Positions 1-64,000 of a stretch of DNA of 64,000 nucleotides are shown here, in pieces. A program made the position numbers and the translations under genes. The notes under the pieces were generated by a model. The model did no database searches and had not been told where the DNA came from. It saw only the letters and a program-made list of their open reading frames with translations. Position 1 is the first letter of the stretch; every line of letters begins with the position of its first letter. Origin of the DNA: an uncultured Gemmatimonadales bacterium (lineage in GTDB: Bacteria; Gemmatimonadota; Gemmatimonadetes; Palauibacterales; Palauibacteraceae); the NCBI GenBank assembly GCA_963783385.1, contig CAWANJ010000002.1, positions 128,001-192,000 of the forward strand, read 5' to 3'.

Positions 1-1090
1 CGGGAGCATCCGGCGACGCCATGGACGCCTGGTGGCCATGGCGCGCTCAGCCCGTGACGAGGAGGCCGTGCGACGACTGTCCCGGATCGCCGGGGAGCTC
101 CAGAAGCAGGCGGTCCTGGCGCTGCGGGAGGCCGACATCGTTCTCTCCACGCTCGCCCGGCTGGCCGTGTGGGACGACCTGGCCGCCCTGCGCTTCGACT
201 CGCTGGTCCTCGATGAGGCCTCCACCTCGCCCCTCCCCTACGTGTGCCTGGCCGCGGCCCAGACGTCGGGCCGCGCCGTGGCGATCGGCGACTTCCAGCA
301 GCTTCCCGCCGTGGTCGTCTCGCGCGGAGAGTCGGCCGAGCGCTGGCTGTCCAGGGACGCGTTCAGGGAAGCGGGGGTCGTCGGGGACGCTCCGCCCGGG
401 GAGCTCGTGCTCCCGGCCGCGCACGATCAGCTGTGCGCGATGCTCACCGAGCAATACCGCATGGCGCCGCCGGTTCGAGAGCTGGTCAGCGACCTGTTCT
501 ACGGCGGACGGCTGGAGGACGCGGCCGAGGTCGTCGAGCGGAAGGGGCCGGCCTGGCCGCTGGTGCTGCTGGACACCGACTCGCTCGACCCGTCCGTCCA
601 GCGCCAGGAAGGCTCTCGCGCCAACGCGGAGCACGTGGAGGCCGTGGTCCGCTTCCTGGAGGTGGCCGCGAAGGAGGGGATCGACGACGTGGCCGTGGTG
701 GTCCCGTACCGATTGCAGGCCCGGCGGCTGGGACAGCTCGTCCGGGCGCGGCTCGGCCGGGCGGCGCCCCGGGACCTCGAGGTGAGCACCGTGCACCGCT
801 TCCAGGGTCGCGAGAAGAGCCTGGTCGTGTTCGACACGGTCGACGCGCCGCCCGACCGGAGCTGGTTCCTGCACGAGGGGAGGAACCGGGACTTCCCGCG
901 CCTGCTCAACGTGGCGCTGTCGCGAACGCGCTTCATGCTCGTCGTGGTGGCCGCCGTCGACGGCCTGCGCCAGGTGCTCCCCGAGGAGGCCCTCCTGAAC
1001 CGCGTCGTGGACCGGATCCGGGAGCGTGGCACCGTCCTCGATGCGAAGCACATTGCCGATGCGCCGCGCCTGTTCCGGGAGGTCTCGTGA
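1..1090 (+). CDS. Superfamily I DNA/RNA helicase (UPF1/DNA2-like), C-terminal part; 5' end outside window
   Basis: ORF 32..1090 has SF1 motifs: LDEAS (Walker B), GDFQQL (III), QYRM (IV), STVHRFQGRE (V), LLNVALSR (VI). No Walker A in the window, so truncated. Confidence 0.85.
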   Translation, partial: GSIRRRHGRLVAMARSARDEEAVRRLSRIAGELQKQAVLALREADIVLSTLARLAVWDDLAALRFDSLVLDEASTSPLPYVCLAAAQTSGRAVAIGDFQQLPAVVVSRGESAERWLSRDAFREAGVVGDAPPGELVLPAAHDQLCAMLTEQYRMAPPVRELVSDLFYGGRLEDAAEVVERKGPAWPLVLLDTDSLDPSVQRQEGSRANAEHVEAVVRFLEVAAKEGIDDVAVVVPYRLQARRLGQLVRARLGRAAPRDLEVSTVHRFQGREKSLVVFDTVDAPPDRSWFLHEGRNRDFPRLLNVALSRTRFMLVVVAAVDGLRQVLPEEALLNRVVDRIRERGTVLDAKHIADAPRLFREVS

Positions 1091-1533
1091 GGGTGATCGT
1101 GCAGCGCGTATCGCGCGCGGAGGTCCGGGTCGACGGAAGGGTGACCGGGGCCATCGACGCGGGCCTCCTCGTGCTGGCGGCCTTCGCGCCCGGGGACGGC
1201 GAGCCGGAGCTGGCCTGGATGGCGGACAAGCTGGCGGGCTTGCGCGTATTCGCGGACGCGGAGGGCCGCATGAACGTCTCGGCGCGCGACGCGGGCGGAG
1301 CCCTCCTGGTCGTGTCGCAGTTCACGCTGTACGGGGACGTGTCCCGCGGTCGCCGGCCGTCCTTCATCGGTGCCGCGGAGCCGGACGAGGCCGAGCGGCT
1401 CTACGACCGATTCCTCGAGCTGTGCCGGGGCACGGGCCTGCCCGTCCACAGCGGCGAGTTCGGGGCCATGATGGACGTCGAGCTGGTCAACGACGGACCG
1501 GTCACGCTGCTCATCGACCGGGACGGGTCATGA
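1087..1533 (+). CDS. dtd: D-aminoacyl-tRNA deacylase
   Basis: GTG at 1087 overlaps the helicase stop (GTGA). MRVIVQRVSRAEV start, SQFTLYGD and NDGPVT motifs. Confidence 0.95.
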   Translation: MRVIVQRVSRAEVRVDGRVTGAIDAGLLVLAAFAPGDGEPELAWMADKLAGLRVFADAEGRMNVSARDAGGALLVVSQFTLYGDVSRGRRPSFIGAAEPDEAERLYDRFLELCRGTGLPVHSGEFGAMMDVELVNDGPVTLLIDRDGS

Positions 1534-1576
1534 CCGTGGGCGGACGGGGGCGGCGCTCCCTTTGGCGTGGACGGCC

Positions 1577-1736
1577 GGGAGGGGGGACGGGGAGGGCTCC
1601 CTCGGTCGCCTGCGCTGCGCGCCCGCCGAACGGCTCGGTGATGTCGTCATCCCGGTTCGCCCTGGTTTCCGGACCGAGACGCATCCAGGCCGCTGCGCTT
1701 CGGCTCGGCTCGGGAGCCCTCCCCGTCCCCCCTCCC
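1577..1736. repeat. 160-bp element bounded by a perfect 25-bp inverted repeat (MITE-like or structured RNA)
   Basis: GGGAGGGGGGACGGGGAGGGCTCCC (1577-1601) is the exact reverse complement of GGGAGCCCTCCCCGTCCCCCCTCCC (1712-1736); 110-nt spacer; intergenic. Confidence 0.8.
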
Positions 1737-1939
1737 TCCCATCTCCATCGGGCCGGACGCGCCGGGCCCGCCCGCACCCTCACGCCGGGAGGGAAGGGGT
1801 CACGGGGCTCTCCCGAACGCCGCCGGAGCGGAGCAGCGAAGAGATCACGTTGGCCCGAGATCCTCGGCGCATCCGGGTCCGGGCCGCACACCACGGTGTG
1901 CGGTGGGTGCGAAGCGCAGGCCGAGAGAGGGAGGGCCCC

Positions 1940-2464
1940 GTGACCCCTTCCCCGCCCACCACCGCGCCGAGGCCAGTGCGGATCGGCGTGATCGGCTCCG
2001 CCGACGCCGGTCCGGAGGCCCTCACGGCGGCGCGGGGCGTGGGCCGCGCCCTCGCCCGCGCGCGGGCCGTGGTGGTGTGCGGAGGGCTCGGCGGGGTCAT
2101 GGCGGCGGCCGCCGGGGCCGCGGCGGCCGAGGGGGGACTGGTGCTCGGCTTCCTGCCCGGCGAGGATCCATCGGCTGCGGCGCCCGGAGTCGGGCTCCCG
2201 ATCGCCACGGGATTCGGCGAGGCGCGCAACGTGCTGGTGGTGCGCGCCTCGGAGGCCGTCCTCGCGGTGGCGGGCGGCTGGGGAACGCGGAACGAGGCGG
2301 CCCTCTGCCTCAAGCTGGGGGTTCCGCTCATCGGGCTGCTCGACACGCTGGGCGGCTCGTTCTCGATCGAACGGTTCACCGATCCTGACACGGCGGTGGC
2401 CCGGGCCCTGGAAATGGCCACGGGCCGCCGGCGCGGACAGCATACACACGGGGAGACCACATGA
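1940..2464 (+). CDS. TIGR00725/LOG-family Rossmann-fold nucleotide-binding protein
   Basis: GTG at 1940 after a GGGAGG RBS; IGVIGS, VCGGLGGVM, ATGFGEARN, GGWGT motifs. Confidence 0.85.
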   Translation: MTPSPPTTAPRPVRIGVIGSADAGPEALTAARGVGRALARARAVVVCGGLGGVMAAAAGAAAAEGGLVLGFLPGEDPSAAAPGVGLPIATGFGEARNVLVVRASEAVLAVAGGWGTRNEAALCLKLGVPLIGLLDTLGGSFSIERFTDPDTAVARALEMATGRRRGQHTHGETT

Positions 2465-2898
2465 CGGCTTATCTCCTTCTCGTCACCCTCCTGGTGGCGC
2501 TCATCGTGAGCGTCGTCGCGTCGGCGACCCGAGACCGCAAGCAATCGCTCGAGGAAGACGCGCGTCCGGCGGCGAACGCCCGGCAGGAAGCGTTGCTCGA
2601 GGATCTGCGCGAGCTCGAGTTCGACTACGAGACCGGCGTGGTTTCGGAGGAGGAGTACCAGCGGCGCAAGCCGCTTCTGGCCCGTGAGGCCGTGGCGGCG
2701 CACGAAAGGGTCGAGGAGCTCGAGGGACCGAGCCCCGGGCGGCCCGCCGCGCCCGGGCGGCAGTCGGCCGCCGGCTCCGCCTGCACTTCCTGTGGAGCGC
2801 CGTTGCGCGAGGGCGCCCACTTCTGCGCTCGCTGCGGAGCGCCGGTGGCGGGGGCGGCGGGCGCCGGCGGCTCCCCGTCGCCGCGGAACGGCGGGTGA
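2461..2898 (+). CDS. Membrane-anchored protein with CcmI-like N-terminal segment and C-terminal zinc ribbon
   Basis: N-terminal TM helix, LRELEFDYETGVVSEEEY segment, CTSCG...FCARCG zinc ribbon; ATGA/GTGA overlaps on both sides. Confidence 0.65.
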   Translation: MTAYLLLVTLLVALIVSVVASATRDRKQSLEEDARPAANARQEALLEDLRELEFDYETGVVSEEEYQRRKPLLAREAVAAHERVEELEGPSPGRPAAPGRQSAAGSACTSCGAPLREGAHFCARCGAPVAGAAGAGGSPSPRNGG

Positions 2899-3929
2899 GC
2901 GAGAGGAAGCCGGTCGACCTCCGCTCGGACACGGTGACGCGTCCCACCCCCGGGATGCGCCGCGCCATGGCCGAGGCCGAGGTCGGCGACGACGTGCTCG
3001 ACAAGGACCCGACGGCGGCACGGCTGGAGCGACGCGTGGCCGAGCTGCTCGGCAAAGAGGCCTCCCTGTTCTTCCCGTCGGGGACGCAGGCCAACCAGGC
3101 GGCCCTCCTCCTCCACGGGCGGTCGGGGACCGAGGCGGTGTGCGAGGCGGAGTCCCACCTGTTCCACTACGAGTACGCGGACGCGGCCTTCCTGGCCGGC
3201 ATGCAGCTCCGGACGGTGGTCACGGACCGGGGGCACCCGCGCCGCAAGGCCTACGAGGCGGCCATCCGGCCCGGGGACCCGCACCATCCGCTGACCAGCG
3301 TCCTGTGCGTCGAGAACACCCACAACCTCCACGGCGGCGTCGTGGTCCCGCTCGAGGCGATGCGGGCCGTGAAGCGTCTCGGTGAGGAGCGCGGGCTCCC
3401 GGTGCACATGGATGGAGCCCGGCTGTGGAACGCGGCGGCGGCCGGCGGCGCCTCGCTCGAGGCATACGCGGCGTGCGCGGACACGGTCATGGTCTCGCTC
3501 TCCAAGGGGCTCGGCTGTCCGGTGGGATCGCTGCTGGCCGGGTCGCGGGAGGTCATCGACGAGGCCTGGCGCGTGCGCAAGAGGCTGGGGGGCGGCATGC
3601 GCCAGATCGGGATCCTGGCCGCGGCCGGCCTGTGGGCGCTCGACCACCACCTGGACAGGCTCCCCGAGGACCACGCCCGGGCCCGGCGGCTGGCCGAGGG
3701 CTGCGCGGGGATCGAGGGGCTCCGCCCGGACGCGCCGGAGACGAACATCCTCATGATCCACCTGGAGGACCCCGCTCCGGAGCCGGCGGAGCTCTCGCGT
3801 CGTCTCGAGGATCGCGGCATCCTCATGTCGCCGGAGGGGCCCGGTCGCTTGCGGGCGGTGACCCACCTCGACGTGGACGACGCGGGGATCGACCGGGCGC
3901 TCGAGGCTCTGCGGGCCGCGGCGGCCTGA
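2895..3929 (+). CDS. ltaE: Low-specificity L-threonine aldolase
   Basis: DLRSDTVT, SGTQAN, ENTHN, HMDGARLWNA, SKGLG (PLP lysine), GGGMRQ. Confidence 0.93.
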   Translation: MSERKPVDLRSDTVTRPTPGMRRAMAEAEVGDDVLDKDPTAARLERRVAELLGKEASLFFPSGTQANQAALLLHGRSGTEAVCEAESHLFHYEYADAAFLAGMQLRTVVTDRGHPRRKAYEAAIRPGDPHHPLTSVLCVENTHNLHGGVVVPLEAMRAVKRLGEERGLPVHMDGARLWNAAAAGGASLEAYAACADTVMVSLSKGLGCPVGSLLAGSREVIDEAWRVRKRLGGGMRQIGILAAAGLWALDHHLDRLPEDHARARRLAEGCAGIEGLRPDAPETNILMIHLEDPAPEPAELSRRLEDRGILMSPEGPGRLRAVTHLDVDDAGIDRALEALRAAAA

Positions 3930-4041
3930 TGCGCGACGCCTTCCCGGTTCGGCCTTCCCGACCGCGCGATGAGGCCGGCGTGAGGCCGGTTACGACCGTA
4001 TCCCCTGGTCGCAGGGGACGTCCGCGGGGCACCCGAAGAAA

Positions 4042-4070
4042 TTGCGAAGGGTCCCGGGCTGGCGTATACT
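4042..4070 (+). promoter_or_regulatory. Sigma70-type promoter for recA
   Basis: TTGCGA (4042-4047) - 17 nt - TATACT (4065-4070), 52 nt upstream of the recA ATG. Confidence 0.7.
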
Positions 4071-4122
4071 CGAGGTCCGCGATGGACGCCGCACCAACGA
4101 GAGGAAGAGGCAGGGAGCTCCG

Positions 4123-5181
4123 ATGGCCGTAGAGATCACGGACGAAAAGAAGAAGGCGCTCGACGTCGCGATCAACCAGATCGAGCGGCAGCACGGCAAG
4201 GGCGCCATCATGCGGCTCGGGGCCGAAGGGGCGCGCGTGAAGACGGAGGCTATTTCGACGGGCGCCATCAACCTCGACCACGCCGTCGGCATCGGGGGGG
4301 TCCCGCGGGGCCGCGTCACCGAGATCTACGGCCCGGAGTCCTCCGGGAAGACGACGCTCACGCTGCACGTCATTGCGAACGCGCAGAAGGAGGGGGGCGT
4401 GGCGGCCTTCATCGACGCCGAGCATGCCCTGGACGTCCAGTACGCGGAGAAGCTGGGCGTGGACACCGAGAACCTTCTCGTCTCCCAGCCGGACACCGGG
4501 GAACAGGCGCTGGAGATCGCCGAGGTCCTGGTCCGGTCGGGCGCGCTCGACGTCGTGGTCGTAGACTCGGTGGCCGCCCTCGTGCCCCGGGCCGAGATCG
4601 AGGGCGAGATGGGGGACGCGCACGTCGGGCTCCAGGCGCGCCTCATGTCCCAGGCGATGCGGAAGCTCACCGGCGCCATCGGCCGTTCCCGCACCGCCCT
4701 CGTATTCACCAACCAGATCCGCGAGAAGATCGGGGTCATGTTCGGCAACCCCGAGACGACCTCCGGCGGCCGGGCGCTCAAGTTCTACGCGTCGCTGCGC
4801 CTCGACATCCGCCGCATCGCCTCCATCAAGGAGGGGAACGAGCAGGTCGGGAACCGGACGCGGGTCAAGGTCGTGAAGAACAAGTGTGCTCCGCCGTTCA
4901 AGCAGGCCGAGTTCGACATCATGTTCAACGAGGGGATCAGCAACGAGGGCCTCCTCATCGACCTCGGGGAGGAGGCCGGAGTCGTCGACCGGGCCGGCGC
5001 CTGGTACTCCTACGGCGAGGACGTGCGGCTCGGGCAGGGCCGGGAGAACTCGAAGCAGTTCCTCAAGGAGAACCCGGACATCGCGGCCGAGATCGAGACG
5101 AAGATCAAGGACGAGCTCGGCCTCAGGAAGCCGGACGCCGCCTCCGAGGACGAGGAGGGCGAGCCGTCGGACGAGGATTGA
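4123..5181 (+). CDS. recA: Recombinase RecA
   Basis: ATG 4123 after GGGAG; GPESSGKTT Walker [25 protein letters not shown]. Confidence 0.99.
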
Positions 5182-5197
5182 GCCGCCCGGTCGCCGG

Positions 5198-5677
5198 ATG
5201 CCGGCTGACGAGGACCCGCGCGAGGAGGCTCTGAGGCGGGCGTTCCGCTACCTCTCGCACCGCCCTCGCACGCGCTCCGAGCTGGAGCGCCACCTGGCGC
5301 GCCGCGGCTACGACGACGCGGTCGTGGCCGCCGCCCTCCGGCGCTGCGAGGCGCTGGGCTACGTGGATGACCCCGCGTTCGCGGTCTCCTGGACCCTGGA
5401 CCGGATCCGCCTTAAGCCCCGGGGCATCGCCCGGATCCGGATGGAGCTCCGTGAGAAGGGCGTGTCGGAGGAGGACGCGTGGGCGGGCATCCGCCACGCA
5501 TTCGCCGAGGAAGGGATCGAGGAGCGAGACCTGCTCGAGCGCGCGGCCGAGAAGCGTTGGAGGGCCCGGCGCTCGGAGGACCCGCGGACCGTCCGCCGCC
5601 GCCTGGCGGCCTACCTCGAGCGGCGCGGCTTTCCCTCCAACGACGTCCGCGAGATCGTGGACCACCTGGTGCGATAG
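5198..5677 (+). CDS. recX: Regulatory protein RecX
   Basis: Directly after recA; YLSHRPRTRSEL, GYVDDPAFA, ELREKGV, YLERRGF helical repeats. Confidence 0.9.
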   Translation: MPADEDPREEALRRAFRYLSHRPRTRSELERHLARRGYDDAVVAAALRRCEALGYVDDPAFAVSWTLDRIRLKPRGIARIRMELREKGVSEEDAWAGIRHAFAEEGIEERDLLERAAEKRWRARRSEDPRTVRRRLAAYLERRGFPSNDVREIVDHLVR

Positions 5678-5841
5678 GCGGCGACGAGGACTCGTACGGC
5701 CACCGCGCTGAACGGAGCCCCCGAAAGGTCGATGGCGTCCGCCATGCTACCGGAATTCTTCGGAGCGGCAGGTTCGACGTTCGCAGCGGGGCTCTCATCG
5801 AATGCTGGGGTGCTACACAGGGATAATCTACGATTCGCTGC

Positions 5842-5871
5842 TTGACAAAAAAGGTAAATGTGAGCGAGATT
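5842..5871 (+). promoter_or_regulatory. Putative promoter of the peptide cassette
   Basis: Perfect TTGACA at 5842-5847 followed by an A-tract; weak -10 (GAGATT, 5866-5871) at 18 nt; 50 nt before ATG 5922. Confidence 0.45.
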
Positions 5872-5921
5872 CCGATTCCAGCGGTTACGGAGTTTGTGGA
5901 ATCGTCGCTCGGGATGAGACC

Positions 5922-6140
5922 ATGCCCAAGCGCTTGATCGTAGCCATCTCCGCCGCGATTGTGACCATTTCGGGGTCGGCCTACCTGTTGTCGCCAGCTA
6001 ACGTCCAGGCCGCTACCGCATCTGCCGGGCTGTGCGACCAGAGTTGCCATTCGAATTCTGATTGCAGCGCTGATCCCCTATGCTCCAAGTGCTCAGCGAA
6101 TCCAAAGTCTCCCGCAAATGGCTCGTGTGGTGGCACATGA
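5922..6140 (+). CDS. Secreted 72-aa precursor of a six-cysteine (knottin-like) peptide
   Basis: MPKRLIVAISAAIVTISGSAYLLSPANVQA signal peptide (basic N-end, hydrophobic core, VQA/ASA cleavage), then C-x3-C-x5-C-x5-C-x2-C-x11-C-GGT. Confidence 0.75.
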   Translation: MPKRLIVAISAAIVTISGSAYLLSPANVQAATASAGLCDQSCHSNSDCSADPLCSKCSANPKSPANGSCGGT

Positions 6141-6165
6141 ACCTGACACATTTCCGGTCGCTGAC

Positions 6166-6209
6166 GAGTTGACCGGACCGGAGGTCGGGTCGGCTCATTC
6201 ACTTTCTGT
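6166..6209 (+). terminator. Stem-loop with pyrimidine-rich tail after the peptide gene (weak terminator or mRNA stabiliser)
   Basis: GAGTTGACC (6166-6174) pairs with GGTCGGCTC (6188-6196), followed by ATTCACTTTCTGT. Confidence 0.4.
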
Positions 6210-6221
6210 CGGGACGGTCGG

Positions 6222-6899
6222 GTGGGCCGGTCGGATCAATTTCAGAACGTAGCCGTGGGCATCCTCGCCGCGTGCGCGGTGGTCACGACGGCCCTGGTTG
6301 CGCGCCACGAACTGACCTCTCGTCGGCGAGCTCCCGAGAATCCAGGTCGGTACCGAGTCGATGCCCGGACGCAGAAGACCGCGCAGGACGGGGGGCACCT
6401 GATCGGCAATCGACAAGCCGCCTTGAAGATCGTGGAGTTTGCGGATCTGGAGTGTCCATTCTGCGCCCGAGCTCAATCCGTTCTGGACTCGGTGATGGAC
6501 GCCTTCCACGGACGGGTGGCCGTAATCTTCCGCCACGATCCCATTTCCGATCTCCATCCCCACGCCTTCCGCGCAGCTCTTTCCTCGGAATGCGCCGGGG
6601 AGCAGCATCGATTTCCTGCTTTTGTGCGCGAGATCTACGCCATCCAGGATTCTCTCGGGCTCATCCCCCGGGTCCAGCTTGCAGCGAGGGCGGGGGTCCG
6701 GGACACCATCCGATTCAAATCGTGCCTCGACAATGGGCGATATGAGGATGTGATTGCCAGGGACGCGCGTGCGGCGAGGCGCCTCGGCGTCTCAGGCACA
6801 CCGACGTTTCTGATCGGTGAGACCGTCCAGAGAGGTCTGCCCCCCGATAGCGTTCTGGTCCATGAGATACGAACTGCGCTGGGGGAGCGATCGCACTGA
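6222..6899 (+). CDS. DsbA/BdbD-family thiol-disulfide oxidoreductase with N-terminal membrane anchor
   Basis: IVEFADLECPFC active site, FRHDPI..LHPHA, GVSGTPTFLIG cis-Pro loop; N-terminal hydrophobic helix. Confidence 0.9.
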   Translation: MGRSDQFQNVAVGILAACAVVTTALVARHELTSRRRAPENPGRYRVDARTQKTAQDGGHLIGNRQAALKIVEFADLECPFCARAQSVLDSVMDAFHGRVAVIFRHDPISDLHPHAFRAALSSECAGEQHRFPAFVREIYAIQDSLGLIPRVQLAARAGVRDTIRFKSCLDNGRYEDVIARDARAARRLGVSGTPTFLIGETVQRGLPPDSVLVHEIRTALGERSH

Positions 6900-6978
6900 G
6901 ATACAGCCTCGTTCCCCTGCCCCGTCACGTACGGACGCCCGGGTCGGAGCCGCGGAAGCTCCTGCGGTCGGGACCGCG

Positions 6979-8170
6979 ATGGGCTCCACGGGTCTTCCGG
7001 ACGAAACGGCGATCTTCCTGTCTGATCTTCTTCCTCCTCCTGACCGGTCTGGCCGCTTGTGGCCGGCGCCCATCCCGGCCGACGACTCGGTTCGACCCCG
7101 ACGTGCCGCGAAGACTCTTGACAGCCAGGGCGGGGTGCCATGACTGCCTCGATGTGACGATCGTCGCGACCCTGGGGCGCGCGGGCGATTCGGTCTCGAT
7201 CGACGCCACGGCTCCTTTTGGGGCGTCGTGTTCGGTGCTCCATCTCGACAACGGCCACTTCGTGGTCAGCGGTCTCGTCGGTGGCGGGGAACTGGGGGTC
7301 TACGACGCACAGGGGAAGTGGCTTCGGGCCGTGGGACGCCCCGGTCAGGGGCCCGGGGAGTTCCAACGTCAACTGGACCTGGCTACGGTGGCCGGCGATA
7401 CGTTCGAAGTGTTGGACAGGTTCAATCTGCGTGCGACCAAAGCCACGTCGGCGGGCGAGTTCCTGGGCTCCTTCAGAACGCCCGAAGCTGCCAACGGACT
7501 CATCGCCATGGGCCGCGACCGGTGGCTGGTCCTGGAGACCCCGGGAAGCGCGGCTGTGCGAGACTCCCTGTTCGTCCTAGTCGACGATTCCGGAGCCGTC
7601 GTGCGCGCCTTCGGCGCGTCCTCGCCCGCTCTCGCCGATCTGGATGCATGGACGGCCGCCAGGGGCCGGGACGGGGACCTGTTCACCGCCAGCGTGTGGC
7701 ATTACGAGATTTATCACTGGACGAACCGGGGGAAGCTCGAGGAGACTTTCCTGCGCCACGCTCCGTGGTTTCCCGACGCACAGGTGGTAACTCCTCGGAG
7801 GCTGGACCGCATGTTCGGGGAGCTTCCACCCGTGGATTACCTGGAGCACATCGCGGTCGACGATCGCGGTCGACTCTGGACCTTCTCGCTGATTCCCGAT
7901 CCCGATTGGACGCCCGGCCCGACCCACTTCACGTCGCCGGCTTGGACTCGACACACTTTTGACACGATGGTGGAGGTCGTGGATGTCCGGGACCCCGTGA
8001 GAGCGAGGGTGGTCGCCTCGCGACGCTTCGATTCCGTCGTAGCTCCCATCTGTGGAAGGGATCTGCTCCTGTACCGGCTGATAGAAACAGCTGTGGGTGA
8101 CACTCGAGCCGAAATCTTGGCACCGCGAGTGACGGTCGCTGGCCACACTCCCGAGACAGACCGGAACTGA
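6979..8170 (+). CDS. Six-bladed beta-propeller (NHL/TolB-like) lipoprotein; start uncertain (probable extra G near ATG 6979)
   Basis: ORF 7103..8170 has VYDAQGKWLRAVGRPGQGPGEF and IAVDDRGRLW blade motifs. The same frame is open upstream and encodes KRRSSCLIFFLLLTGLAAC (lipobox Cys 7058-7060). Confidence 0.7.
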
Positions 8171-8223
8171 AAGGCCCGCCCCGTGCCTCCACGCACAGGC
8201 TGACTCCCGGCCTCCGCGTGACG

Positions 8224-8255
8224 CTCCGGTTCCCCGGCCGGCGGGGGAATCGGGG
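8224..8255. terminator. GC-rich hairpin between convergent genes
   Basis: CTCCGGTTCCCC (8224-8235) pairs with GGGGAATCGGGG (8244-8255), immediately past the carbonic anhydrase stop. Confidence 0.45.
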
Positions 8256-8256
8256 C

Positions 8257-8877
8257 TCAGTCGACCGCTACCGGATGGAAGCGGCCACTCTCCAGGTCGA
8301 GGGCGTCCACGCGGCCTTCCTCGAGGATGTAGTGCCACCCGTGCAGCGCCAGATCACCGGCCTCCGTACGTTCCCGCACGATGGGGTATTCGGCCAGTCG
8401 CCCCAGCTGCAGCGCGATGCTGCGCCGTTCGGTCTCCCGCAGCGTATCCTCGTCGGGAGCGCCGTCCCCGGCGGGCAGCGCCGCGGGCCGGGCCAGCCCG
8501 AGCCAGCGCTCCAGGTTGGGCGCCGGCACGTCCGGGGGCTCGTACAGGGCGCGCACCGCGCCGCAGTGACTGTGGCCGCACACCACAATGTCCCGGACGC
8601 CCAGCACCGCGACCGCGTACTCAATGGCGGCGGCCGCCTCGTGCTCACCGACCTCGGGGTCGTGAGGCGGCACGAGCGCGCCCACGTTGCGGGACACGAA
8701 CAGGTCGCCCGGCCCCGAGTCGGTCAGGAGGTCGGGGAGCACGCGGGAGTCCGAGCAGCCGATGAACAGGGTGCCCGGGCGCTGCCCCGCCGCCACCAGC
8801 TCGCGGAAGTGCTCCCGGTAGCCGGGGAACGCCTCCCTGTGGAAACGCTGCAAGCCCCGGAGGAGGCTGTCGGACAT
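8257..8877 (-). CDS. Beta-class carbonic anhydrase
   Basis: GCSDSRV, GDLFVSRNVG, AIEYAV, CGHSHCGA zinc ligands, LHGWHY. Confidence 0.93.
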   Translation of the reverse strand: MSDSLLRGLQRFHREAFPGYREHFRELVAAGQRPGTLFIGCSDSRVLPDLLTDSGPGDLFVSRNVGALVPPHDPEVGEHEAAAAIEYAVAVLGVRDIVVCGHSHCGAVRALYEPPDVPAPNLERWLGLARPAALPAGDGAPDEDTLRETERRSIALQLGRLAEYPIVRERTEAGDLALHGWHYILEEGRVDALDLESGRFHPVAVD

Positions 8878-9225
8878 GCTCCGACCTCGCGTCTCTGGGA
8901 TCCTCGTCGAACGGGCGACGTAGGATAGCGGCATCGGGTCGCCGTGCGAAGGCGGGGGGGCACGGCCCTCCGCCTCGGCCCTCGCACGCCGAACATCGCG
9001 GCCGGCCGGAGCCGACGGCCGCCGCCGACAGGCGCCCCGGTCCGGGATCCGGGGCGTGCGCGCGCGCCCGTCGCGCCGCTACCTTCCGGACGGCGGCGCC
9101 CGCACGCTTCCTGCACCCGGCAGGACACGCGCGGGCGCCGCGGTGTACGGAGAAGGCGGCGGCGTGCGAGGGATGCCGGACGGGGCCCGGGAGCCGAAGC
9201 GACCACGCAAGCCCACGAGAGGGGA

Positions 9226-11892
<2,667 letters not shown>

Positions 11893-11896
<4 letters not shown>

Positions 11897-12309
11897 GCGC
11901 CGTGCACCGCGAGGACGAGGTGTCGGGAGGCTCGTCCGGAGGCGGGGCCGAGTCGCCGCGGCGGCGCGCCCTGGCGTGGCTGCACGAGCGCCTGGACGAC
12001 ATCCACCCGGAGCTGGCCGCGGCCGTCCGCCGCTGTGTCCGGGAGGGATCCGAGCCGGACGCGGGCAGCTCCGTGGCGGACGTGCTGGCCGATGCCGCCG
12101 CGGCCGAGCTGCAGCGGATCGCCGCCGGACCGCAGGACCGGGCCGCCGCCGTTCGGCTCCTGGCCGCGGACGCGGTACTGACCTTCGCGTTCGAGGCCGT
12201 GGCGGCCCAGGGAGGGGACTCGGACGCGCTGGCCGACCGGGTGGGGCTTCGCGGCACGCTCGGGCACGCGCTGCTCGAGGCGCTGAACTCCGGGGAGGGG
12301 ACGGCGTGA
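11893..12309 (+). CDS. Hypothetical protein
   Basis: 138-aa ORF with GTGA overlaps to both alaS and the next gene; LLAADAVLTFAFE segment; no family recognised. Confidence 0.65.
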
Positions 12310-13142
12310 GCGAGGCGCCCCGACTGGCCGATCTGCACTGTCACCTGGTCCCGGGGGTCGACGACGGCGCCGAGACCTTCCGGGATGCCCTCGTGTGGCT
12401 GGAGGCCTTCGCCGAAGACGGCATCACCCGGGTAGCCACCACGCCCCACCTCCCGGCCCGACTGGCCGACTCGGACTATCGCCGCCGAGTGGTGGACCGG
12501 TTTTCGGAGCTGGCGGCCCGGGCCGAGGACCGGCTTCCCTCGGTCGAGCTCTCGCTGGCCTTCGAGATCCGACTGGATGGCGCCCCGCTCGACCCGGCCG
12601 ACGAGGGCCTGTGGCTGGGGCCGGGCCGGCACGTGCTCGTGGAGTTCCAGGGGCTGGTGCTGCCGGCCGAGCCGCAGCGGGAGCTCTCGACCCTGCTGGA
12701 GGCCGGGCTCCACCCGGTTCTGGCGCACCCGGAGCGCTACCAGGGGATCGGCGACGACGAGGCCTGGCCGAGCCTGTGGCGGGAGATGGGCGTGCGCCTG
12801 TGCGTGAACGCGGGCAGCCTGTGGGGAGCCTACGGACGGGAGCCCCAGGAGGTCGCGCGGGGGATGCTGGCGCGGGGCGAGGCGGACCTCGTCGGCTCGG
12901 ACCATCACGCTCGCCCCCACCGCTCGGACACCGTGAGGGAGGCGTGGGATCTCCTCCGGGACGCGGGGCACCCCGAGGCCGCCGACCTCCTCGTGGGCGA
13001 AAACACGCGTGCGGTGCTGGACGGCGGCGAGCTCGCGGCGGTGCCTCCGGCGCCGCTGGATACCGGGGAAGAGGACGGATCCGGCGTCGGAACGACGGGT
13101 CGATCGTCCTGGTGGCGATTCCTGGGCGCGGGCGGCCGGTGA
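12306..13142 (+). CDS. PHP-family Mn-dependent tyrosine-protein phosphatase (CpsB/CapC/YwqE-like)
   Basis: DLHCHLVPGVDDGA, ATTPH, LAHPERY, VGSDHH. Confidence 0.9.
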   Translation: MSEAPRLADLHCHLVPGVDDGAETFRDALVWLEAFAEDGITRVATTPHLPARLADSDYRRRVVDRFSELAARAEDRLPSVELSLAFEIRLDGAPLDPADEGLWLGPGRHVLVEFQGLVLPAEPQRELSTLLEAGLHPVLAHPERYQGIGDDEAWPSLWREMGVRLCVNAGSLWGAYGREPQEVARGMLARGEADLVGSDHHARPHRSDTVREAWDLLRDAGHPEAADLLVGENTRAVLDGGELAAVPPAPLDTGEEDGSGVGTTGRSSWWRFLGAGGR

Positions 13143-13792
13143 CCGAACCGGGCTCCTTCGCGTCCCGCATGGCCGACCTGGCCGCCGCGGCCGAGGCCGC
13201 CGGCGCGCTCGGGCCGTCGGTGGACCGCTACGTCGACCGGGTGCTCGTCACATTGCGGCGGGGCGGAAAGCTCCTCCTGTGCGGAAACGGGGGCAGCGCG
13301 GCCACGGCCGAGCACGTGGCGGCCGAGTACGTCGTGCGCTTCCGGCGCGAGCGGCGGGCCTTCGCGGCGGTGGCGCTCACTTCCGGAAGCGTCGTCCTCA
13401 CCGCCGCTTCGAACGACCTGGGCTACGCCGAGGCACTGGCGCGCGCGGTACGGGCGCTGGCCCGGCCGGAGGACCTGCTCATCCTGCACTCGACCAGCGG
13501 CGACTCCCCCAACCTCCTGCGGGCCGCCGAGGAAGCGAACGCGATGGGCGTCGCCACGGTCGGGGTGCTGGCCCGCGGCGGTGGACGCCTGGCTTCCCGG
13601 GTGGACCTGGCGCTGGTTCTGCCGGCCGAGGAGACGGCGCTGGCGCAGGAGCTTCAGCTGGCGCTCGAGCACGCGGTCGTGGATCGGGTCGAAGCGGCGC
13701 TCGCTGGAGAAGCCGGAGCCGATGCCGGAGCTCCCGGTGCTGGGGCTCGCGCTGCCGGGACTGGAGATCACACCGAGCCGGGGGAGGTATGA
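13139..13792 (+). CDS. gmhA: SIS-domain phosphoheptose isomerase
   Basis: CGNGGSAATAEHVAAE, TAASNDLGY, STSGDSPN, QE..H. Confidence 0.8.
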   Translation: MTEPGSFASRMADLAAAAEAAGALGPSVDRYVDRVLVTLRRGGKLLLCGNGGSAATAEHVAAEYVVRFRRERRAFAAVALTSGSVVLTAASNDLGYAEALARAVRALARPEDLLILHSTSGDSPNLLRAAEEANAMGVATVGVLARGGGRLASRVDLALVLPAEETALAQELQLALEHAVVDRVEAALAGEAGADAGAPGAGARAAGTGDHTEPGEV

Positions 13793-14662
13793 TGGGATCG
13801 ACGCTGCTGCCGGGCATTGCGGGAAAGCGGGCCCTGGTGACGGGCGGGTCGCGGGGGATCGGGCGGGCCACGGTCCGGCTGCTGGCCGGCTGCGGGGCCT
13901 CGGTCGGGGTCGCCTACCGGAGCGCCCACGACGAGGCGGAGGCGGCCGTCCGGGAAGCCACCGAGGCCGGCGCCGCGTTTCGAAAGCGGCAGGGCGCGGC
14001 CTTCGTGCTGCGCTCCCTGGAGGCGGCAGACCCCGAGGAGGACGCCGAGATCGGCGAGCCGGCCACCTTCTTCCGACAGGCCGCCGACCTGTCGCGCGAG
14101 GAGGAAGTCGAGTCGCTGTTCGAGCGGGTCGATGGAGGAGCTGGGCGGACTGGATTTGTTCGTCGGCAACGCCGGCATCTGGAACGTGGACGACGCTCCG
14201 ATCCGGGACCTCGAGATGGCCGAGTGGCGACGGATGATGGCGGTCAACCTGGACTCCATCTTCCTGAGCACGCGCGAGGCCGTGCGGCGCATGGGCCGGG
14301 GCGGGCGCGTGGTGCTCCTTTCCTCCACGGCCGGCCAGCGCGGCGAGCCGTATCACAACCAGTACGCGGCCACCAAGGGAGCCATCATCTCCTTCACCAA
14401 GTCGCTGGCCCGCGAGCTGGGACCGGAGGGCATTACGGTCAACTCGGTGGCCCCGGGGTGGGTGGACACGGACATGAGCGCCCCGATCCTGGAGGGGGCC
14501 GACCCGGAGGCGATGGACAGGATCCTGGGCGAGATCCCGCTGCGGCGGGTGGCCACCGTCGAGGATGTCGCCGGTCCCATCGTCTTCCTGCTCAGCGACC
14601 TGGGACGCCAGATCACGGGCGAGATCGTGAACGTGAACGGCGGTAGCGTGGTCTGCGGGTGA
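13789..14662 (+). CDS. SDR-family oxidoreductase (FabG-like), split by a +1 frameshift at ~14134
   Basis: TGGSRGIG in the first frame; GNAGI, YAATK, NSVAPGWVDTDM, ITGEIVNVNGG in the second frame. Confidence 0.85.
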
Positions 14663-15975
14663 CCTCCATGGACCTCGACGCCCCGCAGGGCCTGCTCGAG
14701 GTCGCCCGCCGGCTCGAGGAGCGTGGCCGCGAGGCGTGGGCCGTGGGCGGCGCCGTCCGCGACGAGCTCGCCGGGCATCACCGCGCGGACTGGGACCTGG
14801 CCACGGACGCCCGGCCGCGGGAGGTGCGCTCCCTTTTCCGGCGCACCGTACCGATCGGGATCGAGCACGGCACCGTGGGGGTGATCGCCTCGGACGGCGT
14901 GATGTACGAGGTCACCACCTTCCGCCGGGACGTGGAGACGGACGGCCGTCACGCGGTCATCGAGTTCGCAGACTCGCTCGAGGAGGACCTGGCGCGGCGG
15001 GACTTCACGATCAACGCGCTGGCGTGGCGTCCGGCGACGGGTGAGCTCCGGGACCCGTACGGCGGCAGGGAGGACCTGGAGCGGCGGCGGCTTCGGGCGG
15101 TCGAGGACCCGGCCACGCGCTTCGCCGAGGACTACCTTCGGGTGCTGCGCGGCCTCCGGTTCGCAGGTCGCTTTCGGCTGGACATCGAACCGGAGACGGA
15201 GCGCGCCCTGGACGAGGCCGTGCCGGGGACCCGCGACCTGTCCGCCGAGCGGGTCCGCGAGGAGCTCCTCAAGATCATGGGAGGACCGGCGCCCTCGGCC
15301 GCGCTCCACCTGTACCGCCAGCACGGCATCCTGGCCATGTGGTACCCGGAGCTGGCCGAAGCGGCGGTCGAAGACCCGCGCTGGGAGCTCGACCTCGGGG
15401 CTGTCGACGCGGTGCCCGCAGCGCGCGCGCGGCTGCGCGTGGCCCGTCTCCTCCTGGCGATCGCACAGGATCCCGAGGAGAGGGGCGCGCGCGCACGGGT
15501 CGTGCTCGAGCGCCTCAAGTTCTCCAACTCCGACTCGGATCGCATCGCCCACCTCCTGCGGGCCTACGAACCGGTGCCGGCCCCCACCGATTCCGATGCG
15601 CAGGTCCGGGAGTGGATCGCCGAGGTGGGACGCGAAACGGTGCGGGACGTCCTCAGGCTGCACGCCGCCACGGCGCGCTCGGCGGGAGCCACGGAGGGCC
15701 AGCGTTACCTGGTTTTCCTGTGGCGACGGGTCCACGCCCAGCTCCTCTCCCACGCTCCCCTCACCCGCGCCGAGCTGGCGGTGGATGGCAACGACCTGCT
15801 CGCGCTCGGGGTCGCGGCGGGGCCCGGGATGGGCGTGCTCCTCGACGAGCTCCACGCCACCGTGATCGAGGATCCCGCGTTAAACGAGCGCGAGTCCCTC
15901 CTCGACCTGGCCAGGGAATACGCAGAGATGGGCGGCCTCCTGGCCGGTCCTCCGACCGAGGAGGGGCGGGCATGA
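14659..15975 (+). CDS. cca: CCA-adding tRNA nucleotidyltransferase / poly(A) polymerase family
   Basis: VGGAVRD, DWDLAT, EVTTFR, DLARRDFTINALA, RFAEDYLRVLRGLRF, SAERVREEL. Confidence 0.88.
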   Translation: MTSMDLDAPQGLLEVARRLEERGREAWAVGGAVRDELAGHHRADWDLATDARPREVRSLFRRTVPIGIEHGTVGVIASDGVMYEVTTFRRDVETDGRHAVIEFADSLEEDLARRDFTINALAWRPATGELRDPYGGREDLERRRLRAVEDPATRFAEDYLRVLRGLRFAGRFRLDIEPETERALDEAVPGTRDLSAERVREELLKIMGGPAPSAALHLYRQHGILAMWYPELAEAAVEDPRWELDLGAVDAVPAARARLRVARLLLAIAQDPEERGARARVVLERLKFSNSDSDRIAHLLRAYEPVPAPTDSDAQVREWIAEVGRETVRDVLRLHAATARSAGATEGQRYLVFLWRRVHAQLLSHAPLTRAELAVDGNDLLALGVAAGPGMGVLLDELHATVIEDPALNERESLLDLAREYAEMGGLLAGPPTEEGRA

Positions 15976-17405
15976 GCGACGAGCCGAGCCTGTTCGGACC
16001 CGAGGGCGGCGCGCCGGGCCGTGCGCCCGTGCCGGGCGACCGCGCCTCCGCGCGGGGCCCGTGGTCCGTCGACCCGGGCGCGCCGCTGGCCGCCCGCATG
16101 CGGGCCCGATCGCTGGACGAGTTCGTGGGGCAGGAGAAGGTGGTGGGCCCGGGCGGGCCGCTGCGCGAGCTGATCGAGCACGACCGGGTGCCGAGCCTCA
16201 TCCTGTGGGGCCCTCCGGGCTGCGGGAAGACCACGCTGGCCGGGATCATCGCCCGCGCCACCGACTCCGCGTTCGAGCCGTTCAGCGCGGTGACGGAGGG
16301 GATCGCCCGCGTCCGGGAGCTCATCGAGCAGGCCCGGGTCCGCAAGCGCGCCACGGGCTGCGACACGATCCTGTTCGTGGACGAGATCCACCGCTTCAAC
16401 CGGGCGCAGCAGGACGCCTTCCTCCCGCACGTGGAGGCGGGAACGGTCACCCTCATCGGGGCCACGACCGAGAACCCGAGCTTCGAGGTGGTGGGTCCGC
16501 TCCTGAGCCGCGCCCGGGTGTTCGTGCTCGAGGCGCTCTCGCCCTCGGACATCGCCGTGTTGTGCCGGAGGGCGCTGGACGATGCGGAGCGCGGCCTGGG
16601 CGGCCGCGGCCTGTCGATCGAGGAGGAGGCGCTCCGCCGCCTGTCGGAAGCGGCCGATGGGGACGCGCGCCGCGCCCTCAACGCGCTGGAAACGGCGGCC
16701 GAGCTCGCCGCAGCTGAAGGTGCCATTGGCGTGGAGGAGGTCGAGGGCGCGTTGCAGCGCCGCTTTCCCCGCTACGACAAGAGCGGCGAGGAGCACTACA
16801 ACCTCATCTCGGCCCTGCACAAGGCGGTCCGGGGCTCGGACGTCGACGCGGCCCTCTACTGGCTGGCCCGCATGCTGGAGGGCGGGGAGGACCCGCTCTA
16901 CCTGGCGCGCCGCATGGTGCGCATGGCGTCGGAGGACATCGGGCTGGCGGATCCGCGTGCGTTGCAGGTGACCCTGGCCGCGCGGGATGCCTACCACTTC
17001 CTGGGCTCGCCGGAGGGGGATCTCGCCCTGGCCGAGGCGGTCTCCTACCTGGCCGCCGCACCCAAGTCGAACCGCATCTACGGCGCCTTCGGCGAGGCCA
17101 GGCGAGCCGCCCGCGACACGCCCGCCGAGCCGGTCCCGCTCCACATCCGAAACGCTCCCACTCGCCTCATGAAGGACCTCGGCTACGGCGAGGGTTACGC
17201 GTACGACCACGACTTCCAGGAGGGCGTGGCCCCGCAGACGTACCTGCCGGATGTCCTGGCCGACCGGCGCTTCTACGTGCCCGGCAACCGGGGGGAGGAG
17301 GCCGAGCTGGCGCGGCGGCTGCGGCGAATCGCCGAGCTGAGGAAGCGCGGCGAGGCGTCGGAGTCCGACGCCGGGGACAGGACCCGGTCCGGCGGCGGAG
17401 GGTAG
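15972..17405 (+). CDS. rarA: Replication-associated recombination protein A
   Basis: PLAARMR, GPPGCGKTT, DEIHRFN, GATTENPSFE, SALHKAVRGSD, ASEDIGLAD, PLHIRNAPT. Confidence 0.95.
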   Translation: MSDEPSLFGPEGGAPGRAPVPGDRASARGPWSVDPGAPLAARMRARSLDEFVGQEKVVGPGGPLRELIEHDRVPSLILWGPPGCGKTTLAGIIARATDSAFEPFSAVTEGIARVRELIEQARVRKRATGCDTILFVDEIHRFNRAQQDAFLPHVEAGTVTLIGATTENPSFEVVGPLLSRARVFVLEALSPSDIAVLCRRALDDAERGLGGRGLSIEEEALRRLSEAADGDARRALNALETAAELAAAEGAIGVEEVEGALQRRFPRYDKSGEEHYNLISALHKAVRGSDVDAALYWLARMLEGGEDPLYLARRMVRMASEDIGLADPRALQVTLAARDAYHFLGSPEGDLALAEAVSYLAAAPKSNRIYGAFGEARRAARDTPAEPVPLHIRNAPTRLMKDLGYGEGYAYDHDFQEGVAPQTYLPDVLADRRFYVPGNRGEEAELARRLRRIAELRKRGEASESDAGDRTRSGGGG

Positions 17406-17531
17406 GGATACGGGAAGCCGAACGCCGCCACGGGACCGGGCGTGGCGTCCCCACACGGGGCCGCGGGCCCAGGTTTCCGGCGGCGTTCGCGCACGACACC
17501 CGAGGCACGGGGGAGGTAGATTCCCGACTCG

Positions 17532-18824
17532 ATGATCGACGTCGAACAACCGACCGAGCGCGTCCTCCTGGTGGGCGCGCCACCCCTGGACCGCTCCCAG
17601 GAGCTCGTGGACGAGCACCTGGCCGAGCTCGCCCGGCTGGCCACGACGGCGGGGGCGGCCGTCGTGGGAGCCCTCGTCCAGCGACTCGAGGCACCCCATC
17701 CCGCCACCTACATCGGGACTGGAAAGCTGGAAGAGCTCGCCCGCATGGCGCGCGAGCGCGGCGCCACCCTGATCGTGTTCGACGAGGACCTCAGCCCCGC
17801 CCAGGGCTCCGCCATCGAGGAGCGGATCGGGGTGCGGGTCATGGACCGCACGGAGCTCATCCTCGACATCTTCGCTCTGCGCGCCCGCACGGCGGAGGCC
17901 AAGCTCCAGGTCGAGCTGGCGCAGCTCCAGTACATGCGTCCGCGGCTCAAGCGGATGTGGACCCACCTGTCGAGGACCGCCGGCGGCATCGGGGCCCGGG
18001 GTCCGGGCGAGCAGCAGCTGGAGACGGACCGCCGGCTCATCGACCGGCGCATCGCGCGCCTGGGCGGCCGCCTGGAGGAGATCGCCCGCTCCCGGGACAC
18101 GCAGCGCAAGGCGCGCCGGACGGCGTTCCAGGTCGCCCTGGTGGGCTACACGAACGCCGGGAAGTCATCGATCCTGCGCTCCCTGTCGGGGAGCGACCTG
18201 TTCGTGGAGGACCGGCTGTTCGCCACGCTGGACTCCGCCACCCGGGCCGTGCAGCTCGGAGAAGGCTACGAGGCGCTGGTCACCGACACGGTGGGCTTCA
18301 TCCGCAAGCTGCCTCACCACCTGGTGGCGTCCTTCCGGGCGACCCTCGAGGAGGTGGGCGAGGCCGACCTCCTGCTGCACGTCATCGACGCATCGGCCCC
18401 GAACTGGGAGCACCAGGCGCAGGCCGTGGACGAGGTGCTGGCCGACATGGGTGCCGACCCCGCCAGAGTCCTGCTCGTGTTCCACAAGGTCGACCGGCTC
18501 GGATCGACCCGCCGCGCCGCGCTCCGCGAGCGCTCGGCCGCGTTCATGGGACCCCACGTCATGACCACGGTCGAGGAAGCGGAGGGGCTGGAGCCACTGC
18601 GCGCCTTGCTGCGCCAGCGGATCCGCGCCCTTCGGACCACGGTGCGCCTGGTGGTGCCGGTCGCCGACGGCCGGATGCTGGCCGAGGCCTACCGAGAGGG
18701 CGAGGTACTGAGCCGGGAGCAGAACGGGACGGAGATCGTGCTGGTGGCCCGCGTGCCCGAGGCGGTCGTGGGACGCTGGGAGGGCCAGGAGGGAGTCCGC
18801 GTCGTTCGTCAGGATGCGGCGTGA
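17532..18824 (+). CDS. hflX: Ribosome rescue GTPase HflX
   Basis: DRTELILDIFA, KLQVELAQL, GPGEQQLETDRR, GYTNAGKS, LFATLD, DTVGFI. Confidence 0.96.
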   Translation: MIDVEQPTERVLLVGAPPLDRSQELVDEHLAELARLATTAGAAVVGALVQRLEAPHPATYIGTGKLEELARMARERGATLIVFDEDLSPAQGSAIEERIGVRVMDRTELILDIFALRARTAEAKLQVELAQLQYMRPRLKRMWTHLSRTAGGIGARGPGEQQLETDRRLIDRRIARLGGRLEEIARSRDTQRKARRTAFQVALVGYTNAGKSSILRSLSGSDLFVEDRLFATLDSATRAVQLGEGYEALVTDTVGFIRKLPHHLVASFRATLEEVGEADLLLHVIDASAPNWEHQAQAVDEVLADMGADPARVLLVFHKVDRLGSTRRAALRERSAAFMGPHVMTTVEEAEGLEPLRALLRQRIRALRTTVRLVVPVADGRMLAEAYREGEVLSREQNGTEIVLVARVPEAVVGRWEGQEGVRVVRQDAA

Positions 18825-19734
18825 CCACGCCCGGGGCGTGAGCGGGGCCCGCGGACCCGTGGGCGGCACCGTGGCCATCGTGGGCCGGGGCCGCATGGGA
18901 CGCTCCCTGGTCGAGGCGCTGGAAGCCCACGCCCCGGGGACGCACGTCGAGCTCGAGGGCAGGGAGCCGCGGCGTCCCGCCCCGGCGACCGTCGTGTTCT
19001 GCGTGCCGGACGACGCCCTCGAAGCCGCCGTGCGGGTCCGGGCGGAAGCGTTCGCACCCGGCCGGGCGGACGGGGCCGTGGTCCGCGGCGCCTCGGGCTC
19101 GCGGCAGCCGCCCGACCGGGTGGCCCTCCACACCAGCGGCGTCCACCCCGCGTCGATCCTCTCGCCCCTGCGGGAGGTCGGCTTCGCGGTGGCCGCGTGG
19201 CATCCGCTGACGGTGGTGGATCGGCCGGACGGAGCGGCCCTGGTCGGCGTCACGTGGGGGCTGGAGGGTGATGCTGCGGCGGTGGGCCGCGCCACCGAGC
19301 TCGCCGAGGCCCTGAGGGGCCGCACGCTTCGCCTGGCTCCGGACCAGCACGCCCGCTACCATGCGGCGGCCGTGTTCGCTTCCAACTTCCTGGTAGCGTG
19401 CCTGGGCGTGGCCGCCGATGAGCTGCGGAGGGCGGCATCCGGAGCGTCGGTCGGACCCGACGCCGCCCCGGATGTGGAGCCCCTCCTCCCGCTGGCCCGG
19501 GCCGCCCTCGAGGCGGTGGCGCGCGGCGGAGTGCGGCGAGGACTCACGGGGCCGGTGGCCCGGGGCGACGCGGGTACGGTCCGCCGGCACCTGGAGGTGC
19601 TGGACGGAGAGCGACGGGAGCTGTATCGGGCCCTGGCCCACGAGCTCCTGCGGCTGGCCGGCCCGGACCTCGCGCCCGATCGGGCGGCGGCGATTCGGGC
19701 GGCGCTGGCCCCGAGAGACGACGCCGGGGCTTAG
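18814..19734 (+). CDS. Rossmann-like/DUF2520 protein (PanG-like oxidoreductase)
   Basis: GRGRMG, CVPDD, HTSG, WHPL, YHAAAVFASNF, LTGPVARGD. Confidence 0.85.
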   Translation: MRRDHARGVSGARGPVGGTVAIVGRGRMGRSLVEALEAHAPGTHVELEGREPRRPAPATVVFCVPDDALEAAVRVRAEAFAPGRADGAVVRGASGSRQPPDRVALHTSGVHPASILSPLREVGFAVAAWHPLTVVDRPDGAALVGVTWGLEGDAAAVGRATELAEALRGRTLRLAPDQHARYHAAAVFASNFLVACLGVAADELRRAASGASVGPDAAPDVEPLLPLARAALEAVARGGVRRGLTGPVARGDAGTVRRHLEVLDGERRELYRALAHELLRLAGPDLAPDRAAAIRAALAPRDDAGA

Positions 19735-19755
19735 GGAGACAGGCGAGGGGGTAGC

Positions 19756-20505
19756 GTGGAGGAGCGGGGACTCGTGCGGCTGTACATCAACGTGGATCAC
19801 GTGGCCACGGTCCGGCAGGCGCGCCGCACCGACGAGCCCGATCCGGTGCGGGCGGCGGTGCTGGCCGAGCTCGGAGGAGCGGACGGCATCACGGTCCACC
19901 TGCGCGAGGACCGACGGCACATCCAGGAACGGGACGTGGAGCTCCTCCTCGGGACCGTGCGCACCGTGGTGAACCTCGAGCTGGCCGCCTCCGATGAGAT
20001 CCTGAGCCTGGCGGAGCGCTGGCAGCCGATGCAGGCCACGCTCGTCCCGGAGCGCAGGGAGGAGGTCACCACCGAGGGCGGCCTCGACGTGCCCGGAGGC
20101 CGGGAGCGTCTGCGCGAGGCGCTCGATCGCCTGGCGTCCGCCGGGATCCGCACCTCGCTGTTCATCGATCCCGACCCCGACGTCATCGCGGCCTCGGCCG
20201 AGCTCGGGGCCGATGCCGTGGAGCTCCACACCGGCGAGTATGCCAACGCCGTCGGCTCGGAGGCGCGGGCGCGGCAGCTCGGTCGACTGCGGGATGCCGC
20301 CATCCGCGGCCGGGAGGCGGGGCTGGCGGTGCACGCCGGTCATGGCCTCACGTTCGAGAACGTGGCGCCGGTGGCCGCCCTCCCGGAGTGCGAGGAGCTC
20401 AACATTGGCCACTCCATCGTGAGCCGCGCCGTGCTGACGGGCATGGAGGCGGCGGTGCGCGACATGCGGCGGCTGGTGGACGACGCGCGCCGGTTCGGGG
20501 CCTGA
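19756..20505 (+). CDS. pdxJ: Pyridoxine 5'-phosphate synthase
   Basis: [54 protein letters not shown]. Confidence 0.97.
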
Positions 20506-20550
20506 GGGTCGGTCGGTCGTGAACGACGGCGCCGCCGGAAGAGGCGATCC

Positions 20551-21642
20551 TTGAGGAAGCATCGCGGCAAGGTGCTCCTGGGCCTCGTCATCTCGGTCCT
20601 CCTCCTGGCCTGGGCGCTGCGGGACGTGTCGGCGGCCAGCGTGCTGGCGCTGGTGCGGGGTGCCCATCCGGGCTGGCTCGCCCTCATGGTCGTCGCCGCA
20701 ACGGCCGCCTTCCCGCTCCGCGCCTTCCGGTGGCGGGTCCTGCTGCTGCCCGAGTATCCGAGCACCTCCTTCCACGGCCGGTTCGCGGCCGTCTGCATCG
20801 GCTTCATGGCCAACAACGTGTTCCCGGTCCGGCTCGGGGAGTTCGCGCGGGCCCTGGCGCTGTCCCGGGTCGAGCGTGTGGAGGCGGGAGCGGCGTTCGG
20901 CTCCCTGGTCATCGAGCGCGTCCTGGACGGTCTCACGCTCACGGCCCTCCTCGTGCTGGTCCTGCTTCTGCCGGGCCACGCCCGCTCAGGGCTCCTGGAC
21001 GTTCCGCTCCTGGGGCGCATCGCCCTGGGGGCGGCGGCCGTGTTCGGGGTGGGGTTCGTGGGAATCTGGGTGATGGTGCGCTACCCGGGCGTGGCCGTGC
21101 GTGTGTTCGAGGCCACCGCGGGACGGGTGCTGCCCGACCGGTTCTACGAGAAGCTGCGCTCGCTCCTGGCGACGTTCGTGCGCGGACTCAGGATCGTGAG
21201 CCATCCATGGATCCTGGCGCGGGCCGTGGCCTGGTCCGTCGCCGTGTGGCTGTGCCTGTCGGCCTCCATGTGGTGCGGGATGCTCGCGTTCGGCATCCAG
21301 CGCCCCGGCTTCACCGGCGCGGTGCTCGTGCAGGCGCTGGTCGGGTTCGCGGTGGCGATCCCGTCCAGCCCGGGCTTCTTCGGGCCCCTGGAGGCGGCGG
21401 CGCGGGTAGGGCTGCGTGCCTACGGGGTGGATGCGACGCGCATCGTCGCCTTCGCGACCACGTACCACATCCTCACCTTCGTACCCATCACCCTCCTGGG
21501 GCTCTGGCAGCTGTGGCGGCTGGGGTTGCGCTGGAGCGAGGTCGAGCACAGCGAGGAGATCGTGGAGGCGTCCGTCGAGGAGGCCTCGAGCCGGGCGGAC
21601 GACGAGCGCGCGCGGCGGCACGGGGCGGTGGGCGGTGCCTGA
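20551..21642 (+). CDS. Lysylphosphatidylglycerol synthase TM-domain (UPF0104) flippase-like protein
   Basis: RAFRWRVLL, GFMANNVFPVRLGEFAR, ERVLD, PSSPGFFG; multiple TM helices. Confidence 0.85.
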   Translation: MRKHRGKVLLGLVISVLLLAWALRDVSAASVLALVRGAHPGWLALMVVAATAAFPLRAFRWRVLLLPEYPSTSFHGRFAAVCIGFMANNVFPVRLGEFARALALSRVERVEAGAAFGSLVIERVLDGLTLTALLVLVLLLPGHARSGLLDVPLLGRIALGAAAVFGVGFVGIWVMVRYPGVAVRVFEATAGRVLPDRFYEKLRSLLATFVRGLRIVSHPWILARAVAWSVAVWLCLSASMWCGMLAFGIQRPGFTGAVLVQALVGFAVAIPSSPGFFGPLEAAARVGLRAYGVDATRIVAFATTYHILTFVPITLLGLWQLWRLGLRWSEVEHSEEIVEASVEEASSRADDERARRHGAVGGA

Positions 21643-22591
21643 GCCCGTGCGGGTGGCCGCGCACGCCAAGGTGAACCTGCGCCTGCGGGTCCTGGAGACG
21701 GGAGCGAGCGGCTTCCACGCCATCGAGACCCTCTTCCTGCGCCTGGCGCTGCGCGACGAGGTCGAGCTGGCGCCCGGCCCGTCCGGCATCCGGCTCACGG
21801 TGGAGGAGGAGCCCGGACCTCTCGCGGGCCCGATGCGGCGGGGGGAGCCCGTGCCGCGGGGCGAGACCAACCTGTGCTGGCGCGCGGCCGAGGCCTACTA
21901 CCGGGCCCTGGGCCACGAGCCGGCGCTCGACATCCTGCTCCGAAAGCGGCTGCCCGCCGGGGCGGGGCTCGGGGGCGGGAGCGCGGACGCGGCCGCCGTG
22001 CTGCGGGGGCTCGAGGCGATGAGCGGAGAGGCCCTGGGGGCGGCCCGACTGATGTCGCTGGCCGGGCGGCTCGGAAGCGACGTGCCCTTCGCCCTGGCCG
22101 ACGCTCCGGCGGCGCTGGGATGGGAGCGGGGTCGCCGCCTCCTGCCGCTGCCGGCGCCGCCTCCGCGCCCGGTCCTGATCCTCGTTCCGGAGTTCGCCGT
22201 TGCCACGGCGGAGGCGTACCGGTGGCTGGACGAGGACCGCGCAGCGACGGCCCGAACCGGGGAGGCGCCGGCTCTTCCGGAGACGGGAGGCGGGGGCGAC
22301 GACGGTCCGGGGGGCGCCTTCCTCCTGCCGTCGGCCGATCGGCTCGCCTCCTGGGAGGAGCTCGACGGACTGGCGGTCAACGACTTCGAGGCGCCGGTGT
22401 TCGCCCGCCACCCCGTGCTGGCCGGCTGGAAGGCCGAGCTCCACGAGGCGGGGGCCCGACCGGCGCTCCTCTCCGGAAGCGGGGCGGCTCTGTTCGGTGT
22501 ATTTCACGGGGAGGCGGAGCGGGACGAGGCCGCGGAGCGGTTCGAGGGCCGGCCGGACGTGGCGGTCCTGCACACTCTGGGACCCGCCTAG
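21635..22591 (+). CDS. ispE: 4-diphosphocytidyl-2-C-methyl-D-erythritol kinase
   Basis: AKVNLRL, KRLPAGAGLGGGSADAA, LGSDVPF, NDFE, SGSGA. Confidence 0.93.
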   Translation: MPEPVRVAAHAKVNLRLRVLETGASGFHAIETLFLRLALRDEVELAPGPSGIRLTVEEEPGPLAGPMRRGEPVPRGETNLCWRAAEAYYRALGHEPALDILLRKRLPAGAGLGGGSADAAAVLRGLEAMSGEALGAARLMSLAGRLGSDVPFALADAPAALGWERGRRLLPLPAPPPRPVLILVPEFAVATAEAYRWLDEDRAATARTGEAPALPETGGGGDDGPGGAFLLPSADRLASWEELDGLAVNDFEAPVFARHPVLAGWKAELHEAGARPALLSGSGAALFGVFHGEAERDEAAERFEGRPDVAVLHTLGPA

Positions 22592-22736
22592 CCGGGAGCC
22601 GCCCGCGCGGAGCCACGGGACGCGGCGCGTGCCCGGGGCGTCGCCCGCGGCCGCCGCGCTTGCGGCACGGCTTCCGCGACGCCAGCCTTCTTCCTGGAGC
22701 CGGCGGCGGTCGACCGATCACCGCCGGGGTATCCGG

Positions 22737-22807
22737 TGGCCCCTCGTCTAACGGCAAGACCCCGGCCTTTGGAGCCGGTAATCCAGGTTCGAGTCCTGGG
22801 GGGCCAA
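22737..22807 (+). tRNA. tRNA-Gln (anticodon TTG); 3' CCA not encoded
   Basis: Acceptor stem TGGCCCC/GGGGCCA; anticodon arm CCGGC-CT-TTG-GA-GCCGG (TTG 22769-22771); T-loop GGTTCGAGTCC; usual position after ispE. Confidence 0.95.
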
Positions 22808-22824
22808 TCCCGCCCGACCCCGAC

Positions 22825-25800
22825 CTACACCTCCAGCCGATCCCCCGGCCGCGCCACCAGCAGGTAGAGCGCCGGCATGAGGAGGACGCTGATGAACAGC
22901 CGCGACAGCAGGCCTCCGACGATCACCAGCGCGAACGGCTTCTGCGAGTCCGACCCGACGCCGGTCGAAAGGGCGGCGGGCAGCAGGCCGAGGGCCGCCA
23001 CCAGCGCCGTCATCATGATGGGCCGCAGCCGCAGGATGGCCGCCTCCCGCGTGGCCTCGACGATCCCCGTCCCGCCCCGCCGCAGCTCGTTGGCGTAGGA
23101 GATGTAGACCACGGCGGTCTGCACGGAGACGCCGAACAGGGCCAGGAAGCCGATGCCCGGAGCTCACCGACAGCGGCGTGCCCGTCACCCACAGGGCCAG
23201 CAGCCCCCCGATCGGCGCTGACAGCACCACGCCCAGCACCGTGATCGCCGGGAACTTGAAGTTGCTGTACAGGGCGAACAGCAGCAGGAAGATGAGGAAC
23301 AGCGTCAGGGGCAGGACGAAGCGCAGCTGCCGCCTCGAGGCCGTGTACTCCTTGTACTCGCCGCCCCAGCTCACCGTGTAGCCGGCAGGGAGGGTCACGG
23401 CGGACGCTACTTGCTTGCGGGCGTCCGCCACGGCGCCGGCCAGGTCGCGGCCGTCCACCGAGAACTGCACCCCGATGAAGCGCGCGTTGTCCTCCCGGTA
23501 GATGAACGACGCCCCGCGCGTCACGCTGAGGTCGGCCACCTCGCGAAGCGGGACCTGCTGTCCGTCCGGGGTGGCGATGAGGATGTTGCCTATCTGCCGG
23601 GCGTTGCCGCGGAACTGCGGCTCCAGGCGCACGACCAGGTCGAACAGCCGCTCGCCCTGTACCACCGAGGTGGCCGGCACGCCGCCCACGGCCGACTCGA
23701 TGAGGTCGTTTACGTCGGCGACGTCGAGGCCGTAGCGGGCGATCTTCGACCGGTCGATCTCGACCGCCAGGCTGGGCTGGCCGAGCTCCTGGACGAGCGT
23801 CACGTGGTCGATGCCCCGCACTCGCGTGAGCACGTGGCGGATCTCCTTGCCCTTCGCCTCCAGGGTGTCGAGGCTCGGTCCGAAGATCTTCACGTCCAGC
23901 GCGCTCTTCAGCCCCGTCTCGGCCTCGTCGACCGCGTCTTCCGCGGGCTGCGTGTAGTTGAAGATGATCCCCGGGAACACGGACAGCTTCTTGTTGATCG
24001 CGGCGATCAACTGCCGCTTGGTGTGGATCTTCCCCCGCCAGCTGTCGTACGGCCTGAGCCCCACGTAGAACTCGGCGTTGAAGAAGCCGGTCGGGTCCGT
24101 GCCGTCGTCGGGCCGGCCGTGCTCGGAGCCGACGTCCGTCACCTCCGGGAAGGAGCGCAGGATGGCCCGGATGCGGGGCACGATCTTCGAGGACTCCTCG
24201 AAGGAGATCGTATAGGGCATGGTGGCCCGGACCCACAGGGCCCCCTCGTCCAGGTGCGGCATGAACTCCGCCCCGATCGCGGGCAGGACGAGGAGCGAGG
24301 CGGCGAAAGCGGCGCTCGAGACGGCCACCGTCGTCCACGGCCGCGCCAGGCACCAGTCCAGGGAGCGCTCGTAGTGTGTTCGCAGCCAGGCCATCATCGG
24401 GTTCCGGCGCTCGGTCACGCCCCGCTTGAACAGCCAGGAGGCCAGCACCGGGAGCAGGGTGAGGGCGAGCACCAGCGATCCGAGCAGCGCGAAGATCGTG
24501 GTGTCGGCCATGGGCCGGAACAGCTTCCCGGACGGCCCCCGCAACACGTAGATGGGCAGGAAGCCCGCCACGATGACGGCCACCGCGTAGAAGATCGGAC
24601 GGTCCACTTCCGCCGCCGCGGCCGCGATGACGTCCCGGAGGCGGCCCTTTTCGGGTTGCTGCAGGGCCAGCTGTCGATGGATGTTCTCCACCATGACCAC
24701 CGCGCCGTCCACGAGGATGCCGAAGTCTATGGCCCCTATGGAGAGCAGGTTGGCGGGGATGTGACGGAGGTCCAGGCAGATGAAGGCGAAGAACAGGGAG
24801 AGCGGGATGGTGGCCGCCACGATGAGCCCCGCCCTCACGTCGTACAGGAACAGGATGAGCACGAACACCACCAGGATCATGCCCCGGAGCAGGTTGTGCT
24901 CGACCGTGTGCGTGGTGAGGTGGACCAGGTCGCTGCGGTCGTAGAAGGGGTGGATCTTGACGTCCTTCGGCAGGACCTGGTCGTTGAGCTCCTTCGTCAT
25001 GGCCTCGACCCGCTGGAGCACGTTCTGTGTCTGGGCCCCCTTGCGCATGAGGATGACGCCCTCGACGGCGTCGTTGCGGCCGTTGAAGCCGAACTGACCC
25101 AGGCGGGGCGCGTGGCCGATCGTGACCTTGCCGACGTCTTTCACCAGGACGGGCGTGCCGTGCCGATCCGCGAGCACGATGTTCCCGATGTCCTCGGGCG
25201 TTCGGATGCGCCCCAGCCCTCGCACGTAGTAGAACTGCCCGCCCTCGGAGTAGAAGCCCCCGCCCGCGTTGGCATTGTTGCCGGCCAGCGAGGAGACGAC
25301 GTCGGCGACGGACAGCCCCGAGCCGGCCAGCCGGGTCGGGTCGAGCAGCACCTGGTACTGCATCGTCTCCCCGCCGAGGCCCGACTCGTCGGCCACGCCC
25401 GGCACCGAGCGGTACTTCCTGGAGATGACCCAGTCGTTGAGGATCTTGAGCTGCATGGCCGAGCGGTCGTGGCTGTCCAGCACGTAGCGGTACACGAGCC
25501 CCGAGGGCGAGAACAGCGGTGAGACTCCCGGGCTCACGCCGTCCGGGAGCTCGGCATCGGGCAGGCGTTCGAACACCTGCTGGCGCGCGAAGTAGTCGTC
25601 CGTGCCGTCCTCGAACGTCATGCGGATGTCCGAGAGGCCGTATAGGGAGATGGAGCGGATGACCGTCATGTGCGGGATCCCGTTCATCTCGACCTCGAGC
25701 GGGACCGTGATGAGGCGCTCCACCTCCTCGGCGGCGTGGCCGGGCCACTGGGTCACCACCTCGACCATCGGCGGAGACAGGTCCGGATACGCGTCGACCG

Positions 25801-25936
25801 GCAGCCGGCGGAAGGACCAGATCCCGATGCCGACGAGGAGCACCGCGGACAGGCCTACCAGGAATCGCTGACGCAGGGCGGCGAGGACGACCCGGTGGAT
25901 GAAGGACTGGGGCACCGGCGGCTCGGGCGTGCTCAC
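22825..25936 (-). CDS. CusA/CzcA-family heavy-metal RND efflux permease, with a +1 frameshift at ~23157
   Basis: LPVDAYPD, AEEVERLIT, GAIDFGILVDGAVVMVEN, EFMPHLDEG; C-terminal RLRPIMMTALVAALGLLP in a second frame (22825..23124). Confidence 0.92.
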
Positions 25937-27123
25937 TGGGCCTCCGCGAACTGCAGGAACAGGGCGCCCTCGGCCACGACCCGCTGACCCGGCTCGAGGC
26001 CCGAGGCGATCTCGCGGCGGTCCCCGACCTCCTGCCCGAGCTTGACCAGCTGCCGGTGGTAGCTGCCGTCGTCACCGGCCACGAACACGAAGGGCAGGTT
26101 GTCCTCGTCGCGCAGCACGGCGGAGGACGGGACCAGCAGGCCGGTTCGGGCCGAGCGCCCCAGGATCGTGACCTGGACGTACATGCCGCGCTTGAGTCCG
26201 GCCCCCGAGTTCTCCGCCACGACCCTCACGGACGTGGCGCGCGTGTCGGGGTCCACCTCCGCGCCCACGTTGTCCACCCGGCCCCGGAAGACCTGGGCGC
26301 CGTTGGTCGGCCGGATCTCGGCCGAGTCGCCCACCTGGACGTTCGGGAGATCGGTGTCGAACACGTCGGCCTGCACCCAGACCCTGGACAGGTCGGCCAC
26401 GGCGAAGCAGGGCGTGCCCCCGGCCTCGAGCAGCTGGCCGGGCGTGATGAGCCGTTCCACGACGATCCCGGGAAGCGGGGCCCGGATGACGGCGCCCGCG
26501 GCCGAGATGGGCTCGCCGCGGCGCACCGCGGCCAACGAGATTGAGTCGACGCCGAGCGACACCAGGGCCTGGAGCGCCGCCTCCCGATCCGCCTCCGCCG
26601 CCTCCGCCTGCGTCTCCGCGTCCTGCATCTCCTGCCGCGCGATCGCGTCGATGGCGAAGAGCTTCCGGTCCATGTCTGCAATGCGCCGGGCGTTGGTGGC
26701 CTCGGCCACGCCCTTCCGGTAGTCCGCCACGGCCGAGGCGAAGTCGGGCGAGGCCACGACGGCGAGCGGCTGTCCGCGACGCACGCGAGCCCCGAGGCTC
26801 ACGAGCACCCGGCTCACGGGCCCCGAGATCGGGGCCATGACCTGCGTGCTCCGGTCCCCGTCGAAGTCGACGGTTCCCGTGGTGCTCACCGAGGCGCGGA
26901 AGGTGTCGGGCTCCACGGTGACCAGGTGCAGCTGCGAGCGCTGCGCGGCGGTGAGAGGCGAGCGGGTGCTGTCGGCCGGAGTGCCGCTGCTTGCTCCTCC
27001 GCCGCACGCCGACGCCAGCGCCAGCGCGCCGGCCGCGAGAGCTCCGAGCAGGATCCGGGCGCCGGGCCGGAGCCAGTCCACGGGAGATCGGGCGATCACG
27101 GTGGGTCGGGACGGCTCATTCAT
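25933..27123 (-). CDS. RND efflux membrane fusion protein (CzcB/CusB-like lipoprotein)
   Basis: Lipobox ASAC, APISGPV, IRAPLPGIV, VADLSRVWV, SGLEPGQRVV. Confidence 0.9.
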   Translation of the reverse strand: MNEPSRPTVIARSPVDWLRPGARILLGALAAGALALASACGGGASSGTPADSTRSPLTAAQRSQLHLVTVEPDTFRASVSTTGTVDFDGDRSTQVMAPISGPVSRVLVSLGARVRRGQPLAVVASPDFASAVADYRKGVAEATNARRIADMDRKLFAIDAIARQEMQDAETQAEAAEADREAALQALVSLGVDSISLAAVRRGEPISAAGAVIRAPLPGIVVERLITPGQLLEAGGTPCFAVADLSRVWVQADVFDTDLPNVQVGDSAEIRPTNGAQVFRGRVDNVGAEVDPDTRATSVRVVAENSGAGLKRGMYVQVTILGRSARTGLLVPSSAVLRDEDNLPFVFVAGDDGSYHRQLVKLGQEVGDRREIASGLEPGQRVVAEGALFLQFAEAQ

Positions 27124-28588
27124 GGGAGTCTCCGTGGGGCAGCGTGTCGGTGCCGTGGGATGCCGCGTCGGCGTCGGGGGATGGGCCGTCGGTGGAAGGA
27201 GATCGGCCGGTCGTGTCGGAGGCTGCGCCCCGGCTCGATCCTGCCCGCTCGAGGGCCACGCCCACCGCCAGCTCGAGGTCCGCGCGGGCGTCGTTGGCGG
27301 CGCCGAGGGCGTCCGCGAGCTGCCCCTCCATGTCCAGCAGGGTTCGGCGAGCGTCGATGACCTCCAGCGAGGAGGAGCCGCCGATGCCGTAGCTCGTGGT
27401 CGCGATCTCGAAGGCCTTTCGGGCTTCGGGGACGAGCTCGTCGCGCAGATACAGGGCCTGTCGGCGCGACGTCATGGCGGCCGTGTAGGCCGTCCTGACC
27501 TCCTGTTCGACGGCGGCGCGGGCGTCCCGGTAGCCGTCGTCCAGCTCGCGGACCCGGTGGGACGCCTCGGCCACCTCCCCGCGGGTGTGGTTCCAGAAGA
27601 ACAGGGGGACGCTGATCGAGAGGTCCGTGGTGTAGCTGCTCGGCGTGTCGTTCGAGAGGTCCTTCTCGAAGCTCAGGCTCAGATCGGGGAGCCAGAAGGA
27701 CCGGGCCAGGGACGCCGCGGCCCTCGCCCCGACTCGCTCCCGGTCGAGACCGTTCAGCGCCGGGCGGGACAGGGCCGCGCGGGCCACCAGCGCCTGCAGG
27801 TCGGGCACCGTGTCCGGCACGAGGAGGGAGTCGGCGGCCTCGACCTCCGCGCCCAGCGGTCGACCCATCTGCCGGTTGAGCTCCGCCCGGGCGTCGGCCA
27901 GATCCTGTCCGTTGGCCAGGAGGTCGTTCCTGGCGGCGGCCACCTCGACGCGCGCCCTGATGACGTCGAGGCCGGGCGCGGTTCCGGCCTTCGAGCGAGC
28001 CTCGGTCTTGGCCAGGAAGCTGCGGGCCAGGTCCAGCGCCTGGCCCAGCTGCCGGTGCCACAGCTCCGCGACCAGGAGGGCGTCGTAGGCGCGGGCCGTG
28101 GCATCGGCCGTCTGCTGGCGAAGCTGGCGGTAGCCGAAGCCCGTGGCGTCCACCCCCGCCTGCCCGATCCGACGCTCCAGCAGGATCTTGGTGGGGAAGG
28201 GCACGTCGAGTCCGAGGGCGACCGCCTGGCCCGTGTACGTGCCCGGGCGGAACACGCTCTTCTGACCCGACAGCTCCCCGAGAAGGCTCGGATCCGGGAA
28301 GGCGGCGCCCTGGACGGCCTGGGCCCGCGCCTCGGCCACCGTCTCCCGGGCCGCGTGCACTGCGGGGTTGTGTGCCAGGGCGCTGTCGATCGCCTCGGCG
28401 CGCGTGACCCGCAGCGGAGACGCGCGGTCACGGCTCGCCGCGGCGCCGGGGGGTACGGTGTCTGCCACGGTGCCGATGGCCCGCTCCGCCGGGGCTCCGC
28501 GGGCCGCGGCCGGGACGGCGACCGACATCGTGCCGGCCGTCGCGATTGCGAGCGCGATGGATGTGTGGCACCATTGGGGAGCGTACAC
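27116..28588 (-). CDS. TolC/CzcC-family outer-membrane factor
   Basis: GTG at 28588 after GGAGG; signal peptide; ALAHNP, FPDP, LPDLSL, SISVPLF, SSLEVIDARR repeats. Confidence 0.88.
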   Translation of the reverse strand: MYAPQWCHTSIALAIATAGTMSVAVPAAARGAPAERAIGTVADTVPPGAAASRDRASPLRVTRAEAIDSALAHNPAVHAARETVAEARAQAVQGAAFPDPSLLGELSGQKSVFRPGTYTGQAVALGLDVPFPTKILLERRIGQAGVDATGFGYRQLRQQTADATARAYDALLVAELWHRQLGQALDLARSFLAKTEARSKAGTAPGLDVIRARVEVAAARNDLLANGQDLADARAELNRQMGRPLGAEVEAADSLLVPDTVPDLQALVARAALSRPALNGLDRERVGARAAASLARSFWLPDLSLSFEKDLSNDTPSSYTTDLSISVPLFFWNHTRGEVAEASHRVRELDDGYRDARAAVEQEVRTAYTAAMTSRRQALYLRDELVPEARKAFEIATTSYGIGGSSSLEVIDARRTLLDMEGQLADALGAANDARADLELAVGVALERAGSSRGAASDTTGRSPSTDGPSPDADAASHGTDTLPHGDSHE

Positions 28589-28717
28589 GGCCACCTCCGG
28601 GACGTCGTGACACGCGCCGGGACCTGTTCGGGCGCGCGGCGCGCGGCCCGCCCGGGAGGCGCGCCCGCGGGCGGCCGTCCCCAAGCGGGACGTTTCAGTC
28701 TGTGAGAGGGTTGTGCG

Positions 28718-29110
28718 TCAGGCGGTGGGCGCGGGTGGCGCGCGGGGTAGCGCCAGGGTGCCGGGATCGGTTCGCAGGCCCGGCGCGCACGAGGTGGCGT
28801 CGGATCTCAGGGTGACGGCGGGCTCCAGCCGGATCTGCAGGGCCGCCGAAACGGAGGCGCGCGCGCTCCCGGTCGTGAGCCCCAGCACGCAGTGGGCCGC
28901 GTGGTCGCCGGTGCTCGTCGGTGCCGTGAGGAGGGTGAGGCCCGAGGCCCCGGCCGCTCCGGGAGCGGCCACGCCCCGGGAGCCGGCGTGATGGGCGACG
29001 TCCGTGTGGAAGGCGAGCGCGTCGATCCCCGACCAGCCGAGCTCGCCGGCCAGGAAGAGGCCGGCCAGGAGCAGGGCGGAGCCCCGGCGGAGGACATCGC
29101 GAGCGCTCAT
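28718..29110 (-). CDS. DUF2946-like exported leader protein with His/Cys motif and C-terminal RAPP
   Basis: N-terminal hydrophobic helix, HTDVAHH, DHAAHC, ends LPRAPPAPTA; directly upstream of the RND operon. Confidence 0.65.
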   Translation of the reverse strand: MSARDVLRRGSALLLAGLFLAGELGWSGIDALAFHTDVAHHAGSRGVAAPGAAGASGLTLLTAPTSTGDHAAHCVLGLTTGSARASVSAALQIRLEPAVTLRSDATSCAPGLRTDPGTLALPRAPPAPTA

Positions 29111-29260
29111 GGCGCCGACGATAGCCACCCGGGTCGATCACGGCAACGGGCGTGCGCTGGCCCGACGACGGACGGCCCGCATCTTGAGGGTCGTGGAGCC
29201 CGGAGCCCCCGGGGACGCCCGTTCTCTCCGCTGCAGACTTCCGCGAAGGGCGAAGGACGC

Positions 29261-31357
<2,097 letters not shown>

Positions 31358-32923
31358 TCAGCCGGCCGCCTCGTCCGCGAGGGAGAAACCGTTCCGCTCG
31401 AGGAGGGCGCTGAACTCGCCCTTGGCCACCGCCTTCCGATAGGCCTCCTCCACTTCGACCGTCTCTTCGCGGACCAGGCCGAGCAGGGCGTCGTTCAGCG
31501 TGATCATGCCCGCTCCCTTGCTGGTCTGCATGATCGAGGGGATCTGGAAGGTCTTCCCCTCCCGGATCAGGTTGGAGACGGCGCTGCTCACGAGCAGGAC
31601 CTCCAGGGCCGCCACCCGTCCACCCGTCTTGCGTCGGCACAGCGTCTGGGCGATCACGCCCTTGAGGCTCTCGGCGAGCATGGTGCGGATCTGATTCTGC
31701 TGGTCGGCGGGAAACTGGTCGATGATCCGGTCCACGGTCGACGCCGCCGTGTTCGTGTGCAGCGTCCCGAACACGAGGTGGCCCGTCTCGGCCGTCTCGA
31801 GCGCGATCTCGACGGTCTCCAGGTCCCGCATCTCCCCGACCAGCACGATATCCGGGTCCTCTCGAAGTGCCGCGCGCAGGGCCGCTTTGAACCCGGCCGT
31901 GTGCGTGCCGACCTCGCGCTGGTTGATGAGGCAGCGCTTGTTCTCGTGGACGAACTCGATCGGGTCCTCGATGGTGATGACGTGGTCACGACGCCGCTCG
32001 TTGATGTGGTCGATCATGGCAGCCAGCGTCGTGGACTTCCCCGAGCCCGTCGGGCCGGTTACCACCACGAGTCCCTTGCCCAGCTCGCACAACTCCAGGA
32101 CCGCGGCGGGCAGGCCCAGCTGCTCGGCCGTGAGGATCTCGGTGGGAATCTGGCGGAACACGCCACCGACGCCCCGCCGGTCCAGGAAGAGGTTGCAGCG
32201 GAAGCGGGCCAGCCCGGGGATCTCGTACGCGAAGTCCGTGTCGTGACGGTCCTCGAACTCCTCGCGGTTCCGCACGGGCGCGATCTCGAGCAGCACCTCC
32301 AGGGTGCGCGCCGGCGACAGCGTCTCCTCGTCGCCCAGGTCCACCATCTCCCCGTCCTTTCGGAAGAGCGGCGGGTTCCCGGCCGACACGTGGAGGTCCG
32401 AGCACCCCTTCCGCACCATCCGGTGGAAGAGACGCTCCATCAGCTGGGCATTGGCCGGCGGCCCGGGCGGGGCGGCGTCCGCGCTGCCGGCGGACGGCGC
32501 TTCGGTGGAGGCCGGCTTCGAGGCCGGCGTGGTCACGGGTTCGACCTGGTCGGAGTGCCCCGTCGCGGCCGAATCCGCCGCCTCCCCTCCGGTGGTCCCG
32601 TCCGGCGCAGGAGGCCCGTTCTCCGCGGGCACCAGGAGCATACGGATGCCCGATCCGGTCCTGTAGGCCCGCACTTCCACGGATCCGGCGGGCGATCGGT
32701 ACACGAACTCGTACCGACCCGGGGCGGCCGGGTCGTCCTCTCCCTTCGGGAGGATCTCGAGCAGGAGGGCCTCGAGCTGCTCGGGCGTGGGCGGCGCCTG
32801 GGCCAGTGCCGTCGCCTCGCCTCCTACGAGGAGAGTCACGGGCTGGCCCGATGCGAACGAGAGTCTCTGGCCTCCCGCCTCGAGCAGGGCGTGGATGAAT
32901 CGGTCCATTCCTGGCATGGTCAC
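31358..32923 (-). CDS. pilT: Type IV pilus retraction ATPase PilT/PilU family with N-terminal extension
   Basis: SDLH, GPTGSGKST, TIEDPIE, ALREDPD, GEMRD, AETGHLVFGTLHT. Confidence 0.9.
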   Translation of the reverse strand: MTMPGMDRFIHALLEAGGQRLSFASGQPVTLLVGGEATALAQAPPTPEQLEALLLEILPKGEDDPAAPGRYEFVYRSPAGSVEVRAYRTGSGIRMLLVPAENGPPAPDGTTGGEAADSAATGHSDQVEPVTTPASKPASTEAPSAGSADAAPPGPPANAQLMERLFHRMVRKGCSDLHVSAGNPPLFRKDGEMVDLGDEETLSPARTLEVLLEIAPVRNREEFEDRHDTDFAYEIPGLARFRCNLFLDRRGVGGVFRQIPTEILTAEQLGLPAAVLELCELGKGLVVVTGPTGSGKSTTLAAMIDHINERRRDHVITIEDPIEFVHENKRCLINQREVGTHTAGFKAALRAALREDPDIVLVGEMRDLETVEIALETAETGHLVFGTLHTNTAASTVDRIIDQFPADQQNQIRTMLAESLKGVIAQTLCRRKTGGRVAALEVLLVSSAVSNLIREGKTFQIPSIMQTSKGAGMITLNDALLGLVREETVEVEEAYRKAVAKGEFSALLERNGFSLADEAAG

Positions 32924-32963
32924 AGGCTTCTCTGAGGTCGGGACGGATGCGGACGGGCGCGGT

Positions 32964-33452
32964 TCACGTCAGCTCGATCAGAGCGACGCGCTCGGGGTTG
33001 ACGAGGCGAACGCGCGGACCCTGGCTGACGGGGAAGAAGGTGTTCGTTGCGTCCAGGAAGTCGCGGACGCGCCGCCGACCCTGGGGGAGGACCCAGCAGA
33101 TCTCGCCCTCCGAGCGGCTGCCATCCTCGAACTGGATGCGGACGAGTGCTGTGGCCGACTCCGGGTCGTCGGGTGAGACCAGGGGCGAGCCGCCCTCCTC
33201 GTCCTCCTCGTCGTCGCGGGCCACCTCCGCCCACACGACCGAGCGGCGGCGGACGAGTCGGACCTGGTCGTCGGAGGGCATCGTCACCGGAAAGAAACTC
33301 CCCTCCCCGTTCAGGAGGTCACTGGGGAGCTCTCGCCCCGAGTGCCGCGCGGCCCGTTCCGCGAGGTGGAGGCGCACCGGGAAGGGCGCCTCGTGAAGGA
33401 GCTTGAGGTCGGCCTCCACGCGGCGCTTGGGTATGGCATAGTCCCCGCTCAC
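32964..33452 (-). CDS. Hypothetical protein (possibly DUF6812-like, two-repeat) upstream of pilT
   Basis: GTG overlaps the dehydrogenase stop; two internal repeats (DLLNGEGSFFPV / DFLDATNTFFPV). Confidence 0.65.
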   Translation of the reverse strand: MSGDYAIPKRRVEADLKLLHEAPFPVRLHLAERAARHSGRELPSDLLNGEGSFFPVTMPSDDQVRLVRRRSVVWAEVARDDEEDEEGGSPLVSPDDPESATALVRIQFEDGSRSEGEICWVLPQGRRRVRDFLDATNTFFPVSQGPRVRLVNPERVALIELT

Positions 33453-34849
33453 CGGTGGGATCCGTTCCCGCGGTAGAGGATGCGCCACACCGTGCCCCCG
33501 TGGTCGTCGCTCACGTACAGGGCGCCGTCGGGGCCCTGGGCCAGCCCGACCGGCCGGTGCGCGGCGCTTCCGGGACCGATCTTTTCGCCCGCGAAGCCGT
33601 TGGCGAAGGTGGCCGTATCGGCGGCCACGGGGGAGCCCTCTCGGAAGGGGACGAACACGACCCGGTAGCCCGCCTGCGGCTCGGGGGCCCGGTTCCAGGA
33701 GCCGTGGAAGGCGATGAACGCCCCACCACGGTACCGAGCGGGAAACTGCTCGCCCGTGTAGAACAGGAGCCCGTCCGGGGCCCAGTGGCCCGGGAAGCCG
33801 ATGAGCGGCTTCTTGTTCAGGTCGGCGCAGCGGCCCTGCTTGTGGCCGTCCCCGCCGTACTCGGGGTTCAGGATCCAGCGGCCCTCGAGCTCGTTCCAGA
33901 AGCAGTACGGCCAGCCATAGTCGTCCCCACGTTCCAGCCGCACGAACTTCTCCGCGGGGAGCACGGCGCTCTGCTCGGCCGTGTAGTACTGGGGCCAGTT
34001 CTGGTAGAGCTGGTCGCGGCCGTGGACCACGCCGTACAGGTGGCCGTCGACGGGATTCATGGCGAGGGCCACGGTGTTGCGGAGCCCCGTGGCGAAGTGG
34101 AGCCCGTCCGCCTCGGTCTGACCCTGCCGGTTCGCGTCGAAGCGCCAGATGCCGGCGCGCGTCTGCAGGGCGGGACAGGGATCGATCCCGGGCGAGCCCT
34201 TCACGCGGTCCTTCTCCTGGCAGCTGTTCGACGGGGAGCCAATGTTCACGAACATGTGACCCTGCCCGTCGAAGGCCAGGGACTTGGCGGCGTGGTAGTG
34301 GGCCGGAAGGCCGGTGACCAGCGCCTGCGCGGGGCCCGAGGGCTCCAGGGCGCCCTGCTGGAGCGGCCAGCGCATCACCTCTCCGTCGGCGCCGAAGTAC
34401 AGCCAGCCGTCCCGGAGGGCGATGCCCGTCCCGCCCTGGCTCCCGAAGTGCTTCCGGACGTCCGCCCGACCATCGCCGTCCGTGTCACGCAGGGCGATCA
34501 CCCCGCCCGGACTCCCGTTCAGGGCCACGAACAGGTCGCCGTTCGGCGCCACGACCAGGTGACGGGCCTTGCCGACGTCCGTGGCCACCACCAGGGCGCA
34601 GAAGCCGTCCGGGAGCGTCAGGCCGCCGTTATCGGAGTCGCAGGCGGGGGGATCCTGGGCGCCGCCGGCGACGGAGTGGTCGCCCGCACGGGCACCGGGT
34701 CTGGAGATCGCCGTTCCGGGGATGGAGGCCCGCGCCGCGGCCGAACGGCTCGCCCCCCAGGCGGCCAGGGCAACGAGGCACGCGAGAGCGAGGAACAGGC
34801 CGCCGAGGACCTGCCACCTGCGAACGTTCGGCTCGGACGAGGGCTGCAT
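33449..34849 (-). CDS. Periplasmic PQQ-dependent sugar/L-sorbosone dehydrogenase family
   Basis: Signal/TM helix, LPDGF, DTDGDGRAD, ATGLRN, HGRD, YGWPYC, HWAP, FHGSWNR, RPVG, YVSDD. Confidence 0.88.
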   Translation of the reverse strand: MQPSSEPNVRRWQVLGGLFLALACLVALAAWGASRSAAARASIPGTAISRPGARAGDHSVAGGAQDPPACDSDNGGLTLPDGFCALVVATDVGKARHLVVAPNGDLFVALNGSPGGVIALRDTDGDGRADVRKHFGSQGGTGIALRDGWLYFGADGEVMRWPLQQGALEPSGPAQALVTGLPAHYHAAKSLAFDGQGHMFVNIGSPSNSCQEKDRVKGSPGIDPCPALQTRAGIWRFDANRQGQTEADGLHFATGLRNTVALAMNPVDGHLYGVVHGRDQLYQNWPQYYTAEQSAVLPAEKFVRLERGDDYGWPYCFWNELEGRWILNPEYGGDGHKQGRCADLNKKPLIGFPGHWAPDGLLFYTGEQFPARYRGGAFIAFHGSWNRAPEPQAGYRVVFVPFREGSPVAADTATFANGFAGEKIGPGSAAHRPVGLAQGPDGALYVSDDHGGTVWRILYRGNGSHR

Positions 34850-35019
34850 GCTCGGGGCTCCTTGTCGTGGGCCGGGTCCCGGCGGGCGGCCCGGACTCGC
34901 CCGGGCCGCCGGAGCCCACAATGTACCGGGCCGGCCCGGGAGGCGCAGGGCCGCCGGGCCGGGCTCCGCCACCTCCGCCCGTGGTCCCGCGCGCGGCCTC
35001 GACCCGGCCGGCGCCCCGG

Positions 35020-36660
35020 TCAGCCCTTGCTGCAGCCTCCCGCGTCCGCCTTCGTGTGCACCAGGATGACGCCGTCGAGCGCGTCATCGCCGTACAGCGC
35101 GCGGGCCGCGGCGCCCTTGAGCACGGAGATGCACTGGATGTCGGCGGCGTCCAACGATCGGAGCTCGCTCTCCCTCGTGAGGCGGCGGCCGTCGACCAGC
35201 ACGAGCGCGTTGGCGGGGACGCCCGCCACCTTCTTCATCGTGCTTCGGCCTTCGGCCTCGTCTCCGGCTCCCGGCGCGGAGGCGCTCGAGGCGTCGGACG
35301 TCGATCGCCGGGCCTTCGATTCGAAGATGATCGGCTGGGCGATCCACACCGCGATGGCCTGGCCGTGGTTGTCGGCCGGCCGGAACCGCATCACGCGGCC
35401 GACCTGCATGGCCGCCGAGTCGAGGGCGGCATGTCCGCTGGAGCGCTGCACGCGCGTCGACGTCACGTTTCCGTTCGCGTCGACCAGCATCCACAGGACG
35501 GTGCGGCCGCCGATGCCCGTGTCACGGAGCTCGGCCGGGTAGTCGCGCTGCAGCGCCGTGATCACCGAGTCCACGTTGAGGAGCGTGGGGTCCCGGTCGC
35601 GCGGCACGAACCTGGGATGATCGGGCGAGACGCCGCTCGCGCTGGCGCCCGCCGCGGAGTCGGCCGGGGCGGTGGGCGCCCGACTGGCCGAGGCGTCCGG
35701 AGGACCGTTGGGCGCCGGCGTCTCGCAGGCGGCGGCGAGAACGAGGCCGCCGGCGGCCAGCAGGCCGAGGGCCCGGAGCAGGCGATCGTGCGGTACGCAT
35801 CGGGTCATGGACCGTATCCTCCTCTCGAGGGAACGCTCGGGGGTGACGAGGGCGGCGGCCGGGAGGGGCGGACGGGCGCCGCGCCGGCCCACCTCGAGGA
35901 GCAGGTCCCCGTAGCGCCGGCTGTCGACGCGCCGCTCGAGCACTCGCCGGTCGCAGTCCACCTCCACCGCCTGGCGCAGCCGTCCGAGGATCCACCACAG
36001 CGGCAGGTTCCAGGGGACGAGGAGCGCGAGGAGGGTCGCGCCCGTGAGGAGCATCGGGTCTCCGGCCTCAATGTGCTCTCGCTCGTGCAGCCAGGCCGCG
36101 CGCCGCCCGGCCGGATCCAGCCGCAGGACCCAGCGCGGCATGTACACGCACGCCCGGATCACGCCGGCGGCCAACGGTCCCAGATCGGGGGTGAGCGCGA
36201 CCCGGGCACGGCCGACCCGGCGAGACCGACCGCGTCGCCGCCGCCGTGCGAGCCACGCGAAGGTGCCCGCTCCCAGCGCCGCGCCGGCCGCGGCCGCGGC
36301 GGCCCACGCCCGGAGGATCCACGCCTCGCCGGTGGCGGGAAGGCGCAGGCCGTCGAGTGCCCGACCCAGGCTCGCCAGCCACGACGCACTCGTGCCGGGG
36401 GCGGGGCCCGTCACCGTGCCGGGCGGGAGGAGCACGCGTCCCCCGGTCTCCGCGGCCGCGGCGCCGAGCCACCCCCAGGGGTGGAGGCCGACGGCCGCGG
36501 CGACCCAGGTCGCCAGCGGCACGAGAGCCCCCGCTGCCGCCAGGGCCCACGCCCACCGCAGGGGGCGGCCGTACAGGTCGAGGGCGGCCTCGGCGGCTCG
36601 TGCGGCGAGTCCCAGGAGGCCGGTGAGCGCCGTGACGTAGACCATCCAGGCGAGCGTCAC
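35020..36660 (-). CDS. M56-family (BlaR1/MecR1-like) sensor protease fused to TonB C-terminal and TonB-receptor plug-like domains
   Basis: HEREH zinc motif, WNLPLWW, EVDCDRRVL, LERRI; DYPAELR...SSGHAALDSAA...RFRPA (TonB-C); VLVDG...ISVLKGAAARALYG..GVILVHTK (plug). Confidence 0.85.
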   Translation of the reverse strand: MTLAWMVYVTALTGLLGLAARAAEAALDLYGRPLRWAWALAAAGALVPLATWVAAAVGLHPWGWLGAAAAETGGRVLLPPGTVTGPAPGTSASWLASLGRALDGLRLPATGEAWILRAWAAAAAAGAALGAGTFAWLARRRRRGRSRRVGRARVALTPDLGPLAAGVIRACVYMPRWVLRLDPAGRRAAWLHEREHIEAGDPMLLTGATLLALLVPWNLPLWWILGRLRQAVEVDCDRRVLERRVDSRRYGDLLLEVGRRGARPPLPAAALVTPERSLERRIRSMTRCVPHDRLLRALGLLAAGGLVLAAACETPAPNGPPDASASRAPTAPADSAAGASASGVSPDHPRFVPRDRDPTLLNVDSVITALQRDYPAELRDTGIGGRTVLWMLVDANGNVTSTRVQRSSGHAALDSAAMQVGRVMRFRPADNHGQAIAVWIAQPIIFESKARRSTSDASSASAPGAGDEAEGRSTMKKVAGVPANALVLVDGRRLTRESELRSLDAADIQCISVLKGAAARALYGDDALDGVILVHTKADAGGCSKG

Positions 36661-37118
36661 GTCGACGCCTCCGGATCGCCGCTTCCCCGGTCGGGGGTCG
36701 ACGATGGCCCTGGCATCGCGCGGTCGGCGCCGCGTTCGCCGGGCCGACGAGGAGTTCGGAGGCGCTCGTCGAGCAGCTCGCGCATCCGGTCGAGCTCGGC
36801 CCGGTCCAGGTCGCGCCCGGCCACCAGGTGCGCGAACAGGCGGGCAGCGCTCCCCTCGAACATGGTGTCGAGGATGCGGCGCAGGGCGCTGTCTCCGGCC
36901 CGGCCGGCCCCGACCAGGGGGAAGTACCGGTAGGCCCGACCCTCTTCCTCGTGCCGGACGTACCCCTTCTCCTCGAGCGTCTGCAGCACCGTGAGCACGG
37001 TGGTGTAGGCCAGCTCGTCCTGCAGGGCTTCGCGAACCTCCGCGACCGTGCCGGATCCTCGCCGCCACAGCACGCTCATCAGGTCCAGCTCTCGATCGGT
37101 GAACGCGATGTCTCGCAT
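36657..37118 (-). CDS. BlaI/MecI/CopY-family transcriptional repressor
   Basis: FTDRELDLMSVLW, LAYTTVLTVLQTLEEKGYV, GRAYRYFP; overlaps the M56 gene start. Confidence 0.93.
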   Translation of the reverse strand: MRDIAFTDRELDLMSVLWRRGSGTVAEVREALQDELAYTTVLTVLQTLEEKGYVRHEEEGRAYRYFPLVGAGRAGDSALRRILDTMFEGSAARLFAHLVAGRDLDRAELDRMRELLDERLRTPRRPGERGADRAMPGPSSTPDRGSGDPEAST

Positions 37119-37147
37119 GGGCCTCTCCGACGCCAGCGCCCGGCCTG

Positions 37148-37213
37148 TCTACGATAACTATAGTAGAAATGTCGCCGCCAGGGCCTTCTCGTGTCAACTA
37201 TGAATCTCGTAGA
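37148..37213. promoter_or_regulatory. Two palindromic BlaI-type operators flanking a minus-strand promoter
   Basis: TCTACGATAACTATAGTAGA (37148-37167) and TCAACTATGAATCTCGTAGA (37194-37213); TTGACA on the minus strand at 37192-37197. Confidence 0.7.
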
Positions 37214-37296
37214 TAAGGCCATGGCCCGCGCTGGCACGGTTCCGGCAGCACCCATACGTTCAAAGCTTCGCGTTCCTTTCGGAGAGGAGGCTACGC

Positions 37297-37821
37297 ATGA
37301 AGAGCACACGCACCCTGGCATGGGTCCTCGTACCGCTCGTCGCGATCGCGTGCACGAGCAAGGAAGGCCAGCAGTCCCAGAGCCAGCAGGGGATGAGCGA
37401 GCAGTCCGGCCAGATGAGCGAGCAGGCCACGGGCGGCGCCCAGTCGATCAGCCTGTCCCCCAAGAACGACAGCGGCATCACGGGCACGGCGGAAGTCTCG
37501 GCGGCAGGGTCGGACTCGGTCCAGGTCAAGGTGTCGCTCAAGGGGATCGAGCAGGGCAAGGAGTACCCGACGCACATCCACCACGGCAGCTGCGCGACTG
37601 AAGGCCCGGTGGCTCAGCCCCTGAACAGCGTGACCGGCATGGCTGACTCCACGGGCACGAGCACCACGACCGTGGCCCACGCGCTGTTCATGCCGGACTC
37701 CTCGTACTTCGTCCAGTCCCATCTCCCGGACGGAACGCCCGCCGCCTGCGGTGACATTCCGGCCATGGCGGACGGAGGGGCGATGTCCGACTCCTCGTCC
37801 ATGGGAGGCGGCTCGAAGTAG
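37297..37821 (+). CDS. Lipoprotein with CHRD/Cu-Zn-SOD-like beta-sandwich motifs
   Basis: GAGGAGG RBS; lipobox VAIAC; NDSGITGTA, PTHIHHGSC, YFVQSH, AACGDI. Confidence 0.7.
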   Translation: MKSTRTLAWVLVPLVAIACTSKEGQQSQSQQGMSEQSGQMSEQATGGAQSISLSPKNDSGITGTAEVSAAGSDSVQVKVSLKGIEQGKEYPTHIHHGSCATEGPVAQPLNSVTGMADSTGTSTTTVAHALFMPDSSYFVQSHLPDGTPAACGDIPAMADGGAMSDSSSMGGGSK

Positions 37822-38141
37822 GGGACGCGCTCCGCGGCCGCGGCCGGACGAGGGTCCGGATCGCGGACTTCCTCCCGAGACCCGGGGCCGGCACGACCGA
37901 CTCCGGGTCTCTTCGCATCCCCGGCACGGTGTTTTCAGAACACGGGTGATACGCGAGCCCCCCGGGGCGTCGGGAGGGCGCGCGCCGTTCGTCACACAGA
38001 GAGGGGGTCACCGGTGTGCCTGCAGGAGAACAGGGCGAAGGTCCTCGGAGTCTCGCGAGAGGCGGGGCGCACCTGCGCTGGTCCGGATCCCGTCGATGGG
38101 GTCGCCGATCGTCGATCGGCGCGGCCGTTCGGAGCGGCGGC

Positions 38142-39224
38142 ATGATCTTCGGCGTGGACGTGAGGCCCTGGATCCTTCCGGTGGCCCTGGCGGCCGGCGG
38201 CGTCTTCCTGGGGATCCTGTGGGAGACGATCGCACTCTCGTGGCTGCGCCGGAAGGCCCGAGAGACCCAGTGGCGCTGGGACGACGTCGTCCTCGAGTCC
38301 GTCCGTGGCATGGGCTTCGTGTGGCTGGCCGCGGCAGGGCTGTACGGGGCGCTGCTGGCCGTGCCCCTCGGTCCGGACGCCAAGACGGTCGTTCGGAAGG
38401 TGCTGGCGGCCGCGATCTTCCTCTCGCTCACGATCGTGGCCGCCCGGGCCGCGGGGAGAGGGGTGGAGGTGTGGGCCCGGCACACCACGGGCGGCGTGCC
38501 GTCGTCCAGCCTGCTCAAGAACCTCGCGCGGATCCTCGTCCTCGCGTTCGGGCTGTTTCTCATCCTGCAGAACCTGGGCGTGCAGGTCACGGCGCTCGTC
38601 ACCGGCCTCGGGATCGGCGGCCTGGCGGTGGCGCTGGCCCTGCAGGACACGCTCTCCAACCTGTTCTCCGGCTTCCAGATCATCCTGGCTCGCCAGGTGC
38701 GGAGCGGGGACTTCGTCCAGCTGGATTCGGGCGAGGAAGGTTACGTCACGGATATCCAGTGGCGGAATACGACGATCCGGTCCCGGATCGACGACCACGA
38801 GATCATTGTTCCCAACTCCAAGCTGGCCAACACGATCGTCACTAACTTCGCGCGTCCCGTGCGCGCCTTCTGGGTCAAGGTGGAGGTCGGGATCTCGTAT
38901 GGTAGCGACCTGGACCGCGTGGAGGAGGTCACCCTGGAGGTGGCCCGACGGGTGCTCGACGAAGCCGGGATGTCACCCTCGGCCGACCCGGTGCTGCGGT
39001 ACACCGGATTCGGCGACTCCAGCATCGGCTTCGTGGTCCGCATGAAGCTCGACGAATGGGGGCGCCAGTTCGAGGTACGGCACGCCTTCATCAAGCGGCT
39101 TCATGCGCGCTTCGCGGAGGAGGGGATCGAGATTCCCTTCCCGATCCGAACCGTGTACGTGCCCGACGCGCTGCGCCTGCAGCGGAGGGGCGCCACGCGA
39201 GACCCGTCCCAGGGCAGGGACTAG
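38142..39224 (+). CDS. Small-conductance mechanosensitive channel MscS family
   Basis: GLGIGGLAVALALQDTLSNLFSG, GDFV, IVPNSKL, VGISYGSDL, GFGDSSI, GIEIPFP. Confidence 0.92.
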   Translation: MIFGVDVRPWILPVALAAGGVFLGILWETIALSWLRRKARETQWRWDDVVLESVRGMGFVWLAAAGLYGALLAVPLGPDAKTVVRKVLAAAIFLSLTIVAARAAGRGVEVWARHTTGGVPSSSLLKNLARILVLAFGLFLILQNLGVQVTALVTGLGIGGLAVALALQDTLSNLFSGFQIILARQVRSGDFVQLDSGEEGYVTDIQWRNTTIRSRIDDHEIIVPNSKLANTIVTNFARPVRAFWVKVEVGISYGSDLDRVEEVTLEVARRVLDEAGMSPSADPVLRYTGFGDSSIGFVVRMKLDEWGRQFEVRHAFIKRLHARFAEEGIEIPFPIRTVYVPDALRLQRRGATRDPSQGRD

Positions 39225-41236
39225 GCCGGGGCCGTCTCCGCCTCGCTCCGGCGGTCGGCCTCGCGATGGTGTCCGTCCTCTCCGCCGTCTCCCTCCTCCG
39301 AACCGCGCCCCCCGGCGCGGTCGGCCCCTCGCGGATCGGCGGGGCTACCGTCCAGGCCGAGGATCGCCAGCACGCGGTCGGAGCGGAGCTCCTCCTTCTC
39401 CTGCAGCTCGGCCGCGAGTGCGTCGAGCCCGGCGCGGTGCTCGCGCAGGGCGTTCGTGGCCCGCTCGTAGGCTTCGTTGAGGATCTTCCGGACCTCCTCG
39501 TCCACGTCGCGGGCGGTGGCGTCGCTGTATTCCCGCCCCCGTGCGATCTGCTCGCCCAGGAAGACGTTCTCCTGCGCTCCGCCCAGCGACACGTCCTTGA
39601 AGCGTTCGCTCATCCCCCAGTCCAGGACCATCTTGCGCGCCAGGTGCGTGGCCTGCTTGAGGTCCTGCTCGGCGCCCGACGTCGCCGTGTTCATGACGAG
39701 GTCTTCGGCGGCGCGGCCGCCCATCATGACCGCCAGCCTGTCCAGGATGTACTCCCGCCGGTACAGGTACTTGTCCCGCTCGGGCAGCTGCTGGGTCACG
39801 CCCATGGCGCGTCCACGCGGGACGATCGTGACCTTGTGGATCGGGTCGGCGTCCGGCAGGACGGCGGCGACCACCGTGTGTCCGCCCTCGTGGTAGGCCA
39901 GGAGCTCCTTCTCCTCGTCCGTCAGGGCCAGGTTCTCCCGCTCCAGGCCCATCATGACCTTGTCGCGGGCCGACTCGATGTCGTCGGCTCCGATGCGCTG
40001 CTTGTCCTCCCTGGCGGCCAGGAGAGCCGCTTCGTTGAGGAGGTTCTTGAGATCGGCGCCGCTGAATCCCGGCGTGCCGCGCGCCATCTCGTCGAGGTCG
40101 ACGTCGTCGGCGAGCGGCTTGTCGCGTGCGTGCAGCTCGAGGATCTCGCGGCGAGCCGAGCGGGTGGGGAGGTCCACCGTGATCCGGCGATCGAACCGGC
40201 CTGGCCGCAGGAGCGCCGGGTCGAGGATGTCGGGGCGGTTGGTCGCCGCCATTACGATGACCTCGTGACTCGGATCGAAGCCATCCATCTCGGACAGGAG
40301 CTGGTTGAGCGTCTGCTCGCGCTCGTCGTGTCCGCCGCCGAGTCCCGCTCCGCGCCGCCGACCGATGGAGTCGAGCTCGTCGATGAAGATGATGGAGGGC
40401 GAGGACTTCTTGGCCTCCTTGAACAGGTCCCGGATCCGGGAGGCCCCCACGCCCACGAGCATCTCCATGAAATCCGAGCCCGTCATGTTGAAGAAGGGGG
40501 CCTCGGCTTCCCCGGCCACCGCCCGGGCGAGCAGCGTCTTTCCCGTCCCGGGCGGCCCGACGAGAAGCACCCCGTGCGGGATCTCGCCGCCCAGCCGCTG
40601 AAAGCGCTCCGGGTCCTTGAGGAACTCGATGATCTCCTCGAGCTCGCGTTTGGCGCCGTCGAGTCCGGCCACGTCCTCGAAGGTCGTGCGCTCGTCCGTC
40701 CTGTCGTAGGCCTTCGCCCCGGCGCTCCCCATGGAGAAGAGGCTCTGCCCCTGCTGCCGCATGCGCGAGAAGAACAGCCATCCGAGCCACAGGAGGAGCA
40801 GGAAGGGAGCCACCTGGAGGATCACGGCCCACCACGAGAAGCTGGATTGCGGCTCGGCCTGCACGGTGACGCCCTTGTCGCGGAGGGTCCCGAGCAGCGT
40901 CGGGTCCCCGAACGAGGGCACGTAGGTCGTGAATTGTCTGTAGCTCAACGGTTTTCCGTCAGGCCCCTTCGTCTCGACCCGACGGGACAGGGTGCCCTGG
41001 ATCCGCTGACCCTTCACGGTGACGCGCTGGACGTTGCCGGCCACCACCTGCCGGTGGAACCGGGTGTAGGAGATGTTCGTACGGTGGGTGCTCCCCGGCC
41101 CGAGGGGGCTCCACAGCCAGGCCAGGAGGAGGGCGGCGAAGAGGAGCCATACCAGGCCTCCCTTCCGTCCCCCCGACCAGCCCTGTCGCTGCTCGAGCCG
41201 TGGCACCTGCTGTCGCGTCCGATCGATCCGTCGCAA
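39221..41236 (-). CDS. ftsH: ATP-dependent zinc metalloprotease FtsH (start approximate)
   Basis: Two TM helices, [45 protein letters not shown]. Confidence 0.95.
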
Positions 41237-41462
41237 CTTCACACTCCCCGCTCGATCCCTACGATCCCGGCGCGCCTCGGGCGCCGTCGCCGGAGGCCGG
41301 CCGGGGGTCCGGAGCGCCATGGGTTGCAAGAGTGAGGCGAGGAGCGCAGGGGGCCCGGGTGGAGAGTCGTGCGTGCGACGATCGACGGTACGGAATTCGC
41401 ACGCCCGACTGCATCGACGGTGCATCCAGAGCGGACGGCGACGGCTAGGCGGGAGCGGGCGG

Positions 41463-41837
41463 ATGCGGGCCAGGATCGGCCTCAAGAGGGCCTACGACGA
41501 GCCGGCGGCGGAGGACGGCCAGCGCTTCCTGGTGGACCGCCTGTGGCCGCGCGGCCGGAGCCGCGAGGCGCTGGATCTGGTTGATTGGGCGCGCGAGGCG
41601 GCACCGAGCGACGAACTGCGCCGCAGGTTCCACCGACAGCCGCAGCTGTGGGACGAGTTCTGCCGGAGCTACCGCGCCGAGCTCGAGGACCGGCCGGAGG
41701 CGTGGCGTGCCCTGCTGGAAGCGGCCCGCGAGGGGCCGATCACGCTCGTGTTCGCCGCGCGGGACACCGAGCGCAACAACGCCGTGGCGCTGCGCTCCTT
41801 CCTGCTGGAGCGCCTGGGGGATGCCGGAGACTCGTGA
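41463..41837 (+). CDS. DUF488/YeaO family protein
   Basis: KRAYD, DGQRFLVDRLWPRG, APSDELR, ARDTERNNAVAL. Confidence 0.88.
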   Translation: MRARIGLKRAYDEPAAEDGQRFLVDRLWPRGRSREALDLVDWAREAAPSDELRRRFHRQPQLWDEFCRSYRAELEDRPEAWRALLEAAREGPITLVFAARDTERNNAVALRSFLLERLGDAGDS

Positions 41838-42645
41838 CCACGGCGTGAAGGTCCTCCGCCCCGACTTCGATCCTGCCGGCTTCCTGTCGCATGTGCGCGG
41901 GGCCGCGGCTCGCGTGCTCCTGCTCGACTACGATGGGACGCTGGCCCCCTTCCGAGTCGATCCCATGCAGGCGCGCCCGTACGAGGGCGTGCGCGGGCGG
42001 CTCGACACGATCCGGCGGGGCGCCACGCGGCTGGTGGTGGTCAGCGGGAGACCGGCCCGGGAGGTGAGGGAGCTCCTGGGCCTGGATCCAGTTCCCGAGG
42101 TGTGGGGGACGCACGGGTGGGAGCGGGCCCTGCCCGGCCGGGAACCCCCTCGGGTCGACCTCCCCGAGGAGGCGCGCCGCGGGCTCGACGAGGCAGCGCG
42201 GGCCGAGGCCGCCGGGAAGGGGCCCGGCCGGCTGGAACGAAAGCCGGCCGCCCTGGCGCTCCACGTTCGCGGGCTGGATGCGGGCGCGGCGGAGCGGACG
42301 TTGAGCGGCGCGCGTTCGGCATGGGAGCCGCTGGCCACCCGGCACGGGCTGGAGCTACGGGAGTTCGACGGAGGCCTCGAGCTCCGCGTGCCCGGACGGG
42401 ACAAGGGGGAGGCGGTGCGTACCGTGCTGTCCGAGGCTCGCGGCTCCTCGCCTGCCGGAGATGTCGGGGCCGCCTACCTGGGGGACGACGAGACGGACGA
42501 GGACGCATTCCGGGCCATGCGGGGCCGGGGCGCGGCCATCCTGGTGCGTCCGCGATTGCGCGAGACCGCCGCCGACGCCTGGATCCGGCCGCCCGCCGGG
42601 CTCTTGAGGTTCCTCGACGACTGGATCGAAGCGTCGACATCTTGA
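41821..42645 (+). CDS. otsB: Trehalose-6-phosphate phosphatase
   Basis: HAD motifs LDYDGTLAP, VSGR, GTHGWE, DKG, GDDETDEDAF. Confidence 0.92.
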   Translation: MPETRDHGVKVLRPDFDPAGFLSHVRGAAARVLLLDYDGTLAPFRVDPMQARPYEGVRGRLDTIRRGATRLVVVSGRPAREVRELLGLDPVPEVWGTHGWERALPGREPPRVDLPEEARRGLDEAARAEAAGKGPGRLERKPAALALHVRGLDAGAAERTLSGARSAWEPLATRHGLELREFDGGLELRVPGRDKGEAVRTVLSEARGSSPAGDVGAAYLGDDETDEDAFRAMRGRGAAILVRPRLRETAADAWIRPPAGLLRFLDDWIEASTS

Positions 42646-42655
42646 CGGAGAGCGA

Positions 42656-43759
42656 ATGAACTTTTGGGAGACCCCGTTCTACGGGAACACGCCGGCCCGC
42701 TGGCTGACGGCGGCCGGCGTGCTGCTGGCCACGCTTGTGATCTTCCGGCTGGTGGCCTCGGTCGTGGTGCGCCGCTTGGAGGCGTTCTCCCGGAGGACGG
42801 ACACGCGGCTGGACGACCTCGCGTCTCTGCTCCTGGACCGCACCGGAGCGCCGTTCCTGTTCGTGGTGGCCGTGTGGGCGGCCTCTTACTCCGTAAAGCT
42901 CCCGGTACGGCTGGAGGGTGGGATCCGGGTGGCCGCCGTCCTCGCGCTCCTCGCCCAGGCGGGGGTGTGGGGCGGCGCGGCCATCACCTTCTTCATCCTG
43001 GGATACCGCAACCGGCAGCTCGAGGTGGACGCGGAGGCCGTCACCACGGTGAGCGCCTTCGGCTTCATCGGGAAGCTGATCCTGTGGAGCACCTTGCTGA
43101 TCCTGGCGCTCGACAACCTGGGCTTCGAGGTCAAGACGCTACTCGCGGGCCTCGGCGTGGGCGGCATCGCGGTGGCGCTGGCGGTGCAGAACATCCTCGG
43201 CGACCTGTTCGCCTCCCTGTCCATCGTGCTGGACAAGCCCTTCGTGATCGGGGACTTTCTCGTCGTGGGGGACCACATGGGCACGGTCGAGCAGGTGGGG
43301 ATCAAGACGACCCGGATCCGCAGCCTGTCGGGCGAGCAGCTCGTGTTCTCCAACGCGGACCTGCTCGAGTCTCGCATCCGGAACTACGGCCGCATGCGGG
43401 AGCGCAGGGCCGTGTTCGAGTTCGGCGTCACGTACGATACGCCCCCTGACGTGGCCGAGAGGATCCCGGACATGGTGCGCGACATCCTCCGGGGCCACGA
43501 CGAAGTGCGGGTGGACCGGTCGCACTTCAAGGCGTTCGGCGATTCGGCCCTGGAGTTCGAGACCGTGTACTTCGTCTCCGACCCGGCGTTCAACACCTAC
43601 ATGGACATCCAGCAGGCCGTGAACCTGGATCTGATGCGACGCTTCGAGGACGAGCGCATCGAGTTCGCGTTCCCGACGCGGACCGTGCGCCTGGATGGCC
43701 GGGCGCCCCGGGGCGAGCCCCGCACCATCGGGCCGACGCCGGAGCCATCCCGTGTCTGA
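42656..43759 (+). CDS. MscS-family mechanosensitive channel
   Basis: GLGVGGIAVALAVQNILGDLFAS, KPFVIGDF, TTRIRSLSGEQ, FGVTYDT, FAFPT. Confidence 0.92.
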   Translation: MNFWETPFYGNTPARWLTAAGVLLATLVIFRLVASVVVRRLEAFSRRTDTRLDDLASLLLDRTGAPFLFVVAVWAASYSVKLPVRLEGGIRVAAVLALLAQAGVWGGAAITFFILGYRNRQLEVDAEAVTTVSAFGFIGKLILWSTLLILALDNLGFEVKTLLAGLGVGGIAVALAVQNILGDLFASLSIVLDKPFVIGDFLVVGDHMGTVEQVGIKTTRIRSLSGEQLVFSNADLLESRIRNYGRMRERRAVFEFGVTYDTPPDVAERIPDMVRDILRGHDEVRVDRSHFKAFGDSALEFETVYFVSDPAFNTYMDIQQAVNLDLMRRFEDERIEFAFPTRTVRLDGRAPRGEPRTIGPTPEPSRV

Positions 43760-45290
43760 CGCGGGCCGGGCCATCTCGGCGGGCGCTTCCTTCCCGGGCC
43801 GGAGGATCGTGGTGGCCTCCAACCGGTTGCCGGTCAGCCTCCAGCGAACGGGAGACGGCTGGGAAGTCGAGCCGGGCTCGGGCGGTCTCGTGACCGCGCT
43901 CGCGCCCGTCCTCCGGAGCCGAGGCGGCGTGTGGGTAGGCTGGCCCGGCACCGTCAAGGCGGACGACGAGCTCGAGGGGGTCCTGGACCGGGCCACGCGG
44001 GACGCCGGCTATCGGCTGGAGCCGGTGCCTCTCACGAGGGAGGAGCGGGACAACTACTACTACGGCTTCTCCAACGAGGTGCTGTGGCCCCTCCTCCACG
44101 ACCTCCAGACCCTGTTCCGCTTCGACCCCGACTACTGGAGCGCGTACGAGACCGTGAACCACTCCTTCGCGGCGACCATGGCCCGCGTGGCCGGGCCGGA
44201 CGACTACCTGTGGGTGCACGACTATCACCTCATGCTGGTGGCCGCGTCGCTGCGGGGCATGGGGATAGAGAACCGGATCGGCTACTTCCTCCACACGCCG
44301 TTCCCTCCTCCGGACATCCTCGTCAAGCTGCCGTGGCGCATGCAGGTCCTCGGTGCCCTCCTGTGCTACGACCTCCTCGGGTTCCAGACGATCCGGGACC
44401 GGAACAACTTCCTGGCGTGCGCGGGCCAGTTCCTTCGCAACGTCCGCGTGGAAGGGGAGGGGACGGTGGTCCGGTGCGACTTCGAAGATCGCAGCGTCCG
44501 CGTCGGAGCGTTCCCGATCAGCATCGATTTCGACGATTTCGACCGGACCGCTCGCAGCGACCAGGTCGTGTCGCTCATGCAGGACCTCGGCGGGATCGCT
44601 CCCGGTGGACACATGATCCTCGGCGTCGACCGACTCGACTATACGAAGGGGATCCCGAACCGGATCGACGCGTTCCGGATCGTGCTGGAGCGGAACCCGT
44701 CCCTGCGGGGCAAGCTCACGCTGGTCCAGATCGTCGTGCCCAGCCGGGAGCACATCCCCGAATACCACGATCTCAAGCGGCAGATCGAGCGCATGGTGGG
44801 CGAGATCAACGGCCGGTTCACGACCGACACGTGGGTCCCGGTGCACTACCGTTACCGGAGCCTGGATCGGCCGGCCCTGGTGGCCCACTACCGCAAGGCC
44901 TCGGTGGCCCTCGTGACCCCCCTCAAGGACGGCATGAACCTCGTCGCCAAGGAGTATTGCGCGGCGAACGTCGACCTGGACGGCGTCCTCGTCCTCAGCG
45001 AGTTCACGGGCGCCGCGGCCCAGCTCCAGGACGGGGCCCTCCTGGTCAACCCGTACGACACGATCGAGGTGGCCGAGGCCATCGGACGGGCGGCCCGCAT
45101 GCCGAGCGACGAGCGCCATCGGCGCATGGAGCGGCTCCGGAGCGTGGTACGGGATCAGGACGTATACTGGTGGGTCGAGACCTTCGCCCGTGCCGCGTCC
45201 AGCCCGGAGCTGCCGCCCCTGCCGACCCTGCCCGACTTCGTGCCCGGCTTCCGACTGCGGGGGGATCCGTGCGGCGAGGACGGGGCGTGA
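43752..45290 (+). CDS. otsA: Trehalose-6-phosphate synthase (GT20)
   Basis: SNRLP, GGLVTAL, YYYGFSNEVLWPL, WVHDYHL, FLHTPFP, GVDRLDYTKG, DGMNLVAKEY. Confidence 0.95.
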   Translation: MSDAGRAISAGASFPGRRIVVASNRLPVSLQRTGDGWEVEPGSGGLVTALAPVLRSRGGVWVGWPGTVKADDELEGVLDRATRDAGYRLEPVPLTREERDNYYYGFSNEVLWPLLHDLQTLFRFDPDYWSAYETVNHSFAATMARVAGPDDYLWVHDYHLMLVAASLRGMGIENRIGYFLHTPFPPPDILVKLPWRMQVLGALLCYDLLGFQTIRDRNNFLACAGQFLRNVRVEGEGTVVRCDFEDRSVRVGAFPISIDFDDFDRTARSDQVVSLMQDLGGIAPGGHMILGVDRLDYTKGIPNRIDAFRIVLERNPSLRGKLTLVQIVVPSREHIPEYHDLKRQIERMVGEINGRFTTDTWVPVHYRYRSLDRPALVAHYRKASVALVTPLKDGMNLVAKEYCAANVDLDGVLVLSEFTGAAAQLQDGALLVNPYDTIEVAEAIGRAARMPSDERHRRMERLRSVVRDQDVYWWVETFARAASSPELPPLPTLPDFVPGFRLRGDPCGEDGA

Positions 45291-45316
45291 CCCCGGCGCC
45301 GCAGCCGATCGCCGCG

Positions 45317-45345
45317 TTGACTCGCGCCGTCGCCCGATGTAGGCT
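45317..45345 (+). promoter_or_regulatory. Sigma70-type promoter for prs
   Basis: TTGACT (45317-45322) - 17 nt - TAGGCT (45340-45345). Confidence 0.65.
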
Positions 45346-45390
45346 AATGGGCTCTTAAGCATTCGCGCACCCGCTGCCACCGAGGAGAGC

Positions 45391-46419
45391 ATGTCGGAGC
45401 TATCGGCCACGGCGAGCCCCATGATGCTGCTCGCCGGGACCGCGAACCCGGCCCTGGCGGAGCGCATCGCCCGCGAGCTGGACCGGCCGCTGTGCGATGT
45501 GACGATCAAGCGGTTCGCGGACGGCGAGATCTTCGTTCGCATCAACGAGAACGTTCGTGGACGGGATGTGTTCATCATCCAGCCCACGAATCCGCCGGGC
45601 GACAACGTCCTCGAGCTCCTCATCCTCATCGACGCGGCCAAGCGAGCTTCGGCCGCCCGGGTGACGGCGGTGGTGCCGTACTACGGTTATGCGAGGCAGG
45701 ACCGGAAGGACCAGCCGCGGGTCTCGATCGCCGCCAAGCTCATGGCGAACCTGATCACGGCGGCAGGGGCCGATCGCCTGCTGTCGATCGACTTTCACCA
45801 GCACCAGCTGCAGGGGTTCTTCGACATTCCGGTGGATCACCTGTACGCGGCCCCCGTCCTCACCGGCCGTTACCGCGAGATGGAGCTGGAGGAGCCGGTC
45901 GTGGTGGCGACGGACGTCGGTGCGGCCAAAATGGCCCGCGGCTACGCGCAGCGTCTCGGCGAGGCGAGCCTCGCGATCATCGACAAGCGGCGGCCCGGAC
46001 CCAACGTGGCCGAGGTGTCCAACGTGGTCGGGGAAGTGGACGGGCGCCCCTGCCTGATCGTCGACGACATGATCGACACGGCCGGCACCATGGCCGGAGC
46101 CGTGACGGCGCTGAAGGAACGTGGAGCGACGCGGGTGTATTGCGTTGCGACCCACGCGCTGCTGTCGGGCCCGGCGATCGAGCGGCTCGCGAGCGTGGAC
46201 GTGGAGGAGGTCGCGGTGACGGACACGATCGCCATCCCCGCCAGCAAGCGGGCGGCGCTCCCGTCCCTGCGCATCATGTCCGTGGCGGGCCTGCTCGCCC
46301 GGGCGATCGAGAACACCCACTTCAGCCGGTCCGTGAGTTCCCTGTTCAACGGCGATTCCTCGGAGGATGAGGATGCCGGGGTCGAGCTGCGGGCGGTGCC
46401 GACGGATAGAGAGGCGTGA
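45391..46419 (+). CDS. prs: Ribose-phosphate pyrophosphokinase
   Basis: FADGEI, NVRGRDVFI, PYYGYARQDRK, IVDDMIDTAGT. Confidence 0.97.
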   Translation: MSELSATASPMMLLAGTANPALAERIARELDRPLCDVTIKRFADGEIFVRINENVRGRDVFIIQPTNPPGDNVLELLILIDAAKRASAARVTAVVPYYGYARQDRKDQPRVSIAAKLMANLITAAGADRLLSIDFHQHQLQGFFDIPVDHLYAAPVLTGRYREMELEEPVVVATDVGAAKMARGYAQRLGEASLAIIDKRRPGPNVAEVSNVVGEVDGRPCLIVDDMIDTAGTMAGAVTALKERGATRVYCVATHALLSGPAIERLASVDVEEVAVTDTIAIPASKRAALPSLRIMSVAGLLARAIENTHFSRSVSSLFNGDSSEDEDAGVELRAVPTDREA

Positions 46420-46420
46420 C

Positions 46421-47128
46421 ATGGCGGTCGAAGCAATTCTGAAGGCGGAGGAGCGGACCCAGACGGGTAGCGGCGCGGCGCGCCGGATGCGCCGCGACGG
46501 GTACGTCCCGGCCGTCGTGTACGGGCACGGCGAGTCGTCCAGGAACCTGAAGATCCGGGAGCGTGAGCTGCAGACGCTCCTGGACCGGATCAGCGTGGAC
46601 AACACGCTCGTGGACCTGGAGGTCGACGGCGACGCGAGCCAGAAGGTGCTGATCCGCGAGGTGCAGCGGCATCCGTGGAAGGCGCGTGTGCTACACGTGG
46701 ACTTCTTCCAGATCCGCGCCGACGAGAAGCTCCGTGTGGCGGTTCCGCTAGAGCTCGTGGGCGTTCCCAAGGGCGTGCTCGACGAGGGGGGCATCCTCCA
46801 GCAGAGCCGCCACGACATCGAGGTGGAATGCCTGCCGGGCGAGATCCCCGAGCGCTTCGAGCTCGATGTCTCGAACCTGGACATTGGTGACTCGCTGCAC
46901 GTGGCGGACCTGAACACGGGCGGCGTGCGTCCTCTCGAGGACCTCGACCTCACGCTTTGCGTGGTGGTGCCGCCGACCGTCATCCAGGTCGAGGAGGAAG
47001 AGGAGGAGGTCCTGCTCGAGGGCCTGGAGCCCGAGCTCATCGGCCGCGAAGGCGAGGAGGAGGGCGAGGAGGAGACGCCCCAGGCCGCGGGGCGCCAGCG
47101 CGAGCAGGAGGACGAGGAGGAGGCGTAG
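46421..47128 (+). CDS. rplY: 50S ribosomal protein L25/general stress protein Ctc
   Basis: ARRMRRDGYVPAVVYG, EVQRHP, HVDF, GGIL; between prs and pth. Confidence 0.95.
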   Translation: MAVEAILKAEERTQTGSGAARRMRRDGYVPAVVYGHGESSRNLKIRERELQTLLDRISVDNTLVDLEVDGDASQKVLIREVQRHPWKARVLHVDFFQIRADEKLRVAVPLELVGVPKGVLDEGGILQQSRHDIEVECLPGEIPERFELDVSNLDIGDSLHVADLNTGGVRPLEDLDLTLCVVVPPTVIQVEEEEEEVLLEGLEPELIGREGEEEGEEETPQAAGRQREQEDEEEA

Positions 47129-47163
47129 CGTCGACCCCTCTCTCTCGCACGGCGCAAGGCCGC

Positions 47164-47730
47164 GTGAAGGCCATCGTCGCCCTCGGCAACCCCGGCGACC
47201 GCTACGTCGACACACGCCACAACGTCGGGTGGTGGTTGGCGGAGCGGCTGCGGGCCGCGTGGTCGTTTCCGGCCTTCCGCGCCCGGGACGCGACCCGGAC
47301 GTCGGAGGGACGGCGCGGTGAGCACACGGTGCGCATCGTCCAGCCTCTCACGTACGTCAACCGTAGCGGCCGCGTCGCTCGTGACATGATGGTCGAGACC
47401 GGCCTGTCGCCCTCCCAGGACCTGTTGGTCCTGGTGGACGACGTTTCCCTGCCGCCCGGCGCCCTGAGGATGCGGGCGAGCGGGTCATCGGGTGGGCACA
47501 ACGGCCTCGCGTCGATCGAGGAAGCGGTGGGGACGCGGGAGTACGCCAGGCTCCGCATCGGCGTGGGCCGGCCCCACGACGACAGGATCGATCTGGCCGA
47601 CTGGGTGCTCGCGCCGCTGCCCGGGCCCGAAGAGGAGGCGGTGCTGGAGACGTTCCCGAGGGCGATCGAAGCCGTCGACTGCTGGTTGGTCGAGGGCGTC
47701 GGGGCGGCCATGAGTCGCCACAACGGCTGA
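47164..47730 (+). CDS. pth: Peptidyl-tRNA hydrolase
   Basis: LGNPG, TRHNVG, TYVNRSG, GGHNGLAS, RLRIGVGRP. Confidence 0.95.
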   Translation: MKAIVALGNPGDRYVDTRHNVGWWLAERLRAAWSFPAFRARDATRTSEGRRGEHTVRIVQPLTYVNRSGRVARDMMVETGLSPSQDLLVLVDDVSLPPGALRMRASGSSGGHNGLASIEEAVGTREYARLRIGVGRPHDDRIDLADWVLAPLPGPEEEAVLETFPRAIEAVDCWLVEGVGAAMSRHNG

Positions 47731-47775
47731 GATCGGTTCGATCGCGGTGGACACCTAGAGAGGAGAGAGAGGGCC

Positions 47776-49914
47776 GTGGAGGTATACTCTAATTATGCGC
47801 TGTGGCTGGGTCTGATCGGCCTGGCGTTCGCCTGGGCGCTGTACGCCTACGTGCGGAGCCAGCCGGACGGCAGCGATCTCATGCGAGACCTGGCCGAGCA
47901 GATCCACAGCGGCGCCATGACCTTCCTGCGCCGTGAGTACACGGTGCTCATCCCCTTCATCGTCGTGGTGGCCTTCCTCCTGTGGGCCCTGATCGGGGGC
48001 GCCACGGCGGCGGCCTACGTGCTCGGCGCGTTCTCGTCGATCCTGGCGGGGGTGTTCGGCATGCAGGCCGCGACGCACGCCAACGTGCGTACGGCCGAGG
48101 CCGCGCGCTCCTCGGGCCAGGCCAGGGCGCTGCGGGTCGCGTTCAGCGGCGGCTCCGTGATGGGGCTGGCCGTGGCGAGCCTCGGACTGGTGGGTATCGG
48201 GGCGGTCGTCCTCATCTTCCTGCACCCCGGAGCCGTCGGCTTCTCCTTCAGGACCTTCGGGGAGATCATCTCCGGCTACGCCATGGGAGCCTCCTCCATC
48301 GCCCTGTTCGCACGGGTGGGCGGCGGCATCTACACCAAGGCGGCGGACGTCGGGGCGGATCTGGTCGGGAAGGTCGAGGCGGGGATCCCGGAAGATGATC
48401 CGCGCAACCCCGCCACCATCGCGGACAACGTCGGGGACAACGTCGGGGACGTGGCCGGCATGGGAGCGGACATCTTCGAGTCCTACGTGGGCTCGATCGT
48501 GGCCACGATCGTGATCGGCGTCTCGAGTCCGATCATCATGAGCTCGCAGCGGCTGGAGGCCGTGGCCCTCCCCGTCCTCTACGTGATGATCGGCCTCCTG
48601 GCCAGCGTGGTGGGAGTGCTGGCCATGCGCGTGTTGGAGCGCATGAACCCGGCCTCGGCGCTGCGCAACACGACGTTCGTGGCGGGCGTGCTTTTCTGGA
48701 TCGGGGCCTACTTCGTGACCGTGCAGCTGGACGTGTTCGCCGGCGCGAACGCCGGACACTGGCACCTCCTGAACCACGCCGCCGGGCCGTTCTGGGCGAT
48801 GCTGTTCGGCTCCCTGTGTGGCATGGCCATCGGCATCAGCACGGAGTTCTATACGGCCGGCGGACCCATGCGGAGAATCGCGGACGCGTCGGAGACGGGG
48901 GCAGCGACCAACATCATCACCGGCCTGGCGGTCGGGATGGAGTCGGTGGCGATTCCGCTCCTCCTCATCTGCGCCTCTATCTTCCTGGCCTTCAAGTTCT
49001 CCGGCTTGTACGGCATCGGGATCGCCGCGGTCGGGATGCTGGCCACGGTGGGCGTCACCATGTCGGTCGACGCCTACGGCCCCATCGCCGACAATGCGGG
49101 CGGCATCAGCGAGATGAGCGGCCTCGGCCCGAGCGTACGCGCCATCACGGACAGGCTGGATGCCCTGGGCAATACCACGGCCGCCATCGGGAAGGGCTTC
49201 GCGATCGGCTCTGCCGCCCTGACCGCTCTGGCCCTGTTCTCGGCCTATGCGAACGCCGTCGGGCTCACGCGCGAAGGCATCAACCTGGTCCATCCGCTGG
49301 TCGTCATCGGACTGTTCGTGGGTGGTATCACGCCCTTCTTCATCTCGGCGCTCACCATGACGGCGGTCGGTCGGGCGGCGGCGGGCATGGTGGAGGAGGT
49401 GCGCCGACAGTTCCGCGAGATCCCGGGCATCATGGAGGGGACCGGCAAGCCGGATCCCTCCCGCTGCGTGGACATCTCGAGCCGGGCGGCGCTGCGCGAG
49501 ATGATCATCCCGGGGCTCACCGCGATCGCCGTCCCGGTCCTGGCGGGCTACTTCCTGGGCGTGGAGGCGCTGGGCGGACTCCTGGCCGGCGCCACCATCA
49601 GTGGCGTGCTCCTGGCCCTGTTCATGTCCAACGCTGGAGGTGCCTGGGACAACGCCAAGAAGTTCATCGAGACGGGCCAGCACGGCGGCAAGGGATCCGA
49701 CTCGCACAGGGCGGCCGTGGTGGGCGACACGGTGGGAGACCCGTTCAAGGACACGTCGGGTCCGTCGATGAACATCGTGATCAAGCTGATCAGCGTGGTG
49801 TCGCTGGTGCTGGCGCCCTGGTTCGCGCGGGTGCACGGGATCGTGCCGGCCGGGGACGTCGGGATGGGCGCGGCCTGGCACCAGCTCGTGCACCTGCTGG
49901 GGCATCTGGTGTAA
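47776..49914 (+). CDS. hppA: Membrane-bound ion-translocating pyrophosphatase (K+-dependent type, probably Na+-pumping)
   Basis: [39 protein letters not shown] (Ala at the K+-dependence position), [10 protein letters not shown]. Confidence 0.95.
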
Positions 49915-49927
49915 GGAACGGCGACGG

Positions 49928-49976
49928 ACCTCCGAAAGGAGGTGCGACCGAGCGGCGCGCCCCAATGGCGCGCCGC
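49928..49976 (+). terminator. Two hairpins downstream of hppA
   Basis: ACCTCC-GAAA-GGAGGT (49928-49943) and GCGGCGCGCC-CCAAT-GGCGCGCCGC (49952-49976); no clear U-tract. Confidence 0.4.
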
Positions 49977-49978
49977 CA

Positions 49979-50023
49979 CTCCTGCTCCGGGCACGGACCC
50001 GGGGCCGATCGAGACCGAAGGAG
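49979..50023 (+). promoter_or_regulatory. Probable S6:S18 ribosomal protein leader RNA
   Basis: CTCCT pairs with the rpsF SD AGGAG; inner stem GCTCCGGG/CCCGGGGC; CCG in the internal loop. Confidence 0.6.
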
Positions 50024-50028
50024 GCACG

Positions 50029-50400
50029 ATGCGAGAGTACGAGACCGTCTACATCTTCCAGTCGACCCTCGAGCCCGAGGAGATCGACGGGAAGCTCGAG
50101 ACCTTCCACGGCCTGCTGGCCGACGCCGAGATCACGGCCGTCGAGCACTGGGGCCGTCGGCAGCTCGCCTATGAGCTCGCCGACCAGTCCGCCGGTTATT
50201 ACGTGGTGGCGCAGTTCCAGGCCGACCCGGCCCGGATCAAGCCGTTCGAGAACGCCCTCAAGATGGACGAGGCGGTGCTGCGCCATCTGGTCGTCATCTC
50301 CGAAGGCGAGTCCGCCGTCCTGCCATCCCTCCGGGGAGAGGACGATGACGATGACGATGACGACGACCGCGATGACCGTGACGAGGACGAGGAGGACTGA
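50029..50400 (+). CDS. rpsF: 30S ribosomal protein S6
   Basis: MREYETVYI, WGRRQLAY, GYY, VLRHLVV; acidic tail. Confidence 0.96.
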   Translation: MREYETVYIFQSTLEPEEIDGKLETFHGLLADAEITAVEHWGRRQLAYELADQSAGYYVVAQFQADPARIKPFENALKMDEAVLRHLVVISEGESAVLPSLRGEDDDDDDDDDRDDRDEDEED

Positions 50401-50403
50401 GCC

Positions 50404-50625
50404 ATGAGCGCGTTCAGGAAGAGCTGCAAGCTGTGTGACCGGGACGTCGACCGGGTGGACTACAAGAACGCGGACCTGCTGCGGCGCTACATTACCGATC
50501 GGGGCAAGATCCTGCCCCGACGGGCCACGGGAGCCTGCTCGAGGCACCAGCATCAGCTGTGCACGGCCATCAAGCGAGCCCGCTTCCTGGCCCTGGTGCC
50601 GTACATCGAGGGGTACCGGGGCTGA
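50404..50625 (+). CDS. rpsR: 30S ribosomal protein S18 (zinc-binding C+ form)
   Basis: CKLC, DYKN, GKILPRRATGAC..H, AIKRARFLALVPY. Confidence 0.96.
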   Translation: MSAFRKSCKLCDRDVDRVDYKNADLLRRYITDRGKILPRRATGACSRHQHQLCTAIKRARFLALVPYIEGYRG

Positions 50626-50680
50626 GCTCGACGCTCCGCGGCGGAGGAGGACGGGGGACGGCGGCGCCCCCCCGTGCGGT

Positions 50681-51619
50681 GTGACCTCCCGAGGGTGGGC
50701 CCTGACCCGGGCCCTGGCGCTGGCCCTGGCCGTGGCGGCCTTCTCACCCGTCGACCCGCTGGTCCTGGTGTTCGTGCCGCTCGCGGTCCAGATCCTGGCT
50801 TTCCGCTGGGACAGTCGCGGCGGGCTCGTCCTGGCGGCGGCGGCCGTCGTCGTGGCTTTCGCGGGACTCACGCGGAGTCCCGCCGACCCCCTCTGGTACG
50901 TGGAGCGGGCCTGGTCCCTGCTTCTCGGAGGGAGCTTCGTGGTCGCCACGGTGCTGTGGCCCCGGCGAGGCGTGGTCTCCCGCGGGCTGGCCGCCACGGC
51001 GGCGGCGTTCGGCCTGGTGGTGCTCGCCGCGCTGGTGCACCACTCGTTGTTGGCGGACCTCGACTGGCGTATCGGACACGATCTGGCCGACAAGGCGGCC
51101 GTGGTCTCCCTGTGGCTCCAGGGCCGTTCGGGAGGTGGAAGCGGGGCGTTCGAGACGGCGCTGTACGGGGCCGTGAACTGGGAGGTGAGGCTGTATCCCG
51201 GATCCCTGGCGCTGGCGTCCCTGGCGGCCCTGGGTGTCGGGGCCTACGTGACCACGCGTCTTCGGGGACGCCCCGACGGAGTGGGGCCGGTGCGTGAGTT
51301 CCGGTTCAACGACCACCTCGTGTGGGTGCTGTTGGGGGGCATGGCGCTGTTCCTTCTGCCCCTGGGAGACCTGGCGGCGCGCCTCGGGGAAAACGCCCTG
51401 CTCGTGATGGGCGGACTGTACCTGTTGCGGGGCGCGGGGATACTATTGTGGTTGGGCGCCGCCGTCGTGACATCGGTGTGGAGCGCCCTCCTGTGGACGG
51501 TGATCGCGATCTTGCTCTACCCGGTCGGGATCACGCTCGCGCTGCTGGTGGGCCTCGGGGACACCTGGCTGGACCTGCGCGCTCGCCTCGGGGCCCCGTC
51601 GGGCCCGGATGGAAGCTGA
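50681..51619 (+). CDS. DUF2232/YybS-family membrane protein (start approximate)
   Basis: Multi-TM protein between rpsR and rplI; FRFNDHLVW, GLGDTWLDLRAR. Confidence 0.8.
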   Translation: MTSRGWALTRALALALAVAAFSPVDPLVLVFVPLAVQILAFRWDSRGGLVLAAAAVVVAFAGLTRSPADPLWYVERAWSLLLGGSFVVATVLWPRRGVVSRGLAATAAAFGLVVLAALVHHSLLADLDWRIGHDLADKAAVVSLWLQGRSGGGSGAFETALYGAVNWEVRLYPGSLALASLAALGVGAYVTTRLRGRPDGVGPVREFRFNDHLVWVLLGGMALFLLPLGDLAARLGENALLVMGGLYLLRGAGILLWLGAAVVTSVWSALLWTVIAILLYPVGITLALLVGLGDTWLDLRARLGAPSGPDGS

Positions 51620-51637
51620 AACGACAAGGACGCGACG

Positions 51638-52087
51638 ATGACAGAGATCATCCTGCAGCAGGACATCGAGAACCTGGGCGAGGCGGGGGAGGTCGTGGAC
51701 GTCAAGCCCGGCTACGCCCGCAACTATCTCCTCCCGCGCGGGCTGGCGATCCCGGCCACCGAGGGGAACGTGAAGCGCATCGAGCAGGAGCGGCGGCGCC
51801 TCCATCGGGCCCGCACCCGCGAGCGCGATCAAGCGGAGGAGCTCTCGCAGCAGCTCGCCGATCGCTCTCTGAGCTTCTCGGTACGCGCCGGAGAGGAAGG
51901 GCGCCTGTTCGGCTCCGTCACGAGCACCGACATTGCCGAGCGGCTGGCCGAAGAGGGGATCGCGGTGGACCGACGGCTCATTCGGCTCGAGGAGCCGATC
52001 AAGGAGCTGGGCGTCTACCGCGTCGCGGTGGAGCTCCACGCCGACGTGCGGCCGGAGCTCAAGGTGTGGGTGGTGGCCGAAGAATAG
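51638..52087 (+). CDS. rplI: 50S ribosomal protein L9
   Basis: LGEAGEVVDVKPGYARNYLLPRGLA, GRLFGSVT, IKELG. Confidence 0.97.
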   Translation: MTEIILQQDIENLGEAGEVVDVKPGYARNYLLPRGLAIPATEGNVKRIEQERRRLHRARTRERDQAEELSQQLADRSLSFSVRAGEEGRLFGSVTSTDIAERLAEEGIAVDRRLIRLEEPIKELGVYRVAVELHADVRPELKVWVVAEE

Positions 52088-52148
52088 GCCACGCTGCAGC
52101 CTGCCGGCGGCGCTCGTCGTCGCCGGGACTCCGATACGGGAGCTACGC

Positions 52149-54053
52149 GTGAGCCCGAGCAGGTCTCCTTTCAGGCCGGTGACAGGCCAGGCGCCCCCGG
52201 CTCGCATCGCGTATTGCGACGGGTCGAGGCTGCGCCGGGCGCTGCTGGCCGCCGCCGAGCAGGTCGCGAGAGACCGCGACGAGCTGGACCGCATCAACGT
52301 GTTTCCCGTGCCGGACGGCGACACGGGCACCAACCTGGCTCTCACGCTGCGCTCGGTGGCCGAGGCGGTGGGACCGCTGGATCGCGCGCCCCTCCACGAG
52401 GTCGCGGACGCGGCCGCCCGTGCCAGCCTCCTGGGCGCGCGCGGCAACTCCGGCATGATCCTCTCCCATTTCCTGCTGGGCTTCGCCCGTCACCTGGGCC
52501 GTCGCGCACGGGCGGGCGCCCGCGAGGTCGCCGAGGCCGTGCTGGCATCCTCCCGGTCGCTCGCCGAAGCGCTCGAGGCACCCCAAGAGGGGACGATTCT
52601 CACCGTCGTCCGGGAAGCGGCGGCCTCGGGGCGGGACCGCGTCGACGAGGGAGACGACCTGTACGACTGGCTCCGCGAGATGCGGGGCGCCGCACGGCGC
52701 TCCCTGGACCGCACTCGGGACATGCTCCCGTCGCTGCGCGAGGCGGGGGTCGTGGATGCGGGCGCCAAGGGATTCGTCGAGATGCTCGAGGGCGTATCCA
52801 CGCTGGTGGACCGGGGTCCCGTCCCCTGGGCTGCGGGGGTGACCGGCGTAGAGGACGGTATCGCCGGATCGGCCATGGCGGCATCGGCGACCTCCGCGAC
52901 CTCCGATCTCTCTCCGGCGGGCCCGGGGGCCGTCACCGGGAGCCGGGCGGTGGAGGGCGAGGGACGGTACTGCGTGCAGATCACGCTGGAGGCGTCCGAG
53001 CTCCCTTCGTCCGAGGCTCTCCGGCGCCGCCTCTCGTCCCTGGGCACCTCGCTGATCGTCGTGCGCTCCGGGGACCTGGCCCGCATCCACATCCACGCCG
53101 ACGATCCGGGGGCCGTCGAGTCGTCGCTGGCGCCGCTCGGCACCCTGGTCGCGACGCGTGTGGAGGATACGCGCGCCACCGAGACCGGCACGGCCGTGCG
53201 CCCGGGTGTCGTGGTCACCGACTCGTCCGCGGATCTGCCCTCGTCGTGGGTGAGAGAGAAGGGCGTCGAGGTCGTCCCGCTCCGGCTCATCGTGGGCGAC
53301 GAGACCTACCTGGACGGTCGCGACCTGGACTCCGGGCAAGTAATCCAACTCCTCCTCGACCCGGACGGTCTCCAACCCACCACGTCGCAGCCCCCGGCGG
53401 CGGACTTCGAGCGGGCCTTCCGCCGGGTCCTGGAATCCGGCGCCGATGGCTACCTGGGGATCTTCCTGAGCTCGGCTGTTTCGGGCACCTTCGCGGCGGC
53501 GCGCACGGCAGCCAGGGCCGTGGGCGAGGGTCGTGGCGTGCTCGTCGACTCCCGTAGCGGGTCGCTGGGTCTCGGACTCCTGGTGATCCGGGCGGTGGAG
53601 CTGCTCGAGACGGGGCTCCCGGTGCAGCGCGTGGCCGAGGAGCTCAAGCGCATCCGGTCCCGGTCCAACCTGGTGTTCACCGTCGACAAGATCGACTGGC
53701 TGCTACGCTCGGGCCGGCTGGGTCGAGGGCAGGCGTGGATCGCCCGGCTCATGGGCATCATCCCGGTCCTGCAGCTCGATCCGGCCGGGAACGTGGTTCC
53801 CCGCGCCCGGGTACGGGGCCATGAGGCGGCGCGCGAGGAGATCTTCCGTGCGCTCGACGATGGGCTGGCGGGCGCGCGGCGTTACCGCATCGGCGTGGTG
53901 CACGCCGGGGCCCCCGATCTGGCCGAGTCGCTGGAACGCGAGGTCCGCGAGCGCTACGATCCGGTGGAGACCTACTGCCGTCCGATCACGGCCGTGCTGG
54001 CGGCCCACGCCGGGCCTGGTGCGTGGGGAATCGCCTACCAGGTGGAGAGTTAG
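52149..54053 (+). CDS. DAK2 (FakA-like)-DegV (FakB-like) fusion protein (start approximate)
   Basis: INVFPVPDGDTGTN, GARGNSGMILS, EGTILTV, VVDAGAKG; then VTDSSADL, TTSQP, SSAVSGT, LLRSGR, AHAGPG. Confidence 0.88.
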   Translation: MSPSRSPFRPVTGQAPPARIAYCDGSRLRRALLAAAEQVARDRDELDRINVFPVPDGDTGTNLALTLRSVAEAVGPLDRAPLHEVADAAARASLLGARGNSGMILSHFLLGFARHLGRRARAGAREVAEAVLASSRSLAEALEAPQEGTILTVVREAAASGRDRVDEGDDLYDWLREMRGAARRSLDRTRDMLPSLREAGVVDAGAKGFVEMLEGVSTLVDRGPVPWAAGVTGVEDGIAGSAMAASATSATSDLSPAGPGAVTGSRAVEGEGRYCVQITLEASELPSSEALRRRLSSLGTSLIVVRSGDLARIHIHADDPGAVESSLAPLGTLVATRVEDTRATETGTAVRPGVVVTDSSADLPSSWVREKGVEVVPLRLIVGDETYLDGRDLDSGQVIQLLLDPDGLQPTTSQPPAADFERAFRRVLESGADGYLGIFLSSAVSGTFAAARTAARAVGEGRGVLVDSRSGSLGLGLLVIRAVELLETGLPVQRVAEELKRIRSRSNLVFTVDKIDWLLRSGRLGRGQAWIARLMGIIPVLQLDPAGNVVPRARVRGHEAAREEIFRALDDGLAGARRYRIGVVHAGAPDLAESLEREVRERYDPVETYCRPITAVLAAHAGPGAWGIAYQVES

Positions 54054-54095
54054 TTTCGTGAGGCTGCCGTTCGTGACCGTACGTCCGGGAGGGGC

Positions 54096-54503
54096 ATGAC
54101 CGAGGGGGTGGAGAGGAGCACGCAGGTGGCCTCCGGGGACGAGCTGCGCCTGGGCGATCCGGGCGTGCCGCCGGAGGTCGCCCTCCTCGTCGATGCCGCC
54201 CTCGAGAGGCACGCGCGCGATCCGGTCATCCTGGATCTCCGCGGGCTGTCCGACGCCACCGACTTCTTCTTCATCGTGTCCGGCGACTCGGACGTCCACA
54301 CGCGCTCCATCGCCGAGAACCTGGTGCGGAGCCTGGATGAGCACGGCTTCGATCCGGTCGGGATCGAGGGTCGCTCGAGCGGGCGTTGGATCTTGCTCGA
54401 CTACGTCAATGTCGTGGTGCACGTCTTCCTGCCGCGGGTCAGGGAGTTCTACCGACTGGAGCAGCTTTGGGGCGACGCGCCACGCACGACGGTCGAGGCA
54501 TGA
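54096..54503 (+). CDS. rsfS: Ribosome silencing factor
   Basis: ILDLR, TDFFFIVSG, WILLDYVNVVVHVF, REFYRLEQLW. Confidence 0.95.
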   Translation: MTEGVERSTQVASGDELRLGDPGVPPEVALLVDAALERHARDPVILDLRGLSDATDFFFIVSGDSDVHTRSIAENLVRSLDEHGFDPVGIEGRSSGRWILLDYVNVVVHVFLPRVREFYRLEQLWGDAPRTTVEA

Positions 54504-56140
54504 CCGGGCCGGGTCCGGCACGGGCCGGAAGGGTCGCTCTCGCCCTGGCGGCGCTGGCGCTGGCGCTGGCGGGATGCGGGGGCGGGACGGGCGGTCCGAC
54601 CTCCCGCACGGTCGGTGACACCGGCGCCCTGCACGGCGTGTCGTTGGTGGTCGGAACCGAGGTCGACGACTGGTCCCTGCTGGTGGTGCCCCGCTCGGGA
54701 GGCAAGGCCACGTCGCGGGACGTGAGGGACCCGACGCGGGTCCTGTGGACCGGATCGACCGACCTGCCCGCCGCCCGCGTGGTTCATGTCCTGGAGGGTC
54801 CGGTGCTGGTCCTCAGGACGGCGGGTGGCGCCGTCTACCGTTACGATCCCACCACGGACAGCCTCGGTCGTGTGGGCCATGTCGGCTCGGATGCCCGCTG
54901 GGACGCGTGGGGCGCGTACGGCGCCTACCTGGATCGGTCGGACGGACGCGTCCTCGAGATCGGACCCGAGGGAGCCTGGGAGTTCGCGCTCTCCGGCAAG
55001 CCCCGGTGGGCCAGCCCGGTGGAGGACGGAAGTCTCGCGGTGCTGCAGGATGGGGACGGACAGGCGGGATCCGTGTGGCTCGTGAACCGCGGTGACTCCA
55101 CCCCCTCGAGCCGGACCGGCCCGGGCTACGCGGGGCCGGGCCTCACGACGGCGTGGGGCAAGCGCCTGGTGCTCACCGCGGCGGGCGGGCACGGGGTCCG
55201 GGTCCTGGCCGTGCCGTCCCTGGCCGACGCCGAAGACATCGACCTGGGAGGTTCCCTGTCGGCGCTGGCGGCCTCTCCCTCGTCGCACGACTTGTACGCC
55301 GCTCTGTCCGATCCCCCCCGCGTGATCAGCGTCAACCGCTTCAGTCGGGCGACGAGCGTGCTGGCTCGCGAGGACACGACGCTCACCGCGCTGCGTTCGG
55401 CGGTGCTGGGTCAGTTCCTGCTGGGGCGGGAGGGGCGCCGCGTCGCCTGGATTCCGCTCGGCGGCGCCCCGCCGAAGACGACCGAGGCCGAGTGGCGCGA
55501 GGACCTCCCGCTGGGAACGCCGTCGGGGAACGTCCTGTTCGTGCGGGGAGACAGCCTCTACTCCTGGACCCCGGAGACGGGCCGGGCGCCCGTCGCGGTG
55601 GAAGCCCCGGCCGACGGCTGGTGGTCGGCCGTGCGCTGGAACCCCGCGCCACCGCCGGTCCGCATGGCGAGCGTGGATTCCGCATCGGCGGGTCCGCGGG
55701 GTCCGGCGGTCGACAGCTCCGCCCCGCTGGTCGCGGCCGACACAGGCGCGACCGGCACTCCGCCGCCGACCCCGGCGGCCGCCCCCCGGGCCGCGCCGGC
55801 CGATACCCTGGCGGCCGCGGCCGGGACGGCGACCGACGGCGGCCCGACCTCCACACCCGCCCTCCATCCCGAGGCCGGGATCTACGCCATCGTCACCTCC
55901 GCGCAGGCGATGTCCGGCGTCCGGACGCTGCTCTCCGAGCTGTCCGCGGCCGGTTATCCTACCGCCATCCAGCGGTATCTCGACGACGCGGGTCAGGTAT
56001 GGTACAGGGGCATGGTCGGTCCGTATCCGTCTCGAGATGCGGCCGAGGCGGCGGCACGGCAGCTGCGCCGGGAGCGCTCGCTCAAGGTGTGGGTGACCGA
56101 GATTCGCCCCGGGTCGCTGTCGCCGGAGAACTTGCGCTGA
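54500..56140 (+). CDS. Lipoprotein with beta-rich N-terminal region and C-terminal SPOR domain
   Basis: Lipobox LAGC; Pro/Ala linker; WYRGMVGPYPSRDAAEAAARQL SPOR-like end. Confidence 0.75.
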   Translation: MTGPGPARAGRVALALAALALALAGCGGGTGGPTSRTVGDTGALHGVSLVVGTEVDDWSLLVVPRSGGKATSRDVRDPTRVLWTGSTDLPAARVVHVLEGPVLVLRTAGGAVYRYDPTTDSLGRVGHVGSDARWDAWGAYGAYLDRSDGRVLEIGPEGAWEFALSGKPRWASPVEDGSLAVLQDGDGQAGSVWLVNRGDSTPSSRTGPGYAGPGLTTAWGKRLVLTAAGGHGVRVLAVPSLADAEDIDLGGSLSALAASPSSHDLYAALSDPPRVISVNRFSRATSVLAREDTTLTALRSAVLGQFLLGREGRRVAWIPLGGAPPKTTEAEWREDLPLGTPSGNVLFVRGDSLYSWTPETGRAPVAVEAPADGWWSAVRWNPAPPPVRMASVDSASAGPRGPAVDSSAPLVAADTGATGTPPPTPAAAPRAAPADTLAAAAGTATDGGPTSTPALHPEAGIYAIVTSAQAMSGVRTLLSELSAAGYPTAIQRYLDDAGQVWYRGMVGPYPSRDAAEAAARQLRRERSLKVWVTEIRPGSLSPENLR

Positions 56141-56147
56141 CGAACCG

Positions 56148-57581
56148 GTGACCTCGCCGCCGGACGACCGGATCGCGGATCGACTCGGGGGCCTCCCCGA
56201 CGGAAGCGCGGTGGTCGTCGTCGCGATGGAGTCGAGCGACGACGCTCGCGCCGCCGCCGAACGGGCGGTCGGCGTTGCGAGGACGCTGGCGGCTTCCCGT
56301 GCGCACGTGCTGCTCGCCGGCATCGGTGGCGCGGGCGTCGTCCTGGACCGCGTCCGAGCCGCGTCCGGCGCAGGTCTCGAGGCGGTGTTCCGGGGCGAAG
56401 CGACCCTGTCCGAGGTCGCGGTACGGACGGGCCACGGCGAGCCCATCTACCTCCCTTCCGGCGTGCCGGAGGCCGGACGGGCGCCGAACCGTGAGGGGGC
56501 CGTGCGGCGCGCGCAGCGGCTCGGAGCCGTGCTGCGGAAGGCTGGCGCCACCCTGGTGCTGCTCCTGGATGCCGAGGTGGCGACCGCGGCCGGGCTGGCC
56601 GAATCCGCCGACCTCGTGCTGCGGGGCGCAGGGCCCGAGGGGACGGGCCTCCCGGTCGCGCCGGCGGGAAAGGTCGGTCCGCCGATAACGAGCGACGCGG
56701 AGGAAGAGGCGCGTCGACGCAAACGGGGCCGGTGGCGTCGCCACCGCAAGCGCGGTCAGACGGCCGTGGCCCGGGCGGTCGCGGCGGTCACGCTGGTCGC
56801 GGCGGCGGTGGGAGGTTGGTGGATCACCTTCGAGATCTTTGGGCCCGAGCAGCCGGCCACACCGGAGCTCGCCCCCCGGGCGGCGGGGGCCGAGACCATG
56901 AGGGTGGGAGCGGGCGGAGCGTCCGACTCCGGGACCGCCTCGGGCCCGACCGATTCGAGCCGGGCGGCCAGGGACACGAAGGACGCGGCGCCCGGCGCCG
57001 CGAACCGCCTCGCCACGCGTGGAGCGCCGCGGCCGTCGAGCACGCGCCCGGCGGCCCCGCTGTCGGCTTCCCGCGTGGCCAATCGGGCCCCGGCCCTCCC
57101 GTACTCGGTGCTCATTGCGAGCTACTCGACGCGGAGCGACGCCGTGAGCCGGGCCCGCCAGTGGTCGGCGGACGACGACATCCTGTACCTCGTGGCTCCG
57201 ACGCCGGTGCAGGGCCGCGTCTACTACCGCCTGTTCGCCGGCGCGCAGGGGAGCCGGGACGATGCCACGCGGCTCATGAACCGCCTGGTGCACCGCGGAC
57301 GTAAGGAACGATCGAGCACCTGGGACGTGCGGCCCGTCTCGCTCGCTTTCAGGCTGGCCCTGCGGGCCACCCGGCGGGCGGCGGCTGCGCGGGCGGACAC
57401 CCTGACCACGCGAGGGGTCCCGGCCTACGTGATCCCGGCGGTGGCCGCGGACGATACGGTGTGGCAGGTGTACGCGGGGGCGTTCGAGTCGGCGGACGCG
57501 GGCGCCGTGCTGGCGCGGGCGCTGGCCAAGTCGGGACAGGAGGCGAAGCTGGTGACGAGGCGGGGAACGAGGGGACGATGA
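56148..57581 (+). CDS. Membrane protein with C-terminal SPOR domain(s)
   Basis: Cytoplasmic N-domain, basic stretch plus TM helix, low-complexity linker, YSVLIASY..YYRLFAGA and WQVYAGAFES SPOR-like repeats. Confidence 0.7.
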   Translation: MTSPPDDRIADRLGGLPDGSAVVVVAMESSDDARAAAERAVGVARTLAASRAHVLLAGIGGAGVVLDRVRAASGAGLEAVFRGEATLSEVAVRTGHGEPIYLPSGVPEAGRAPNREGAVRRAQRLGAVLRKAGATLVLLLDAEVATAAGLAESADLVLRGAGPEGTGLPVAPAGKVGPPITSDAEEEARRRKRGRWRRHRKRGQTAVARAVAAVTLVAAAVGGWWITFEIFGPEQPATPELAPRAAGAETMRVGAGGASDSGTASGPTDSSRAARDTKDAAPGAANRLATRGAPRPSSTRPAAPLSASRVANRAPALPYSVLIASYSTRSDAVSRARQWSADDDILYLVAPTPVQGRVYYRLFAGAQGSRDDATRLMNRLVHRGRKERSSTWDVRPVSLAFRLALRATRRAAAARADTLTTRGVPAYVIPAVAADDTVWQVYAGAFESADAGAVLARALAKSGQEAKLVTRRGTRGR

Positions 57582-60500
57582 AGATCCAGAAGCTCACGCT
57601 CCAGGGTTTCAAGTCGTTCGCCGACCGGACCGAGGTGAAGCTGCACGACGGCATCACGGCCATCGTGGGCCCCAACGGGTGCGGGAAATCCAACATCTCC
57701 GATGCCCTGCGATGGGTGCTCGGCGAGCAGCGGCCGTCGGCCATACGGGGCGCCCGCATGGAGGAGGCGATCTTCGGCGGGACGTCCCAGCGCGGTCCCA
57801 TCTCCCGGGCCGAGGTGTCGCTCACCATCCTCAACGACGATGGCGCCCTGGCCCTCCCCTACAGGGAAGTCGTCATCGGACGTACGGTCTACCGGGGCGG
57901 AGAGGGCGAGTACAGGCTCAACGGCGAGGTCGTCCGACTGCGCGACATCCAGGACCTGTGCCGCGACACCGGGCTCGGGGCTACGGAGTACTCGGTCATC
58001 GAGAGCCGGATGGTCGACGCGATCCTCAGCGATCGGGCCGAGGAGCGGCGTGCCCTGTTCGAGGAAGCCGCGGAGATCGGGCGTTACAAGGACCGTCGTC
58101 GGACGGCGCTCCGGCGGCTGGACCAGGCGCAGGGCGACCTCGAACGGCTCGAGGACGTCATCGGCGAGGTGGGGACGAAGGTGCGGTCGCTGGCCCAGCA
58201 GCGCGGGCGCGCCGACCGTCACACGGAGTACCGTGACCGACTCCTCCGGCTGGAGGTCGCGGTAGCGGGCGCCCGCCTCGAGGACCTCACCGCCAGGATC
58301 GAGTCGCGCGAGGCGGAGCTCGAAAAGCTCCGGCGCCGCCAGCCGGGCGAGGAGGGCCAGCTGCGCACCCGGGAGACCGAGGCGGAGGCCCTGCGGGTGC
58401 GCATCGCGGAGGCCGAGCGCGCGCGCGGCGATCGGGCTCGGGAGCTCGAACAGGTCCGGGGCCGCATCGAGGAGCACGAGCGACAGCGCCTCGTCGCCGC
58501 CGAGCGGGCCGCCGCCGCCGAGCGCCGCATCGAGGCGATCGGACAGGAGCTCGCGGAGCTGGCTTCCCGCCGCGAGCGCCTCGAGTCCGAGTCCGGGCGG
58601 CTGGAGGAGCGGACCGCGACCGAGGAGGCGGAACTCACCGGCCTGCGCGAGCGCGAGGCGGAGCTCCAGTCACGGTCGGAGACCCTGGCCGCCGACCGGG
58701 ACGCGGCCCGTCACGAGGAGGAGGAGGCGGAGGAACGGGCCGCTTCCCTGGGGCGGGAGGTCCGGCTCGGGGAAGCCGAGGAGGAGGCCCGCGAGGAGCG
58801 CATCGCCGAGCGGGCCGCGGAGCTGGAGCGCCGCCAGTCCCAGCTTCGCGACCTGGGCGAAGCCGCGGGCCGGCGAGCCGAGGAGCTGGAGTCGGCCCGG
58901 CGGGAGGCCGAAGAGACGTCGGAGCGGGCGGCCGGAGTCGCCCGCCGGCTCGAACAGGCCGAGCGGGAGGTGTCGGCGCGGCGGGAGGACCTTCGCGGGC
59001 TGCGCGAGAAGCTCGCGTCCCTCGAGGGCGAGCTCGCGTCCGAGCGAGCCCGGGCCGCGGGACTGGAGAGCCTGCTGGCTTCCGGCGGAGATGTCCCCGC
59101 TCCCGTGGCCGCGCTCCTGGAGCGGTCGGACGAGATCCCCGGGTTTCGTGGCCTTCTGGCGGACTCCATCTCCGCGAGCGCCGAGTTCGCGCCGGCCGTG
59201 GAGGCGGTGCTCGGCGCGTACCTTCACGGCCTTCTCGTCGACGGGTGGGACGGAGTGCGCGCGGTGCGGCGGTTGCTGGACGAGGGCTCCGAGGAGGGTG
59301 TTCTCCTCCTGCCGCTGGATCCCGGACCACGACGTTCCGCCGGCGGAACGGAGGGCGGCCGGGGTCGACCCCTGGTCGACGTGGTCCGGTCTCACGGAGC
59401 CGGTGCCGCCTGGGTCGAGGCGCTCCTGGACGGCGTTCGGCTCGACGCAGATGGAGAGCTCTCCTCGCGGGGCGGGAGCTGGGTGGCGCCGGATGGGAGC
59501 GGGGAGGACCGGTGGGGCGCCGTGCGGCTTGGACAGCTCGCCGCGGCCCGCGGCACGGTGCGCCGACGGGCAGAGCTGGAGGAGGCACGCGAGGCGGCCG
59601 CCAGGAAGGAGAAGCGGGTCGAATCGCTCCGGGGAGACGTAGCCGAGATGGAAGCCCGGCTGGAGGCGGCCGCCGGTCGGGCCTCCGAGCTGGGGGAGGA
59701 GGCCACCGACGCGGCGCGGTCGTCCCGGGAGGCGACCGAGAGGGCCGAGGCGTCGGCGGCACGGCTCGAGCGCGCGTCCCGCGAGCGCGAAGAAGCGTCG
59801 GCGCGGATCGCGGAGCTCGAGGGCAGCCTGGAGGAGGCGCGGACCCTGCGACGGCGGGGCGACGAGCGACTGGAGGAGCTTCGGGCCGAGCTCGAGCGGG
59901 CGTCCGAGGGCCTGGCGGGCGTCCGGGAGCGCTCCCGGCAGGCGCGGGGCGCCGCGGAGGAGTCGCGGGGACGCCTGCACGAGCTGCAGCTGGAGCTGGC
60001 CCGGCGCGAATCGGAGCTCTCCGGAGCCAAGGAGCGGCTGGATCGGGCGCGGACGGCGACGCGCGAGCTGGACGAGCGGCGCCGTCGCCTGGAGGAAGAG
60101 GGCGCCGCCGAGGGCGAGGCGCAGGACGCCTCGATCCGCCACCAGGAGGAGGCGGGAGAGGCGCTGGTCGACCTGCTGGAGCGTCGGGCCGAGATGGAGG
60201 AGCGCCTCGGCGAGGCGGAGCGGGAGCTCGCGTCCCGCCGCCAGGCCCTGGAGACGCTGGAGCAGGGCCTGCGCGAGGTGCGGCGGAGCGAGCGAGAGCA
60301 CGTGGAGCACCGCCACCGCCTGGAGCTCGAGCTGGCCGAGATGCGGGGCAAGCGGGGCTCGATCCGGGAGCGGATCGAGGCGGAGTGGGAGGAGACGCTG
60401 GAGGCGCTGCTCGAGCGGATCGAGCCCCTCGAGGATGGCGGGCCCGACGCCTGGTCGCGGGAGCTCGAGGAGGTGCGACGGAAGCTCGCGCGCCTCGGGC

Positions 60501-61111
60501 CCGTCAACCTTCTGGCGGCCGAGGAATACGAGGAGGAGAAGGAGCGCCTCGACTTCCTCACCGCGCAGCGCGACGACCTGGTCGAGGCGCGCGACGACCT
60601 GCACGCGTCCATCCGGCGCATCAACACCGAAGCCGCCCGCGCCTTCCAGTCCACCTTCGACCAGGTGCGCGAGAACTTCCAGCGGACTTTCACGAGCCTG
60701 TTCGAGGGCGGCCAGTGCGACCTGTGGCTCGAGGACGCGGAGGATCCCCTCGACTCGCCCATAGAGATCTCGGCCAGTCCACGCGGCAAGCGGACGCAGC
60801 GGATCCACCTCCTCTCCGGCGGGGAGCGAGCCCTCACGGCGCTGTCCCTGCTGTTCGCGATCTACCTGGCCAAGCCCAGCCCGTTCTGCATCATGGACGA
60901 GGTGGACGCGCCCCTGGACGAGACCAACATTGGACGCTTCGTGCAGATGCTGGCCCGGTTCAAGGATGACACGCAGTTCATCGTGATCACCCACAATCCG
61001 CGCACGATCGAAGCGGCGGATTGGATCTACGGCGTGACGATGCAGGAGCCGGGCGTCTCCTCGGTGGTGGGCGTGGAGTTCGGGAACCTCCCGGCGGGGC
61101 AGGTCGCGTGA
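57578..61111 (+). CDS. smc: Chromosome segregation protein SMC
   Basis: GFKSFAD, GPNGCGKSN, long coiled coil with hinge, LGPVN, LSGGE, DEVDAPLD, ITHN. Confidence 0.97.
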   Translation: MKIQKLTLQGFKSFADRTEVKLHDGITAIVGPNGCGKSNISDALRWVLGEQRPSAIRGARMEEAIFGGTSQRGPISRAEVSLTILNDDGALALPYREVVIGRTVYRGGEGEYRLNGEVVRLRDIQDLCRDTGLGATEYSVIESRMVDAILSDRAEERRALFEEAAEIGRYKDRRRTALRRLDQAQGDLERLEDVIGEVGTKVRSLAQQRGRADRHTEYRDRLLRLEVAVAGARLEDLTARIESREAELEKLRRRQPGEEGQLRTRETEAEALRVRIAEAERARGDRARELEQVRGRIEEHERQRLVAAERAAAAERRIEAIGQELAELASRRERLESESGRLEERTATEEAELTGLREREAELQSRSETLAADRDAARHEEEEAEERAASLGREVRLGEAEEEAREERIAERAAELERRQSQLRDLGEAAGRRAEELESARREAEETSERAAGVARRLEQAEREVSARREDLRGLREKLASLEGELASERARAAGLESLLASGGDVPAPVAALLERSDEIPGFRGLLADSISASAEFAPAVEAVLGAYLHGLLVDGWDGVRAVRRLLDEGSEEGVLLLPLDPGPRRSAGGTEGGRGRPLVDVVRSHGAGAAWVEALLDGVRLDADGELSSRGGSWVAPDGSGEDRWGAVRLGQLAAARGTVRRRAELEEAREAAARKEKRVESLRGDVAEMEARLEAAAGRASELGEEATDAARSSREATERAEASAARLERASREREEASARIAELEGSLEEARTLRRRGDERLEELRAELERASEGLAGVRERSRQARGAAEESRGRLHELQLELARRESELSGAKERLDRARTATRELDERRRRLEEEGAAEGEAQDASIRHQEEAGEALVDLLERRAEMEERLGEAERELASRRQALETLEQGLREVRRSEREHVEHRHRLELELAEMRGKRGSIRERIEAEWEETLEALLERIEPLEDGGPDAWSRELEEVRRKLARLGPVNLLAAEEYEEEKERLDFLTAQRDDLVEARDDLHASIRRINTEAARAFQSTFDQVRENFQRTFTSLFEGGQCDLWLEDAEDPLDSPIEISASPRGKRTQRIHLLSGGERALTALSLLFAIYLAKPSPFCIMDEVDAPLDETNIGRFVQMLARFKDDTQFIVITHNPRTIEAADWIYGVTMQEPGVSSVVGVEFGNLPAGQVA

Positions 61112-61908
61112 GCCGCCTGGTCGTCGTCGGATGCGGGACGGTCGTGCCCGAGGCCGACCGGGGCTGCTCCTCCTACTACCTTGAGTTCGGGGGAGGCCGC
61201 ATACTCCTCGACTGCGGGGCCGGGGCCGTCCAGTCCCTCGCACGACTGGGGCTGCCGTGGAGCGAGCTCTCGGACCTCGTGATCACCCACTTCCACGCCG
61301 ATCACGTCGGTGCGGTGCCGGGCCTGTTCTTTGCCCTCAAGCACGGCATCATGCCCCCGCGCCGGGACGACCTCACGGTATGGGGCCCTCCGGGGACGCG
61401 GCTCCTGTTCGAGCGGCTGGCGGCCGCCCTCGGCGACTACCTGCTGGATCCGGGCTTCCCGCTGGCCTTTCGGGAGGTGACGCCCGGCTCCCGCTCGGAG
61501 CTCTCCTGCGGCGTGGCCCTCTCCGTCCACGAGACCGCACACACCGAAGAGAGCCACGCCGTGCGGCTGGACGGTCCGGAAGCTGCTGTGGGCTACACCG
61601 GCGACACCGGGCCGGTGCCGGAACTCGGGCGCTTCTTCGCGGGAGTGGACCTGCTGGTGAGCGAGTGCTCGCTGACCGACGATCAGGTCGGTGACAACCA
61701 CCTCTCGCCGACGCGGGTGGCGACGATCGCCGCCGAGGCCGAGCCCGGCGTGTTGCTTCTTTCGCACATCTACCCGCACGTTCGAGAGCGACTCGACGTG
61801 CCGGCCCTGGTGGCCGAGGCCGGCTGGACGGGTCCGACGCGGGTGGCTGCAGACGGGATGTCGGTGGTGCTCCCCGTGGAGTCGGGGCGGAGCGCGGGCG
61901 GGAGTTGA
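61108..61908 (+). CDS. Metallo-beta-lactamase fold hydrolase (RNase Z/BN-like)
   Basis: LLDCGAG, THFHADH, HT, YTGDT, HL, SHIYP. Confidence 0.85.
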   Translation: MSRLVVVGCGTVVPEADRGCSSYYLEFGGGRILLDCGAGAVQSLARLGLPWSELSDLVITHFHADHVGAVPGLFFALKHGIMPPRRDDLTVWGPPGTRLLFERLAAALGDYLLDPGFPLAFREVTPGSRSELSCGVALSVHETAHTEESHAVRLDGPEAAVGYTGDTGPVPELGRFFAGVDLLVSECSLTDDQVGDNHLSPTRVATIAAEAEPGVLLLSHIYPHVRERLDVPALVAEAGWTGPTRVAADGMSVVLPVESGRSAGGS

Positions 61909-61956
61909 GGGAGCCTTGAGCTCGGTTACGAAAGAGTCTCCAGGAGTCATACGAGC

Positions 61957-63006
61957 ATGCTGGTCGTAATGAAGCACGGCGCGAGCCGGGAGGAGATCGA
62001 CCGGGTCGCCGACACGATACGCGAGATGGGCTACGACGCGGAGCCCATCCCCGGGCGCCAGCGCACGGCCGTGGGGCTGGTCGGAAACGACGGCCGGGTG
62101 GACGATGGCCGGCTCCTGACGCTCCCGGGGGTGCTGCGGGTCATCCACGTCTCGCAGCCCTACAAGCAGGTGAGCCGGGAGTGGAAGCCCGACGACACCA
62201 CCTTCGAGCTGGCGAACGGCGTGCGCATCGGGGGCCGGGACATCGTCCTCATCGCCGGCCCGTGCTCGGTGGAGTCCGAGGAGCAGATCCTCCGGACGGC
62301 GCGTCGCGTGCGTGCGGCCGGGGCCACGATCCTGCGGGGTGGCGCCTTCAAGCCGCGTACCTCGCCCTACTCCTTCCAGGGGCTCGGACGAGAGGGCCTG
62401 AAGCTCCTGGCCCTGGCGCGGCAGGAGACCGGCCTGGCCGTGGTGACCGAGGCCCTGGACGCCGAGGGCGTGGAGCTGGTGGCCGAGTATGGAGACATCA
62501 TCCAGATCGGCGCGCGCAACATGCAGAACTACGCGCTCCTCCGGGAGGCGGGCCGGGCCGGCAAGCCCGTCCTTCTCAAGCGGGGCATGTCGGCCACCAT
62601 CAAGGAGCTGCTCCTTGCCGCGGAGTACATCCTGCTCGAGGGGGAGTCCCGGGTGATCCTGTGCGAGCGCGGCGTCCGCAGCTTCGACCACCACGCCCGC
62701 AACCTCCTCGACCTGACCGCGATCCCCAGCGTCAAGGAGCTCTCGCACCTGCCGATCATCGCGGACCCGGCGCACGGTACGGGACACCGGGACAAGGTCC
62801 CGCCCATGGCCCGGGCCGCGGTGGCGGCCGGCGCGGACGGCATCATGGTGGAGGTGCATCCAGACCCGGCCTCCGCCCTCTCCGATGGGGCCCAGTCGTT
62901 GACCCCGGACCAGTACGACGACCTGGTCGTCGAGGTCACGGCCATCGCACGCGCCCTCGGGCGGGGCATCGTCCGGCCGGCCGAGTCGGCGGTCGCCGGG
63001 GGCTGA
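61957..63006 (+). CDS. aroF: DAHP synthase (class I-beta, with ACT-like N-terminal domain)
   Basis: IAGPCSVES, GGAFKPRTSPYSFQG, QIGARNMQN, LLKRG, CERG, DPAHG, SDGAQSL. Confidence 0.95.
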   Translation: MLVVMKHGASREEIDRVADTIREMGYDAEPIPGRQRTAVGLVGNDGRVDDGRLLTLPGVLRVIHVSQPYKQVSREWKPDDTTFELANGVRIGGRDIVLIAGPCSVESEEQILRTARRVRAAGATILRGGAFKPRTSPYSFQGLGREGLKLLALARQETGLAVVTEALDAEGVELVAEYGDIIQIGARNMQNYALLREAGRAGKPVLLKRGMSATIKELLLAAEYILLEGESRVILCERGVRSFDHHARNLLDLTAIPSVKELSHLPIIADPAHGTGHRDKVPPMARAAVAAGADGIMVEVHPDPASALSDGAQSLTPDQYDDLVVEVTAIARALGRGIVRPAESAVAGG

Positions 63007-63014
63007 TCGCTCCC

Positions 63015-63395
63015 GTGGTCGATCCGGCCCGCCGGGCTCGCGAGCGGGCCGTCCGGGGCGAGGCCCTGGCGGTCGAGCACCTGCGGGCCGCGGGTCTCGA
63101 GATCCTCGCCCGGAACTGGCGCTCCGGGCGGTGCGAGATCGACGTGGTCGCCCGCGAAGGCCCGGTCGTGGCGTTCGTGGAGGTGAAGACCCGCGGCGAG
63201 GGACCGCAGGCTCCGCTGGAGGCGGTCGACCGCCGGAAGCGCGCCCGGGTCCGTCGCGCGGCCGAAGCCTGGATTCACCGTCATCCGGGGATCGGAAGGG
63301 AGTTCCGATTCGACGCCGTCGGCGTCCTTCTCGGCCCCGGCAGCCGCGTTCGCCTCGAGCACGTGCGCGATGCCTTCAGGGGAGAGGACGCGTGA
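63015..63395 (+). CDS. yraN: YraN (UPF0102) family predicted nuclease
   Basis: GE..A, ARNWR, EIDVV, FVEVKTR, RFDAV, HVRDAF. Confidence 0.9.
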   Translation: MVDPARRARERAVRGEALAVEHLRAAGLEILARNWRSGRCEIDVVAREGPVVAFVEVKTRGEGPQAPLEAVDRRKRARVRRAAEAWIHRHPGIGREFRFDAVGVLLGPGSRVRLEHVRDAFRGEDA

Positions 63396-63485
63396 GCCGC
63401 GGCGCGGCTTGCGGGATCCGCGGGAGGGCCCGTACCGACGGCCCTCCCGGCGGGGCCGCCCGGCCGGACCGTCGCATCGGGACGC

Positions 63486-63514
63486 TTGCAGCGCCCGCGT
63501 CCGATCCGTACCAT
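63486..63514 (+). promoter_or_regulatory. Promoter for SRP RNA
   Basis: TTGCAG (63486-63491) - 17 nt - TACCAT (63509-63514), immediately before the RNA. Confidence 0.6.
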
Positions 63515-63516
63515 GA

Positions 63517-63622
63517 AGGGCGCCCCAGGCCCGTGGGACTCCGAACGCGTGAACCCCGTCAGGACCGTGAAGGTAGCAGCGGTAAGCGTGCGAAGGTCGC
63601 CACGGTGAGTCTGGGGCGTTCT
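63517..63622 (+). ncRNA. ffs: Signal recognition particle 4.5S RNA
   Basis: Terminal stem GGGCGCCCCAGGC/GTCTGGGGCGTTC; domain IV core GTCAGGACC..GGTAGCAGC; usual position upstream of dnaX. Confidence 0.88.
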
Positions 63623-63668
63623 CGCATCCCGCCGGTCCTCGCTCTCGCCCCCAGCATCGGTTAGAAGC

Positions 63669-64000
63669 GTGTCCCGCGCCGCACTCGCCCGCACACACCG
63701 TCCCCGGCGCTTCGAGGAGCTGGTCGGCCAGGACGCCGTCGCGCGCACGTTGCGCGCCGCGGTCGAGGGCGGTCGCGTGGGGCACGCCTACCTGTTCTGC
63801 GGCCCCCGCGGCGTCGGCAAGACCACGGCCGCCCGCATCCTCGCCATGGCCCTCAACTGCCCGAACCGGGAGGGTGGCGAGCCGTGCGGGACCTGCCAAT
63901 CGTGCGAACGGATCTGGTCCGGTCGGACCTCGCTCGATGTCGTGGAGATCGACGCCGCCAGCCACCGGGGCGTGGACGACGCGCGCGAGCTGCGGGAGAG
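63669..64000 (+). CDS. dnaX: DNA polymerase III subunit gamma/tau, 5' part (runs off window)
   Basis: My translation from GTG 63669: ALARTHRPRRFEELVGQ, HAYLFCGPRGVGKTTAARILA, CGTCQSC, DVVEIDAASHRGVDDAREL. Confidence 0.96.
   Translation, partial: MSRAALARTHRPRRFEELVGQDAVARTLRAAVEGGRVGHAYLFCGPRGVGKTTAARILAMALNCPNREGGEPCGTCQSCERIWSGRTSLDVVEIDAASHRGVDDARELRE

What the first reader, a model, noticed from the sequence alone, without database searches (positions are those of the whole stretch)
5922..6140. Bacterial peptide with the cysteine framework of the potato carboxypeptidase inhibitor knottin
Seen: mature core CDQSCHSNSDCSADPLCSKCSANPKSPANGSCGGT = C-x3-C-x5-C-x5-C-x2-C-x11-C-G. Known (recalled sequence): potato carboxypeptidase inhibitor (MEROPS I37) core CNKPCKTHDDCSGAWFCQACWNSARTCG = C-x3-C-x5-C-x5-C-x2-C-x6-C-G. 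The first four loop lengths are identical, and DCS and the final CG are shared. Knottins are described mainly from eukaryotes and viruses. Inference: an inhibitor cystine knot fold (C1-C4, C2-C5, C3-C6) in a bacterium. The tail (GGT) is shorter than the inhibitory GPYVG tail of PCI, so the function may differ, and short Cys patterns can converge by chance.
Basis: partly seen in the sequence, partly recalled or inferred. Interest (0 to 1): 0.8.

Follow-up and report, generated by a model that had tools for sequence, protein, structure and literature searches.

The report
Bacterial knottin-like peptide with folding cassette
This bacterium carries a real gene for a small six-cysteine peptide, likely exported and predicted to fold into the same knot as potato and spider mini-proteins; it sits in a swappable three-gene cassette with an enzyme that likely forms its disulfide bonds and a propeller protein that it would bind, and it lacks the parts the potato peptide uses to block carboxypeptidase.

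Summary
The gene is real: 72 aa, signal-like leader, cysteine spacing 3-5-5-2-11. Its first four loops equal those of potato carboxypeptidase inhibitor (PCI; 3-5-5-2-6, confirmed in PMC5877539). It opens a low-GC cassette (peptide, DsbA-like oxidoreductase, six-bladed propeller lipoprotein) between recX and carbonic anhydrase. A paralogue sits in the same genome, and a congener has the empty site. I found 19 related peptides, all beside a DsbA or propeller gene. With a family alignment AlphaFold gave pLDDT 78. All 7 structures at Z>=2 among 48,161 chains are knottin-type, but scores are low (Z<=3.2) and disulfide pairing could not be read. The PCI likeness is lineage-specific: 3 of 15 members hit PF02977, below its cut-off, and the inhibitory tail and aromatic residues are missing. 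So: a likely knottin fold, not a PCI member, probably convergent. Bacterial knottins are already listed from sequence (KNOTTIN 2018; Gao 2013); I found no paper on this family or cassette. This scan noted the cassette and the paralogue before, on other DNA. Most likely the folded peptide is the ligand of its own propeller lipoprotein; this is untested.

The parts
5842..5847 (+). Perfect -35-like hexamer TTGACA, with no consensus -10 partner; weak promoter candidate
   Evidence: Sequence; the promoter scan found no complete site; the paralogue has TTGACA followed by a TAAAAT-like hexamer
5911..5918 (+). Ribosome-binding site of the peptide gene
   Evidence: GGGATGAG here, GGGAGGAG in the sister species before the same ATG
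5922..6011 (+). Leader, aa 1-30: basic N-region, hydrophobic core, predicted signal-peptidase site after VQA
   Evidence: Hydropathy; family leaders share M-K-R and a Pro; SignalP was not available, so the cleavage site is inferred
6012..6140 (+). Predicted mature 42-aa peptide; six-Cys core at aa 38-69 (6033-6128), spacing 3-5-5-2-11, about 4.0 kDa if oxidised, pI 5.3, no aromatic residue
6222..6899 (+). DsbA-like thioredoxin-fold oxidoreductase with CPFC site and N-terminal hydrophobic anchor
   Evidence: Pfam Thioredoxin_4 E 1.9e-20; best PDB match a DsbA, E 1.8e-17; alignment
6896..8170 (+). Six-bladed (NHL-like) beta-propeller lipoprotein; lipobox LAAC with Cys at 7058; start codon unresolved (CTG at 6896 is the candidate; the GTG at 7103 lies behind the lipobox)
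   Evidence: weak DUF5128; the profile hits NHL propellers in the PDB
5680..8250 (.). Whole low-GC cassette between recX (ends 5677) and a convergent beta-carbonic anhydrase (8257-8934, minus); approximate ends
   Evidence: GC 0.54-0.69 in nearly all 200-base windows against 0.70-0.82 in most flanking ones; GC3 0.65-0.75 against 0.89-0.95 for recX, carbonic anhydrase and recA; empty site in congener G002

Best explanation
The gene encodes a 72-residue precursor that is likely exported, likely cut after Ala30, and predicted to fold into a three-disulfide inhibitor cystine knot with the help of the DsbA-like enzyme encoded next to it, after which it would bind the propeller lipoprotein of the same cassette. 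Shown: the gene, its conservation, the three-gene cassette, its insertion at a site empty in a congener, and a family of 19 such peptides, all beside a DsbA or propeller gene. Predicted: the knot (about 0.7 on its own). Inferred: export, oxidation by the cassette DsbA (recycled by the genome's VKOR), and peptide-propeller binding. I commit to a polymorphic effector and cognate-binder pair: the peptide is a secreted protein-binding ligand used in competition or kin recognition, and the propeller is the producer's matching receptor or immunity protein. The exact match to PCI loops arose by drift within a knottin-compatible framework, not by transfer from plants.
For: Fold: family alignment with six aligned Cys and an invariant Gly two residues before Cys6. 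Model pLDDT 78 with short strands at Cys2, Cys5 and Cys6 and a helical turn before Cys3. 7 of 48,161 chains reach Z>=2 and all are knottin-type (the knottin status of four entries is recalled). PCI aligns at 2.3 A over 34 residues, Z 3.2. Disulfides, not metal: 64 of 67 distinct peptides found beside cassette-type DsbA genes have an even Cys count; the genome has a VKOR gene next to another DsbA-like gene. Pairing with the propeller: 6 of the 7 propellers most like this one among 87 loci lie at family-peptide loci, while the DsbAs of four of those loci rank 81-84 of 87. Selecting on the propeller alone, 4 of 19 new loci have a Cys-rich peptide upstream and all 4 are of this family; 3 of them lie 120-180 nt before the propeller with no DsbA in the 6 kb fetched. 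Mobility and polymorphism: the cassette is 98-100% identical to a sister species' copy, whose recX and carbonic anhydrase proteins are 91% and 88% identical; empty site in G002; many other Cys frameworks in like cassettes.
Against: No disulfide map: the folding tool returns no coordinates. Structural scores are all low (Foldseek none at E<=0.001; Z<=3.2), pTM is 0.46, and AlphaFold may simply recall PCI-like knottins from the Cys pattern. The full precursor with 3 sequences gave pLDDT 51. The 15-member core profile finds nothing in the PDB at E<=10. 15 of 19 close propellers have no Cys-rich peptide within about 1.1-1.5 kb upstream (two lie on short contigs), so the propeller does not need a linked peptide; this fits orphan immunity or receptor genes but equally a propeller with a job of its own. 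The DsbA ranks are biased by how loci were selected, and many loci are cut at 1.5 kb. No target, no regulator and no transporter lie in the cassette. There are no expression data.
Confidence: 0.45

Rival explanations
1. It is a functional metallocarboxypeptidase inhibitor of the PCI type (MEROPS I37).
For: First four loops identical to PCI; PF02977 E 2-6e-4; PCI and PCI-like chains are the top structural rows; the genome has 4 M14 peptidase hits.
Against: PCI inhibits with its C-terminal tail and aromatic secondary sites (PMC4695807 passage). Here the tail is GGT, the paralogue's is a single Phe, the mature part has no aromatic residue, and family tails run from 1 to 10 residues with no shared motif. 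The score is below the Pfam cut-off; 12 of 15 members do not hit; an unrelated family scored E 4.4e-4 for another cassette peptide in the 67-peptide control. No peptidase gene lies in the cassette.
Confidence: 0.06
2. It is a knottin that acts as a built-in inhibitor or specificity cap of the propeller, which is an enzyme or binding protein with its own substrate; no role between cells.
For: The minimal unit is peptide plus propeller at 3 loci; orphan propellers are common (15 of 19); sponge knottins inhibit bacterial sialidase (PMC13418204 passages), a six-bladed propeller enzyme (fold recalled).
Against: No catalytic family is recognisable in the propeller: only NHL-type matches. High framework turnover and horizontal exchange fit conflict systems better.
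Confidence: 0.2
3. It is a disulfide-bonded mini-protein with another, unknotted connectivity; the knottin look is a coincidence of Cys spacing.
For: The same kind of cassette carries many unrelated frameworks: 22 of 30 six-Cys peptides do not fit the ICK pattern. Structural scores are low. Three relatives carry one or two extra Cys before the core.
Against: Short loop 4, five-residue loop 2 and G-x-C are kept across 14 distinct cores. Every Z>=2 neighbour is knottin-type. The only eukaryotic small-toxin or inhibitor Pfam hits among 67 peptides fall on 4 of the 8 with ICK spacing.
Confidence: 0.2
4. The cysteines bind a metal (periplasmic chelator or metallochaperone) instead of pairing.
For: A CxxC and a nearby His are present; cores are acidic (12 of 14 negative); weak hits to zinc-binding families for single members.
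Against: Export-type leader, adjacent DsbA, even Cys counts (64 of 67); the CxxC becomes CxC or CxxxC in two members; the His is not conserved.
Confidence: 0.07

Closest known systems
Potato carboxypeptidase inhibitor family (Pfam PF02977, MEROPS I37; PDB 7EQZ chain I, 6JIC, tomato 2HLG)
   Same: Secreted six-Cys mini-protein; loops 1-4 of 3-5-5-2; D-C-S at Cys3 and C-G at Cys6; model superposes on PCI at 2.3 A over 34 residues.
   Different: Loop 5 has 11 residues, not 6; three-residue tail without Pro-Tyr-Val; no aromatic residues; below the Pfam cut-off; 12 of 15 relatives show no match; encoded with its own DsbA and a propeller lipoprotein.
Previously noted bacterial ICK sequences: KrICK (Ktedonobacter racemifer) and HoHP-ICKD (Haliangium ochraceum), PMC3694633; the 'bacterial knottins' family of KNOTTIN, PMC5753296
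   Same: KrICK is also a signal peptide plus one ICK domain; known from sequence and homology models only (passages).
   Different: Those resemble scorpion ICK toxins and are isolated examples; the passages I read mention no folding enzyme, partner gene or family. I could not compare their sequences with this family.
Bacterial defensin-like peptides (actinomycesin and homologues, PMC8819291, abstract start only)
   Same: A disulfide scaffold first known from eukaryotes turning up as a secreted bacterial peptide.
   Different: Another fold (CS-alpha-beta) and antimicrobial; this family is mostly acidic.
Bacteriocin loci with a dedicated thiol-disulfide oxidoreductase (e.g. sublancin with BdbB; recalled, no call)
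   Same: Peptide gene beside its own disulfide-forming enzyme.
   Different: Signal-peptide-type leader rather than a double-glycine leader, no ABC transporter or modifying enzyme in the cassette, and a propeller lipoprotein as third gene.

Membership tests
PCI family (PF02977 / I37) | Cys spacing 3-5-5-2 in loops 1-4 | tested here: met
PCI family (PF02977 / I37) | Score at or above the Pfam gathering cut-off (25 bits) | tested here: not met
   19.9 bits whole, 21.4 bits core
PCI family (PF02977 / I37) | C-terminal tail that plugs the active site (five residues after the last Cys in PCI, with Pro-Tyr-Val) | tested here: not met
   Tail GGT; paralogue F; family tails 1-10 aa, unconserved
PCI family (PF02977 / I37) | Aromatic residues as secondary binding site | tested here: not met
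   No F, W or Y in the mature peptide
PCI family (PF02977 / I37) | Inhibits M14 carboxypeptidases | not testable with these tools
   Needs an assay
Inhibitor cystine knot (knottin) fold | Domain under 50 aa with six Cys in an oxidising compartment | tested here: met
   42-aa mature part, six Cys, export-type leader, DsbA next door; export itself is inferred
Inhibitor cystine knot (knottin) fold | Loop lengths within the ICK consensus (pattern recalled, typed into) | tested here: met
   3-5-5-2-11 fits; 8 of 30 six-Cys cassette peptides fit against 1.1 after loop shuffling, but 7 of the 8 are kin
Inhibitor cystine knot (knottin) fold | Small antiparallel sheet with a hairpin carrying Cys5 and Cys6; superposes on solved knottins | tested here: inconclusive
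   Model pLDDT 78 has this pattern; all neighbours are knottin-type but Z 2.0-3.2, none significant by Foldseek
Inhibitor cystine knot (knottin) fold | Disulfides I-IV, II-V, III-VI with the third threading the ring | not testable with these tools
   The folding tool gives no coordinates or pairings
Bacteriocin loci with a dedicated oxidoreductase (features recalled) | Double-glycine leader and peptidase-ABC exporter in the locus | tested here: not met
   Hydrophobic signal-type leader; the cassette holds only peptide, DsbA and propeller
Bacteriocin loci with a dedicated oxidoreductase (features recalled) | Antibacterial activity | not testable with these tools
   Needs an assay; 12 of 14 cores are net negative, unlike membrane-lytic peptides

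The most novel reading that the evidence does not exclude
These bacteria run a venom-like mini-protein factory: swappable cassettes export disulfide-locked peptides of many frameworks, among them a true knottin family with its own folding enzyme and a matching propeller receptor or immunity lipoprotein. It would be the first bacterial cystine knot that comes as a family with a genetic system, giving a direct test of whether the knot arose in bacteria independently of, or before, plant and animal knottins.
Probability: 0.35. Interest if true: 0.82.

Novelty: new variant of a known kind. Interest (0 to 1): 0.58.

Why it matters
Knottins are drug scaffolds and venom components, and as of the 2018 KNOTTIN paper bacterial ones had no experimental structure. 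A 42-residue peptide with 18 natural relatives, a dedicated folding enzyme and a candidate partner makes two questions cheap to test: do bacteria make real cystine knots, and what do the peptide-DsbA-propeller cassettes do. A DsbA-like enzyme evolved to fold knottins could also help recombinant production of such peptides.

Tried and rejected
Global protein searches with the single peptide returned only itself and a 503-aa repeat protein with another Cys pattern; family profiles returned 3 and 9 unnamed proteins. Two weak genome hits (G011, G007) lie on the opposite strand of other genes and were dropped; G536 matched the family profile but has another framework and no DsbA in its locus, and was dropped. 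AlphaFold on the whole precursor was uninformative. The ESM Atlas gave only leads under 0.9. No NCBIfam family, no plasmid match, no viral fold match at E<=0.001; viral contigs could not be scanned with the family alignment. No RNA holder was listed. No terminal repeats or target-site duplication were seen at the cassette ends. No DsbB was found in this 92% complete genome. A peptide-propeller complex prediction was never run because the queue was full, so binding stays open. Transfer from plants is rejected as unlikely: most relatives are less PCI-like and the family profile does not find PCI. Literature searches found no paper on this family or cassette; subscription papers and preprint supplements are not covered.

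Full report
Observation. Window 5922-6140(+) encodes 72 aa: a basic-hydrophobic leader and a core with six Cys spaced 3-5-5-2-11, ending GGT. The gene is real. A six-frame scan of the genome (46,346 segments) finds the 3-5-5-2 pattern twice, here and at C9:752640-752855(-), a paralogue at 56% identity with all Cys kept. Over the 32 core codons the two have 15 identical, 9 synonymous-only and 8 replacement codons; the 94% identical orthologue in congener G003 has its 4 replacements in the leader and 3 silent changes in the mature part. That orthologue has a frameshifting indel upstream and a perfect ribosome-binding site, so the 112-aa database version has the wrong start. Cleavage after Ala30 is my inference from hydropathy; SignalP was not available.

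Context. The peptide is the first gene of a 2.6-kb low-GC block (GC3 0.65-0.75 against 0.89-0.95 for recX, carbonic anhydrase and recA). Next come a DsbA-like protein (6222-6899, CPFC, N-terminal anchor) and an NHL-like six-bladed propeller that ends at 8170 and has a lipobox at 7058. The C9 paralogue has the same three genes. Congener G002 has recX followed directly by carbonic anhydrase, the empty site. A sister-species contig (L007) is 98-100% identical across 6000-8200, while its recX and carbonic anhydrase proteins are 91% and 88% identical, which points to recent exchange of the cassette. The genome has a VKOR gene beside another DsbA-like gene and no DsbB hit, so an oxidation pathway is present. 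The label Gemmatimonadota comes from earlier scan notes; no call of mine names the taxon.

Family. Searching relatives with the cassette DsbA, 82 of 84 loci examined held it and 60 of the 82 had a small leader-bearing Cys-rich ORF on the same strand (some loci are duplicates and a few ORFs are probably false). The 67 distinct peptides have 4, 6, 8 or 10 Cys in 64 cases and very diverse spacings. One subgroup aligns with our peptide; a profile search of 401 genomes hit 11, adding six intact members and two frameshifted ones, one of them in this genome. The 15 aligned members (14 distinct cores, 12 genomes) share an M-K-R leader with a Pro, spacing C-x3/6-C-x5(6,9)-C-x3/7-C-x2(1,3)-C-x5/12-C, and a Gly two residues before the last Cys. 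All 15 lie just upstream of a DsbA gene. Four more were found through the propeller (below). None matches NCBIfam, and none of 8 database proteins looked up carries a name.

Is it a knot? With three sequences and the leader, AlphaFold failed (pLDDT 51). With the 15-member core alignment it gave pLDDT 78 (five models 71-78, pTM 0.46), with strands at Cys2, Cys5 and Cys6 and a short helix before Cys3. Foldseek found nothing at E<=0.001, but 13 of the 15 rows shown are small disulfide peptides: engineered cystine-knot peptides, PCI, the tomato peptide, two spider toxins and one engineered binder. An unbiased alignment to 48,161 chains gave 7 at Z>=2 (best 2.9): a cystine-knot peptide, a Lycium carboxypeptidase inhibitor, Ep-AMP1, Magi4, Evasin-3, the tomato peptide and Tbo-IT2 (that four of these are knottins is recalled). 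PCI aligns at Z 3.2, 2.3 A, 34 residues. Against this: such Z values are far below the tool's typical chance best for larger models, the model may echo knottins in AlphaFold's training set, the family profile finds no PDB sequence at E<=10, and pairings could not be read. 8 of 30 six-Cys cassette peptides fit a recalled ICK pattern against 1.1 after shuffling loop order (0 of 20,000 shuffles reach 8), but 7 of the 8 are kin, so this is not a probability. I put the knot at about 0.7.

Is it a PCI? No. PF02977 scores 19.9 bits (whole) and 21.4 (core) against a cut-off of 25, and only this peptide, its orthologue and its paralogue hit it, 3 of 15. In a control of 67 cassette peptides, one unrelated family reached E 4.4e-4, about the same level. 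Among 12 more distant members loop 3 is 3, 4 or 7 residues, never 5, so the exact match is one lineage's variant. PCI plugs the active site with its tail and uses aromatic residues as a second site (PMC4695807, passage); this peptide has a GGT tail and no aromatic residue, and family tails vary from 1 to 10 residues. The genome has four M14 hits, none in the cassette.

How it most likely works. Export and oxidation by the neighbouring DsbA are inferred from anatomy and even Cys counts. The partner is probably the propeller. Among 87 loci, 6 of the 7 propellers closest to ours sit at family-peptide loci (the seventh has a partial DsbA and no peptide found), whereas four of those loci have DsbAs ranking 81-84 of 87; this ranking is biased because the other loci were chosen by DsbA score and many are cut short. 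An independent search with the propeller profile in 401 genomes gave 19 new loci above 250 bits; 4 have a Cys-rich peptide upstream, all of this family, 3 of them directly before the propeller without DsbA and with one or two extra Cys; 15 have none. So peptide type follows propeller type, DsbA is an accessory, and orphan propellers are common. With horizontal exchange, decay and framework turnover, this best fits a polymorphic secreted ligand with a cognate receptor or immunity lipoprotein. The cores are mostly acidic (12 of 14), which argues for protein binding rather than membrane lysis. A knottin acting on a six-bladed propeller has a loose precedent in sponge knottins that inhibit bacterial sialidase (PMC13418204, passages; the sialidase fold is recalled). 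Binding is untested: the complex prediction could not be run.

Novelty. KNOTTIN 2018 already lists a bacterial knottin family without experimental structure (PMC5753296, passages); Gao 2013 modelled two bacterial ICK sequences (PMC3694633, passages); a 2026 review says cystine knots occur in all kingdoms and names no bacterial example in that section (PMC13352647, section 14). A knottin-like sequence in a bacterium is therefore not new in itself. Seven searches (listings and abstract starts only) found no paper on this family or on the peptide-DsbA-propeller cassette; subscription journals and preprint supplements were out of reach. This scan has noted the cassette in several other genomes and the C9 paralogue in this one; those are unchecked AI notes and not support.

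Verdict. Observation confirmed; interpretation partly supported. New variant of a known kind, interest 0.58.

Noticed in passing
G000:C2:65651-68955 (minus; L150): A third, broken copy of the cassette in this genome: frameshifted peptide of the L043 type and a split propeller, separated by a duplicated stretch of another gene. Could be decay or assembly error.
   Followed up: partly
window 9227-11896: alaS appears split over two frames (ORFs 8944-10569 and 9761-11896), and the C9 propeller has an internal stop; the assembly may carry indel errors, which weakens any pseudogene call in this genome.
   Followed up: no
L071:1162-1359 (+), G289: A cassette peptide with the C-C-CC-C-C spacing 6-5-0-3-9 typical of animal ICK peptides (pattern recalled), weak Pfam Conotoxin_I2 hit E 0.018; a second, unrelated knottin candidate.
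   Followed up: partly
L001:9060-10190 (+), G000:C9: A transposase-like reading frame with a stop lies directly upstream of the paralogous cassette's promoter; the label is from its look, no family search.
   Followed up: no
L003:3-470 (+), G003: The congener's recA carries an insertion ending in an intein-like C-terminal motif just before CAPPFK, absent from the window's recA (motif recalled).
   Followed up: no
L199:3549-3905 (+), G370: A family core with two extra Cys at the end of a 119-aa ORF with several hydrophobic stretches; possibly a membrane-tethered form or a wrong start.
   Followed up: no
L040, L041, L042 (G036); L099, L100, L130; L134: Other recurring peptide frameworks in like cassettes, e.g. 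2-9-6-4-x-3-3, 4-10-7-10-5 and four-Cys 15-9-11 in tandem copies; none passes a Pfam cut-off.
   Followed up: partly
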